This document shows, in pieces, positions 1-64,000 of a stretch of DNA of 64,000 bases. Source of the stretch: Eutreptiella sp. 'Long Island Sound 2002'. Lineage: Eukaryota > Protista > Euglenida. The notes under the pieces were generated by a model, which did not search any database, had not been told where the DNA came from, and saw only the letters and a program-made list of their open reading frames with translations. The position numbers and the translations under genes are program-made. The stretch spans positions 188,046,001-188,110,000 of the forward strand of contig OZ038378.1 of assembly GCA_964036045.1 (NCBI GenBank). Reading direction: 5' to 3'. How positions within the stretch are numbered: position 1 is the stretch's first letter; every line of letters begins with the position of its first letter.

Positions 1-3000
1 ACGCGGTGAAACGCCAAATGGCCACTGCAGGTTGGGGGGGCGGGGGGGCGTGCACATGACCGCAGAGGTACGTGTTTGGGTGAGTATTGCCCGCCACCTG
101 CAGGCCATGCATATTCAACAACAGCCCAGGGGACTAGGCACAAAGCGGCGCAGGTTCCGGAGGTCCAACCTTATTCTGTAGTGAACACAAGCCTTTTCTT
201 AGCAACGGGGGAGGGAGGCGGTGGGGGGGGGGGGCGTGAATGCAAAACTGCTGCAGTTTCTTCATGTGGCAATACGATGCATTCAGCATGGCTGAGGAAT
301 GATTTAAGTATCTTGTGCCCCCCCCCTCCCCAAGGGGCTCCGTTGACACAACCAAAACACGTTCGGACCTACAGAGGGTCGGAATGTACAATGGCGAGAG
401 GCCAAAAGGCGCCGCCAAAAGCAAGCAAACCAACACCATGGCCTCGTGCCAACCCCCCCCCCCAAGGCTATCCCCATCCCTACCCCATACTATTGCTGAA
501 ACATAGTACGGGCGAGTGCACATAGTGCACGTGCATGTATGCTTGTAGTGCATATTGACTGCTTTTCCAGGAGACCCCGCTGGACCTTATGTCTGGTTTG
601 CAATTAGGTACTTCCCCCATGTGATAGGCACTGTATGGCACTTTGCGTTTTTTTTATTTTGCGCAAAACAACACCTTGGACCGGGAATTAATTATTTCCG
701 CAAATAATTAGGATTCGCACGGTAGCCCCAAAACTTGGGCTACTGGGTCGTCTGATGGCAGTGATGATTCCTGGGATTGCAGCTGAGAGGGCTGCGACGC
801 TTGGGACGAGTTGTTGAAAAAGCGCGTCATGGACAGTGGCGTCCCTTGACAATGGGGGAAATGCCTACGCGATGCCTCTTGCCCCGGCCATGCAACTTGC
901 CTCGGCAATGCAACTGATAAGACTGTGTGTCAGGTGTAGCTAGAAGTGATAAGCGCTCACCACAGGGACATGTCCACCCATAGGCATCCCGTTGGCCCAA
1001 TGCGATGTTGATTGCCGAAGACATCTAAAAGGTCTGCGAGGAGAAATAGCAAAAAAACACGTACCATGGAACCCAAATCTTAGTGGATTCTTGTTAACCG
1101 GACCTTCTCCCACTCACCCTTTTTTCTCCCTCGCTCCCTGTGCAATAGCCCAAATCCCTCTTTCTTTCCCTCTTTTGTCTTCTCCCTAACGATTGATTGC
1201 GGCTCTCTACAACCATGCAAGCATGCAAATAAAATCAAGTTCGCGGCCCCTTACTTTTACCTCAGTAGTAGTTCATGTGCCAATTTCATACAATGTAGCA
1301 AAGTGAGGTTACATGCAAGTTTAGGTAGCACACAATACAAAATTCCTCGGGGCGAAAAAAATTTCCACATGGGATGCTAGCCTTTTTTTCGGGGGGTACC
1401 CCCGGAGGGGGGGGGGTTCAAAAAATATTCGCACCAATTTTTTTCACCCACCCCCCTGGCTCTTGGCCCCATTCATGGTATGGTGCCTTCAAACCTTGAC
1501 AATGAAGTATGGGGGCACTTGTTGGTTGGTGGGTGGGTGCATCTTGTCTTCGGACCCCCCTTGCCCCCGTGTGGGTTAGGCTCGCTCTTGTGCCTCTAGC
1601 CCCAAAGTGGGTGCCTGTCCTTTTCATTTGCTTCTCTTCCACTGCAAAAACCATGGTGCAAAACACTGTGGTCCAACAGGGCCTCTGTGGTTGGGCCATG
1701 GGGCAGAGTGCAATGTCACACTTTGGACCTCTACCTACTCCACTGTTGCAGCACCGAGGTTGCAGGATTCACCCACCTGCTGTGTGGTGCCCACAAGGGC
1801 AGTGGCACATGCAACCATCTGCATACCCCACCCCCTTCCACTTGCGCAGGGGTACACTCACTAGAAACCCGTGCTTGTGACCTAGGGGCAGGTCTGTGAT
1901 GTACATACTTCAGCTTGTCATGCCGCGCACCCGGGGGGTTCAGTGCGGACTCTGTTGGTCTGCTTGTGCCATGAGTGCTCAGAGTACGCCGTGGATCTTG
2001 TCTGAAAAAACAAAAAAGGCATTTCATTCTGCGTGTTGCACTGGTCTGTTGACCGGTCATGCCAAAAAAATCCTGATTGGGCCTGCCTGGGGGACGGGGG
2101 CGGTACTCCAAAGCGGCCCTGACAAAGCTCAGGGATACCGACGAGACACTGACCAGGGTGTGCCACACACCTAGGGCCTCCTCACATCCATCGCATTCAC
2201 ATACGGAGCAATAAAGCGGGCAGCAAGGCCAAGAACCCAGCACACTGCACCACGTGGCTGTGAATAAGAATGTCCCAAGAGATACAGATGAGAGTCTTTC
2301 CAATGACCGCCACTGCTCATGCCCACGTCCTCGTCCCGATCACTCCCTTGGCCACTACCACTGCACCACTGCCCCCATCCCATCCGCTTCCCCATCCCCA
2401 CTGCCCGTGATACGGTTGGTTGACATGCCCTGCCCCTCTGACACATCCCCCTCTATGAACGCCCCGAGTCGTGTGCGATCCACAGCGCGACCACATTCTG
2501 CAACCACGTGGACGCGCCATATCGCCTGATGCTCCACGACTCAGGGCTCTGCCCAGACATGAGGCCCCGATGGTGCCCTGCACCAGAACCAGCGAACGCG
2601 CATTGGTGGCGGTGGGACAACGGTCCCCGATCGATGACTGCAGGCGACACACAGCCAGTGGGCGAATGGGGCCGCTGGCGGTTGCACCAAAATATATAAC
2701 GCGAGGACCACGCCCTGGCGGGGGGTGGCAGGGCGGCAGTACGCGCACAGGACGTAGGCAGCAAGGGCCCACATCCCAACCACTGCGTAAAACCCGGTCC
2801 GTCCGGACCCGTTTCCCACACCGTCGCATGCGCTCTGTCCCCACACCCCTCGCCCGGACGCTGTCAGACAGAATTCGCAGACCCCATCCAGAGGCCCATC
2901 CCCAGCCTTGGCTCGGCTGTTGCGGTCCCTGCTACCGCTGTTGCACCTGCAGCTCCCCCTGCATGAGTGGTCACGGGTGTCTGGCAGCCTCACTGAGTTT

Positions 3001-5488
3001 CATTAGGAATCAGCCTCACCAAATGTGCCACTCGGCAACGCCCGCTCCTTCCATACACGGAACGCAGAAGGCACCAGCTGCATCCGGGGCAGAGACAAGA
3101 AAGGGCTCGTCAAGGGCCGCATGCCCTCAGCAAACCCACGGGCAACGCAACCATCTCGATTGCAACCACATCCACGGTCCCAAAACCCGCCCAAACAGCG
3201 TTCAGCCACGGCGTTGTTTGCGCCACTAGGGACCGGCCTTTGGGTACACAACACAAGCCGTTGGCCGCTGTCCCTTCCGTCGATTCCTTTAGATAAGCCC
3301 CCGGCGTCGCCTGCACCCCCCCTCACCCCCGATCCCGTATACCAATGCCAAGGCCCGTGCCTGTGCGCAATCTCTTGCATTGCCGAGGTCTATCCCCAAG
3401 CCCAGGCCCGCCCAACCGCATTCTGGGCCCACGGTCCATTACAACTCCGGGGGAGGGGGAGGGTTAAGCCTGCTTTTCAGACCCCCTTCCCCGCCCCATT
3501 CATTAGGCTCAAAAGGGCTGGGCCTCCCAAAAGCATCGCAGGACCTCTAAATTGCCCAAAAACGCGATTTTGCGCAAAATGTAGGCAAATTTGGTTCAGT
3601 ATTCCTCCCCCCCCGAAAATATCCTCCGAACCAATTTCAACGGGGAAAAAGAGGTCTGGCCGCCCCCACTTCAGATTGGCCTGAAAAGGGCCTCTCCCCC
3701 CTGCATTGCAGTCCACCACTCCGCGCGGGTACGACTGCGAAGGTGTGACTCCGCCGGGTGTTGCATCCCCTGAATACCGCTTGGGCACCAGGCCCCCCGA
3801 CCGATCTTGTGCCTGGACACGCGCTTGTGAAGCAAAACCCCTTCCTCTCCTTGTGCAAACAGCGCGAAACGGACCAAAACCGACAGAGCGCATCGACCAG
3901 CGCCCGTCGCCCAAGCCAGCGGCAGTTTGCAGAAAGCCGGCGGCGGTTGATGGTTCACGGGCGGTTGACGAGAAACCGACCTCACGCGCCCCCGCCCCCC
4001 AGGGGAGCGCCGCATCTCCTGCTCAGGACGGCTGCAACCAACACCCAACACGCCGCACAGCCAACGCCTCTGTCCATCCATTTCCGCTGACACCTCCACG
4101 GGCCTCTTTGGTCAAAAGCCCCGTTGGATGGTCTGTCCCTGTCACAAGTGTGAGGCAACGCCCCGCATTCCTCGGACGACCCCCGACAGAAGAACGGAAC
4201 CGCCATTCCATGAAGTGACGGAAGCCTCTGGGCTGGGGGGACAGGCGCAGGAGTGTCAGTGCAGACTCCCCCCCCCCCGAAAAAAAAAGGTAGACATCCC
4301 CGACGACACGGGGCAAGTACTGACGCGGGCTTGCCCTGGGCCGCTTCAGGAGCGTCCGCAGGGGGCGGCATCCCATCCCTGCCCTCTGTAGTGCGTGGGC
4401 TGAGTGCAGGGCTCATGCGGCAAACGGAGTTGTGCATCCAGTTCACTTCAGCACATTTCAGGCTTCTGGACAGCGAGTGTAAAGGTCTGTGCCTGCCCGC
4501 AGACGAGACCGCCCGCGGCCACGAGCACAAAAAGTGTCCATGGAGCTGGAACGGGTCAGTCCACACCAGAAGACACACTGCGCACAGCGTTTGACTGAGA
4601 CCAACAATATCCAATAAACCGGGGCAAATAGGGGTAGGGTGGGTAATTGCTTCGCTTGGGTTGTGTCATGGGGGAGGGGGGGGCGGTTCAATGTGAGGGG
4701 GGGGTCCCACACCCCCGTCGGGGAGACCAGACGAACGGGTTAGGTGAGTGGTACAGGGCCTCTGGCAGGCGTTTGTCCAGACGGAAATGGGGGCCCTGGT
4801 CCAACATATGGCGTGTCCATACGCGGGCCGTGGGGGATGGGCGGCTGTGCCCCAGGTGGCCTGTTTATGGCAGAGGACGAAGGATTCCCGATCCCTGGCG
4901 TCTGAGCAGGGGAACGGGGCACCTGGAGCTCTGCAACGGAATGCAACCTGTCACTAGGGGGCGGGGCGAAGGGGCTCTCGGAATACTCAAACCGACAAAA
5001 AGAGCGCAGTGATGTGTGGTACGTGTGGTGTGGTGTGTGCGGTGTGCGGCGGGTGTTGGGTGGCGTGTGATGTGTGGCGGCACCGCAGCAGGGCACGTGC
5101 GGCGGGACTGCAATTCGCACACGGTCCGAACGATGACCCTGCGCTCGGAGCGCTTCGTCAGAGCGCCCCAAACATTCCCGTCGCCTTCGGCGCCACCATT
5201 ACTACGGGCGAAGCCCGGCCACCCTTTGCAACTAACTGGGCCCACAGGGCAGGGGTGGTGGTCGCCCGCCCCCCGCCCCCAACGCGTGATATTGGCAGAA
5301 TGTGGCTCCACGTTCTGGCGCCCGGCTCCAAGACTCATTGTCGCGGGACATCAGAGCCGGCCGGCGCCAAGAATAAAGCCGAAGGCCCCAAACACCGCCC
5401 GACAGCCCACGCAGACGCCCTCCCCGGCACCGCCCGCCCCAGCCCTGCCCTCGGCCCCGTTCAAGAAACACGCGTGCGCAGCAGGCCC

Positions 5489-5665
5489 TCAGCCCGGGAT
5501 CCGTGGGAACGGCGTCGGCCCGGGCCTGTACCGCGGCTGCCGGTCCATCATCGCGATGACTTCCTTGGGGCTGGGCATGTACAGCGACCCGCGCCCCCCC
5601 AGATCGGAGCCAAACTTCACGAACACCTTCTTCTGGGACCTGAGCTTGTACTTGGCCGCAAACAC
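5489..5665 (-). CDS. Maturase exon 5: end of domain X and stop codon
   Basis: Acceptor gttgtggcag|GTG; VFAAKYKLRSQKKVFVKFG...PRIPG*; TGA at 5489-5491. Confidence 0.9.
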   Translation of the reverse strand: MFAAKYKLRSQKKVFVKFGSDLGGRGSLYMPSPKEVIAMMDRQPRYRPGPTPFPRIPG

Positions 5666-8600
5666 CTGCCACAACGTACAAATGCAATGCTGCACACTCC
5701 ACCAGGGGGTGCCGTAATGAGAAAAAAAAAACGCCCGGTGGGTAACCGATGGCGGCCGGTGGGTAACCGATGGCGGTTGGTGTGTAACCGATGGCGGTTG
5801 GTGGGTAGCCACCAAACATCAGAGAGTGGATGCCATAGTAAAAAAGTAAAAAAAAAAGGGGGGGGGGGGGTCGAGTGTCCTTATGGCACCCCCTGCACTC
5901 CACGCGCTGCCTGCGCTCAACCCACAGCGTCTCTTTCGAAGCACATCGGAACGCGAACCAGAACATCCAGACACAGCAACACGGTGCTGCATCGGGGGTG
6001 CCTCAGATTCGATCGTGCAGAAGCTCTGCTTACTTCGCGTGCTTTGTTGGAGAAAGTGCTTTGCAACCGTTGATTTCTGTACATATGCGGCCGTCCCTCG
6101 AGGAGTCCCTCGCAAGTGGAGCACTGTTGTGTTGCTTGGGAGGGGAACGGCCACGCCTGACAAAAAACACAAACAATGCGGACACAACAGAAATGCCAAG
6201 GCCCCTGCCAACAACAAATTTTCAACGCAAACGTCAATGACCGACCGCCACCCTCCCCCCCCCAAAAAAACGAACCCGCCGCGCCAGAATAACACGCACG
6301 TTCTGTTCATTCGCAGGCACTCTGAGCAAACTGGACATGATCAGTGGGTTGTCGTCTGAAGCCCCCCCCCCCCCGAAAGGCTGGCACAGACCAGCACGTC
6401 GCCCCCACCACCAGGCCTTTGCTTAGTGATACTAGGGGGGCGGGGGGGTCAAATTGGTCCCCCGGGATTTTGGCTGACCCACCCACCCACCCACATCAGA
6501 AAATTTTTCCTCAGGAAAAAAATGAAATTTATCAAAGGGGCCCGAACTTGGAGGTCGATTTTAGGTACACAAACTTTTTTTTGGCCTCTGACCCCCCCCC
6601 CCCCGGTATAGTATCAACCAGCCACTAAGCAAAGGCCTGCCCACCACCACAGCAAGAAGTTACGTCCCCAACCAGTCGAACGATTACCTTTGCACAGGAG
6701 CTGCGGAGGACCCAGAAGATACTCTTGACGGTGTGGCGGTAGTTGTCTGCGAACGAGTAGTACTCCATGATGCCGAAGTAGACATTGTTGTACTTGACTA
6801 TCATGAGGTCCTTCTCTTGGCTGTAGCCCCGCATGTGTGGCGTCGGCTTCCATTGTCCATCCACGTAGCCCGCCCCTTTCAGCCTCCTCAAGACGTGTTG
6901 AATGGGGCAGGTGAGGCGCAGGAACCGATGCCGCCTGCGGTGCGGATGTAGGGGTGATCCGGCGAAAACTTGCAGCAGTGATGAGGAGGGCAAAGAGGGT
7001 TGTAGAGCAGGAGAGGGGCTGAGCCCCAAGGGTCTGCGCACCAACAAAGGGCTGGAAACCTCTTCGAGTATAAAATTTGATTTTTGCTCCTGAGGAATGT
7101 GGTGTTGGACCCAGCTGGGGGGGGGGAGGTCATGGAGGAGGGGAAGGGGGGGTCCTGCTCCCAATTCCCGTTCCAAAGCGCACATGGGGACGGCTGTATT
7201 GGAGGTGGGGTTTGCAGGGATGACGAAGAATGGTAGCGGCGATGGAACAAGGGCCTGCAGGGCTGATAGGCTGAACATCGTGGGTTGATGGAGAGTTGGG
7301 GGAGCTTGGGGGAGCACGGCCTTTTCTTTTCTGATAGTACAGCGACAACGGCAGCGGCTCCTTACCCATCAGGCGTGACTCGTGCTGACTGACTGAAATG
7401 TCCGGTGTCAAGACCTGCTGGACTGCTGAGTCCGCAGAATCTGTCCAGCACGAGCGAGCGGGAGATACCGCCGTGTCTATGTGTATCCCGGGAAGGGAGA
7501 AGCATCCTCTGGCAAAATACCGCCCGGTTCCTTCTTTCCTTATTCTCACATGCGCAGTAGGGCAGGGGCAAGATGGGGCTATGGCTGGGGGGCTGAGGAG
7601 CAGGGATGGGGGCACGTTTGCACTCCTGCTCGCCCCACCGATGGTTGTTGTTGGGGTTGTGTGTGCCAGTGGGGCAGGGGGCTACCCTCTGAGCGGACGT
7701 CGTGCTACCACCCTACTGCGCCCCTAATGAGCTGGCTTCCATGAGGGGCAACCTGGCCCAGGGAGCACACCTTGACTGACCCCTGAGGGGTCACAGGTGG
7801 TGGCTCACAGCCCTGAGCCCCATACCCCCAAGCACTCGGTACTTGGAGTAGACAGTGTCTGCCAACCACAGACCACCTTTGTACTACCCCCCAACCCCAT
7901 ACCTCCATATCCCCCCCCCAATACCCCACCACGCCCGTGCCTCCGAGATAAGGGAAGCGGGGCGATTTCATGCCATATACAGGTGTGCGGGGATGCATGG
8001 AGTCCAGCAGTGATGCATTCGAAGAGGGGGAGGTAAGCCCCGCCCCCCTCCTCCAGGGCGCCCAGCCTATGCCCAGCCACTGTCCCCCTGACGCCAAGTG
8101 CCGGCCTCAATGGCATTTGTAACCGACAGTAACCGCCCCCAACCGCTTTGGCAACCTCCTCGAGCCGCCTGTCTAACCGCCTCTAGGGCCGCCTCTGAGG
8201 TCCCTAGATCCATGCATCCCTGATGATCATGCATAGAATCAAGTTTCAGGGTGCGAGTCTGCATAGCGCATAATTTCCGGCGCGAAACTGTGGGGGCCGG
8301 CCGTCATCGAACTGAAAAATCATGGTTTGTGTGAACATTGCTGTCTCTTGGTGGGGAAACGTATCCCCAAGGCGGTACAAAACGCCCGTATTGGATCAGG
8401 GCCCATTGCATGGGGGGCAATCAGGCTCAAACCCTGACCCCAACCCCCCCATCGAAAATGTAGGCCCTGTGGGGGTGGGGTGGGGAGGGGGGTGGCTGGT
8501 TTTGGTCCAGAGGGGGGGGCACCGGGTCCACGACAAAAAAATGTACCCTTAGGGGGTCCGGTGCTCGGCAGCCATGGGGTGCTGGACGGGGTGGTGGTCA

Positions 8601-11600
8601 GGGGTCAAGAAAATTTTCATGTTTCTCACACATATTTGGATTCCCCATAAAGGCCTGAGCATTTTGGGGAGACATACATGGGGCCAGACCGGAATTTTAC
8701 CCACCCACCATATGCTAAATTAAACTTCTAGTGCCTTTGGTGCCAAGTTGGGGCCAAATGTGATCCCGAACTCCTCAACATTTTGGCCACTCCGAGGGGG
8801 TGGGGGGGGGGGGGTCTGAGCCAGGCTGTTCCCAATGGCCCGTTGGCGCATTGCTGACTTGTGCGCCACATGAGCAAACGTGCGGTGTCCAAGTGCCAGA
8901 GAACCGGGATGAAACAGCACAAGACGTATCCTGAGGGCAAGGGGACAAACCAAGGAAGGCCAACACACGGCACCCTCTGCCAAAACTACAGCCAACACCT
9001 CCGGTCCGAACACCTGCGCCTTCCCAATCCTCCGCCACCAAAGACCCCCAAAAAGCGGACCCCAGCCCTGAGGGGACGGGGGGTTGGGGGGGAAATGGCC
9101 CAAAAGCGGGTCCCATCGACCTCTTCCCCCACTCGCCCTGGAGGGAGGGGGTGGGTGCCGATGCGACTGCACCGTACAAAGGGGGGGGGGGGGTCTTCAG
9201 GCGCTGGACAGCTGTTCATCAACGGCTGTCAGCGCTGCTTGCAGGGCAACGCATGTCAATGGGAAATGGTGTGGCACGCCGACCACCGATGCAGAAGCCC
9301 CGGTGCACATCCAAATACCCACGACCTCCGGGGCACTTTGGCTTGATCCCCGGCGCCCGTTGTGTTGCTGTGCTCTGCCTTGGGGTCGGTCCTGGAACGT
9401 TGGGGCCGGGCGCCTTTGCCGCTCAAATTGACGGCGTTTCTCAACAGATTTCGCATGACCGGTCGGTGACCTTTGAAGGTTGAAAAATACTGGCAGGCCG
9501 TTGGCCAAAGGCGGTTCAAGCTCAACCGCAAGAAGTGGCCGGTAACTGCAAGCGGTTGGCCGGAAGCCACCGGCCGGTGACCGATAGGCGCTGGCGAGCG
9601 CGCGGCTTGTTTTATTTTTGGTACAAGAGAGCAAGCCCTGCTCTTGAAAAACGTCGCGTGCGACACACACGACACGCATCGAGAGACACATTGTGCAAAG
9701 TGTAGGCCTCAGGGCACCTCTCCCCAAGCTGCTCGATAACCGTGTAGATCAGGGTCCCGAGGAAGAGCGTGCCCTTGTCGCTCCGGATCAGCTGGACGTT
9801 CGGGTCGACTTTGAAGGTCTGAATTTTGATGAAATCGTAGCACATCATCTCGATCTCCCGGGCATCACGACCAATACCAGCGAATCCGATGAAGAAGCTG
9901 CCGGCGTGCCGGCAGTAGTACAGCCGCCGGTACCCCTCGAAGGTGGGGTCCTTGTGCGGCATGTGCACGGCCTCTTTGCGGAGTTGCCGCGCCAATCGGA
10001 AGTCGACGTCCTCGCCCGACACTTTATACTTCTCCAAAGCCGATCGGGCCTTGTCGAGTGCCTCCTGCTTGAAACCGTTGAGCTTCTGCCTTTCGCCGTA
10101 ATTGTACTTGGGAATGAGCTGCGGAAATGATGGGGCATGGGTGCAGTAGTAATGGGGCATCGGTGCGGGCAGACATAAAAAAGTCATATTTTGGGAGAGA
10201 ACCCACCCACCGGGGGAGTATCCGCACCGCACGCGCACCGCGCGCGCACCGCGTCAGGTATTTGAACAACTTCTCCAGGAGATGGTCTACGGGGAGAGAA
10301 GTTGTAGATGGTACCTGCTGGGCTCTGAGGCGTTACCATTCCCCCTGATTGGCTCTGGATGAAAGGGTCTACGGAACAACCCCAGTACCCGCACCGCGCA
10401 TGCACCGCGCGCGCACCGCGTCTGATACTCCCCCACCCACTCACCCATCTACCCCGCCCCCTCCGGGGTAGAGTTGACGGGCCAATAAGCTGCTGCCTGT
10501 TTGCCAGAAAGGCCAAGTAAGTAGGCCGGTTGGTACTTCCGGATGTGCTCCATTCTTCAAATATGAAGGAGGAGCTTGTGCTCATTGTTCGTCCACAGCC
10601 GGCGTTTGGGTGGGGGCGAGTGGAACAGTCATCCCCCTGCTCACAAGTGCTGCCTCTGCCCCCGTGGCGTCCCCTCCACCGCCGGCGCCGGCAGCCTTCG
10701 CATTCGGTCGTTCCCAAGACCGTGAAGTTCGGAGGGTGCCCACCACCACAAATGATGTGGGGGGGTGTAACACAGGCCCAGGGGGCTCCGGATCACCGAG
10801 TGTTACCCATCGGTGGACACGGGGGGCCTCAGAAGTCAGGGGTACAATCATCTTGGCAGTCCCTCCTGCCTGGCGCACCCGCATGTTCACGGAGGGCCGC
10901 CATTGGGCCCAATAATGCCGCAACAACGGCACAATGCTCCGGCGCGAAACCGGAGGACAGCATGGCTTCAGAACGTACTCTCCGAAACACTCTGATGGCA
11001 TTTGTCATGAGACCCTCAGCGCCTCCTGTCCGCCGGCTTGCGGTCTCCAGTGCTGCCGGGCCGTCCCACTCACCCACTGCTTACTCTGTTCTCATGTGCA
11101 TGCAGTCAAGGGTCATTCTTTCCATCGCACTCGGAATGCTGTAAAACCAGTTGGCGGGAAAACGGTTGGGGAGCAGGCGGGATGCGGACCCGCCGCTCTG
11201 CTCCAGCCGCGCCGGCCTTCCCACGGCCTTCATTGCCAACTCCGGTATTTGCGCGTCCGACGAGCCGTCCCATGCTGCAGTGTTCCGTAGGTTCTGCTCC
11301 CTTTCCTCACTGGCCGGGGTAGAGGATTGCCTTGACCAAAGCATCATTGAGTGCAGAGGCAATGGGGCGTGGGTGCACTAGTGATGGGGCATGGGCGCAG
11401 GGGCAAGGGGCATGGGTGAAGTGCGGGTGGCGTGCGGGCGGGAGCTCCGGGCCACCCTCCGCCCGGGCGTCCCATCTTCCGTTGCTCGCGTGGCCCAGTG
11501 TTGCTCTGGTTCGTATGGAATGGACATCACACCCGAGCCACCCACGGTGACCCATCAGCTGGTTCCCCCCCCCGGGCTCCACGGACAGTCCCTCCAGAAC

Positions 11601-14600
11601 GCGCGACGCCCCCGCCCCCAGCCCCGGGAGGGACCACCAAATGACGTCCCCGCAAACCAAACCCGACCTCTCCACTACAACTCCATTGTGCTCCGTGGTA
11701 ACCAGAATTTTCTTCGGCGCCCAGGGCGCCCGATCTGATCTCCGGTGCAGCATGACAGGCAATGCAGGGCACCGCCCATCGATGGAGCGTGGCCGCAGGG
11801 GCAGTGGAGCCGCGGTCCAGGGGCGATGCAGAAGTGGCGCGGGCGATGGGGCGCGCGTGCGGCGACCACGGGGCGTCGGGGCGTGCGGGCGACGCGATGC
11901 GGGTGCGCGGCGGGGACGGAGCACGGGGGTCAGGGGGGGGGACGCGGACCTCACTCTCGACCCACTTGTCAAACTTGTCCAACAGAATGTTCATCAGAAT
12001 GGGGCCCACGACCGACCCCTCCGGAGTCCCCGGCAGCGACGTCTCCGGCACCTTCCACATATTGAAGTACCCGGCGTCGATCGCCTGGCTGATCAGCGCC
12101 AGGAACGCCTCGTCGTCAATGCGCTCGCGGAGCACCGACAGCAGGATGTCCCCGTCCATCTCGTCGAACACGTCGCCAAAGTCCCCCCGAATGTAATGGT
12201 CGCACTCCTTGTACCGCATGTCGACGTACATCAGCGTGTCGTGCACCCCCAGCCCCGGCCGGAACCCGAAGCTGTGCTGCGAGAACGTGGGCTCGTAGAT
12301 GGCCTCCAGGACGCACACCAGCGCGTGCTGGACGACCTAAAAGGAATGGGAATGCGGCGGGGCCGGAGGCCGACACGCATGCGCCCGGCGGGCCCTCTGG
12401 GTCCCGGTGGGCCAGGCTCTGCGAGGTGGACTTGCCGAAGGCAATAGAATTCCCCTCTGCATTCCGAGCCTTTTGAATATACACCATGTCATGTCATGTC
12501 ATGTATTGCCAGCTACCACCGTCCGTCAGCCCGCTATTCAGCGTCCGACGGCAAGACGTCTGGCCGAAACACACACACTCAGAGCCCCAGAGAGGGCACC
12601 AGCCGGTAGAGAAGCTACCTGACCCAGACGGGGCTTAAGCTGGGGAACTTGGTATGGCAGTCGTACCTCTGCCTCATCCGGATAGCACCGTCCCCGGGAG
12701 GAGCGACAAGTATTGGCTGATCCCGGTGGTGGGGGCCCGCTCCGGCCCATCCGACTCGATTTTGAATATACACCAGCCGGGGGGCAAAATCCCCTTCCTT
12801 GCCTTGGCAACTTGCAGCTTTGGGTAGGCGAGGAGGCATTTCTAGTGCCCGTCACTGTTGCATGGCACAATGCCGGGCAAGCGTTGGCCAAACTGCCATT
12901 CCCCAATGGCGCAGGTTTTGGGGGGGTCTGGCCTCAAAAGGTCAGGTGTGGACCCGCCACTGTGCTCCAGCCGCGCCTGCCTTCACACGGCCTTCATCGC
13001 CAACGCAGCACATTGCGTGTTCGACTCGCCAGCAAACGTTCCATTGGCCCAGGGTTCTCCTCCTGGTCCTCCTGGGCTCAGGGTAGAGGCAAGGACTTCT
13101 TGGTTCAGGGCTTTATCGCCGGGTCACGCTTGCTTGGGTGCTGAGTGGGTCATGGCGTCTGTGTTGTGTTGGCCCATGTCTGACTTTAGGGCGTGCTTGC
13201 GTGTGCGGGCCCCACTTGGCCACATACCCCCCGCCCCCCTTGCAAACTCCCGGGTTAGCGCGCGACGGTCTCCCGGGTGGGGGGGGGGAGACGGTCGCCA
13301 AGTGACGGTCTCCCGGGGGGGGAGGGGGTTGCAAGGGTATTTCAAGGCAAACTGTGGTACCCTCCACTAATGCAAGCAAAGAGAACACGTGTGAAGCGAC
13401 TTTCGCGTTGATGCCAATGTGCTTTATCCAACACAAATGTTATTGAGGATCCAAAGGAACGGTAAAGAACTTCTGGGTACGAGAATAACACACTTTGAAC
13501 TGTTGCACATGCTCAGTTTGCATGACAGGCACGTGGTGTGTTGCAAAGCAGGTGTGAAGCAGATGGGCAACACAAACCAGCACAATACAGGTTAACTAGA
13601 AAAACATGGAAGTGACGGTCTCCCGGGTGGGGGGGGGGGATTGCAAAGGGGGGGGGGTACCTTGCGCTTGGGGGGTCTGGAGGGGGGTAGGGGTAGGGTC
13701 CGGGCGTCGGGTTCTGTATGTACCCCCCGCCCCCCCTGCGGGGGCAACGACATCATGTCCCAGAGCGCCGACCGCACGGTTCCGAAACACTCTCGGACCG
13801 GGCGTTGGAAGAAGTGAGGCATGGCGCTGCCCAGGGGCTGACTGCCCGGGAATCCCGACACCCCAGGGGCAGGACCTTGTCCACGGGCCTAATCAGCCCC
13901 GGGATCACGAACTTCTCGCCCCTCATCTTCGCCTCCTTCTCAGCGGCCGCCCGCAGGCGGTCCCGGCGCCGCGCCTGCGTGAGGTTCAGGCGCTTCTTCT
14001 TCCGCGGCAGCGAGAAGTCGCCGAACTGGTACGTCCCCTCGCGCAGCTGCCGCCCCACTTTCTCGACCACGTTGTCCTTCCCCGGCACCACCAGCGGGTC
14101 GCTCTTGTTCTTCAGCCGCTCGCGCTCGACGTCGGTCTTGGGGGTGCGGAGCATCCGCGTGTGCGCGATCGCCAGCGTGTACGAGTCGTACACGATGGGG
14201 AGGATGTTGCGGACCTTGCAGCCGGGGTTCTGCCGGCACTGCCACGTCAGCGCCTTCAGCTTCGCGCCTCTCTCGGAGCCCTCGGAGCGCCGACGTCGCC
14301 CGCCCCCGGGCCTCCGATCGGCACCTCTCGCGCCCGCGGGCCCCACATCGGGAGACGTGCCAGGCCTCGTCCCGAAGGACGTCATCAGCGCCAGAGGTCC
14401 GTCACGAGGCCGCGCCCGGCGGCCCAGCAGGACGCCCCCGACCAATGCCCCCACGAGAACCGCGGCCCAGCGCAGCATGCCCAAGCCGATGCCGGGGGAG
14501 GGGGTGGGGGCACGTGGCAGGCCTGCGGGCACGTCCCGCACTGGCACGGCTGGGCCTTGGAACGGGTGTCCTCCCTGAGCCGCACGCGCCAACCGCCGTG

Positions 14601-14895
14601 CCCGGACCTCGGTCCCCGGCACCGCGGCGCCGGGAGGTACCGGGGTACGGGCCGACGATTCCAGGGGTGAGCCCCGGGATGCCCCGCCGGTGCCGACGCC
14701 GACGGGTCTCAACGAGTGGGACACGCCGTGCCTTGGGCCTGTGACGGGGACGGCGTTGGCGCGCACCACCGAAGCAGCAGCTGCTGTGCCGAGGAAGACG
14801 GCCAGGGCCACAAAGGCCACGGCGGATGCAAAGCGCAACACGCGGACGGAGGGAACCCCGGCGCCGGGAGTCCACATGTCCCGTAGACGCGCCAT
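5489..14895 (-). CDS. Nucleus-encoded, putatively plastid-targeted group II intron maturase (RT-inactive RT0-7 plus domain X), 5 exons, 743 aa: join complement(13876-14895, 11950-12336, 9718-10118, 6688-6934, 5489-5665)
   Basis: Exons join in frame through four GT-AG introns (1020+387+401+247+177 = 2232 nt = 743 aa + TGA). Motifs: RT0/1 KLKALTWQCRQNPGCKVRNILPIVYD...LREGTYQFG; RT2/2a DK|VVQHALVCVLEAIYEPTFSQHSFGFRPG; RT3 YIRGDFGDVFD; RT4 GTPEGSVVGPILMNILLDKFD; RT5 RLYYCRHAGSFFIGFAG; RT7 GTLFLGTLI; domain X YNNVYFGIMEYYSFADN...SSCAK|VFAAKYKLRSQKKVFVKFG. N-terminus has two hydrophobic segments. Confidence 0.92.
5735..5810. repeat. Dispersed 21-bp minisatellite family GGTAACCGA(C/T)GGCGGTTGG; also about 9470-9600, 24810-24860, 37660-37750, 59520-59580, 60965-61080
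   Basis: Same unit recurs in short tandem runs across the window. Confidence 0.8.
6688..6934 (-). CDS. Maturase exon 4: domain X (thumb)
   Basis: Acceptor ccgcaccgcag|G; RHRFLRLTCPIQ...YYSFADN...SSCAK; donor AAG|GTAATC. Confidence 0.92.
9718..10118 (-). CDS. Maturase exon 3: RT4-5 insertion and RT5-RT7
   Basis: Acceptor tcatttccgcag|CTC; LIPKYNYGERQK...YYCRHAGSFFIG...VIEQLGE; donor AG|GTGCCC, phase 2. Confidence 0.92.
10212..10434. mobile_element. About 220-bp MITE-like element in maturase intron 2
   Basis: 11-bp inverted ends GGGGGAGTATC / GATACTCCCCC; two internal direct copies of CGCACCGC(G)n; CACCCAC on both flanks. Confidence 0.45.
10618..10760 (+). repeat. Dispersed SINE/MITE-like family GTGGGACAGTTGTCCCTCT...GAAGTTTGGAGGGTGC; other copies 19338-19490, 29276-29322 (partial), 49960-50345 (interrupted)
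   Basis: Direct sequence similarity among the four copies. Confidence 0.7.
11120..11400. repeat. Diverged intronic repeat; related copies at about 12920-13150 and 49250-49340
   Basis: Shared core GGACCCGCC.CT.TGCTCCAGCCGCGCC.GCCTTC.CACGGCCTTCAT.GCCAAC. Confidence 0.65.
11555..11740 (+). repeat. Dispersed repeat; second copy at 15895-16085
   Basis: Shared CCTCCAGAA.GCGCGACG...CACCAAATGACG...CAAACC.GACCT.TCCAC.ACAACTCCATTGT. Confidence 0.7.
11950..12336 (-). CDS. Maturase exon 2: RT2a-RT4
   Basis: Acceptor cattccttttag|GTC; VVQHALVCVLEAIYEP...DKWVESE; donor GAG|GTCCGC. Confidence 0.93.
13876..14895 (-). CDS. Maturase exon 1: targeting presequence plus RT0-RT2
   Basis: ATG at 14895; ends ...IPGLIRPVDK at donor AAG|GTCCTG; phase 0. 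Confidence 0.9.
14371..14895 (-). other. Euglenid class-I plastid-targeting presequence (signal peptide, transit peptide, stop-transfer TM), about aa 1-175
   Basis: TM1 FASAVAFVALAVFLGTAAAA (aa 22-41); S/T/P/A/R/G-rich, acid-poor spacer (aa 42-135); TM2 WAAVLVGALVGGVLLG (aa 143-158); then basic RRARPR and GPLALMTSFG. Confidence 0.78.
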
Positions 14896-14904
14896 GTGGG
14901 TGAC

Positions 14905-14925
14905 CTGGAGCAGGGAGATGACGGA
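14905..14925 (-). promoter_or_regulatory. Candidate spliced-leader trans-splice acceptor of the maturase gene
   Basis: Pyrimidine-rich gtcatctccctgctccAG ends 9 nt upstream of the ATG, with no upstream coding exon needed. Confidence 0.5.
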
Positions 14926-16384
14926 CCCGAGGTCTGTTCTACCCCATCGAAGAGGCAGAAAACCTGAGCTGCAGTCCTGATTTCCCCTGGTCCGGGGCTA
15001 CGAGCATGGCAGCAGCAGACCATACATAACCGCTACACGGCCCATACACAACACACGCATGGGGATCACACGCACGGGGATTACATGCCCATTCCATACC
15101 CATCCCCCACAATACACACCGCCCCTGCCCCACAATACACACAGCCCATACCCGATGACAGACAACCCACTCTCGCCCCGCCCCCCCCCCCCCTTCCTGT
15201 GTGACAGGGCGATGCGTACCAGTGGCCTCTAAGCAGTGCCCATTGCTCCCCCGCCGTGTTGGACACAGTTGGGTCCACTTCGCCCTCGTCCATGCAATCC
15301 GCCATCCACCCCGTGCGGTCATTTCTTGGTCAGTGCCGCGCAATAGCTCTGTCAGGTGGCAGCCGTGGGGGCTGGAACCCCCGGGTGGGCCCAGGCCTCG
15401 GCCCACTATCGCCACATCCCCGGGACAGCCAAACATCACTGCACCGTGTGCCAATGGGGTTTGCAGATGGGGGCACGAGGTTTTCGACGGCCGTTGGCTG
15501 ACGTTTGGTCAGACGCGTACCAAACGCTGTGGCACAAAGCAACGGTTTGTTGACAAAAGCAGGTCAAGGAAGGAAATCATTGTAAGGAGCCCAGCCCAGG
15601 CTGTCCTTAAGAGTAAAACCAAAAACTGCCGGCCTCCGGTACACCCACGCCTCTGCAGAGCGCCAGTCGGCGAGTCACTGCGGTTGGTCATTGGCCAACC
15701 GGCGTCGATTAAGCGCTAACCTCCGTCGGTTGAGTCAACTGCCGTCAGTTCGCCGAATCCTGCCACCAATAACCTCCGGCCACCCTGAGCGGGGGAAATC
15801 ACATCCCTAAAGGACAGCCCTGGCGTAGCCCATGGGCGTGATGGTGCTTGCCCAGTCCAAGGATTCCCTGCTGGATCACCATTGGATAAGGGTTACCCCC
15901 GCCCCCGTGGAAATCCTCCAGAATGCGCGACGGTCCCCTATACCCCCCAGGGAACCGTCACCAAATGACGCCCCCCCCCCCCCCCCGGCCAGGGGGGGGA
16001 ATGCGCGAGGACCCAAACCGGACCTTTCCACCACAACTCCATTGTACCCAGAGGAATTGTCTTCAGCACCTGTGGCGCCGTGGACTTTTGGGGCAGGTGC
16101 CAACGGCTGTGCCAGAGGGCAGGGGGGATTCTCCACAGGGAGGGGGTGGGAGGTACAAATCAGCGCAAATCCCCGTTTAACCAACCCTCCAACCGTACGG
16201 GGCAAAATTTTCCACTGTATGGGCCACTGTACGGGGTGGACCGATTTTAGAAAAAACTGCACTATGCCCCTTGGGCTTAGGGCTTCCAACTCTCCAGCGC
16301 GTGTCCCAGAGCTTCCTGGGCATATCCCCTGGGTCGCCACTGACCTGCCAGTTCCTGGTACGACTTTCTGTCACCCCTGCGCCT

Positions 16385-16690
16385 TTCCATCACCCCTACA
16401 ACCCTCCATCACCCCTAGAAGCCCCTTGAACCCTTACAACTTTCCATCACAATAATAACCCGTTGTAATTGCGATGGGGAGCTATGACGGGGTTGTAGGG
16501 GTGATGGGGAGTTGTCAGTGTGATGGGAGGTTTGTAAGTGTGGTGGGGAGTTTTAAGGCTGATGGGAAGTTTTCAGGGTTATGGGGGGTTGTAAGGGAGA
16601 TGGAGAGTTTTAAAGGTGATGAGGCATGGGGTTTCAGGGGTGATGGGGTATTGTTGGGGCGATGGGGAGTTGCAGGGGTGCAACAGGTGG
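16385..16690. repeat. Foldback / GATGGGG-rich minisatellite; related block at 17345-17500
   Basis: Perfect 17-bp inverted pair CCATCACCCCTACAACC (16387-16403) / GGTTGTAGGGGTGATGG (16491-16507), followed by repeated GATGGG(A/G)AGTT units. Confidence 0.65.
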
Positions 16691-18431
16691 AAAGTGAGTG
16701 CGCTCTCAAACATGCTGTGGGCTATACAATTAACATGTTCATCATTCGGCCATCAGGCTGCACCCTCTAACCCCCCCCCCCTCCCGCCCCCATTCACCAA
16801 AATCATTCCGTCAACCAGAAGACCATGTTACTGCGCCAAAAGGTAACTTCAAAGAGGTTGGTAGCACTGAGATGTTCTGGAGACACAGCAGCAGCTGTAT
16901 CAGGCTAAACGCCTAGTTGCGGTAAAAACACGGTTTTACCTTTAAAAGAGTTTTCCCGCTTCCCTTAATAAGCCCTGTACCAGCGCAGTCACACACACCC
17001 TGCAGGGGGAGGCAGTGTATGAGGCATTCAATGTGTTCAACGTGCTGGCCACTTCCAGATATGTATGTTGGGGTAGATTGAGCTCGGTATGGCTGAGTTG
17101 ATACAACACATGTTGATTTTCATAGTGATAGTGGTCTTTTGTGGTCGCTACCCAAGAATGAGCAGAGACCAGGATCCCAGACCACACCCGACCTCACTCA
17201 CCAAGCCCCCTCTCTCCGCCACCCATCGCGAAGAGCACCACTAGACCAGGGGTGGGAACTTCACTAAGCAATGGTCTGCGCCGCACCGCAACAGGGAACG
17301 GAGATGACATCATCGCCGGCCTGCAGTCCCCACCAGACAACCAGGGGTGATGGGTGGTTGGGATGATGGAAAATGGTAGGGGTGATGGGGGCTTGTGGGG
17401 GTGCCCAGATCACCCGTACAACCGGCCATTACCCCTACAACCCCGCATCACAACTCACCATCAGCCTCACAATTCCCCATCAGCCTTAGCCTTTGAACCT
17501 GCCCCTGCAACCTCAGAACGCACTCTCGCGGCGTCAAGCAGGGCATTCCTTTCCCCTGTGGGACCTTCTCCCAGTACCTGTACGGCATTTCAGGAGAAGC
17601 GGGCCGCTTTTCGTGTCCATCACGATACCACCACGCGATCGGGCAGGAGGGTCTGGGCACTCCATGACAACGAACTCAAGGCCTGTCGTTCATTCGCATT
17701 CAGTTTGTCCTCGAGCAGATGGGATGCGAGTCTGACCGCCAGTGTTGATGCTGACTGAAGCGCCTTCCAAAGCTGTCCCCCCCCCCCCCCTCCTCCCAAC
17801 ACACACGGTGCCAGCAATGCGCTCCAAGGGTCACTGTGGGTTCTCCCTGTGGGCCGACGCCCAGCAATTGCTTTGTGTTTGTTGGTATCGGGTTTGCTGC
17901 TGCCATCCTTCCGGGGTGTCCCACCCCTGCTCACTACCAGACTACCACACTGATCCCTCTCTCATCCCCCCAGACAGAGACGTGTAGGGTACGGGTTTTA
18001 CTGAAAAACGCACATCACTTGCACAACAAAATCCGCAGTGAATCAGACATACCACAGGCGTTTCGGCTCGAAAAAACAAAGACACTTAGAGCCACCCTCC
18101 CATATGCGAACTGTTTCCCCACACCCCCAAGCCCCCAAAACAAAAGTGGCTGACATACTTTCCCCCCCCCCGCGCGGACGCCTGCCCGCACGGTTGTACC
18201 CACAGCAGCTGTCATCGGCCCTCCGACCCTCACGGTCATGGGAATGGCCATGATGCCTCCTTTTCGAACCACAGAATCAGTGCGGGCGACCTTAGGATTG
18301 CCCACTTGCTCGGTATCAGTCAGCAAAACTGTCCACCTCACGACACGCCTTGCCTGCACGGCACCCATTGCAGCATTCGACGATATCCCACACTCCACCG
18401 TGGGAGCCCCACTGGTCTTCCGATCGCACTA

Positions 18432-18818
18432 CAGGGGGGGGGGGAAATTTTCGCCCGGGGACAATTTCGCAGGGGATAATTTCGCCAGGGGAAAATTTCG
18501 CCACCCTTGAAATCCCCAAAGCCCCAAGCAAGCATATGTCTCGCAAAATGTCTCTCAATTTTCGAAAAATGACATGAAATCTGATGCAGACGATCCAGTA
18601 ACTGGTGCAGAAGGTGCAGGCTTCTTTTTCAAGGCATCAACGGGCACAGGCGCGTTCGTAATCGCGCCTGGCCCTGCTCAGGAAACACAATGCCTGCAGC
18701 TGTGGTGAAGGATGCACCTGTTACGCCAAAATTTCGCCAGGGGAAAATTTCGCCACCTTTCTTAACGGCGAAATTTTCCCCGCGAAATTCTCCCCTGGCG
18801 AAACCCCCCCCCCCCCTG
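18432..18818. mobile_element. Tc1/mariner-type non-autonomous element (MITE), 387 bp
   Basis: TA|CAG(G)n...(C)nCTG|TA: TA target duplication, CAGGGG termini, and tandem GGGGAAAATTTCGCC subterminal repeats, inverted at the right end. Confidence 0.75.
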
Positions 18819-19680
18819 TACATCCGGTACTGTTGATTTCCGAGGGGCCGGGGACAAGCGAAAGCTCCGTGGTTGAATGCAGGACACCCTGCACAATGCT
18901 GCCAAGGCTCGGGGTCCAACGAATCAGCCACTCGGGGGAACGTGAAACGCCCCCCTCGGACTGGGCCCGCTGAGTTGCGTCAAGGTTCTGGTAGAAGTCG
19001 ACGGAGGACCCTCGCTCCCACAAATGGCACACGTTTCCATAAGATTTGTCTGTTGCCAAAAGGGGGAGCACTGTGGCACAGAGGTACTTCTCGTTACAGC
19101 ACAGGAACCGGACAGCCGGAAATCGACGGGTCTGGGCCAGCGATTCGGGCTGATTCGACGCAATCATGATTCAGCTGCAACAGTTTGAATGCCAGAGAAA
19201 TGCTACGTAAAACAGCCGTGGTCGGATATACACAAGCGGCAGACATGTGATCCTTCTGTACATCGGGCTGATTCGGGGAATCCGCGTCCCCGAAACGGGG
19301 GGGGCAGGGGGGGGGCGGGGGCTGGAGGGACTTTCAATATGTCAGAGTGGGACAGTTGTCCCTCTACTCACACGTGCTGCCCTGCCCCTTAGCGTCCCTC
19401 CCACGCCGGCGCCGGCGATGCTTCACAGTCAGGCATTCCCAAGACAGTGAAGTTTGGAGGGTGCACACCACCACATCTGATGTGGGAACTGTACCAGAGG
19501 TTTCGGATCACAAAGTGTTCCTCATAGCACTTTCAGGCATTTTGCCATGTTTTGGGAGGGTGTCGCGCGCACACCCAACACCTGCGAACCAAAGACGGCG
19601 ACACATCCCCGACATCCGAAGGTGCCCCCGCCCCCAGCAGCACAAAAAATCGCAACTCCCGAGCCCCCGGTGTCCGCACG

Positions 19681-20706
19681 TCAACCATCGGCATGCCCCG
19701 CATCGTCCTCGTCGGCGGCCCCGCTGAGGGCCTGCTCAAGCGTCGCCGTCAGCCTGTCAAACTTCTGCTCCATGCGCTGCACCCGCTCGTCCACGTACGC
19801 CTCCAGCGCCTCCCGCAGCTGCCGCATCTGCACTGCCACCGCCCGGTCCACCTCCGCCCGGACCATCGCCTGCATCTGCAAAGCGACCCCCGCACCCGCT
19901 TGGGGGGGGGCGGCGCCGGGGCTCGGGCCGTCGGCGAAGTCGGCCGCAGGGCCAGTGTGCGCACCGCCGCAGGGGCAGGGCTCAGGGTCCGCTCCAGGTG
20001 CCACACCGCCGTCTGTGGGGCGTGTCAGAGCCGCGATGTCGCACGGCCGCACCTGCTCTCCGTCAGCGCCGGGCCCGGGGGTCACAGCACCGGCGGCGGC
20101 CATCGTCGTCTGCCCCGCCGGCGGGCCCTGCAGGGCCTGCCCCGCCTGCAGCGCCGCCATCATCTGCAGTACCCCGGCCATCGGAATGCCCGCGCCCCCC
20201 ATCGGAGGCGCACGGGGCACGGGCGCGGGGGGGCGCGCCGCCGACACGCGGATCTCCACCGAATCGAGCACCACCTCCCGTGCGGCGGGCGGCACGCCGA
20301 TCAGCTTCAGCTGCAGCACAGCGCACGGGGCCCCGCCCGGCACCAGCAGCCGGCAGACCGGCAGCGGCCGCGCGCCGCTGGCGGCGGTGCCGCAGGAGGC
20401 GGTCGTGCCGATGCACTCCCAGTCCCCCGTGACGCCGGGCGGGCGCCCGCTGACCTCGACGTTGCGGGCCGTGCCCACGAACGTGAGGGACAGCAGCTGC
20501 ATGGGGCCCGGCAGCGGGACCGTGAAGGCGCAGCGCTGCCGCGTGCCGTCCTCGGAGTACCCCGGGGCCAGACATACGGTGCGTCCGAGCGCCTGGGGCC
20601 CGGCGGCATCGGAGGGCGGGCCGTCCCGGAGGAGGAAGTGCTCGTGGAGCGCGGTCTGCTGCCCGTCGTGCAGGGGCCATGTGCACTGGATCTCACCGCC
20701 CAACAT
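19681..20706 (-). CDS. PAAT/C10orf88 (DUF4506)-like protein, single exon, 341 aa
   Basis: GC-rich uninterrupted ORF from ATG 20706 (the track starts it at an upstream GTG). Motifs LSLTFVGTARNVEV, LQLKLIG..AREVVLDSVEIRV and a C-terminal coiled coil LREALEAYVDERVQRMEQKFDRL resemble the C10orf88 architecture as I recall it. The ORF is solid; the family call is less so. Confidence 0.7.
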   Translation of the reverse strand: MLGGEIQCTWPLHDGQQTALHEHFLLRDGPPSDAAGPQALGRTVCLAPGYSEDGTRQRCAFTVPLPGPMQLLSLTFVGTARNVEVSGRPPGVTGDWECIGTTASCGTAASGARPLPVCRLLVPGGAPCAVLQLKLIGVPPAAREVVLDSVEIRVSAARPPAPVPRAPPMGGAGIPMAGVLQMMAALQAGQALQGPPAGQTTMAAAGAVTPGPGADGEQVRPCDIAALTRPTDGGVAPGADPEPCPCGGAHTGPAADFADGPSPGAAPPQAGAGVALQMQAMVRAEVDRAVAVQMRQLREALEAYVDERVQRMEQKFDRLTATLEQALSGAADEDDAGHADG

Positions 20707-20718
20707 CGGGGCTCGAGC

Positions 20719-20745
20719 CTGGGGTTCGGTTTGGGGCACGGCACG
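20719..20745 (-). promoter_or_regulatory. Candidate trans-splice acceptor of the PAAT-like gene
   Basis: ...ccccaaaccgaaccccAG lies 12 nt upstream of the ATG. Confidence 0.35.
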
Positions 20746-21282
20746 GGTCAGTAAGGCGGTTGGCGCTGAACTGCCAGCCCAGAGGGCTGTTCTTCAGGGG
20801 TGATCCACAGTGAAATGAATGTAATTGTCAAAGGAACCCATGGTCCTGTGTGTGTGGAATGCGCTGTTGCAGGCTATGCTGCGGATGACCAAGTCCTGTG
20901 CACTACTCATATGGAATAAATTGGTGCAGATGGAGCAACGCTGATGCCAGGCCTCCTGAGTAGCTGGCACCTAAGTCACCAGCCATTTCCACAGCTTTGT
21001 AAAAAACTGGAAAAAAAATTGTAAAAAACTTGTTTAAAAAAAACTGTAAGAAACTTGTAAATAACTGTACAAAGGGTTTTTTGATCCATGCTGTCATTAC
21101 CTGAATGTTGTTGGATGCTTCTTGATGTTTCTTGCGGGCTTATATTAAGTATTTGGAGGCTTTTGGATGATTTGATGCACCAATTAAGCAAGAAACCATT
21201 CACCATCCACCTACATTGCAAACCCTCGTGGACAAGAACAACTACGCGAATGTAGTCTTTGCTATGGCGGAGACACTATTCC

Positions 21283-22945
21283 CTTAAAACAAAATGACAC
21301 ATGCGCCTGTGTGAGCCATGCTGCATACTACGCTACTTCTCAGAGTGCACCCTCTTCCAGATCGGAAACGACCTTTCCACATCGCATGACATTTGAAGGA
21401 TGGCCCACATACACCTCGCACACTTGTACAACAGAGGCAGGCCTTCATGCACGCCCTCCCACCAGCCGAGTCTCTTAATCTGCTGTGTGCTAGGTTGCAC
21501 ACTGTCAAGATACAACTTCCACTCCCCACTATGTTCAATTCTGGGGCACAGATTTACAGGGATGACATGAGGATATAATGATGTCATGAGACAAGATCCC
21601 AAGTTGTGTTGGGCCCAACACACGTGATTGTTTGGCAACATCCATATGTTCAAATAAATACTTCTTCAACTTCTCCATGGCAGCCGCCATGACCTTCAAG
21701 AATTGTGTTTGCGTACCTTGGATGTTATACAAATTGGTACCCGTTGTTGTTTTTTTACGCAACAAATTGTCTGCTTGGAGCCTTAATGTCTTTGTATTGC
21801 ACACAGCTCAGAGGGTGGAAAAAAAACAGAGCGAGCAATCGTTTGTAGATGCAGTGCATATGTGGCTTTGGCCTCATTTGCATCTCAGGTGTACTAAAGG
21901 TTTCAACCACTGCAACCTCCAGGACATCTAACCAATGGAACATCTCTTTTGCATGCTCAGCAACACAAGTGGCTTGCAATTGCACCAAACGGCTGTTTCC
22001 TTGCAGCCAGGTATGCAAATCAACAACTGAGGCAGGGCAATTGGGTACCAGCAGCAAGGCACCACAACAATGTTTGCAGGGTATTCAAAGAAAAGCCAGC
22101 ACGCTTCTTCAAGGGCATCCCATCAGCATTCTGCAATTTCAGGGATTACTATCATGCATGATGATGATGCAGAACCCTGGCGCCGATCAGGTGTCTAAGA
22201 TACTTGCAATGAAAACACGTGAATCTCTCAATTGCATTGTGGGGTCTGTGCACAAGAAAAAGCACCTCGGAGACTTGGGTCAAGATTGACCCACGGCTGT
22301 CCCCCATGCAGGTAGGGTTGCTAGGTCCACGGGCAGATCAAAACTTGGGTACTACCAACAATACAAGAACTCTATTTTGAAGCTTTTTCCCCCACAGTAT
22401 GCAACTTCTAAAGCAAACATGGGGTCCAAATGTGAGGTTGTACATTTGTCCCCTGTGGACAAACCTTCAAGATACCAGTACCTCCAAGGTAGACGTATAC
22501 GGGAACCCCTTTTAGGTGTGTCTGCAGCCCAGAGGAGTTGCACTAGCACATTGGGAACTGTGAACCCGCGAACTGCCACCTGGGCGGGCGAACCGCCACC
22601 CTGGCGCGCCAACAGCCACCCAGGCGCGCAACCCGCCACGTGGGAGGGCGAACCGCCACCAGGGCGCGTGAACCGCCACTAGGGCGCGCGTACCGCCACC
22701 AGGGCGCACGTACCGCCATTTCGGCGCGCCAACCGCCACCTCGGCGCGCGAACCGCCACCACCCCCCCACCTCCAGAGAAGACGATGACCATGAAGCATT
22801 GTTTTATGCCAATTGTGTGTGCACTGTGGTGATGATGTATCTGAATGTGGCACTTGCCGTTTGAATATGTGCAAAGCATGCGAAAGCAGGCCGCACCAAC
22901 TGGAATTCCCGAAATAAATGCCTTAAAAAGGGAGGGCGGGGTTTG
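21283..22945 (-). pseudogene. Decayed hAT-family transposase
   Basis: Frameshifted fragments in hAT order: LFKAFISGIPV; PNCPASVVDLHTWLQ...AEHAKEMFHWL; AAAMEKLKKYL; and C-terminal dimerisation motif KLYL...WWE...LPLLYKCARCMWAILQMSCDVERSFPIWKRVHSEK. Confidence 0.7.
22561..22762. repeat. 20-bp minisatellite (GAACCGCCACCNNGGCGCGC), about 10 units, inside the hAT remnant
   Basis: Head-to-tail units with no spacers. Confidence 0.85.
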
Positions 22946-25227
22946 GGTGGAAAGAACGGGTGTTGGATTGCTAAGGGGAACCGGAAGCTGATCGGAGGGA
23001 AGCTGACGGCGGTCTGCGAGTGTCTGTTGGCGGTTAGATGGTAAGCGTCGGCGGCTGAAGGATAATAGCCAAGGGCTGAACGGTTGCCAGCGCGGTCCCT
23101 GGCGCCGGTAGCGCCGGTACTTAAGAGAAATCTGTGCGACACAAAACCGGCCCGCTGTCCCTCCCAAACCCTATTAGCCCCGTTGGTGATCGGTATGTTT
23201 ACTGGGGCTCGAGGACCTGTGTCTCCTTCTTATCTTTCTCCATCTCCGTCAACCCGTTATTCGCCTCCTCCGTCTCTTGAACTCGCTCCATGCGTTTTCC
23301 ATGGGTTTGATCCATGAGTATCCCACCCCCTCTTCCCCTCTCCCTTTCGCCGTTCCTCTCCGTATCGCCCCGCAGTCTTCTTCTCCCTCTCTCCTCCTCT
23401 GCCTCCCGCTTCCCAGCGTCCAACAAGGGCGCAGGATGATCCGAGGAGACGGGCTAGAAGAAGCACAGAAGGGGGGTGATTGGGTGACGCGCAATGTTGT
23501 TCAATCCGAAGCGCGCGTCCAACATCTTCATGGTGAGTGCTGGTACGGACTTTCCAGCGCTTTCTTCGGGAGTGTGCTACACTAGGCCCCCTCCTGTGCG
23601 TCTCTGATGCCATCAAAGCAATGGGCATTCGTGGACTAGGTCACAAAAAGAAATGTGGGTCTTGAGGAGACCCATTCAACCCATTCGCCAAAACCCTCAT
23701 GGAACACACCTTGCAAGACAAAGTGGCATCCCGTTCCCTCTTTGGCGTCATTGTGAGCTGTCACCCAATTCCCCTATTGAAATTGTTTCGGATGTTCGGA
23801 CAGGTGCGGCGTTTATGTTGGTGGGGCCAATTTCGCCGAATCTCCGTTCACTCTGAGTCATATCAGATCGCGCATAATCGTTCGCGAGACTTATGGCATT
23901 GTCCCACCCAAGACCTTCCGCTCGCTCTCGTCAACCGACAGGCAAAGTGCTTGACCGCGCCGTGCGATCGGGTCCCCCAAATCACTGCGCTTTTGGGAGC
24001 AAAAAGCCACGGCCGCATGAAACACATTTCACACAATTCAATTGAATGACCCACAAAGTGCTTCTGCGTCTCTGGGGCTTTCGATTGCCGGGGGAGGGGG
24101 AGGGGGGCGACAGAGCCCCCTGGCCGGACAACCCCTCCAAAAATGCGGGCCCCATTGACTGGACCCCCCAAAAGTCCCCCAGGGCGGCCCGGAGGTGACC
24201 CAGACCCCAAACATCAGAAACAGTGCCAATGATGTTGTCGGACGAGGGAGTCCAGGAACGTCATCATTTGTCTGGGATTCAGTGAAAACCATTTTGAACA
24301 TGTTCGACCCAGAAAAATGTCTCAGGTGCCTTCCGCGCCAGACATCACAGTGCCGAATCGATGGTCCCGTGAATGCCCAGCCAAGACTACCCCCCCCCCC
24401 CGGGAAACGAAAATCCGACTTCCCCTGCGCATGTGTCATTCCGTTGAACCAGCACCATAAACCCCCCTCGTAGGGCCAAAAGACGAGGCCCGTCGGACAT
24501 AGCGCCACCGGGTCATTCAATCATAGCACAAACTGGGAAGTGCAGCAAACCGAAAGGGACTGTACCGCTGTGCTGCTGAGCAACGCTTCCTTAAATCGGC
24601 AGGCGCCGGGCTGTCTGGGGCACAGGGGAAGGGGGCTACCGCCCCCCTGCAACACGAAACCTGCAGCGTTCTTTGCGTCGTAGGCAATTACAGCTCCGAG
24701 GGGGGAAGAGACGTCCTACACAGAGCTGTCCCTCAGAGTACACCAAAAAAAAAAACAACTTCTGAGGTCTGGTGCACCCAGCGCCGCGGTGGGAAGATCG
24801 CAGACGCTGATTGAGGGGCAACCGACGGCGTTGGAGGGTAACCGACGGCAGTTGCACGGTGTCGGTGGCGGTCCCTAACGGCCACACTGAACAGAACTCA
24901 AAAGTATGCCTCCTGAAGGACCCCCCCCCGGTCCTGCACGAGCACCAACCGACGGATCCCGGCCCCTGGTCCACAGGCCAGCGCCTTTCCAGCCGCCCCT
25001 TGTGGCCTCGAAGCATTCGCTTGACGCAGAAAAAGAGGCCCACCGCCGAAGTGCCCGCGGGGCCCTCCCACGACCAAAACCAAAGGCGCTGCAACGCAGA
25101 CTTCCACGTCGCGGGTCTCTCTCCAAAACCGGAAGTACGCTGCCCATGAAATGACAATCGGGATCGAGGGCGCACGACCCCACGCCCGAACACGTCCGGG
25201 CACGGCTCCGCAGTGCAGGGCCCGCCA

Positions 25228-25643
25228 TCACTGCGCTTCATGTGACATTAGCACCCGCTCCAAATCCTCGAAATTGTGACGGTTGCACAGTTCGCGCAGC
25301 AGGGCCACACACGCAGCGTCCACCTGCCGCATGTCCGGCGCAGACGCGGCAGCTACTGATGAGCCCTCCGTGACACCGGGCGAGGGGCCTTCACACGCAA
25401 GTGCGACGGCATTGCCCTGCGGGGCGGCAGCAGTCGGTGCTATCCCAAGGATTCCGCACACCATCCGCAGGCGGCCCCGCATCCAGTCAATATCTGCAGC
25501 CTCTGTGCATTCCCAGTCAAGCAGCGTACTTAAGCGGAAAAGGATGTGCAGGCGCAGCAGCCCTTTTTGGTTTGACACTCCAGCAGCAGAGGCCAGTGTG
25601 GCGGCTTGCGCTTCGATCTGCATCCAGCACGACTCATCAAGAC
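25228..25643 (-). CDS. GEMIN5: Gemin5-like terminal exon
   Basis: atgtcctgcag|GT; LDESCWMQIEAQAATLAS...LERVLMSHEAQ*; TGA at 25228-25230. Confidence 0.75.
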
Positions 25644-28600
25644 CTGCAGGACATGTGCATCTTGCGCAGAAAGCAAAAGAGAAATACCATGAGAGGGCGA
25701 TACAGGACGTGGGTGGGGTGGGGGGTGGGGGGGGAGAAAGACAGCAAGGGGGGGGGGGGAGAGAGAGAGAGAGAGAGAGAGAGCAAGGGAGAGAGAAATG
25801 TGGGGGGGCGAGGGAGAGGGAGAGGGAGGGGTGGGGGAAGAGAGAGGGGGTGGGGGCGCAGATGCAGAGGCAGTGGCAGAGGCAGACATAGATGCAGATG
25901 CAAAGCGAGAGGCACATGCAGAGGCAGAGGTAGAGGCAGAGACAGAGACAAAGGCAGAGGCAAAAGCACAAGCAGGCACAAAGGAAGAGGCAGATGCAGA
26001 CACAGATGCAAAGTGACAGGCTAGGCTTACAGAGGCAGAGATAGAGGCAGAGATAGAGAACCAATGAATCTCAACACTAGTACGTACCGCATTGGAGCCC
26101 TGCAGTGCATATCCAGAGTATATGTCGAGAATTTGTGACTGACTCGCCCCACAGTTGAGGTGATAAGAGCCCAACTGGAATGTGATAGGGTATTATTCAA
26201 CCTCCCGCAGAGGAAATATCTCCAGCAGCAGGTCCACATTGCCACGACCGCCCAACGGGTACCCCTACAATATGCCTCTGTTGACGCTTGGGGATTCGCT
26301 CAGTACTACAAAACCACATGGCATGGCCCAAGTCCCATGGCACTTGGTGGACCTGATGTTCATGTTTCCATGACAACAGCCCAAGAACCGCGTACCATGG
26401 GTGGTGAGTACATCTCCCAGCATGGCCCAAGACAAGCAAGTATGCTAGTTCGGCCCCAACCACATTGATTGTGGCCTTGTTCGGCAGACAAGGTTCACCC
26501 ATGGTGTTGTATCCTTTTGTTTAGATCAAATCAGTTTGAGGTGGTTGTGGGCCCAAGGGCAGCTGCGTAGCTGAAAGTGCTGATGGGGACCGTGTCGAGT
26601 TGAAGGGCACTCTGGCAAAATCCTTGAGAGCCGGGTGAGGAACACTCCTAATCTGGGCCAGAACAGAGGTCAAACTAACTCCCCTCTTCCGACAGTCAAT
26701 GGCTTCTACCAGGTCAATGCAGGTTCATTCCAGCAAAGCCGGGGCCACCAACTAGCAGCAGCAATGTGTGCAAGGGGACAATCGCAACCAACGATTGCCT
26801 AGCATACTACTCTCTGAGGTTTTTTTGAAACCATGCATTGGTCCGGGTTGGGGGTCCTGAGAAGGGCAGGGGGGGGGCCTGTGCGGAGCAACACGTCAGC
26901 CCCCCCTCCCCCCCCCTGGCTTCAACAGCATGCAAGAGACTGGGTGTACAGGAGGCATCGGGCCAGGAGCGGTCGCTCAGACAGTACAAAGTAGCAATGC
27001 AATGAACCCCGCACGGTTCCTCCCCCTCGGGCTGTCGGTACGAAACCGACAATCAAACTGTCGTGTGTCACCTGTTGCTTTGCGGCAGTCCTGTGCCCAC
27101 TGTAATGTGACGATGGCGGTTGTACGCCAGCCGGTCATCCCTGACGTTGTGCAGAAATGCTGTCACATCATGCCATTTCGGGTCAGGACGCCCCTGTAAT
27201 TGGTCTCCATCCCCGGTTTTACACCCAATGGGGAGCCTTTTGGACCTCTTGGCATGAACCAAGGGTGGACAAGTATGCAATGCGCCATCAGAGTATAGGG
27301 GACGAAGGGAAAGACTTTGTGGGGGGGGGGGGGGGGGCGAAGACACAAAGTGAGAGGCACATGCACATGCAGAGGTCTAGACAAAGGCAGAGCCAAAGGG
27401 ATAAGCAGACGCAGGCGAATGCAGAAGTGAGGGTGAGGGAGAGAGGTTGAGAAGTGAGGCGAAGAGAGGCAGAGACAGAGACAGCGGAAACACAGACAGA
27501 CGCGAAGCTAGAGATGGTAACAGAAGCGGTGTGTGACGATCCCATTCAAAATCCCGGCAAGTTATCCAACGTTTGCATCCGCATGAAACACGTGGCGGCC
27601 GACAGGGGCGAGGTTTTCCATGAAAGTCACACTGCCACGGGAGCAATATGAACCGGTCTGGGCATCGGGTGTCAAATTGGACGCCGTTTCAAAGAGGCAA
27701 ATGACATCCAATGTACATTATGATTGGCCTATGGAGGAGGGGAGGAAAACATTTACTTTCTGACGCTGCTCATGCACGCCGCCTGTTGCCCCTTGTCCCT
27801 CATGACGTCTATTACTGATGCCGCTGCCGCACACTTTATACGCCGTCTTGCCCAAGACTGTGAAGTCTTTTTTTGCGGGGGGGGGGGGGGGCACATCCAC
27901 AAGGGCATAGGGGGCGGCTGGTGCATAACCCCAATAAAAAAGGGCACCATTTTCAAGTGAGGGCAGACCTGTGTGGCCAGCAGACACACAGTGTGGACAG
28001 CGCCTCCGGAAGCGTGGACTGGAAGACGTATTCAACAACGCCGGCCACCAAGGGCTCTGGGCCCCGCTTCACTCCAAAGCACGTGACCGCAGCACATTAG
28101 TGTCTTGTGTCACCGTGAAATTTGGGGGTTTGGGCGGAGGACAAACAAGCGACGAGGGCTACCTGGTCCAACCAAAGGCCCTGCCACAGACTCCTCCGGT
28201 GGGGCACACTCCTCCGCCATCTGCACTGCACCGCCGTCTGACATGTGCACATCCCGAGAGCCCGCCACGTCACTTGGCCCTCCGTCTGCCGTGCAGGCCG
28301 CCCCCGGATCCGCTTTTGTGTCCGCCTCAGCACTGTTCAGATCCTCGTCCACACTGGCACTCGCGCCTTCATTGGGGGCGGCCACCGCGGGAGCGTTCGT
28401 GTCGCCCGGGGTCTTGCCAGGGGCCTGCGCGGCCGCCACACGGCACAACTGGCGGCACCACGAGCCCAGGCCGGCGTACCGCTCTCGAGCAGCGGCTCCA
28501 GCATTTGACCGTGCCTCCTCGACCCACACAAGTCCGCTCCTGCACGGCACAGCGTAGGCGCAGGGCGGGTGGGAAATTGCCCCGAGGGGGGGGGGGGGTC

Positions 28601-31600
28601 GTATGAGCCCCGTTTTCAAGATACCCCCCCCGGAAGGGGGGGGGGGGGGCTCTTCTGTCAGGCCATTACGGGGGCAGACGGTCCGCATCGGACCGACATG
28701 GGGACCAAAAACCAAAACAAAATGAAAATGACATTTTGGGAATCAGCGCCTCGAGGGGGGGGGGTCAGAAAAGCGGTCATTTGCCCCCCTTTTGATGAAA
28801 AGGATTGCAAAAACTTTTTGCCAAACATGACAGAAGAGCCCCTTTTCCAGCCCCCCCCCCCTTCCGGGGGGTCGTGGGGGCTCATACCGCCCCTTCCCGC
28901 CTTGGGGCAACATTCCACCCGCCCAGGCCTCGTCCTTGGGCACCCGCAGATCATGGCAGAGTGCTGGCAGTTGATATTCCACCGACGCCCGGCGACATGC
29001 GTCGGGTCTCGGCATCCGCTTCAGTCACCACCTCAGAAGTCACTCAGTAGTCCCTTCCGTAGTCACTTCACGTTCACTAGTGAATGCCACAGACACTTTA
29101 GTCAAGGCAGCAGTGCAGCTACTTCACGCCTGGTGCCCGTGGGGGGGGGGGGGGGCGATGAAGGCAGAGTAAATTTGCCGTTTGGTACTTCCGGGTGTAC
29201 ACACCGGGTGTGAGTTGATAGAAAAAGGTTTCACGTTGCTTGCTACGAGCTACTGGGGAAAAGTACTGTGACTCGATGGAAGTGGGACAGCTGTCCCTCT
29301 GCTTACAACTGCTGCTTCCCGCGACTTCGTGTCAAGGGTGGACCGGATCTACGGATGCAGGCTAACAGGGTCACAGCTCCTTCCCCCAGGTTGTGCCAGG
29401 TCAGCCATACGTTAGCACACAGGTTGCACGGTGTGGCCAGGGGGGGCGTGGGCAAGGGGGGCGGCCTGTTCAAATTCTAGACTCCAACCGGGTGCAAAAA
29501 CTTTTGGGGGTCTGGAGGGGGGGGGGGGAGGTGGGTCGGCCGGTCAGCCGCCGGGGTCCCTAGAGGGGGGTCAGTGGGTACCCCAACATACGTACCTCAA
29601 AATGATCCCCATGACGCGCTGATCAATTTGAACATACACAAATGGGGTAAAAAATTTTTCAGAAAAAATTTGCCCATTGGCTCAGGCTCCTATCAGCCAA
29701 GGTCAGACCTGGAGGTCAGGTCAGGGGTCAAAAAAAAATCTGTGTTTTTCAAAAATTTTGAATTCTAAAATTCTGAGTATATTGAGTATAGACAAAAAGG
29801 GTGGAAAAAAATATACCCCCTCAGGAAGGGCAAAAAAAAAAAAAATTCGGCGCCTTTGGCGCCGACCCTTTCCCCCAAAATCTCAAATTGGAGAAAAACG
29901 GGTTTGAAAACTTTGGGGAGGTCTGGAGGGGGGGGGGGGTCTGGAATTCGAACAGGCCGCCCCCCTTGGGCGGGGGATTGTCGTGTGTGTGCGGGAGGGG
30001 GGGGGGGGGGGCAATAGGGCCTTTGTGGTCAGTGGAGTTTCCCCCGTCATTGCCATACCCCTCACCCCGTTGCTCTCTCCGAGATCCCCGCCTCAGTGCA
30101 GCTCACTGGACCTTCTGAGGCTTGGGGATCGGTGGTTCTGGCTGCCGGTTATGGCGGGTGTGGCAAGCCTCCGCCGATTCCGCCCGCCCCTGTGCCCCCC
30201 TTCAGACTTGCAACGACCTCCTGGGCCTGCCCCATTGGCCCCGGGGCATATGCTCCTCGTCGGTGGCCACCCGTACGCAGACGGATTCGATTTGCTGGCA
30301 GGCCCCCATCCTGTAGACCCTGTTCCTTTGGTGCCCCAAGGGGCAGCCCCCTGGTGGCGGGTGGGGTGGTCGGTGTGGGGGGGGGGGGGGGGGCATACGG
30401 GATTGGCGGCCCACACCCTCCCCATACGGGATTGGCGGCCCACACCCTCCCCATCCCCATCCCTGGGGCACCTCCTCGAAGGCCTGCGCGTGTGGACCTG
30501 TCCCACACGGAGGGCTTGGGCTTGCGGCTCTCTACCGCACCGGACCCTGGAGAGCCTCCCTTTCGAACCGACAAGGGAGGGGACAAAAGTCATTTGCGGG
30601 GGGGGGGGGGGTTCGTTCCAGCCCTCAAAAGGGGATCTCGTAACAAAACCCCAAATCTGGCGTGGGAGGGCCTGCGAAAAAGGCGGGCTGGGGCACCCCA
30701 ACAGGTTTGAGTAAAAAAGCATCCCCCTATTCACTGATCCTTTTGAAGTATGAAGAAGAAGAAGGTTCTGGATCATCCTGCATGTTTTTCACTACCAACC
30801 CCCCTCCCGCCGCCCGCTGTGAGAAGGAGACACAAAGCACTCACGAGGAAATGATCGGTAGGCGCAGCTCATTCGTGACACTGTGGCGTGACACTAGCAC
30901 CTTCTGCTGTAACACAGAAGCTGTCCCGGATGCAGTCCGTATGATTGGGGCAGAGCCACATTGTCACACAGCGCCCTGGTCGTAACAACACGCCAAAGCG
31001 GCGGAAGAAGGCTGGTGTACAGTTGTCCTGCTACTGTCCAAACCCCCGTCCTGCCTGTTCGTCCGCATGTAATGCCACTGCTGTCCGTGGAACGCCAAGT
31101 GCTGTCTGCCCACTGCGCAATGCGAGGGTTCAATCTTACAGCAACACCGAGGTCGGCCACAATGCACAGCGCAACGACACCTGAGTAAGTGCCCCAAAAA
31201 TGTGTCCGGCGAATCCTTCAAAATTGCGCTGAGCAGAGCACGTGTCACATGCAGCGCACTAACCGTTGCAGGTGTCGTAGCATAGCCCCTGAGTCATGTT
31301 GCAGCATGTGCAGGGTGGTACTGTGACATTGTGAGCAGAGGTGGGGAGGAAAGCGTAGCTCAATTGTGGAAATAAGCGTAAGTCGCTTTTTTTTTTTGGC
31401 GTAAGTCGCGTAAAAAAAAAGTTTACACGACTTACACCAAAAAAGAATTAATTTCCGTCGAAAAAAAACGCGACTTACGCCAAAAAAAAAAAGTCGGCGT
31501 AAGTCGCGTATGGGGAAAAAAACCCCATTTTTCCAAAAAAAGGCGGGGAAACACAAGAACCACCCAACAACCTATGACTATATTGCTGCCGGTGCCACCG

Positions 31601-34600
31601 GCTACGAAGCTCAAGCCAGCGATACCACCTAAGTCCGGTCACCTCGGACCAACTACATTCTTCGCATGCAACCATAATGGCGTGGGGCCAACTACAAGAA
31701 GTCGGCAAACACACGCTTGTAGATCAAATCAGACCTTGTGTCCGATGCCTTCGGCTTTGCACACGGATTCGTGTTCGGCGCACAAGCGTTACGGATTTCC
31801 TTCACAAGCAACTCTTCCAGCTCTCGAATAAATCGTTTGTCGTTCACCAACCGACCCTCTGCGCCCTTTGGGTACGCCTCGGGCACCTCAAAAAGCTCCC
31901 CACGGATGAACACTTATGGACGGGCATCATCACTTGTGGGGGGGTTAGAAGAGGAAGTGGACTGCGGGGTTGGTGGAGGGGCCTTAACATTGCCCTTCAC
32001 TGACTTCCCATCTTGGGGCACGTCCTCGGAGTAGGGGGCCGGGAAGGCAGGGGATTTCTCCCACCGTTGGCTCCAAGGAGGAGGCAGCAATGTTGCCCTC
32101 GGGTTCCGAAAGAGGATCCTCTTCATCAAAAAGGAGGGGGAAAGTAGATGGGGGCAGGGACTCAGGGTTGGAGGCTGGGGTAGGAGGAGATTCTCCAGGC
32201 TTCTAGCAACTCACCTCCTTCTCCCACCCATTCTCCAGGATGGTGCCGGGGACTCGGACAGGGCAATCTGCATTGATGATGCGCAGTGCGTGGATTGTGA
32301 GTCCCTAACCCCAACTCGAGGGGCCACGCAACAAAGCGTGGATCGTGAGTCCCTAACCTCAACTCGAGGGGCCACGCAAAAAAGCGTGGATTGTGAGTCC
32401 TTCTCCTTATTTTTATTTTTTCTGGCAGTAGGTTGCGTATCGAAATAAGTATAGGTCGCGTAACCAAAAAAGCGTACCTTACTTTTTTTTGGGAAAAAAG
32501 AAGCGTAACTCGCTTATTTATTTATTTATTTGCTGTAGGTCGCGTATAAAAAAAAATAGGTCGCGTAGCGAAAAAAGTGTACCTCGCTTTTTTATTAAAA
32601 AAAAAGCGTAACTCGCTTATTTATTTATTTTTTGCCGTAGGTCGCGCATCAAAAAAAGCGTAGGTTGCGTATCAAAAAAAGCATAGCTCGCTTTTTTTGT
32701 AAAAAAAAAAGGCGTAAGTCGCGTAACTTTTGTTTTAGGTGTAGGTCGCGTCACAAAAAAAGCGTACGTCGCGTACCATACATTTTCGAGTTTTTTTTTC
32801 CCACACTTGACTTACGCCTAAAAAAAAAAATAAATAAGCGACTTACGCTTGACACAGGGGTAGGACCCATTCACGTACAAAACAAACAACCCATGGATGT
32901 TTTTGATGCCACACCACTGTTGCGACGAGGGACTCCACACTGACCCGGTTCACCCCGGGGAGGCACTGCGAGCGGCAAACGTGGCCCTTGACAAAGCCCT
33001 GGACATAAGGCAGAGAGGGCCCTGAAGCGGATGGCTGACATGGTGCAGCAGCGCAAGGAGGCATCCAAAGCGGCGCCAGACCCTGTTCAAGCGCTGGCAC
33101 TAGTGGAGAAGGAGGAGACGCAGCAGCAGCTTGTGAAGAACGTCATGTCAGCGATGGTGTTGAAGAAGGAATCTGAGCGAGCTCTTGGTGGCTCTGCTGT
33201 TGTGAAGCGAAGTTGCCACACTGTTAGCGGTCGATCGTGAGCAGCACAGCGCGGGGACTGCTCGCTGGGTATCGGGTGTGAGCAGCTTGCTCGCCTTTGG
33301 GCTGCAAGGCTTGTGGGCAGACATTGCGGTGTGCCATGTCTGCTCTGTGTCAGGGGGCTGAAGACCAGGCCCCCTGACACTAGGCCCATCACCCCACACA
33401 ATGTCCATCACCTTGACTTCGCCCATCTTCCTGTGCTTCATTATCACAGGTGGAGTGGGGGGGCGAGGGGCAAATCGATCTATTTTGTGCACCAGCACTT
33501 GATCCGGCTGCCTCTCCGTTTTCTTGACTGTTGCTATTGCCTTGTGTTCCTGGTTTTTCAGGGGGGCACCTGATCAAGAGGTTTTGGGAATGCCGCACAC
33601 CACATACAAGCGTGATTTACTTCAAACGTAGCAGAGTGAGGGAGTGAGTGAGTGAGTGAGTGCGTGCAGGGGATCCCCACCTCAGTAGGTCTATACTCGA
33701 CTCTTCCGCACTATCTTGGGGCCGGAAGGGTGCATGCGGGGGAGGGGGGGGGGGGGGCTAGTTCCAGGCCACAAAGGGTCAGGTTTGCTTCTTCACAATT
33801 AGCTCCAACCGTGCCTACCACGACGGTTTTCATTGCTTTCAGTTCAGTGTACCAGATTCAATCCTCTGAGTTTGCTGTCTGAAATGGCTGGGGTTAGGAC
33901 GGTGTCCCTATCAGTTGTCGCCTGGTGAGCTGTGGGTAGTGCAAACCCTCAGCTGGGCATACGCACTTGGGCTTAGCCGATCGGCTAGGTCAGGGGGGGG
34001 GGGGGGCAGCTGCCGGCCCAGGAGCGGGAGGAAAGAGGGCAAGGCTTAGGGCGTTGACGGATGAGAGCACTCCTGATTGCTGCTGAGGGTCCCCATCCCA
34101 GGGGATGCACACATCAGCCGATGCATGTTGGAAAAAAAGAGAGGGGTGGGTCAACACCAAGTTCAGTTTCGTTGACTCTGCCTTCACTCAGCTTCTTCAG
34201 AACCCACCGATCACCAGGCGGCTGTGTGATCCGCCAAGAAAATGAGCCAAACCGTGCCACCTACAGGACTGTGTTCAAAGATATGTTGTTCTCTTTTGTG
34301 GGACACTGTCCACGGCACCTGGCGACATTTGTTAACCAACAGCAAAACAGAAAATGTCCTGCCATGCAATGTACTGCACATGGAGACATGCCCAAATGGG
34401 GAATCAAATCTGGTACCCCAGGGCCTGTGCACAGGGCTTCGGGTCCGAGGCGTTACCCGTCTCGGACTGAGGCAAAGGGGCGCACACCTCACGTCCTCCC
34501 AATTCTGCAACGTCTTGTCGTATCGGCGCAGCACAGACAACATTTCCTCGGCACGGGCCCCATCGGACACGGAGCCGCCGCCTACCGGCCCGCACCACGC

Positions 34601-37600
34601 CGCATAATGCTCATGCCACCAAGTGAACGCTGTGTCAGCGATCCGCAGTACTCGGGGGCTGAGAACACCTACAGTCAGGTCTACTTATGAAGGAACTGCA
34701 GGACGTGTCAAAGGGTAGGGTCCAAAGTTGGTGAGCCACAAGAGCCATGAAGGGCAAGGGGTCCAATGTGCCCTCTCAGGCAGGAGCATCAACAGTGTTG
34801 AGTGTGGCAGGCAAAGAAAAGAATGCTTTGTGGACCTGACCGAACGTCACAGCGCAAGGATCTCGTGGTCTTTTCTGCGGTTGTAGTCCTACGTGGTTCG
34901 TTCCCCCCGTCCCTTGCAGCCCAATCACTTGTCTTTGAAGAATCTCTGCTGGTGTGCGTTGTGGGGGGTGGCACAGATGTCTGCCCTCTGCTCTTGGATG
35001 TCATGGACTCCATGTGTATCCCACGCCTCAAGAGTGTGTATCACCTGCGCATACCCCCCACAAAAGTGCCGATCCTGTGCCAGCGGAGATACGCTCTAGG
35101 CGCAGTCGCATTGGGCCGCCCGGGCTCATAGGACCGCCCGCTTCACCAACCGATTCCGCATGCCCCCGGCGGCTCGCACCTTCTTTGCCAATGGTCCACG
35201 GATCCCCGAGAAAGTCCAGGTGATTCGCTTCTGTGTTGTCTGGGCGCTGGTGTCACGTCTGCCCCCATGCCACTCCGCCTGCGCACGCGACATTCTGTTT
35301 TCAAATTTGTGGTGTTGTTCGGTAGAGCACCCGAGCAGCCCCCGGGCACCAGCGAACCTTCATCGATCCCTTCCGGCTCGCCGGGCACCGAGGGTGGCCG
35401 GCGGCGGCACCTGGGTCCGGGACGTCCAGTCTGGCTCCCTGCCCCCCCGCCTCCCTCCCTCCTTTTTGGACTCTCAGGGTCCCAAAGGCGCCGAAAATCT
35501 TTCAATGACTAGTGCTTGAGACTCGGGGTGCCCCTACACTAACAAAATTCCGTTTTTCATTGACACTGTACATTCTATCATCTTAGCAACATGTGATGGA
35601 CATGGTGCTGTGTTGCATGCGTCACGTACACTTTTGTGGCAGCCTGCCAAATGTGGAATTTTGCTCCCGGTGCCTTTGGCACCAATGACCAACTCAGGCC
35701 CAAGCGACGTGACCTTTGGTATCTAAGTGTGGCCAGGGGGTCTGCATCCCCCGTCCGAAGAGTCAACCCCCCCCTTTGCCATGCCATGCCATGTTCACCC
35801 CTTTTCTGTACATTTTGGCCCCATGCATTTCTGCGCTTCCCGTTGCCATGGGTGCTACTTGGGCTGTTGCAAAAAGGTCCCACCCCCTGCTGCGCGTCAC
35901 ACGTGCGACTCCCTCTTGCTGAGAGGAGTTACTGGGTGATTTTCATATTCGAGTGAACTGAGGGCTTCGGTGGATTCCAGTTCGTTTGATGCTTGTGCTG
36001 CCTTGGGTGGGCCATTGCATGAATGCTGAGTGACTTTTCAAGACTCTGTTCGCTGGGCAGTGTGGAGTACGCAGTCAAAGTGGTCGTAAAAAAAAAACGA
36101 CCCTCCCCACACTGTGAGGGGGGAGTGGCAATGCAGACGTCAGGCTGCATCTGGGCTGCATACCCAACAGCTCGAGGTGCCTGACACCCCCTTCCCCCCC
36201 CCTCCCTGTCACCTGATCAACATGGGCAGCGCCCTAAGCCAAAGAGACCGGGCCCTGGACCACGTGGGCAGTGCTATGGGCAGTGCAGACCCTCCACACC
36301 AGCCGCGCCTACCCCCGCACCCAAGCACAAGCACGGCCCACTCGCATCCCCAAGCAGCAGCCCCAGTCAACTAAATCAGAACGGGCAGTCAGGGATGTGG
36401 CGGGAAAGGACAGAGGGAGCAAAGTAGGGGGGGGGGGGGGTGCAATGGGGACGCCGCAAATCCACCCCTCACGGCCCCCGAGACCGGGCACTTGAGGGCA
36501 TGACCCCGGCCCGAGCCACGGGAAGCGTGAGAAGGCCGGCCTTTGGGCAATACCATGGAGCATACACCGTGCCATACCCTCCACTCCCCTGCCGCCCCCT
36601 CCCTCCCCCTCTCGGGCCCATGGGCACTACCACGAGGGCCTGAGGGGTGCTTCCTGGCTCACGATGATTCACATGCACCCCCAATGTCACCAACATCTGA
36701 CCCAAGCCTGGCCTTAGGCCACCCAGGGGTCACCGGACGTCGCCCCAAGACACAACCCTTCGGCCAACTCGTGCGGGCCCTTGGCGGACAGCCCCTGGCC
36801 CCGGTAGCCCCGGCCCCCACCGCAAAAACAAATGAGCTTCGTTCCTCATCGTACAAAAACAACGCTGACTTGGTATGGAGGCTTTGTAGAAGTAGGGCGT
36901 TGGCAGGATGGACCTTCAGGCGGAGTCATGGGTCCAACTATTGGAAAACGCGAGGTGCACGCAGGTGGAGCCTTTGGAAAAACTGTCCAAGCAAAGAGCC
37001 ATGAGGCAAGGATTGCAGCTACTCAAACACAGCAACTTCTTAAAAGGCTGCGAAGAAGGGACGGTGCAATCGGGGTCATGAGGGAAACACGCCTGCGCTT
37101 GAAGGGGGGGGGGGGGCACCACCCAACAGTAACTGTCAGTTACGCTCCAACCGCATCCTTCCAAGTTCAAGTGCCGCTGCAACGGTTTTGTAACCGCCGC
37201 CTCCTGCTCCCCAACCGCTTTCCCAACCGTGGCCGACCGGTTTGCAAGTGTTTGCTGCTCTACCCTGTGGCCTCTGTCTCCTTCAAGCGCAGCCCCCCCC
37301 TCCCCCTTCCTGTGGGACCAGGGCTGCACACCATCAAAGAGTGTCTGGAGGGTCACAAGCCCCGGCATCAGCCGTTGCCGAAGGGTCTCACGCGACGGCA
37401 GTGGCCTGGGTCCCTCCGGCTCCTGCACCGCTAGCGCCCGGCCCACGGCCCACCACAAGACCAGCGGGTGCAGAACAGGGGCCCCCAAGGTCTCGCGGTC
37501 GCAGTAGAACGGGGGGCAAGGCTGGTGTGTCTGGCGGTACGCGGCAAGAGGGCCCTGTTCGGCGTGACATGGCGCGGCCCCTGCAGACGTGAGGCATCAG

Positions 37601-39236
37601 TGCGTGAAGCGCTGCCTTGGGGGCTGGCAGTGACTGACCATAGACTGAGTCATATCCGGGCGGTCACTGACGGCGGTTGGACGGGTACCGACGGCCGTCA
37701 GACGGTAACCGACAGCCGTTGGAGGGCAACCGACGGCGGTGGGTTGGATGGTGGTCTTCAGTGCAGAAAAAAAAAAGGAAAGAATAACAGGGTCCTAAAG
37801 GAGATACAGGACCAGGATTCAGGTACAGGACCACTATGGTCTTAAATGTAGGGGCCAAACAGGTAAAACACTGAGCGAATGACAGCATCACAATGGCTAA
37901 ATAAGCCCTACCTTCTGTGGGTTCTGCCCTCCCATTGTAGGGCAGAATCACAATTGCTACACATACATAACACCTATCGTATCGGGTCTGCTATCGGGGG
38001 AAGTGTTGGATAGGGCACACTATCGGTCCTTAACGCATGTTGCCCCCCCCCCCCCCCTCCAGACCCCCAACATACACCAACGGGAAACACAGGGGTCAAT
38101 AGTTTCCAAACCCTTGGAAACCTCAGGCAAGGGAAAAGTTTTTGGCATTGGCATGGAAAAACGGGGGAAAACGGGAAAAGGCCAGTAATTGGCGTGGAAA
38201 CTGGGGAAACTGGGGAGACACGGGGGGAAATAGGGGAAGACAGGGGAAACGGGTAACTTCAATGCTTATTTCCTTGCTTGCTTGTTGTGCCTGCTACTTA
38301 ATCCTTTGTCACCTTGTGCAGGCAAAGGCTTCTTGCAGCATCAAAATGTTTGTTATGTTTGTTTTGTCAAAATCTCAGATGTCACTACCAACCAACCTCA
38401 TTCCAAGCGTTGAATCACATGTCAGGCACTTGCCCAACACATGGTGACCGAGGGTGCCTCCAAGAATGGTGGGGATATTGGTGTTGATGTGGGCAAGATT
38501 GGTGGGAGACCCCCCCCTTTTCCCCGTTTTCCCCGTTTTTCCCCTTCCCCCCCCCTTTCTCCTGCAATTTGGCAAGTCAGATTTTCTTGGCATGGAAACT
38601 ATCGACCCCTGCATACCTGTTGTCCCATTGGCAAAATTGTTGTTCCCTGGTGTTCCGAACACCGGGGAACGACAATTTCGCCAATGGAAATATCCCTCGT
38701 GCCTGAATGTCAGCTATGTGCAGTCCATATCTTGGCTTCACTTTCCTTCCAGTGTAAGCATCAAGATGTGCGAGTGATGTGTGAGTGGGTGCAGGGCAAT
38801 GGCAGAAAACCCGAAACGCAAAATCGATAAGTACACCCCAGGCGGTGCAAAGCAAATGCTTGTACTCACAGAAAGCACACACAACTAATATATATTTGGT
38901 GAGTGTGGACAGAGCCTCCGCTGATCCTGTTTACCAAAGCCGGAACCAGGTCACTCAGAGGCACATGCTTTCCGTTTTTGTTTCCTTTTCTTGTGGTGCT
39001 GCTGCTGCTGCTGCTGCTGCTACTGCTGCCGCAGCTGTTGTTGTTGCTGTTGTGGTGGTGGTGGTGGTGGTGGTGGTTTTGTTGTTGTTGTCATTGTTGT
39101 TGTTGTCGTTGTCGTTGTCATTGTCGTTGCTGTTGTCGTCGTCGTCGCTGTTGTTGTTGTTGTTGTCGTCGTCGTTGGCGGCGGCGGCGGCGGCGGCGCG
39201 TCGTCGTTGTTGTTCTTGTTGTTGTTTGCGGATGTG

Positions 39237-39270
<34 letters not shown>

Positions 39271-42200
39271 TTGTCATTGACACCAGAGAAGGTGAAGAGC
39301 AGGTTGGAGAATTGTTGGGAGTGCCCTCAATCAAGAGAGGCTGTGCAATCAAGAGAGACAGAGGGGGGGGGGGGTGTGCGCTCGTGTGTCATACATGCAG
39401 TAGGAGGGCATAGGCACCTGCACCCCTACACTCGGCTCGCACTGCCTTCCAGGGCCCAAATGTTCCGATAATTCTGCAGACACAGCCGCATCCAACAAGT
39501 CTAAATGGCTGCCCCATCCAGGTCGCTTGGTCCACTGCGGTCTCCTCTCGGGTATATCAAGCCCCCCCCCATCAGGCAGCCATGCTCGGTTGGTGATTAA
39601 ACTCTCTAGTAACAGGTGCCAGTACTCATTCTCTCCTCGTGTAAGGTGTCAAATGACCCAGCGACCTCCTTCAATCGCCACTCTAACTCACACTCTACCC
39701 AGTTCGCTGTATGGGGGATTAGCATGCCTGCCCTGGAAAGCAGGCCAATAAAAAAACGCAATGCTGTGCACAGAAAGGGAATGCACCAATAAAGCGCAGT
39801 GTGTCAGTCCCACCAACACAAAAAAAAAAAAGAAGCATCAGTGTTCAAGGAGCCGCCTGCTGCATGGCCTGTTCCTGGGACCCACTCAAGAAAACTAAGC
39901 CACCGAGAGGGGGCGGGGGGACAGAAATGGTCCACAAACCCACCCGGCTAGCCCCTCGTACACCTTTGCAACCATCAGCACTATGCACTTCACTTCTCTG
40001 CGGATCTATTGCCAAATCAGGAATCAAAACGGGTTCTGGTGGTACGCGCTTACATAGTGCCCTGATGATGATGCCAGACGTACCACGTGCCACACGAATT
40101 GCGACTGCGAAAACGACGACATACCTGGCGAAGGATCAGGCGGAGACAGTCGCAGCACGTCTACCTGGGCCAGCCACTTGCGCGCATGGTGCTGCGCACA
40201 ACTGGCGGCCAGTTGCCACCGTGGAGCTGCGTCTGCGTCGGGCGGAGCGTGTTGCGCATGCATCAAGGCGAGGGCCGTGGCCCCCTGCAAGGCCGGCATC
40301 GTCTCCTGCCTGACGAGGGTGCTGATGGCGGTCTGCACGTCGCCTGGGACCGATGGAGCGTGCATGTGCACTGAGGCCTGTATGTCTGCGCAGTGCCTCA
40401 TTGGTGGTGTGCAGGAGGGCAGTGCTGTTGTAATATGTGATGGCGCCCCCTCCTGCACACGGGGCTGGCTACAAAAGTCTTTGACTAGGCCACTCGGCCT
40501 TTGCAGTGTGCTCTTGTGTAGACAAAATTCACGTCAGATTGTGCCGCCAGCGTGCCACATTCTACTTCAGCGTACGCACAAACATGGGGTTGTCTCAGCG
40601 CAATGACCCCGTGGTACCGTCGGTTTTGTAATACAGCACAAAGCACAACTGTGTGTGTGGGGGGGGGGGGGGCGTCATCAGCGGCTCTGGCCAACCCCAG
40701 CACCCACCTGCCCACTCGCATCAAAAAAGTTATCCTCGGGGGAAAACTATCATCCATTGAAGGGGCGCGAAATTGGAGGCCAATCTTAGTAACACAAACT
40801 TTTGTTCGGCCCCCCACACACCCACATCAGGCACACACCCACATCAGGCACACACCCACATCAGGCACACACCCACATCAGGCACACACCCACATCAGGG
40901 AAAACATGTATTGCCCAAGATCGGAGGCCCAGTTGAGCAAGATAAACTTGTTTTGGCCTGGCCCCCATCTCCTCCGCCGCAGACCCAACGCGGGGGGGGG
41001 GGGGGTGCCACTGAGCAATGTGTTTGACGCCCCCGTTGTTGGGAGTGCCGGACACTGCGGCGTACTGCCCACGACACGAGGAGGAGGGGTCCCTGGCAGC
41101 CGAGTGCGGGGCCCACATGAAGTGGCAAACACACGGGGGCCACGGCGCGGCTGGCCCCCATATTCCTGCGGCACGGCGCCCTGCGGAGGGCAGACCTCAA
41201 CAGGTCCCGCCTGCCATCCACGGCCTTTTCCACAGCCGCACCCTGGCCCCAGCCCTCAAGCCCCCGGTGCGCCGCGTATCGCGTATCCTGCCAGCCTGAA
41301 GCCATTTGGGGCCCCATGGGCCATGGAGTCGGTGGAAATTTGCCCCAGTGTCCCATGGGGTCACCTTTGTCACGGGGGTTGACCCCAATGAAGAAAAAAA
41401 AACTGAAACTGCCGGCCTCCGGTGCACACGGACCAGCTGACGAGTAACCGCAATCGGTGCGGTCAGTTCGTGTTGAAGGAGTGCAAACTTGTCAAAAGAG
41501 GTTCTGCGGAGCAGTGAGGAAGATTGTCGGTGACCGTTGGTGAAGGTTGGTGGGAGAGGGGGGGGAGGGAAGCGGATTTCGAGGGGCAGCACGTGTCTTT
41601 TCTGTGGGGCTGTGGTGGCGGGCAGCAAATTACAGCACCCTGCAACAGCCTGCAACACCCCCATCAACCCTCCACGACTGATGGCGAAATGCCAACCCCT
41701 GAATTGGATGGCATTGGGTCGCAGATCCGCTGGACACTTCAGATGTCAAGCGAATCGTCACACAACGCTTTGCTTTCCTGAAAGGCAAAAAGACAAAGCG
41801 GACCGGCATCGCTTTTGTGCACGAGCTCAGCACACTCCTGTGCCCTGCAGACTCTACGCGGGGTCATGAGGGCATCCCACGCCTCCGGTTCCGATATTAC
41901 CCCTGTCACCCATGCCCTCGTCCAGCGCCGCACACAACGGCTCCCGTCCGTACATGCCTCGTCTTAGCCCCGGCGGCAGACCTGCAGTCAGCAGACACGG
42001 GATGGCCGTCTGCACGTCCCCACGATCGATCGCGTACTGGGCCCATTGCGCATACAGCTCCTGCAATGTGAAAGCAGAACTACTGACCTAACCCTCCCCT
42101 GACCCTTGGCAAGAAACACCGATGCCCCCTGTGCAGGCTGTAGTCTGTAATGACCCCCGAGCTGTGGGGCACATCGCCTGTTGCAACTCTGTGGGAGCAG

Positions 42201-44935
42201 GGGGGGGGGAGGGGGGGATTGTTCCTCCAGGGGAAAGGGCTCCCCCAATGGCTTTTCCGAAAACTTCCTCAGAAAAAGGAAAAGTTTACCACATTATTTT
42301 AGCACAAAGATTTTTCCTAGCCATTTTAGAAACACAAACCATGGGCTCTCAGAACCCACCCCGACCCCTCCTTAAAAGCATTTCGGCAAAGCCAATGGGC
42401 ACGCAATCGGTGCAAAGCAAATTGTTGTATTTACAGCAGGCGGTGCAAAAAGGTGGGACAAGGCAGGCAGGCACCACTCATCAAATCAGAGCCTCCAGCA
42501 GTATTCCCCCCCTGATGAGTAGAGCTGTCCACCCCTACACACACAGTACAACACAAGCAAACCGTCAGCACAGATTGAGAACAGTTGCTCTTTCTCCAGA
42601 CTAGAAATCCAAAACTGCAGGGGCATTTGCAGCCAGTACGACACACACATGATTGCAAGACAAATGGGCACAACGCGGTTTCCTAGTGTCAGAATCCTCG
42701 TCAGTTGGAACGTCAAACAAGACAGAGCATGTTCGCCGCCAATAGGCGCCTTTCTGCAGTACGGGACAGGCAGGGAGGGGCTCGTATCGTGGGGGATGCA
42801 TCGTGCTCAAGACGAATTTCTGGGCGGCCTCTGGCAGCTGCGCTGTACGACACACACACACACACACACACACAAGGTGACAAACACACAATGGTCAGAG
42901 ATGATCACCCTGAGTGCCAAAATGATCAGGGGACACGCCAAACAAAGAACATGTTCTGCCGCCACTAGGCAGGAGCTGAGTGTCGCCAGCATGCAGCTCC
43001 TTGAGGCTAGGCACCCAGCCCTGTACACTCACACATGTTTATGCATAAACAGTAGGCATAAGTGTTGACATGTAAATTTACATGTTTACACATGAAAATT
43101 TCTGTGTTGAGGCACAAATGTTTACACCTGGTTTACGCTCATTTCCGCATAAACAGGCATAAACCTTTATGTGCAACCAAGTGCAAACATTTCCGCACAA
43201 ACAGGTGAAATGTTCACGTACAATCAAATGTAAACAGTTTACGCGGAAAGGTTAGCCAGTACTACGTAGGATGCCCAAGACCAAAAATGACCATCCCATC
43301 CCATCTCTGACCTGTCCCGCCCATTCCAGCCCATCCCATCCATTCCAAGCGTTGGCAGGCATGGGCAGCTAGCTATATGGTCCGTTCATCTCCATCTAGG
43401 TGCCTCCAAGAATTGCCAAAAATTATCCAAAAAAAAATCCACTAATCAACAACATTGCACCACGGACATACAAGAAAAATCAACACACATCTAGAGGCAT
43501 CCAAGAGTTAACAGCATCCATCCAACTTCCTCAAAGAACCACCAACAATTGTCCCATTGCTATCAGCACCCAATGAATGTGTTGGGTATTCCAGCACATG
43601 CGGGTTCCATCATGGGAATTTGGCGGAATGAAGGACATGAGTGCCGATTCCTGTCCCACAAGCTTTCCATCAGACCCAACTAGTCCAACACCAGCCCCCA
43701 CTGCACAGCACATTCATCCTACTACACATTCCCCACCTTCACCCCCAACACAGACAGGAACACGGTTTTGATCTCAGGCTGCCTACATAGTACGACGTGG
43801 CGTTTACACGTAAATGTTTACACTTGGTTGCACACCAACATTTGTACCTGATTACATGCAAACATTCACATGATTCACGCCTACACCTGGTGACATAGGT
43901 CAGAGGGGACATGGCCTATAGATTGTTTGTTTGCGTTGTTTGTTTCCATCGTTTCCGTCTCGGTTGGAGAGTTCTAAAGCAAAAAAATGGCACTACAAGC
44001 AAATCCAAACTCCTGATCAAACAAAGCACTAATTCCAATGGACATCAACACACACAACTACAGCCTATGAAACGGCGGTGGTTGCTCCAAGCCTGGCGTT
44101 TCTGAAAATAAACATATAAGCGTCGTTTGCTTTCATATGGCTTGCTGCTAGGCCAACAAATATTGCTTGCGTCATAAGCTTGTGACCAGGTTACAACTAG
44201 CCGGCCAGCCCAATTAGACACCGAGCTCAGAGGTAAGCAATCACCTCCTCCTGCTAAATCAGCCAACCCAAGAGGCTTCTCCAGCATGATGGGTCACACA
44301 CACGAACACACATGCACACACATAGACACACACACACACACACACACACAAACATACACTCAGCAACCGCAAGAACCATAAACAAACGGAGCGGTGACCA
44401 GAAAAAAACTCTCATGAGCTGTAGAGCAGCCCTAGACGTCTGTTCTGTGGTAGAGTAGAAATCGTGGGGAAGCGGCCACAGTCGAAGGCAGTCGATTTGT
44501 GGTCAGGTGGCTGTGGCCAACCTTGCAAAGCAGAGGTTCGGGCCTGTAAAATGCTGCACTCTTCCACCCGCCCTGCCGTGTGCAGCCACCCTGCCTCACA
44601 CACTGACACTGGCATGAGACAAAAGGAAAGGAGCAGTGCTGTAGTTCCAACGGCCACCGTATGCAGCACACACACTGCTACAGGCAGTGGCGCATAAGGC
44701 GAAGTACATTGTACACAGTCATACCAACGGGAACACAGTCACAGTGGCGCAAAGGGGCGCACCCCCACCAAGGCTGACTTTAAAATTTCGATCACAGCAC
44801 CAGGACGGGCGGTAAGCCTTGGGCCGTCGGAAGGGAGGGGTGACAACGTCCGGAAACAAGTTCGTCGGACAACACTGCTTGCTTCCGACGCCGATGGATT
44901 AGACTCTTTGCTGCAGAGGCACATTGCAACCGATG

Positions 44936-44982
<47 letters not shown>

Positions 44983-47900
44983 ATCTGAACCGCAAAACCT
45001 CCCCCAGGAAGCCATTGAATACAGAACACCCGTCCTGGATAGCGCGAATTACGCCGTTTTACTCAACAAAATGACAATTTGTTGTTGTTTGTGTACACTG
45101 CCTGAGCCAACTTGCCTGGGTGGTGTGTTTGGAGGAAGCAGTGCAATATTTTCAGTTTCTTGAAAATTGCAGCGAATTTCAAAAATGGACAACCGCAGGG
45201 TGGGAAAAGCGTGCAGTGATTGTATTTCAATGGGATCAAAGTAGGTAGGTCCCTACCCCAGGTTAGTACAGGCACTCCCTGCCAGGCACCATGAAGATAG
45301 GACAAGGGCACCTCTATCTAGGATTTCGTGACCTTTTCTTGAGGAAACAAGCCTTTAAAGAGGGAGGTGATAGGAGGTGGGGACTGCGGAGTGTTACACT
45401 GCAGGAGTGCGACATGATGAGAAGAAGTGTGGAGCCCTCTGTCCTTGTTTATTGGGAATGCGCAGACCTGTACGTCCAGAGCCTCCGTTGGGCATTCGGC
45501 AGACAGCGACTTCGCGACTTGCACGGCGTCCGCGTAGCGCCCCGCGTCTCTGAAAGCACCCACGGCCTCGGGTGCCCGGTGCACAGCGAGGTACAGCACC
45601 GCAGCGGCATGTAGATCCCCAGCCTCACGGAACTTTTGGGCGTACGCATAACACATCTCCCGCCAGAACTGCGGCGACACTGCGGGGCTGATGGCCAGCC
45701 ACAATAGCGAGGGCACGGGCGTGACAGACCCTGTCAAAGTAAAACAAAAGAAGATGTCTGGAGAATAGAGAAGAAGGGCTCGCTTTTCCTCTGCCCAATG
45801 ATTTACGGGGCACTGAACAGTCACCGTGGGATCTGGCTCGAACCGATCCTGCACGTGTGTGTGTTGGGGGAGGGGTGGGGCTAATGAAGGGGAGCTCAGA
45901 GAAGGTGTTCGTGGACCCTTTGGTAGACTCACCCCCTTTAACACCGCCACCTCCCAAGAGCTACTGGATTGCACCCACTCAAAGGCACATAACTTCAAAG
46001 AGGAGTGGGAAGGAGGCACAATGCAAATGGTGTAAGGAACGAAACCCGCTGTCAGAGCGAGAACCGACTGCATTTATGCTTTTCGGAGCGTTGTCTGCAT
46101 ACAGCACGGCATCAGGAAAATGTTGTTTGTGGGGGGGGGGGGGCTGCCATTTTATCGAGGAAGGCCTGCATGAGTCTCCAGGCTGGCTGGCTGTGTGTGT
46201 TGGGGGGGGGGGGGGGTCACGAGTGAAAGTGACAATGGCGGCGAAGCTGCCATTGAAGATGTTCTCCAAACAACAGCAATTGTAGTAGACCTACAGACCT
46301 TCCACCAAAAGTATATTCGGCAATATTACACTCTCCGGCCCCCACCCCATCCCACTACCGGGTGCGGTGTGGGAGGGGATTGGGGATGGGGAGTATTTTG
46401 AGGGTGGGGAATCAAAGAAATAGTTTTGAAAGTACTTCGGAGGGTTGCAGGTGGGTATCAGGCCCCACCAAGGCCTCGGGTATGACACTTCTAGTACTCT
46501 GGTTAGGATCCTAACAACAATCCTAACCAGCGTACTAGAAATGGCCACTGTTGCCCCGAAGATAGAAAATAGTGCATACTACCCCTATATACCCCCATAA
46601 GTGAGATATGGGGAATATTTGCCTCACCCGTCATCTTTTCTATGGTGTATCAACCCATGTTAGGCATAGGGGACACTATTTTGGGGGGTCTTCACCCCTA
46701 TTTTTGGTGCTGGGGCCAGGATCCTGCCAGTGTCGATGTCATACCCTATTTTTAGCCCTTCCTGCCCCTTCATGGCCTTCAATACCCAGCCGCATGCACT
46801 CAAAATACCTTCCAAAACATGTTTTTTTGAGTTTCCCACCCTTAAAATAGGGGGGGGGGGTCGTCCCTACTTGCCCCCAAAAGCCCACCCAATCCCAGGG
46901 GGTGGGGGGCGGAGAGTGTGATATTGCCGTGGACTTAATCTTTTGACCTCCAGGTGCCCATCTGACACCCCTCATCTTCATGGAAATGATTGAACTCCAG
47001 ATCAGCGAAGATCGGGGAAATAGTGGACAGCAGGTGCGCAGGTGGCCTCTCCCCAAAGGTGCGTGGGAACACCCCTGCAATCCCACATTGGGCAGGGGAG
47101 GATTCATGCACTACAGGGAGAGGCCGAACTTCATTTTTCGGTTTTTTTTTCTTCACGGTGACAAATTTTGGCGCAAAACTTCTGAGGTGATTCTATTGCG
47201 CTTCGCACTGTGCAAGTCATCAGCTGCAGAAAGTGGTGTCATCCAAAATAATTGTGTGATCAAGATTGGGGCTTGGGCAAGATTGGGGAAGATTGAATGT
47301 CCTAACAAGGAGGAAAGACACAAAGAGGGACTACAACACACTGTAGACGGAATACTTGATCGTTGTAAGTGGACACAATACCAAAAAATCGGTCTTGGAA
47401 TCTCGATTTGTGAGGTGTTGAAGAGGGAAAAATAAGAAAAGACTGTCACGCACTTGGTGCACCAGTCCTTTGCGCTTGCTTGCCCCCTCCAGCCCCCCCA
47501 ACACCCAATGCTCATACAGGGTGAAAAACAGCGTAAAGAGGGCCAAAAAAAATGCAATACATGATGACCAGATTTGACCGTGGCAAGTGGTCACAACACA
47601 AGCAAACATCAGCAACAGAAACACGAAAGAAAGTATGTTCAACTAATGTCATCATCATGTGGCCATGCGCATTTTTTGAATGGCATGGCCACACAGTGGG
47701 GATGTGGTGCAAACCCTCCCTCAGCGCCGCCCTCTTTGTCCTCTCCCCCTGCATGCATGCAGGCAGGTCAGGGCAGGGCTCCATGCTGGTGCCGGCTAAT
47801 GCGGCGCAGGGGGCATCGCATGCTTCCGGTGGGGAGCACGGGCAGGCAGGTGCGGAGGAGGCGTGGTGTGCGCCAGATCTTCGTCGTACGTAATGGGTGG

Positions 47901-50900
47901 GGGGCAGCAACGGGCGGGGCCTTCCTCACAGCCGCCCAAATGGCTTGCTTCTGCAATCCTCTCTCACCGCTGCGCAGAAACCAATGGCTGTTCCAATCCT
48001 CTTCCACTCCATCCCAAACGAAGAAAACACAAGACACGCAAATGTACTCAAAGCCGAAAAAATCCATCCTCGGGGGATACCAAGTGGTGGACAGCACGGA
48101 TCCATTGAAGACGCACTCGTTGACCACCCTGCCCCTCGACAGTAATCCACTGATGGGATTGAGAAACTGAAATCCTTCAAATTGCTGGAAATATTTCAAA
48201 CCGGTGACTCCGATTCATTTCAAATGAATTTTTGCGGTCTGAATTTTGTGTCAGTCCACGCGTTCCCGACCCCGAGGAGCATCTCGGCACACTTCATGAG
48301 CGGTCCGGCCCCTTGACACTGCCCCTGGAGGTCAAGGCATGGGGAATCGCGGCGACGAGGCTACGTACCATCTGCTTTCTCAGCCTCAATCATGCGGCCA
48401 ATGGCTGACGGAAAATCCATCCGCCACACATCCCTGAGGCACTGCTCCAGCACGTCCTGCGACTTGGGATTGCCCGAGGTCGACCTGCGGACACAACGAG
48501 GGGGAGGCAATCGCGAAAGCTGTGTCAGGGGCTGAGGCGTGAAATGAGAGGCGTGCGCAGCTGCGAGGCAGCAGCCGGGGCACGGGGCACGGGGCACAGT
48601 TCGGTCCCACCCCTGCCCATCCTCCTACGCCCACGGCTGCTCATGCGGAGATGGCTGCCCCACACCCCGGCTGGCGCACCGCTTCTGCTACATTCCAGAA
48701 AGGAAGGGGGCGGCGGGGCTTCCGTTTCGTCCTAAAACACAACGGGAAGAGGACCCAATCGACAGTGTGTGCTGGACCCGCATCCTCTGCATTCCCACTC
48801 TTCTTGCGGTGCATCCGAGAGAAACCCCCCGACACAGAATTCAACCCCCTCCCAACGAAATGCATATCCATCGCAAGATGTAGCCCCCCGGCCTCACGGG
48901 CGTTTTGACGGACCTGGTAACCCCCCGACCTGCAAGCAAACGGAACACGCACAAATCCCAGCCGCAGTCTCTACACCACCGCAACGGTCGCTTGGGAAGA
49001 GAAGTGAGTTGCAGTCTGCTTCTTGACATTGGGAACACTGGCGGAGGCGTGGGCCACAGCAGCCAAAGAAGACAAACACTGAGCGACACGACAACAACAA
49101 CAACAACAACAACGACCAGCACCTCCCCACCCGATCATCGATACCCCCTCACTCGACTGAGCGGGCTGCCACCCTCCGGGAGCGGTTTTTTTTAAGGGAA
49201 GGGGGGGGGGGGCAATCAATAGGGTCAGGTCGCAACGTCCGCATTAGACTCCAACCGTGCATGCTCCCCACGGCCTTCATCGTCCACTGTCCAGCCATGC
49301 GCGTTTGGCCGGCGACCATCAGTGCCATCAATGCACTTCTTTTGTGGGGGGCTTACATGCCTGAGCTCTGCACATGCCACAGCATCACACACACACCAGG
49401 GAAGGAACAAGCGCAGATCGGCAGGCGCCGCCTCCGACGTGTCATCGCCCTTCGCCACGTCCATCATCGGCACTGCGGTCTGCACACCAGCACCGCTTTT
49501 AGTCTCAGGCTGGGGCTGGGCCTGGGGCTGCGTCGAGCCGCGCGTCATCAAGAGCTCGGCCAGATCGATCGCCCGGGACAACGGGACCTTAGGGCCACCA
49601 GCGTCCAGGGCCAGCGGGGGGTCTGTGCAGGGCCGCAGGGCCTTGGCCTCGGCCCCTGAGGGGCGGTTGTCGCGACGCTCGCGCTTGGCCTTGGGCGCAT
49701 CTGCACTCGGGGAGGCCGCACGTGCTCTGGGCTTCGCAGGAGGGCCATCGCTGGCTAACACGGGGTCACCTGCAGTACGCCCACAGGCCGTGCGGCGGGG
49801 CATTGCCGGGGGGGTTTCGATTGCCCCCGGGGCGGGGGGGGGTGGCATGAAGGCTGAGCAAGTGTGCCGGTTGGTAGTTCTGAGCGCACGCACGGCTTTG
49901 GGATTTCAGGGGGTCATCTGCATGGCTTGTCCACAGCCGATGGGAAAACGTATTTTCAATATGTGAGAGTGGGACCGTTGTCCCTCTGCTCACAGGTGCT
50001 GCTTCTGCCCCTGGGGAGTGCTTACTGCACGCCGCAGGGTAAGGGTCATTTGCTTTAAGGTAATTAGCAGTGCATCAATTTTCCTCCATTTTGGGTGAAG
50101 GAAGTAGGTCAAACGGGCACAATGGCGAGGCACAATACTCAAAACGGACAAAACTGTGGCGATAACCACTCCCCATTCAAAAGTACAGTTCACAAAGGGT
50201 AGAAGTTCCCCTGTTACACGATAATTACCGAAATTGTGCGCCGAAAGGCGCACCGCAGGATTAGCACCCCTTTGTTGCCGGCAATGCTTCACAGTCAGTC
50301 ATTGTCATGACAATGAAGTTTGGAGGGTGCTCGCCGCCATGTCTCTTTTGTAGCAGTGGGAGGGGGGGGGGAACTCCAGCCTGAAAGCAGCATATCGGGG
50401 ATCCCGGTGGAATTCTGACCATTTTGAGTATACATAGACTGGGGCAGCGAAAATTTTCCGAAGAAACACAATTGTCCATAACCACGATTGTCATGTAGCT
50501 CTGGTGCAGCACCATGCCACTTGCTGTCCATGGAAATACTGTGTGAACCATGGGGGGGACGTCTCCTCGCCTTTGTACGCAACTCCTCCCCCCCCAGTAG
50601 AAGTGGGCCGAAGGCCCCCGGGGGGGGAGGGGCAGCATTGGAGGGGGGGTTTCAGGGAGGGGCGATGGGGGGGGGGGAGGGTCAGTTGGGGGGGGGGGGG
50701 TCCAGGTGGGGCGATTTGGGGTGGTGGGGTGGGGGGCACAGGCTCCCCTTACCTCCCCTTGCCCTCAATCTAACCATACCATCACCATAAACCTAACCCT
50801 AACCTTTGCAGCCAGTTGGTTTGGCCATGCCATGTTGATTGGGCTGAACAAGATCCCCCAAATTTACTTCATGGCTGCTTTTGCCACAGCATTGCTCTCC

Positions 50901-53900
50901 ATTTTGGACCCCAACACTCACTCTAACCCGAGCCTAGGATGTGAGTTAGGGCTAGCGTTAGGGCTAGGGTCACCAAGCTGGTGGAACCAGTCTTGGTTTT
51001 ATAACCCTCTTTAGTGTCTAGGGTGGACCTAATAAGTTTGGCGAGCAAGCAACAAGCAAGCAAGCAAGCAAGCAGCAAGCAGCAAGCAAGCACGCGCGAA
51101 ATGGGCAAAAACCACAGCTCTGTCGTGGTGCTTCGCATTCGGCCACAATTTTGGTGGATGCTACCTATGGGTGTGAGGGACAACCACACAAAGTATGAGC
51201 ACGAAACTCAACGGTGGCGGCCGGGAACGGCCCTCGCAAGTGCCGGACCTCCATTTCAAAATCTGCAATTTAGGGCCAAAATCGGCCGCTTTTTGCCCAA
51301 AACCGCCCTAGAACCTGCTGAAAACGGCCAAATGAAGGGAAATAGTGGCTACTCTACACATGCAGCTAGACTTCCCCGTGCTGAAGGGACCTCTAGGCCC
51401 TCGAACTCCACAATACGTCTACGAACCGCCCCAAAAAGGCCCTCGAAAGCCCCAAATTTTGTGCACAATGGCCGCCAACAGCCCCAAACCAAAAATAGCC
51501 CATATGTTGGGCTACGTGGCTCAAAACGCGACTTTGATCGCACCTAATCCATCCGCAACCACCCACTTTTGGTGGTTTCCACCCCTCAAACTTGCCCTAA
51601 CCGACTCCTAGACCCCCGTACCTAGGCCCAGTGGGCTGCGGCAAGCTGCAAGAGGTAGCCCAAAGAGGTGGGTGCCAAAATGGGTCAACAAGGTCCACCG
51701 GGTGCAAAAAAAATGACTTTTTTCAAAAATGATCCTGGACCACATGCAATGCCAAAACAAGTGTTTTTGGCGCGTTTTGAGCTCGTGGTGGCCCCTTTTT
51801 GCCCTCCTAAAATCCCAAAATGCCTTGAAAATGGGGTGTTTGGGGCCAAAAAATGGGTCAAAAATGTGCCCAAAATGTGTTTCTCCAAAAATGATCCTGA
51901 ACCATTTGGGGTGCACAAACAAGTGAAATGAGCCCTGTTTGAACCCATTACAAGCCATATTGGCCCCTCCAAAGTCACAAAATGCCTTGAAAATGGGTTG
52001 TTTTGGGGCCAAAAGATGGGTCAAAAATGTGCCCAAAATGTGTTTTTCCAAAAATGATCCTGAACCATTTGGGGTGCACAAACAAGTGAAATGAGCCCTT
52101 TGTGAGCCCATTGCAAGCCATTTTGGCCACTCCGGAGTCACAAAATGCCTTAAAAATGGGCTGTTTTGGGACCAAAAAATAGTCAAAAATAGATCAAAAA
52201 TGTGTTGTTCCAAAGATACTTTTGGACTATTTGGGGTGCACAAACAAGTGTAATGGGCCCATTTTGAGCCCATGTTGAACAATTTTGGCCCCTCTCAAGG
52301 CCGAGAGGGCCTTGAAAATGGGCTGTTTTGTGACCACAAATGGCTCAAAAATGGGTCAAAACCATGGTTTTCCAAAACTGATCCTAGTCTAGTTGTGGTG
52401 CTCAAATGGATGAATACAGCTCATTTTGAGCCCCTGTTGAGCCGCTCTCATCCATTTTCCGGTGCGCACCTCATTTGTCGTTGAAGTCTCCTAGACGATG
52501 TTCCTTCCCCCACCGGCTCGGTCCCAATATTCAATCCTGGTTAGGTTTAGGTTCAAGGCTAAGGTTTGGGGGTAGGGTTAGGAGTAGGCTGAGGGTTGGG
52601 GTGAGCGTTAGAGTTAAGGTTGGGTTCAAGGATAGTGTTGGGGTGCAAAGTGGACAAAATGGGCAAGGGCACGGGGGTGACGTCTCCTCGCTGTTATACG
52701 CGAGCCCCCCTAGTAGAAGTGGCTGAAGGCCCAAGGGGGGGGGGATTGGAAGGGGGGTTTCAGGAAGGGGCGATGGGGGGGGTTGGGGGGGGGGGTCTAG
52801 GTGGGGGGCGGGGTCCAGGTGGGGCGATTTGGGGTGGTGGGGTGGGGGGCGGGGGGGGGGGGGGCATAGGCTCCCCTTACCTCCCCTTGCCCTCAATCTA
52901 ACCATACCATCACCATAAACCTAACCCTAACCTTTGCAGCCAGTTGGTTTGGCCATGCCAGCCATGTTGATTGGGTTGAACAAGATCCCCCAAATTTACT
53001 TGATGGCTGCTTTTGCCACATCATTGCTCTCCATTTTGGACCCCAACACTCACTCTAACCCGAGCCTAGGGTGAGAGCTAGGGCTAGGGGCAAGGCTAGG
53101 GTTAGGGTCACCGAGCTGGTGGAACCAGTCTTGGTTTTATAACCCTTTTTAGTGTCTAGGGTGGACCTACCAGGTTTAGCAGCAGCAAGCAAGCAAGCAG
53201 CAAGCAGCAAGCAGCAGCACGCGCGAAATGGGTAAAAATCAGATTTCCGTCGTGGTGCTTCATATTCGGGTGAAATTTTGGTGGATGATACCTATGGGTG
53301 TGAAGTACAATCACACAAAGTTTGAGCAAGAAACTCAACGGTGGCGGCCGGGAACGGGATTCGCAAGTGGCGGACCTCAGTTTCAGAAACTGCAGTTTAG
53401 GGCCAAAAACAGCCATTTTTGGGCCAAAAATGCCCTGGAACACATTCAAAACGGCCAAACGAAGGGAAACGGTGGGTACACTCCACGTGCCGCTTGACTT
53501 CCCCGTGTCAACGAGCTCTTTGCGGTCCTCTAACTCCATGATATGCCGCGGAAGCGGCCCAAAAAGGCCCCCAGAAGCTCCAACTGCCGACAGCCACAAA
53601 CCAAGAATAGGCCATATCTTTGGCTACATGGCTCAAAATGCGATTCCGAGGGCACCTACTCCACCCGCAACCCCCCACATTTTGTGGTTTCCACCCCTCA
53701 GAATTGCCCAAACGGACGCCCAGGCCCCAATAACTAGGCCCACTAGGCTGTGGCAAGCTGCAAGCTCAAGCCCAAACAGGTGGGTACCCAAATGGGTCAA
53801 CAGGGTCCGAAAGGGGTAAAAATATGACTTTCCGCAAAAATGATCCTAGACCATGTGCGACGCTAAAACAAGTGTTTTTGGACTGTTTTGAGCTTGTGGT

Positions 53901-56900
53901 GGCCCATTTGGGTCCTCCAAAAATCCCAAAATGCCTTGAAAATGGACCAAAAATGGGTCAAAAATGGGTCAAAAACACATTTTTCCAAAACTCATCGTAG
54001 ACCATTTGGGGGTGCACAAAAGGGTGAAATGAGCCCATTTTGAGCCCATTTTGGGGCATTTTGGCCCCTGAGAAGTCCAAAAAGCCTTGAAAGTGGACCT
54101 CGTGGTGATGGGGTTCAGGTGCATTTCACTTTGTCAAGAGCCATCAATGTGTGAATCATTCTTGATGTCCCTCACCATTCATATCCAATGTTCCCTCCCC
54201 CACCAGCTCGGTCCCAATATTCAGTCTTGATTAGGGCTAGGGTCACCGAGCTAGTGGAACCAGTCTTGCTTTTATAACCCTTTTTAGTGTCTAGGGTGGA
54301 CCTACCAAGTTTAGCAGCAGCAGCAAGCAAGCAGCAGCAAGCAAGCAGCAGCACGCGCGAAATGGGGAAAAATCAGATTTCCGTCGTGGTGCTTTGGATT
54401 TATGTGAAATTTTGGTGCACGACACCTATGGGTGTGAAGTACAATCACACAAAGTTTGAGCGAGAAACTCGACGGTGGCAGCCGGCAAAGGGATTCGCAA
54501 GTGGCGGACCTCTGCTTCACAATTCGTCGAAAATGGCCCAAAATTGCCATTTTTTGGGCAATTTGGGTGCCTGGGATGTCCATGGAGGGGTTCGTTTGCA
54601 TTGGAATCAATCTAAATGATAAACAAACACCTTTCATCATGGTTTAGTGTGTTATGTACCCGATTACGGGCCTCAGCGACCTCTTTTTGGGCCCAAAATA
54701 CCGCAAAATTGGCCTTGAAAAGCTCCCTTTTCGCATACCTTTTCAAGTTGCACCTCCTCGTGCCATGTTTTATTGGCATGGATTGCATTGGGCACCCTTG
54801 TGGTGATTAATAACGATGAATGGGATCATTTGCGGGCCTTTTCCACATTGTCATCACCCTCCGATGCCCCATTTTGGCACGATAGAGTGGTGTTGAGCGC
54901 GCGCAGTGCAGTTTGGCACGCAACAGCAAACAGCGCGCGCGAAATGGGGGGAAATCAGAACTCTGTCGTGGTGCTTTGGATTTGGTTGAAATTTTGGTGC
55001 ATGACACCTATGGGTGTGAAGTACAATCACACAAAGTTTGAGCAAGAAATCTAACGGTGGCGGCCGGGAACGGGATTCGCAAGTGGCGGACCTCTGCTTC
55101 ACAATTCGTCGAAAATGGCCCAAAATTGCCATTTTTTGGGCAATTTGGGTGCCTAGGATGTCCATGGAGGGGTCCATTTGCATTGGAATCAATCTAAATG
55201 ATAAACAAACACCTTTCATCATGGTTTAGTGTGTTTTGTGCCCAATCAGGGGCCTCAACGAGCTCTTTTTGGGCCCAAAATACCGCAAAATTGGCCTTGA
55301 AAAGCTCCCTTTTCGCATACCTTTTCAAGTTGCACCTCCTCGTGCCGTGTTTTATTGGCATGGATTGCATTGGGCACCCTTGTGGTGATTAATAACGATG
55401 AATGGGATCATTTGCGAGCGTTTTCCACATTGTCATCACCCTTCAATGCCCCATTTTGGCACAATAGAGTGGTGTTGAGCGCGCAGTGCACGTGCTAGGG
55501 TAGGGTCATCTGTGGGTCCAAAAATGGTCCAAAATCATTTTCTCCAATTTTGTTCCTAGACCACTTGGGGTGCTCAAACGGCTGTTTTTCGCCCGTTTTG
55601 AGCCCATGGTGGCCCGTTTTGACCCTCCAAAATTACGAAAAAGCCTTGAAAATGGGCTTTTTGGGGACCAAAAATGGGTCAAAAATGGGTCGAAAACCCG
55701 TTTTTGCAAAATGATAACGAGACCGTTTGCGGTGCACAAACAAGTGAGATGAGCCCATGGTAAGGGATTTTGGCCCGTCTAAAGTCACAAAATGCCTTGA
55801 AGGTGATGTTCCTTTCCCCACCAGCTCGGTCCCAATATTCAGTCCTGTTTAGGGTCAGGGTTAGGCTCAAGGCTAGGGTTGGGGTCACCGAGCTGGTGGA
55901 ACCAGTCTTGCTTTTATAACCCTTTTTAGTGTCTAGGGTGGACCTACCAGGTTTAGCAGCAGCAAGCAAGCAAGCAGCAGCAAGCAAGCAGCAGCAAGCA
56001 GCAGCAAGCAAGCAGCAGCACGCGCGAAATGGGGAAAAATCAGAACTCCGTCGTGGTGCTTTGGATTTATGTGAAATTTTAGTGCATGATACCTATGGGT
56101 GTGAAGTACAATCACACAAAGTTTGAGAGAAACTCGACGGTGGCGGCCGGGAACGGGATTCACAGGTGGTGGACCTCAGTTTCAAAACTGCAGTTTAGGG
56201 CTAAAAACAGCCATTTTTGGGCCAAAAAAGCCCTGGAACACATTCAAAACGGCCAAACAAAGAGAAACGGTGGGTACACTCCACGTGCGGCTTGACTCCC
56301 CCGTGTCAACGAGCTCTTTGCGGCCCTCTAACTCCATGATATGTCCCGGAAACGGCCCAAAAAGGCCCCCAGAAGCTCCAAATTTTGTGTAGATTGGCTG
56401 CCAACGGCCACAAACCAAGAATAGGCCATATCGTTGGCTACATGGCTCAAAATGCGATTCCGAGGGCACCTACTCCACCCGCAACCTCCCACTTTTTGTG
56501 GTTTCCACCCCTCAGAATTGCCCAAACGGACGCCCAGGCCCCAATAACTAGGCCCACTAGGCTGTGGCAAGCTGCAAGCTCAAGCCCAAACAGGTGGGTG
56601 CCCAAATGGGTCAACAGGGTCCAGTAGGGGCAAAAAGATGACTTTTCTCAAAAAGGATCCTAGACCATGTGCGACGCTAAAACAAGTGTTTTTGGACCGT
56701 TTTGAGCTTGTGGTGGCCCATTTTGGTCCTCCAAAAATCCCAAAATGCCTTGAAAATGGGATGTTTTGGGACCAAAAAATGGGTCAAAAATGGGTCAAAA
56801 CCGCATTTTTCCAAACCTCATCCTAGACCATCTGGGGTGCACAAAAGGGTGAAATGAGCTCATTTTGAGCCCGTTTTGGGGCATTTTGGCCCCTCAGAAG

Positions 56901-59900
56901 TCCAAAAAGCCTTGAAAGTGGGCCTCGTGGTGATGGGGTTCACTTGCAACTGATTCCACTTTGTCAAGAGCCATCAATGTGTGAATCATTCTTGATGTCC
57001 CTCACCAGTCATAGCTGATGTTCCCTCCCCCACCAGCTCGGTCCCAATATTCAGTCTTGATTAGGGTCAAGGGTAAGGTTTGGGGGCGTGGTTAGGAGTA
57101 GGCTGAGGGTTGGGTTGGGCATCAGAGTCAAGGTTGGGTTCAAGGATAGTGTTGGGGTGCAAAGTGGACAAAATGGGCAAGGGGAATGAAAAAAATTTTC
57201 GGGCGCCTTTGGCGCCACCATATGTATGGCCAGTAGCTGTTGAGCTTTGGCAACTAAGTGGGCCCGGAGGGCAGGGAGGGGGGGGAGTCGCGTACCAGAA
57301 CCGAGGAGACGTCCCCCCTGTGGGCAAGGGGAATGAAAAAAAAATTTGGGCGCCTTTGGCGCCACCATATGTATGGCCAGTAGCTATTGACCCTTGGCAA
57401 CTAAGTGGGCCCGGAGGGCAGGGAGGGGGGGAGGGGGGGAGGGGGGGGAGTTGCGTACCAGAACCAAGGAGACGCCCCCGCCCCCGTGGTGCGAACAAAA
57501 AAACCTAAAAACAACCGACATGACGGTGCCAAACCTGTGGGACAGAGTTGTTCTTGACAGCACTTGTACGATACCCTCCCCCCCCCAATGCGTACCAAGG
57601 TATCACCTTCCTTTCCATTCCCGTTTTGATCGGTTTCAACCACATGGACGCGCACCCGTGGCACACATACATCTTGTTGCAGCGGGCGGGTCGTCCGTGT
57701 GCTCTGACCCCTTGCTGAAGTCGTAAGCGCGAACCAAGTGGTCTTCAGCACAGCTGTACACTGTGGTAGGGTGCAGGGAGCTCCAACACACTCCGGTAAT
57801 CCTGGATCGGTGGCAAGCAATGGATGCCACGCACCTGCCAAAACAACGATGGCGGAGTCCATTCAAAGCGACACATTTGGGGGCACCAAAGAGGCAATGA
57901 CAAGGCAAGCAAATCAGAACATCAGAGCGACTCTCTGCAGTCTGTTGGCACAGGTACGAGAGGGAGGGGGGGGGGGGGGGGCTCGTCAACACGGCAGGCG
58001 GCACAGCACCCAACAACCCACAAAGTTGCTCGCCAATGCCACGCAAACCACAGCACCCTGCAACAGCCTGCAACACCCCCATCAACCCTCCACGACTGAT
58101 GGCGAAATGCCAACCCCTGAATTGGATGGCATTGGGTCGCAGATCCGCTGGACACTTCAGATGTCAAGCGAATCGTCACACAACGCTTTGCTTTCCTGAA
58201 AGGGAACACAAAGCGGACCGGCATCGCTTTTGTGCACGAGCTCAGCACACTCCTGTGCCCTGCGGACTCTACGCGAGGTCATGAGGGCATCCCACGCCTG
58301 CTCTAGCTCTGCAGCGGCGGTTCCGATCGTGCCCCTGCCACCCGTGCCCTCGTCGAGCGCCGCACACAACGCCTCCCGTCCGTATACCCCCGCATTACCC
58401 TAAGTCCACGTTTGCCTGGCATACTTGAGGGAGTCCGAGTTCTGGGAGTCCTTCGTCGACCAGACCTGCACCATGGAACATGCACGCCACGCCAAATAGG
58501 AGGACGAGGACGAGGACGAGGAGCGGGAAGAGATGTGGTGCCATGTGTTTGTCATCGCAGTCAGGCCCACAAGCAGAAGCGTCTTGCACTTCTCATGGGG
58601 GCTCTTGGCAGGTTGACGTGTGCGCCTGCCGGAATGACATGATTTGTTTTCACTCATAGTGGACGGGAAGGGGGTTGCCCCCCCCCCCCCCTGCGTGTGT
58701 GTATGCAACACGCCCAGACTGCATCGGCGAATGCAAACATGCAAAATACAACAGCAGAACTTTTTAGACCCGCGCCCCCGCCCCCCAACAAAAAAACTTA
58801 TGGACCCAAACTACACCAAAGCGATGGAAGAGTCTTCATGACCGTTGTTCAGGGCGCAACAACGCACTTCGAACGCCACATGCAGAGACAACAGCCCTGC
58901 ACACCGGGGCGTACGAGCAAAAGCATCCGTAATGAGGCCGGCGGTACGAGGGGCCGCACAATACCCACCTGAACCCGTGGCTTCTGGCCACATGGCCCCT
59001 GCTGTGCGGGTGCCACACCCAAAGGGGCGGGTACACGACCGCTGCCGTCCTGGGGCCACACCCAGAGTCCGCCTGGATTGTGGTGGCATATGCCCTACTG
59101 AAAACGACTGCTCCTCCCGATGGGTGCAGGGCCGGCGGTCTGGAAAGGTTGGGAGGGGGGGGGTCCAGCCGTCCAAGTAAACGCCCCTGGGGGGGTCCAT
59201 ACTTATGAACAGGACACGGCCGGGGCTTCTGCCGCTGATGGCCTCGCCTGAGATGCATCCAGTGATCCTCAGGTGTGTCCTCAACGGCACCCGGCCACCC
59301 CATCAGACTACCCTGAACCGGCGTCAATCGGACGTGGTTTGATGGCTGTGGTCTCCCGCATGTGCCTGTGACAGAAACTCCCTCCCATCAATTACTGGCC
59401 ACCCGCCGGGCTCAGCGTAGTTCTGTTCGCCGTCAGAAACTGCCCTGGTCCACAAGCGTGAGAGACAATGGGACCAATGGCAGTCGGGGGGGGGGGGGGG
59501 GATTAGAGTGCAACCAGCAGTGGTCAAAAGGCGGTTGAGAGGACCAAAGGCTTGAGGGTAACCGACAACGGATTGAGGGTCACCGCACCAGCACAGCAAG
59601 CGGGACAGCTCAAGGGTGGCCAGCAGCGATCGAGGGGAGGGGGATGCACTTGAGGGCTCCTCCACCACCTCCTCCTGTTATTCCTCGTCCTCGTCCTCGT
59701 CCTCCTCCACTTGCACATCTCGCCAGCATCACCTCCCGCTCCTCCTCCTCCTCCTCCTCCTCCTCCTCCTCCTCCTCCTCCTCCTCCTCCTCCTCCTCCT
59801 TCTGCAGCTGTTTTCTGCTGCTGTTTGGATCATTTTCAAAATGCAGATCCTCGGTGTTTGCTCCCCGTCTCAGTGTTGCTGTCACCTTCTCTGCCCCCAT

Positions 59901-62684
59901 CCTACCGCGAAAATTTGCATCTTGAATTGCAGCCGTCCAGAGAAGGAGGAAGGCTGCGGTCTCTACATTTCAACGACAAACGCACGTAGATCCATTTGAA
60001 CTTCTGTCGGTGCGAAGGGGACCCACCGCACCTCTGACTGCATGGACTGCCTGCCTGCTTCTATGGGAGGCAACACAGCACCACAGAGCTTCAGATTCTT
60101 GGCGATGCCAGATGGGCGAATGCAAATCCCTGGCAATGCCCGGCGAATGTGCCAGGCATTTGACGGAATTCGCCACACATTCTGAAAGTTATGTTTCATG
60201 ATGGGCATTTCCTCACCAAGAAGTGCCAAAAGGATTTCCTCGACAAAAGTTCCTCAATCCGAGTGCACAGAGAAGCAAGCTTGTCGACGCTGGTTCCAAT
60301 GTGATACTTGCATATTTTGGGGGCGGGGGCTGATGAGACCTATGGTTATGGTGGTTCCGGTGGTGGTGGTAGCTGCGGCGGCTTAGGTGATAGTGACCCC
60401 GGCGTCGCGGCACGTAGGCACCGAAACACAGTGACAGCATACCCTCATCGTATGGTCGGATGAGGCTGAGATGAATTGGTGGTCATTGTGCGGTGACCAA
60501 CAGAGGGCCGATATGCAGTCGCTATGGGCTCCTAAAAAGCGCGACGGGAGGGAGGCGTGTGGCCCAACCACCCAGGCAGACGGGACGGGGGACAAACCCG
60601 GGGGACAAGCGGGTGCAGTCCTTCGGATGGAGGAGCGTGAAGCGCTGCGATGCGGGCCGACGACAGCACACCAGATACGTTTCCCACTTGCGGGACATCT
60701 GCGGCCACCCGGGCCATGCCCCACTCCTCTCCATTTCCCCCCTCCCTCTCCCCCGGCGGGCACGCTGTACGTGCAGTGCAGACGCCCTTCCACTCGGTGG
60801 AGGATGGTAAGAAGATTTGAGGGTTGGGATATGCTCACGGCTGAAAGTGCCCATGACATATGCGCCAGAGCTGCCGTAGCAGGGCAGATCAGTGAGCCGC
60901 CATGGGCAGGGCAATCCCTGATCCAAACAAAAAGGAGAATGGATCGCCGTACGCTCAGTCATATGCGGGCGGTCACTGGCCGCCGTTGGGCGGTGGCCGA
61001 CGGCGGCTGGAGGGTGACCGACGGCAATTGGAGAGTTACCGACGGCAGTTGGAGGGTGACTAACGGCGGTCCAGCAGTTGTTTTGGGCGGGAAGACGGGG
61101 TCATATAGGAGCGCCCTGACAATGGGCGACGAGAAACACAGGGCTGTGCACTGAGGCGGTGTCCGACGAGGCATGGGGACAAGTTTATCCCCAACCCCTG
61201 CCTCACCATCCCAGGGGCGCAGAGGGCCCGGAAGAGGGGGGTGGTGGGGGGGTTAATTGCGTCGGCAGAGACCGGGTTCACTTGCCGACGACGCCCAAAC
61301 CGGCTTCTCACTGGTGCGCAATGAGACAACAAGGAAACACGGGCGGCTGCCAGGGCCATTGGCATACCTGAGGCCGTTGACAGCGGGGCCGTCATGACTG
61401 CAACATCGTCACTCAATCCCCGCAGCAAAGGCTCACAATTGAGTACCGTCACCGACCCTTTGTCCGTTGCAGTCGCCAAGAGAACGCTCTGCAGACGACA
61501 TCACGTACACGATGGCAATGCGCGCACCAGGAGACAGCAGACAGGGGCCTGTGGGTTCAAAGGGAGGTGACCTCCTTTGAAGTGCGCCGTCGGGGGAGGG
61601 CAGTGAGTGACAGGGCCTTGCTTCGCGAGCAGAGGAGGGGGTGGGCCAAACAGGCATATGAACACACCCGGAGTGCACTACGCAACACGGCACAGGTGTC
61701 AGGCCACAGCAAGTCAGCCTCTGGTTGGTATAATGGGCGGTGCTAAGGCGGAGCTTAGGGTAACACCTGATGAACAGGTGATGTGGGTATCTGAAAAAGG
61801 TTAACCACTTTCCACGTCTGGCAAAGACACAGGCGATTGGAAGTAGTAGGATATCAACATGCCGAGGGCCCTCAGGGGCCTTCGGCTATGCTTGGCCTAT
61901 TTTGGAGAGCTTTGCGCATCTGGAACCGGTTCAGTCAGAGGCACCAAAATACAACTCTTTTTCTTTGTGTTCTTTTCCACCACCCATCACCCGTATTCTT
62001 CTCGCAGGAGGCGGATGCGGATTAGAGGAAAGAAGCGCAGAGCAGCGAGCCTGGCGGCCCCCCATTTCAGAAAACATCAGCAGAGCAAAAGCCAAATGGT
62101 TGAAGCAGGACTATTCGGTGCGCAAACGTCTTTTGCTTCTGAACCTGCAGCACACATCCGACGCAGCATCCCAAGCCCATCAAGCCCACACATTACGACG
62201 CAGCGGCAGGACCTTGCGCCCCCAACTGACGCTGGTGACCGATTGCGTATGATAGCCATACGTGTGCAGCAGTTCATACTGCCAGGAGCCGGACTGGGCG
62301 TGATCTGCGGCATCGCCTGCCGCACGCACGCGCGGCTCCTTCGCCCCTCCAGCCACGCCGTCAGCATTGGCCCCGGCCACGGCACCCGCGATTGCCTCGT
62401 GCCCTGCAGGCCCCTGGCGAGGCTCCGTCGTGTCTTGGCTCTCAGCACCAGCACACATCCCGTTCCCCTCCGACTCAGCGTCGCCTGAATGTGCAGCCGC
62501 TGGGGTCTTGTGCGGAAGGCGCGCGTCACGTCGAAGGCGGAAGATGTCGATGCGGCCGTCGGCACGGCCAATGCAGAGGAGGTGCCGCCGCCTTCGGTAG
62601 GCGTCATCTGCGGCATCGGCGCCGCCGCCGGCGGTGATGAGTTCGGGAGAGATGGCGAAGGTGGTGATGCGGGCGATGGTGCTC
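25228..62684 (-). CDS. GEMIN5: Gemin5-like WD40/TPR protein, 5'-partial, about 1050 aa in the window; exons 62213-62684, 61368-61488, 60443-60531, 58416-58465, 57671-57834, 49397-49769, 48369-48484, 45468-45730, 41982-42060, 40165-40343, (39443-39473 tentative), 37332-37580, 34488-34668, 28163-28539, 25228-25643
   Basis: Consecutive exons are phase-compatible except across 40165/37580, which needs one small bridging exon. Motif order matches Gemin5: LLCIGRADGRIDIF; HTQSVTSVSW; LATATDKGSVTV...VMTAPLSTASGAHSDCISALCWSPHNDHQFISASSDHTMRVW; CHRSRITGVCWSSLHPTTVYSCAEDHLVRAYD; LFLPWSTS...QDVLEQCL; TPR-like region WLAISPAVSPQFWREMCYAYA...AAAVLYLAVHRAPEAVGAFRDAGRYADAVQVAK...ELYAQWA...TAIPCLLTAG. Confidence 0.8.
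25750..26060. repeat. (GA)n plus GAGGCA/GATGCA hexamer microsatellite
   Basis: Visible low-complexity tract; a similar one at 27340-27510. Confidence 0.85.
28163..28539 (-). CDS. GEMIN5: Gemin5-like exon
   Basis: gccgtgcag|G; SGLVWVEEAR...VAGPLVGP; donor G|GTAGCC. Confidence 0.72.
29453..29968. mobile_element. hAT-type MITE, 516 bp
   Basis: 29-bp TIR CAAGGGGGGCGGCCTGTTC(A/G)AATTC(T/C)AGAC with 2 mismatches; 8-bp flanks GGCGTGGG / GGCGGGGG match 7 of 8, consistent with a TSD. Confidence 0.75.
31692..32129 (-). pseudogene. 146-codon reading frame with a single internal TAA, unknown product
   Basis: Track ORFs 31914-32129 and 31692-31913 are contiguous and in the same frame; protein-like text EGRLVNDKRFIRELEELLVKEIRNAC. 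Confidence 0.4.
32288..32400. repeat. 48-bp tandem repeat, about 2.3 copies, containing CCCTAACC
   Basis: GCGTGGAT at 32288, 32336 and 32384. Confidence 0.8.
34488..34668 (-). CDS. GEMIN5: Gemin5-like exon
   Basis: ctgactgtag|GT; VLSPRVLRIADTAFTWWHEHYAAW...LQNWEDV; donor AG|GTGTGC. Confidence 0.7.
37332..37580 (-). CDS. GEMIN5: Gemin5-like exon
   Basis: cacgtctgcag|GG; AAPCHAEQ...PVLHPLVLWWAVGRALA...LQTLFD; donor G|GTGTGC. Confidence 0.68.
38990..39280. repeat. Compound trinucleotide microsatellite (GCT/GTT/GTG/GTC/GCG)n
   Basis: Visible directly in the sequence. Confidence 0.95.
39443..39473 (-). CDS. Tentative Gemin5-like micro-exon (NYRNIWALEG)
   Basis: An exon running phase 0 to phase 1 is required here. 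gtgtctgcag|AAT is the best acceptor; the donor is either A|GTGCGA (39443) or G|GCAGTG (39446). Confidence 0.35.
40165..40343 (-). CDS. GEMIN5: Gemin5-like exon (TPR-like)
   Basis: atcggtcccag|GC; DVQTAISTLVRQETMPALQGATALAL...RKWLAQ; donor CAG|GTAGAC. Confidence 0.8.
40816..40899. repeat. 17-bp tandem repeat CACACACCCACATCAGG, 5 copies
   Basis: Exact head-to-tail units. Confidence 0.9.
41632..41952. repeat. About 330-bp intronic repeat, copy B (copy A at 58050-58385)
   Basis: Near-identical over the left 250 bp (CAGCACCCTGCAACAGCC...GAGCTCAGCACACTCCTGTGCCCTGC); copy B has a short internal deletion. Confidence 0.9.
41982..42060 (-). CDS. GEMIN5: Gemin5-like exon (TPR-like)
   Basis: cacattgcag|GAG; ELYAQWAQYAIDRGDVQTAIPCLLTA; donor G|GTCTGC. 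Confidence 0.87.
45468..45730 (-). CDS. GEMIN5: Gemin5-like exon (TPR-like dimerisation region)
   Basis: tttactttgacag|GG; SLLWLAISPAVSPQFW...TEALDVQ; donor CAG|GTCTGC. Confidence 0.88.
48369..48484 (-). CDS. GEMIN5: Gemin5-like exon
   Basis: gtgtccgcag|G; STSGNPKSQDVLEQCL...EAEKAD; donor G|GTACGT. Confidence 0.82.
49397..49769 (-). CDS. GEMIN5: Gemin5-like exon (disordered linker)
   Basis: gtactgcag|GT; DPVLASDGPPAKPR...ADLRLFLP; donor TG|GTGTGT. Confidence 0.8.
50500..57500. repeat. Head-to-tail composite array of 1.2-1.9-kb units with degenerate TTAGGG tracts, (AGCA/AGC)n microsatellite and about 160-bp AAAATGGGTCAAAA subrepeats
   Basis: Junction motif TGTTCCYTYCCCCACCRGCTCGGTCCCAATATTCA at 52499, 54189, 55807 and 57019; internal 582-bp tandem duplication 54345-55490; about 150-bp tandem pair 57177-57480. 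Confidence 0.9.
57671..57834 (-). CDS. GEMIN5: Gemin5-like exon (last WD40)
   Basis: gttttggcag|G; CVASIACHRSRITGVCWS...VRAYDFSKG; donor T|GTATGT. Confidence 0.87.
58050..58385. repeat. About 330-bp intronic repeat, copy A
   Basis: Matches 41632-41952; fills more than half of a 581-bp intron. Confidence 0.9.
58416..58465 (-). CDS. GEMIN5: Gemin5-like 50-nt exon followed by a GC donor
   Basis: ggtgcag|GTC TGG; VWSTKDSQNSDSLKYA; phase-2 end AG|GCAAAC fits the next exon. Confidence 0.7.
59740..59800. repeat. (CTC)n microsatellite
   Basis: About 20 perfect units. Confidence 0.95.
60443..60531 (-). CDS. GEMIN5: Gemin5-like exon (WD40)
   Basis: gctttttag|GA; AHSDCISALCWSPHNDHQFISASSDHTMR; donor AGG|GTATGC. 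Confidence 0.9.
61368..61488 (-). CDS. GEMIN5: Gemin5-like exon (WD40)
   Basis: tcgtctgcag|AGC; SVLLATATDKGSVTVLN...TAS; donor CAG|GTATGC. Confidence 0.85.
62213..62684 (-). CDS. GEMIN5: Gemin5-like exon (WD40)
   Basis: cacgtcag|G AGC; STIARITTFAISPE...HLLCIGRADGRIDIF...YHTQSVTSVSWGRK; donor AAG|GTCCTG. Confidence 0.8.
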
Positions 62685-63810
62685 CTGACGTGATCATGTG
62701 GCAGGATCGGAAGCAGGGAGGCAGCCTCCGAATGTAGCCTCCAGGCGCCTCAGTGCGCACCATATTCTGAGCAGACCCCCTTGCACCAACGCAGAGCGGT
62801 CCTTGACAGCAGAAATAAAACCATTCGGGACCCGGTACAATGATCCTGGCGCGTGTCAGGTGACCGACAGCGATTGGGGGGTAGGTAACCCACGGCGGTC
62901 AGGGGTTGACCCACGGCATTCAGAAGAGCATCAGGCGGCCTTAAAGGGGGCGATCTTGAGCAAAACAAAAAAGAAAAGAAACCGGGTCCTTGAAGACCGC
63001 AACCCTGCACCAACGCCTTCCGCATCGGCCCTCGAGCACCGCCTGCACGCAACCTCTCTGTCATTTCCGCATCTCCCAAGGGGGAAGGGGGGGCAAGGGG
63101 TCCATGACGGCTGGGTGGTGACCGTGTCGTAAACCCGGCGTCCAGTGCCATATCTTGTTGTTGTGACCGTGATGACAGTCGTCGGTGTCTTGAAAGTGGG
63201 GGGGGGGGGGAGGGGCGCAGTTCCGCAGGTGAGAATGAGACATAAATCCCAATGCTCACCATGGCAGCAGCATTCGCCTGCAGCTGTGCCCATGGCTGTC
63301 TAGCCCGGCTGCTCTGCACCACAGAACACAGGGCCGGAGAGCAAGGCAGCTGGGGGACGGGAGGCGATCCCTCCAAGGTGGAGTAGGTTTGCCAGTTGCT
63401 AATTTGACGCATTTGGTTGTGTTCTGTGGAGGCGTGCCTCTGGGCTCTGGGTAGCTCTGGGTAAATGTATGTGGAGAGGGGGGCGTGTTGGGCCAGGGTG
63501 TTGCCATAAAAGCTGAGTAAGCACACCGGTTGGTACTCCAGGGTGTCCTGGGAAAATGTGGGAAAAAAAGGATCTTTCGCATAAGTCGAAAAATGATTGA
63601 TATCGAGCCAAATTTTATTTTAAACCCAAAAATATTCAAAAGACTTTTTTTCGCAATTTTTTCCCTGAAATTTTTGAATTTGCATTTGAATTTATTCATT
63701 TTCTGCTATATTAACTTTTGCGGGGGCGTCTCTTTTTGCATAAATCCCTTTTGTGCACACGCATCCATTGCCATGTCCTTGCCCAATCCCAAGAACATGC
63801 TCAATGTTAC

Positions 63811-63856
63811 CTCAAATCAGAATGATACCATTGCGCAGGAACAAACTGGCCCCAGA
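63811..63856 (-). CDS. Possible upstream Gemin5-like micro-exon (WGQFVPAQWYHSDL)
   Basis: Strong donor TTGAG|GTAACA whose phase 2 matches the 62684 exon; the acceptor is uncertain. Confidence 0.3.
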
Positions 63857-64000
63857 CTGATCATGGCTCAAAACAAAGCATGATGGGTGGTGTACATGTA
63901 CTCTCAGGGGAGAGTAGGGAAGAAAGATTGCATGGTCGCCTTAAGAACACGGGGTAGAAAATGGGGTACACATACCACAATGCAAAGACTATACATCCCA

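Follow-up and report, generated by a model that had tools for sequence, protein, structure and literature searches.

The 64-kb window, that is, the whole stretch of DNA analysed, carries on its minus strand a gene of five exons which are joined through four introns, each beginning with GT and ending with AG, into an open reading frame of 743 aa; all gene features given below lie on that strand. An independent rebuild arrived at the very structure that a first-pass annotation of the sequence had claimed, with a coding sequence of 2232 nt whose frame stays open through four phase-consistent junctions. Exon 1 (13876..14895, aa 1-340), delimited by ORF and junction analysis, holds the start codon, the presequence and eroded RT0 and RT1 motifs and ends in the donor GAC AAG|GT, and an in-frame stop precedes its ATG at about 14998-15000. 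The AG at 14905..14906, 9 nt upstream of the ATG and 3' of a pyrimidine-rich tract, can be read from the sequence as a putative acceptor for spliced-leader (SL) trans-splicing. Intron 1 (12337..13875, 1539 nt) consists largely of high-copy repeats and is followed by exon 2 (11950..12336, aa 341-469), with RT2-RT4 and the Pfam domain RVT_1. Intron 2 (10119..11949, 1831 nt) contains repeats as well, and its donor was picked as VESE|LIPKY to agree with FVESELIP of the relatives. Exon 3 (9718..10118, aa 470-602 and 2 nt more) carries, by alignment, RT5-RT7 and a long RT4-RT5 insertion, and intron 3 (6935..9717, 2783 nt, phase 2) splits an Arg codon as AG|G. Exon 4 (6688..6934, aa 603-685) encodes the core of domain X (the thumb; Pfam Intron_maturas2), while exon 5 (5489..5665, aa 686-743 and the stop) supplies the end of domain X and a short Pro-rich tail. 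Between them lies intron 4 (5666..6687, 1022 nt), within which a 21-nt tandem repeat occupies 5735-5807.

Each of the four junctions reproduces the sequence of the relatives without a gap, and the evidence for them is the sequence together with its colinearity with a homologous mRNA-derived protein, not reads. The informative RNA runs were two, both estuary metatranscriptomes with a depth of about 2-6. The read-based support for the four junctions that the first-pass annotation had proposed to seek did not materialise, as no spliced contig was recovered in the one read-based analysis, and one contig from these runs extends 90 nt into intron 3. The locus is nevertheless confirmed as a real gene.

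The exons have a GC3 of 86% as against a GC content of 55-64% in the introns, and DNA word depth is about 10-39 over the exons but 10^3-10^5 over intron 1. Genomic contigs pass through the boundaries between exons and introns at an even, unique depth, and the DNA depth indicates a single-copy gene. A Gemin5-like ORF is its neighbour within the window. With GC-rich nuclear surroundings and spliceosomal-type introns, the gene is not plastid-encoded. Group II intron RNA was found by Rfam neither at gathering score in the whole window nor at E<=1 over 3500-17000, and the ORF is not enclosed by the domain IV of such an intron, being itself interrupted by GT..AG introns. Free-standing and without intron RNA, the gene is part of the nuclear genome of a Euglena-type alga. 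The earlier proposal to this effect is borne out on both counts, by the introns, the GC3, the single-copy depth and the Gemin5-like neighbour for its nuclear standing and by the two Rfam searches for the missing intron RNA.

Judged from its sequence, the encoded protein is a homologue of group II intron maturases that has been domesticated. The suggested HMM check came out positive for both families in Pfam, with RVT_1 matching the exon-2 ORF above cut-off (2.9e-8) and Intron_maturas2 matching the exon-4 ORF (7.7e-13) with a faint extension into exon 5; the best PDB sequence match of exon 2 is LtrA (1.3e-18). The domain X that had been claimed is amply present, with the motifs YYSFADNY and LRSSCAK in exon 4 and FAAKYKLRS in exon 5 conserved with the relatives. 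The accompanying claim of a full RT0-7 series stands only for RT2-7, which can be aligned with four relatives, while RT0 and RT1 are weakly recognisable. In the RT0-RT1 region (13876..14250, aa 216-340, from the four-relative alignment) the RT0 loop motif is gone and RT1 holds a basic insertion of about 27 aa; the region is about 21% identical to the clade of plastid psbA-intron ORFs, and a Pfam search of it gave no match. Exon 2 retains the RT3 Asp, shows the RT4 changes Q->E and S->G, and is 48-51% identical to plastid intron ORFs, whereas the identity of exon 3 to the psbA-intron ORF clade is about 30%. At the RT5 active-site position (9897..9908) HAGS stands in place of YADD, a motif found in 31 of the 34 nearest relatives (FADD in 2/34, YADE in 1/34), so that both catalytic aspartates are gone. 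The C-terminal endonuclease (En) domain, which accounts for about 70-90 additional aa in the relatives, is missing. Having lost the intron RNA, the En domain and both RT5 aspartates, the protein is predicted to be unable to reverse-transcribe or to move, while domain X and RT2-4 keep 37-51% identity to active intron-encoded proteins (IEPs).

A search of euglenid transcriptomes, likewise proposed in the first-pass annotation, yielded a transcribed homologue in Euglena mutabilis, a Trinity transcript ORF from EukProt (P0016). It is colinear with aa 275-741 of the present protein (E 6e-80) and spans all four junctions, at 34% identity and on long branches. Its RT5 reads CGPQ, so that YADD is missing here too, as is En, and its exon-5 tail is closer to that of the present protein (47% identity) than the clade is (29%). 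The AF2 model of P0016 has a pLDDT of 83.9, and its top fold match is 8h2h_D, LtrA bound to intron RNA (E 7.7e-21).

In the phylogeny, the present protein and P0016 form a pair (support 99/96), and this pair groups with 32 plastid psbA-intron ORFs (100/100); either euglenid sequence alone is still sister to the psbA-intron ORF clade. The position is thus within the mitochondrial-like (ML) lineage, with algal plastid psbA-intron ORFs as sister group. The next outgroup is made up of mitochondrial ORFs of cox1 type, among them a cluster that contains a yeast mitochondrial RT. The genomic contexts of the clade members, which are AT-rich, are psbA fragments, and the only named close relative recovered comes from the red alga Glaucosphaera. 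The clade may correspond to the 'mat4' group of Sheveleva & Hallick 2004 and Maciszewski et al. 2021. Since the nearest relatives are plastid intron ORFs, orthology with the land-plant nuclear maturases nMAT1-4 is unlikely; in a tree that comprised no plant nMAT sequence, the sister-group relationship makes a separate origin plausible.

The N-terminal extension of about 210 aa contains two hydrophobic segments, at about aa 22-46 and 136-158, and the two-TM presequence noticed at first reading is therefore present. The first segment (14758..14832) resembles the h-region of a signal peptide (SP); it follows a basic n-region, reaches a Kyte-Doolittle value of 2.36 in 19-aa windows and is succeeded by VRA|NA. 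The second (14422..14490, aa 136-158) resembles a stop-transfer segment (STS), reaches 1.9 and is succeeded by RRARPRD and then by a long Gly/Arg-rich linker, with about 55 residues between it and RT0. The spacer between them (14491..14757, aa 47-135) is transit-peptide-like (TPL) by composition: P 18%, A 14%, G 15%, R 12%, S+T 13% and D+E 3%. In E. gracilis plastid preproteins, the SP hydrophobic domain lies at residues ~9-60 and the STS typically at ~97-130, and the class I TPL region carries a net positive charge, with many Ala, Pro and hydroxylated residues and few acidic ones (10.1101/573709). The first segment falls inside the reported SP range and the spacer composition agrees with the TPL traits of that study, while the second segment is slightly past the typical STS range. 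Overall, the N-terminus fits the class I type of euglenid plastid presequence.

A nucleus-encoded euglenid maturase has appeared in the literature before. The supplement of the E. gracilis plastid proteome lists transcript 10014 as a 'maturase K' found in the plastid fraction only, not cp-coded, of origin Rhodophyta and with a log10 CP/MT of 3+, and scores it as 'no signal' and without SL (10.1101/573709). One sentence in section 3.6 of Maciszewski et al. names EG_transcript_10014 a nuclear maturase (10.1101/2021.09.24.461685). The missing SL and targeting signal suggest a 5'-truncated contig. The supplements of the mitochondrial proteome yielded no entry for transcript 10014, and a library of 1.84 billion representatives contained no transcript-derived E. 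gracilis protein spanning exon 2, the genomic ORF P0001 alone being present. EG_transcript_10014 is probably the transcript of the present gene: both are nucleus-encoded maturases, and the 'Rhodophyta' origin agrees with Glaucosphaera as the gene's only named close relative. Gene structure, presequence, dead active site and tree position are described for the present gene, not for 10014. The first-pass annotation, which knew of no characterised example in euglenids, remains right in that none has been characterised; the 2021 preprint had nonetheless named 10014 as a nuclear maturase, so a nuclear maturase in euglenids is already briefly mentioned in the literature and the case is not wholly new. 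Its claim of plastid import is upheld in part, by a presequence of class I type, and the plastid-only occurrence of 10014, probably the transcript of this gene, is consistent with it.

The explanation that we favour, and consider moderately probable, is that the gene descends from a psbA-type IEP, has become nuclear, and encodes a plastid-imported protein which splices degenerate introns in trans. Its ancestor would have been the RT/maturase of an ML-lineage group II intron resembling those that algal plastid psbA genes carry today. The intron RNA, the En domain and both RT5 aspartates have been shed, while the RT-fold scaffold and the conserved domain X, the maturase parts for binding and folding intron RNA, have been kept. 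A tripartite presequence of signal peptide, transit-peptide-like spacer and stop-transfer segment would have been gained N-terminally, and the protein may accordingly be expected to enter the ER co-translationally, travel in Golgi vesicles to the three-membrane plastid and reach the stroma. There it could bind RNA and splice degenerate group II, possibly also group III, introns in trans.

The erosion of RT0 and RT1, which in LtrA aid intron RNA binding, counts against a splicing role, and the position of the second segment beyond 97-130 and the 34% identity on long branches also weigh against the favoured explanation. Some of these features could be accommodated if the protein resides in the plastid without splicing, either serving another RNA task (stabilisation, processing or translation) or persisting as a slowly decaying remnant. 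Besides the eroded and interrupted RT0/RT1, this alternative can draw on the divergence of the two euglenid sequences, whose low identity and very long branches suggest fast or relaxed evolution, and on an expression that seems low, as large libraries hold no transcript-derived protein. We nevertheless consider it unlikely, given that the domain X motifs and RT2-4 are conserved at 37-51% to active IEPs, that the five-exon ORF is intact with strong codon bias, and that the derived traits recur in a homologue transcribed by E. mutabilis. Moreover, all IEP-derived nuclear or organellar proteins studied so far, namely MatK, MatR and nMAT1-4, act in splicing.

The distance of the second segment from the N-terminus, greater than is typical, and the long Gly/Arg-rich linker behind it could instead speak for a destination other than the stroma, as a membrane protein of the ER, Golgi or envelope, or in mitochondria like most plant nMATs. 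This appears less likely still, as the SP, the acid-poor Pro/Ala/Arg spacer and the anchor with its basic residues follow the class I pattern, and the sole reported E. gracilis nuclear maturase was detected in the plastid fraction alone, with no entry for it found in the mitochondrial supplements. The mitochondrial genome of E. gracilis is reportedly intron-free, as Dobakova et al. are said to have found in 2015, so a mitochondrial maturase would lack a substrate. Most improbable of all is that the locus is a non-functional relic, either organellar DNA that was inserted into the nuclear genome or a defunct copy of a retroelement, whose five-exon ORF arose from chance and the choice of splice sites. 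The repeat-filled introns, the RNA-library contig spanning one exon/intron border and the failure to recover spliced reads would suit a relic; a frame of 2232 nt open over junctions that match the relatives gap-free would not, nor would a GC3 of 86% although the source clade is AT-rich, a plastid-type presequence joined in frame, or the same derived changes in an mRNA-derived homologue of E. mutabilis.

Among known group II introns, those of Euglena plastids are the most extremely degenerate; the same plastids harbour group III introns, which are without domain V. How the latter are spliced has been a question since the early 1990s, and a general machinery acting in trans is what reviews presuppose for them. 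The plastid-encoded maturases have been judged mostly deficient, and a trans-acting nuclear factor has been proposed (10.1101/2021.09.24.461685). The present gene is a candidate for this missing splicing factor of the degenerate plastid introns, on the strength of its predicted protein. The locus offers a full gene model and a presequence, its RT is dead while the thumb has been retained, its ancestry is defined and another species has a homologue, all of which makes the question testable. If the favoured explanation is true, an IEP would for a second time, and independently, have become a splicing factor encoded by the host, in this instance one that serves a secondary plastid. The more far-reaching idea of a 'proto-spliceosome' protein independent of Prp8 and the plant nMATs, in which a psbA-intron maturase moved to the nucleus and let organellar introns shed catalytic and protein parts, is tentative and in our estimation rather doubtful.

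With respect to known systems, the gene belongs among the nuclear IEP-derived maturases, a known kind. By sequence and tree its nearest counterparts are the psbA-intron ORFs (48-51% in RT2-4), with which it has the long RT4-RT5 insertion and the domain X motifs in common; these are, however, true IEPs, in frame with or adjoining psbA exons and AT-rich, with YADD present, and most of them include an HNH endonuclease domain. LtrA of the Lactococcus lactis intron Ll.LtrB (PDB 5g2x, 8h2h), the best solved-structure match by sequence and also the best fold match for the E. mutabilis homologue, displays an RT scaffold and thumb gripping the intron RNA. LtrA differs in having an active RT, DNA-binding and endonuclease domains and a cis action on its own intron, whereas the euglenid protein has neither the two catalytic Asp residues nor D/En domains, and no cognate intron. 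MatK and Euglena plastid ycf13 (mat1) have similarly lost RT activity while retaining domain X, and they presumably act on several introns, but they are encoded inside organellar introns, while the present gene is nuclear, alignable over RT2-7 and of another clade.

The closest parallel in kind is provided by nMAT1-4, the nuclear maturases of land plants (Mohr & Lambowitz 2003; summarised in Zimmerly & Semper 2015, PMC4424553). Like these, the present gene is nuclear, derived from an ML-lineage IEP, devoid of intron RNA and equipped with an organelle-targeting extension, its RT and En are partly degenerate, and its product, too, would presumably serve several organellar introns in trans. It departs from them in its host, which belongs to the Euglenozoa, and in its sister group, which is formed by plastid psbA-intron ORFs and not by plant mitochondrial ORFs. 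Its presequence of SP and stop-transfer segment, suited to a three-membrane secondary plastid, contrasts with a mitochondrial presequence, and its expected substrates would be plastid group II and III introns.

Six-frame translation of positions 5300-15100 yielded five minus-strand coding blocks bounded by phase-compatible splice sites, with GT at the donors and AG at the acceptors. With splice-site reading, exons 1 to 5 were placed at 14895-13876, 12336-11950, 10118-9718, 6934-6688 and 5665-5489 (all on the minus strand), separated by introns of 1539, 1831, 2783 and 1022 nt, and the joined exons form a 2232-nt frame of 743 codons. This independent rebuild arrives at the same count as the first-pass annotation, which had described five exons, GT-AG introns and a 743-aa ORF. 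The HMM search proposed there also returned two of the domains it named, with Pfam RVT_1 matching the exon-2 ORF (2.9e-8) and Intron_maturas2 the exon-4 ORF (7.7e-13), the latter continuing faintly in exon 5. The claim that no intron RNA surrounds the gene held as well, given that Rfam searches for group II intron RNA came back empty, both at gathering score across the whole window and at E<=1 within 3500-17000. GC3 reaches 86% in the coding exons as against a GC of 55-64% in the introns. Owing to the intact model, the Pfam domains, the absence of intron RNA by Rfam and this compositional difference, the maturase gene is a real observation that far exceeds chance.

Elsewhere in the window, a minus-strand ORF at 45318-46073 has a Pfam match to the TPR domain of Gemin5 (PF23774, 7.6e-14). 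This ORF is likely one exon of a nuclear gene for snRNP assembly, and it favours a nuclear context. Intron 4 holds a 21-nt tandem repeat at 5735-5807 (3.5 copies, 92% matches), which in minus-strand reading encodes repeated PPSVTHQ, as seen in one listed ORF.

An exhaustive HMMER search of 1.84 billion representatives with exon 2 as query returned the gene's own genomic ORF (P0001, 99%) followed by a group at 47-51% identity; that genomic ORF was the sole match of its kind, and no transcript-derived E. gracilis protein was found. The only other euglenid relative was P0016, an ORF on a Trinity transcript of Euglena mutabilis in EukProt, and neither the A2 profile (P0002 plus exon pieces) nor a P0016 query yielded a further euglenid protein. 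Members of the 47-51% group have psbA exon sequence at their start or Pfam Photo_RC present, and their genes lie between psbA fragments, beside other intron ORFs and homing endonucleases; only one member of this plastid psbA-intron group is named, and its source is a red alga, Glaucosphaera vacuolata. In the trees, the gene product paired with P0016 (support 99/96) and both joined 32 plastid psbA-intron ORFs in one clade (100/100), with cox1-type mitochondrial ORFs as the next outgroup. Because both euglenid branches are long, each sequence was removed in turn, and the other then kept its place as sister of the plastid clade (support 99). When prokaryote genomes were pattern-scanned with the clade member P0003, matches lay at 30-38% identity and none exceeded 38%, which gave no sign of a close bacterial donor. 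In metagenomes, the best match to exon 2 was 48% identical, and all matches were organelle-type or bacterial, none euglenid. Taken together, the psbA contexts, the lack of a close prokaryote match and the trees, which were built without the named euglenid mat4, ycf13 and mat2 proteins and without plant nMATs, point to descent from an intron-encoded protein of the mitochondrial-like lineage, of the algal plastid psbA-intron type. This type may correspond to the 'mat4' group described from euglenid plastids.

Four GC-rich matches considered as paralogues (P0080, P0117, P0130 and P0145) proved to be bacterial intron fragments and were ruled out. On the plastid-type contig L001 (k141_77235, 139,680 nt) and on L002 and L003, multiple introns divide psbA into several Photo_RC pieces and carry RT/maturase ORFs of differing types (one with RVT_N/GIIM) along with GIY-YIG and HNH endonuclease ORFs, which makes these psbA genes unusually intron-dense. 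P0008 (NCBI MFB6215869.1), a protein assigned to a Candidatus Aenigmatarchaeota MAG, groups within the clade of plastid psbA-intron ORFs, sharing 56-58% identity with its members, and probably stems from a mis-binned organellar contig.

The two euglenid proteins bear several marks of domestication. The RT5 site reads HAGS in the gene product and CGPQ in P0016, and among 34 clade members it is YADD in 31, FADD in two and YADE in one. Most relatives keep an HNH endonuclease domain, which is missing from both proteins; these stop 51-56 residues past AAKYKLRS. They have in common the derived RT4 changes Q->E and S->G, and the two C-terminal tails share 47% identity, versus 29% with the clade. The RT0 through RT7 motifs and domain X reported in the first-pass annotation stand only in part: RVT_1 is found and the domain X motifs are well conserved, but in alignment A1 the RT0 loop motif is lost and RT1 has a basic insertion of about 27 residues, and RT5 has become HAGS. 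An AlphaFold model of P0016 (pLDDT 83.9) had LtrA bound to its intron as its best match (8h2h_D, E 7.7e-21). From HAGS, the missing HNH domain, the retained domain X and the LtrA-like model, the protein is predicted to be neither mobile nor a polymerase, with the RNA-gripping scaffold and thumb retained.

Nothing in the relatives corresponds to the first 215 residues. Hydropathy agrees with the two-TM presequence described earlier, locating hydrophobic segments at aa 22-46 and aa 136-158, with a Pro/Ala/Gly/Arg-rich spacer almost devoid of acidic residues between them and basic residues directly after the second. This layout resembles class I, namely a signal peptide, a transit-peptide-like region and a stop-transfer anchor. 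Across 375 E. gracilis preproteins, residues 9-60 and 97-130 contain the two hydrophobic domains, and Ala, Pro and hydroxylated residues are overrepresented in the transit-like region (10.1101/573709); relative to the usual 97-130, the second segment here comes slightly later. Nine nucleotides upstream of the ATG, a pyrimidine tract ends in AG (14905-14906), plausibly a spliced-leader acceptor, though only inferred. The SL RNA sequence (leader ending ...TTTTTTTTCG) had no match in the window, an uninformative result. Upstream of this AG, at 14936-14944 on the minus strand, is a very short ATG-GGG-TAG reading frame that trans-splicing at the acceptor would eliminate.

Read assembly covered 9600-15100 (exons 1-3). 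Two runs containing all sampled words are genomic DNA, and their contigs show an even depth of ~10-39 through the exon/intron borders, pointing to a single-copy gene. Word depths of 10^3-10^5 over parts of introns 1 and 2, against ~10-39 in exons, mark those parts as repeats; the very high-copy stretches at 10152-10520, 12360-12730 and 12912-13650 occur in genomic reads as many variant copies with joints to other places. Two estuary metatranscriptomes gave four low-depth contigs identical to the gene in exons 1, 2 and 3, one stopping exactly at the exon-2 acceptor and another continuing 90 nt into intron 3. The RNA-seq check of junctions suggested in the first-pass annotation recovered no spliced joint over 9600-15100 from the genomic runs and these low-depth contigs, which leaves the junctions neither confirmed nor refuted by reads. 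Strong indirect support comes from P0016, which aligns to the spliced model over aa 275-741 (E 6e-80), gapless across junctions 1, 2 and 4 and with a 2-residue gap near junction 3, and from the intron-less relatives, whose sequence is reproduced at each junction (e.g. FVESE|LIP and SCAK|..AAKYK). Fragments identical to exons 1-3 in the estuary metatranscriptome runs X1, X9 and X10 show that those samples contain a Euglena of this strain or one very close to it, and run X5 (organism B) contained half of the exon-2 words.

The first-pass annotation was aware of no characterised euglenid example, yet one sentence of Maciszewski et al. (10.1101/2021.09.24.461685) already names EG_transcript_10014 as a functional nuclear maturase. 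These authors argue that, with plastid-encoded maturases mostly deficient, a nuclear trans-acting factor is likely. In the plastid proteome supplement (10.1101/573709) protein 10014 is listed as "maturase K", not plastid-coded and of origin "Rhodophyta", with no SL, no signal and a log10 CP/MT of "3+", meaning the plastid fraction only. The transcript was found in neither the Ebenezer 2019 nor the mitochondrial proteome supplements, and no further mention came up in the literature searched. Since the gene is single-copy and its only close relative with a name comes from a red alga, in keeping with the "Rhodophyta" label, we consider it likely that the gene encodes EG_transcript_10014.

The most likely reading is a plastid-imported splicing maturase. 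The nucleus-encoded protein would enter the three-membrane plastid by the ER-Golgi route and there, by binding degenerate introns of group II and perhaps of group III, promote the folding they need for splicing. Rival readings would make it a plastid RNA-binding protein with another role, or place it outside the plastid. A dead relic is very unlikely, as the frame is intact with consistent phases, the exons show codon bias, the presequence is fused to the ORF and the E. mutabilis homologue is transcribed.

With nuclear maturases derived from intron-encoded proteins already known from land plants, and the euglenid example noticed in passing, this gene is not categorically new. As far as our searches show, the novelty lies in the gene structure, the class I-type presequence predicted on a nuclear maturase, the loss of catalytic aspartates and endonuclease domain in common with E. 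mutabilis, and the placement beside plastid psbA-intron ORFs. The gene offers a direct handle on the old question of what splices Euglena's group III introns. Its pattern is the same as that of MatK and the plant nMATs, in which polymerase activity and mobility were lost while the RNA-binding scaffold and thumb were kept.
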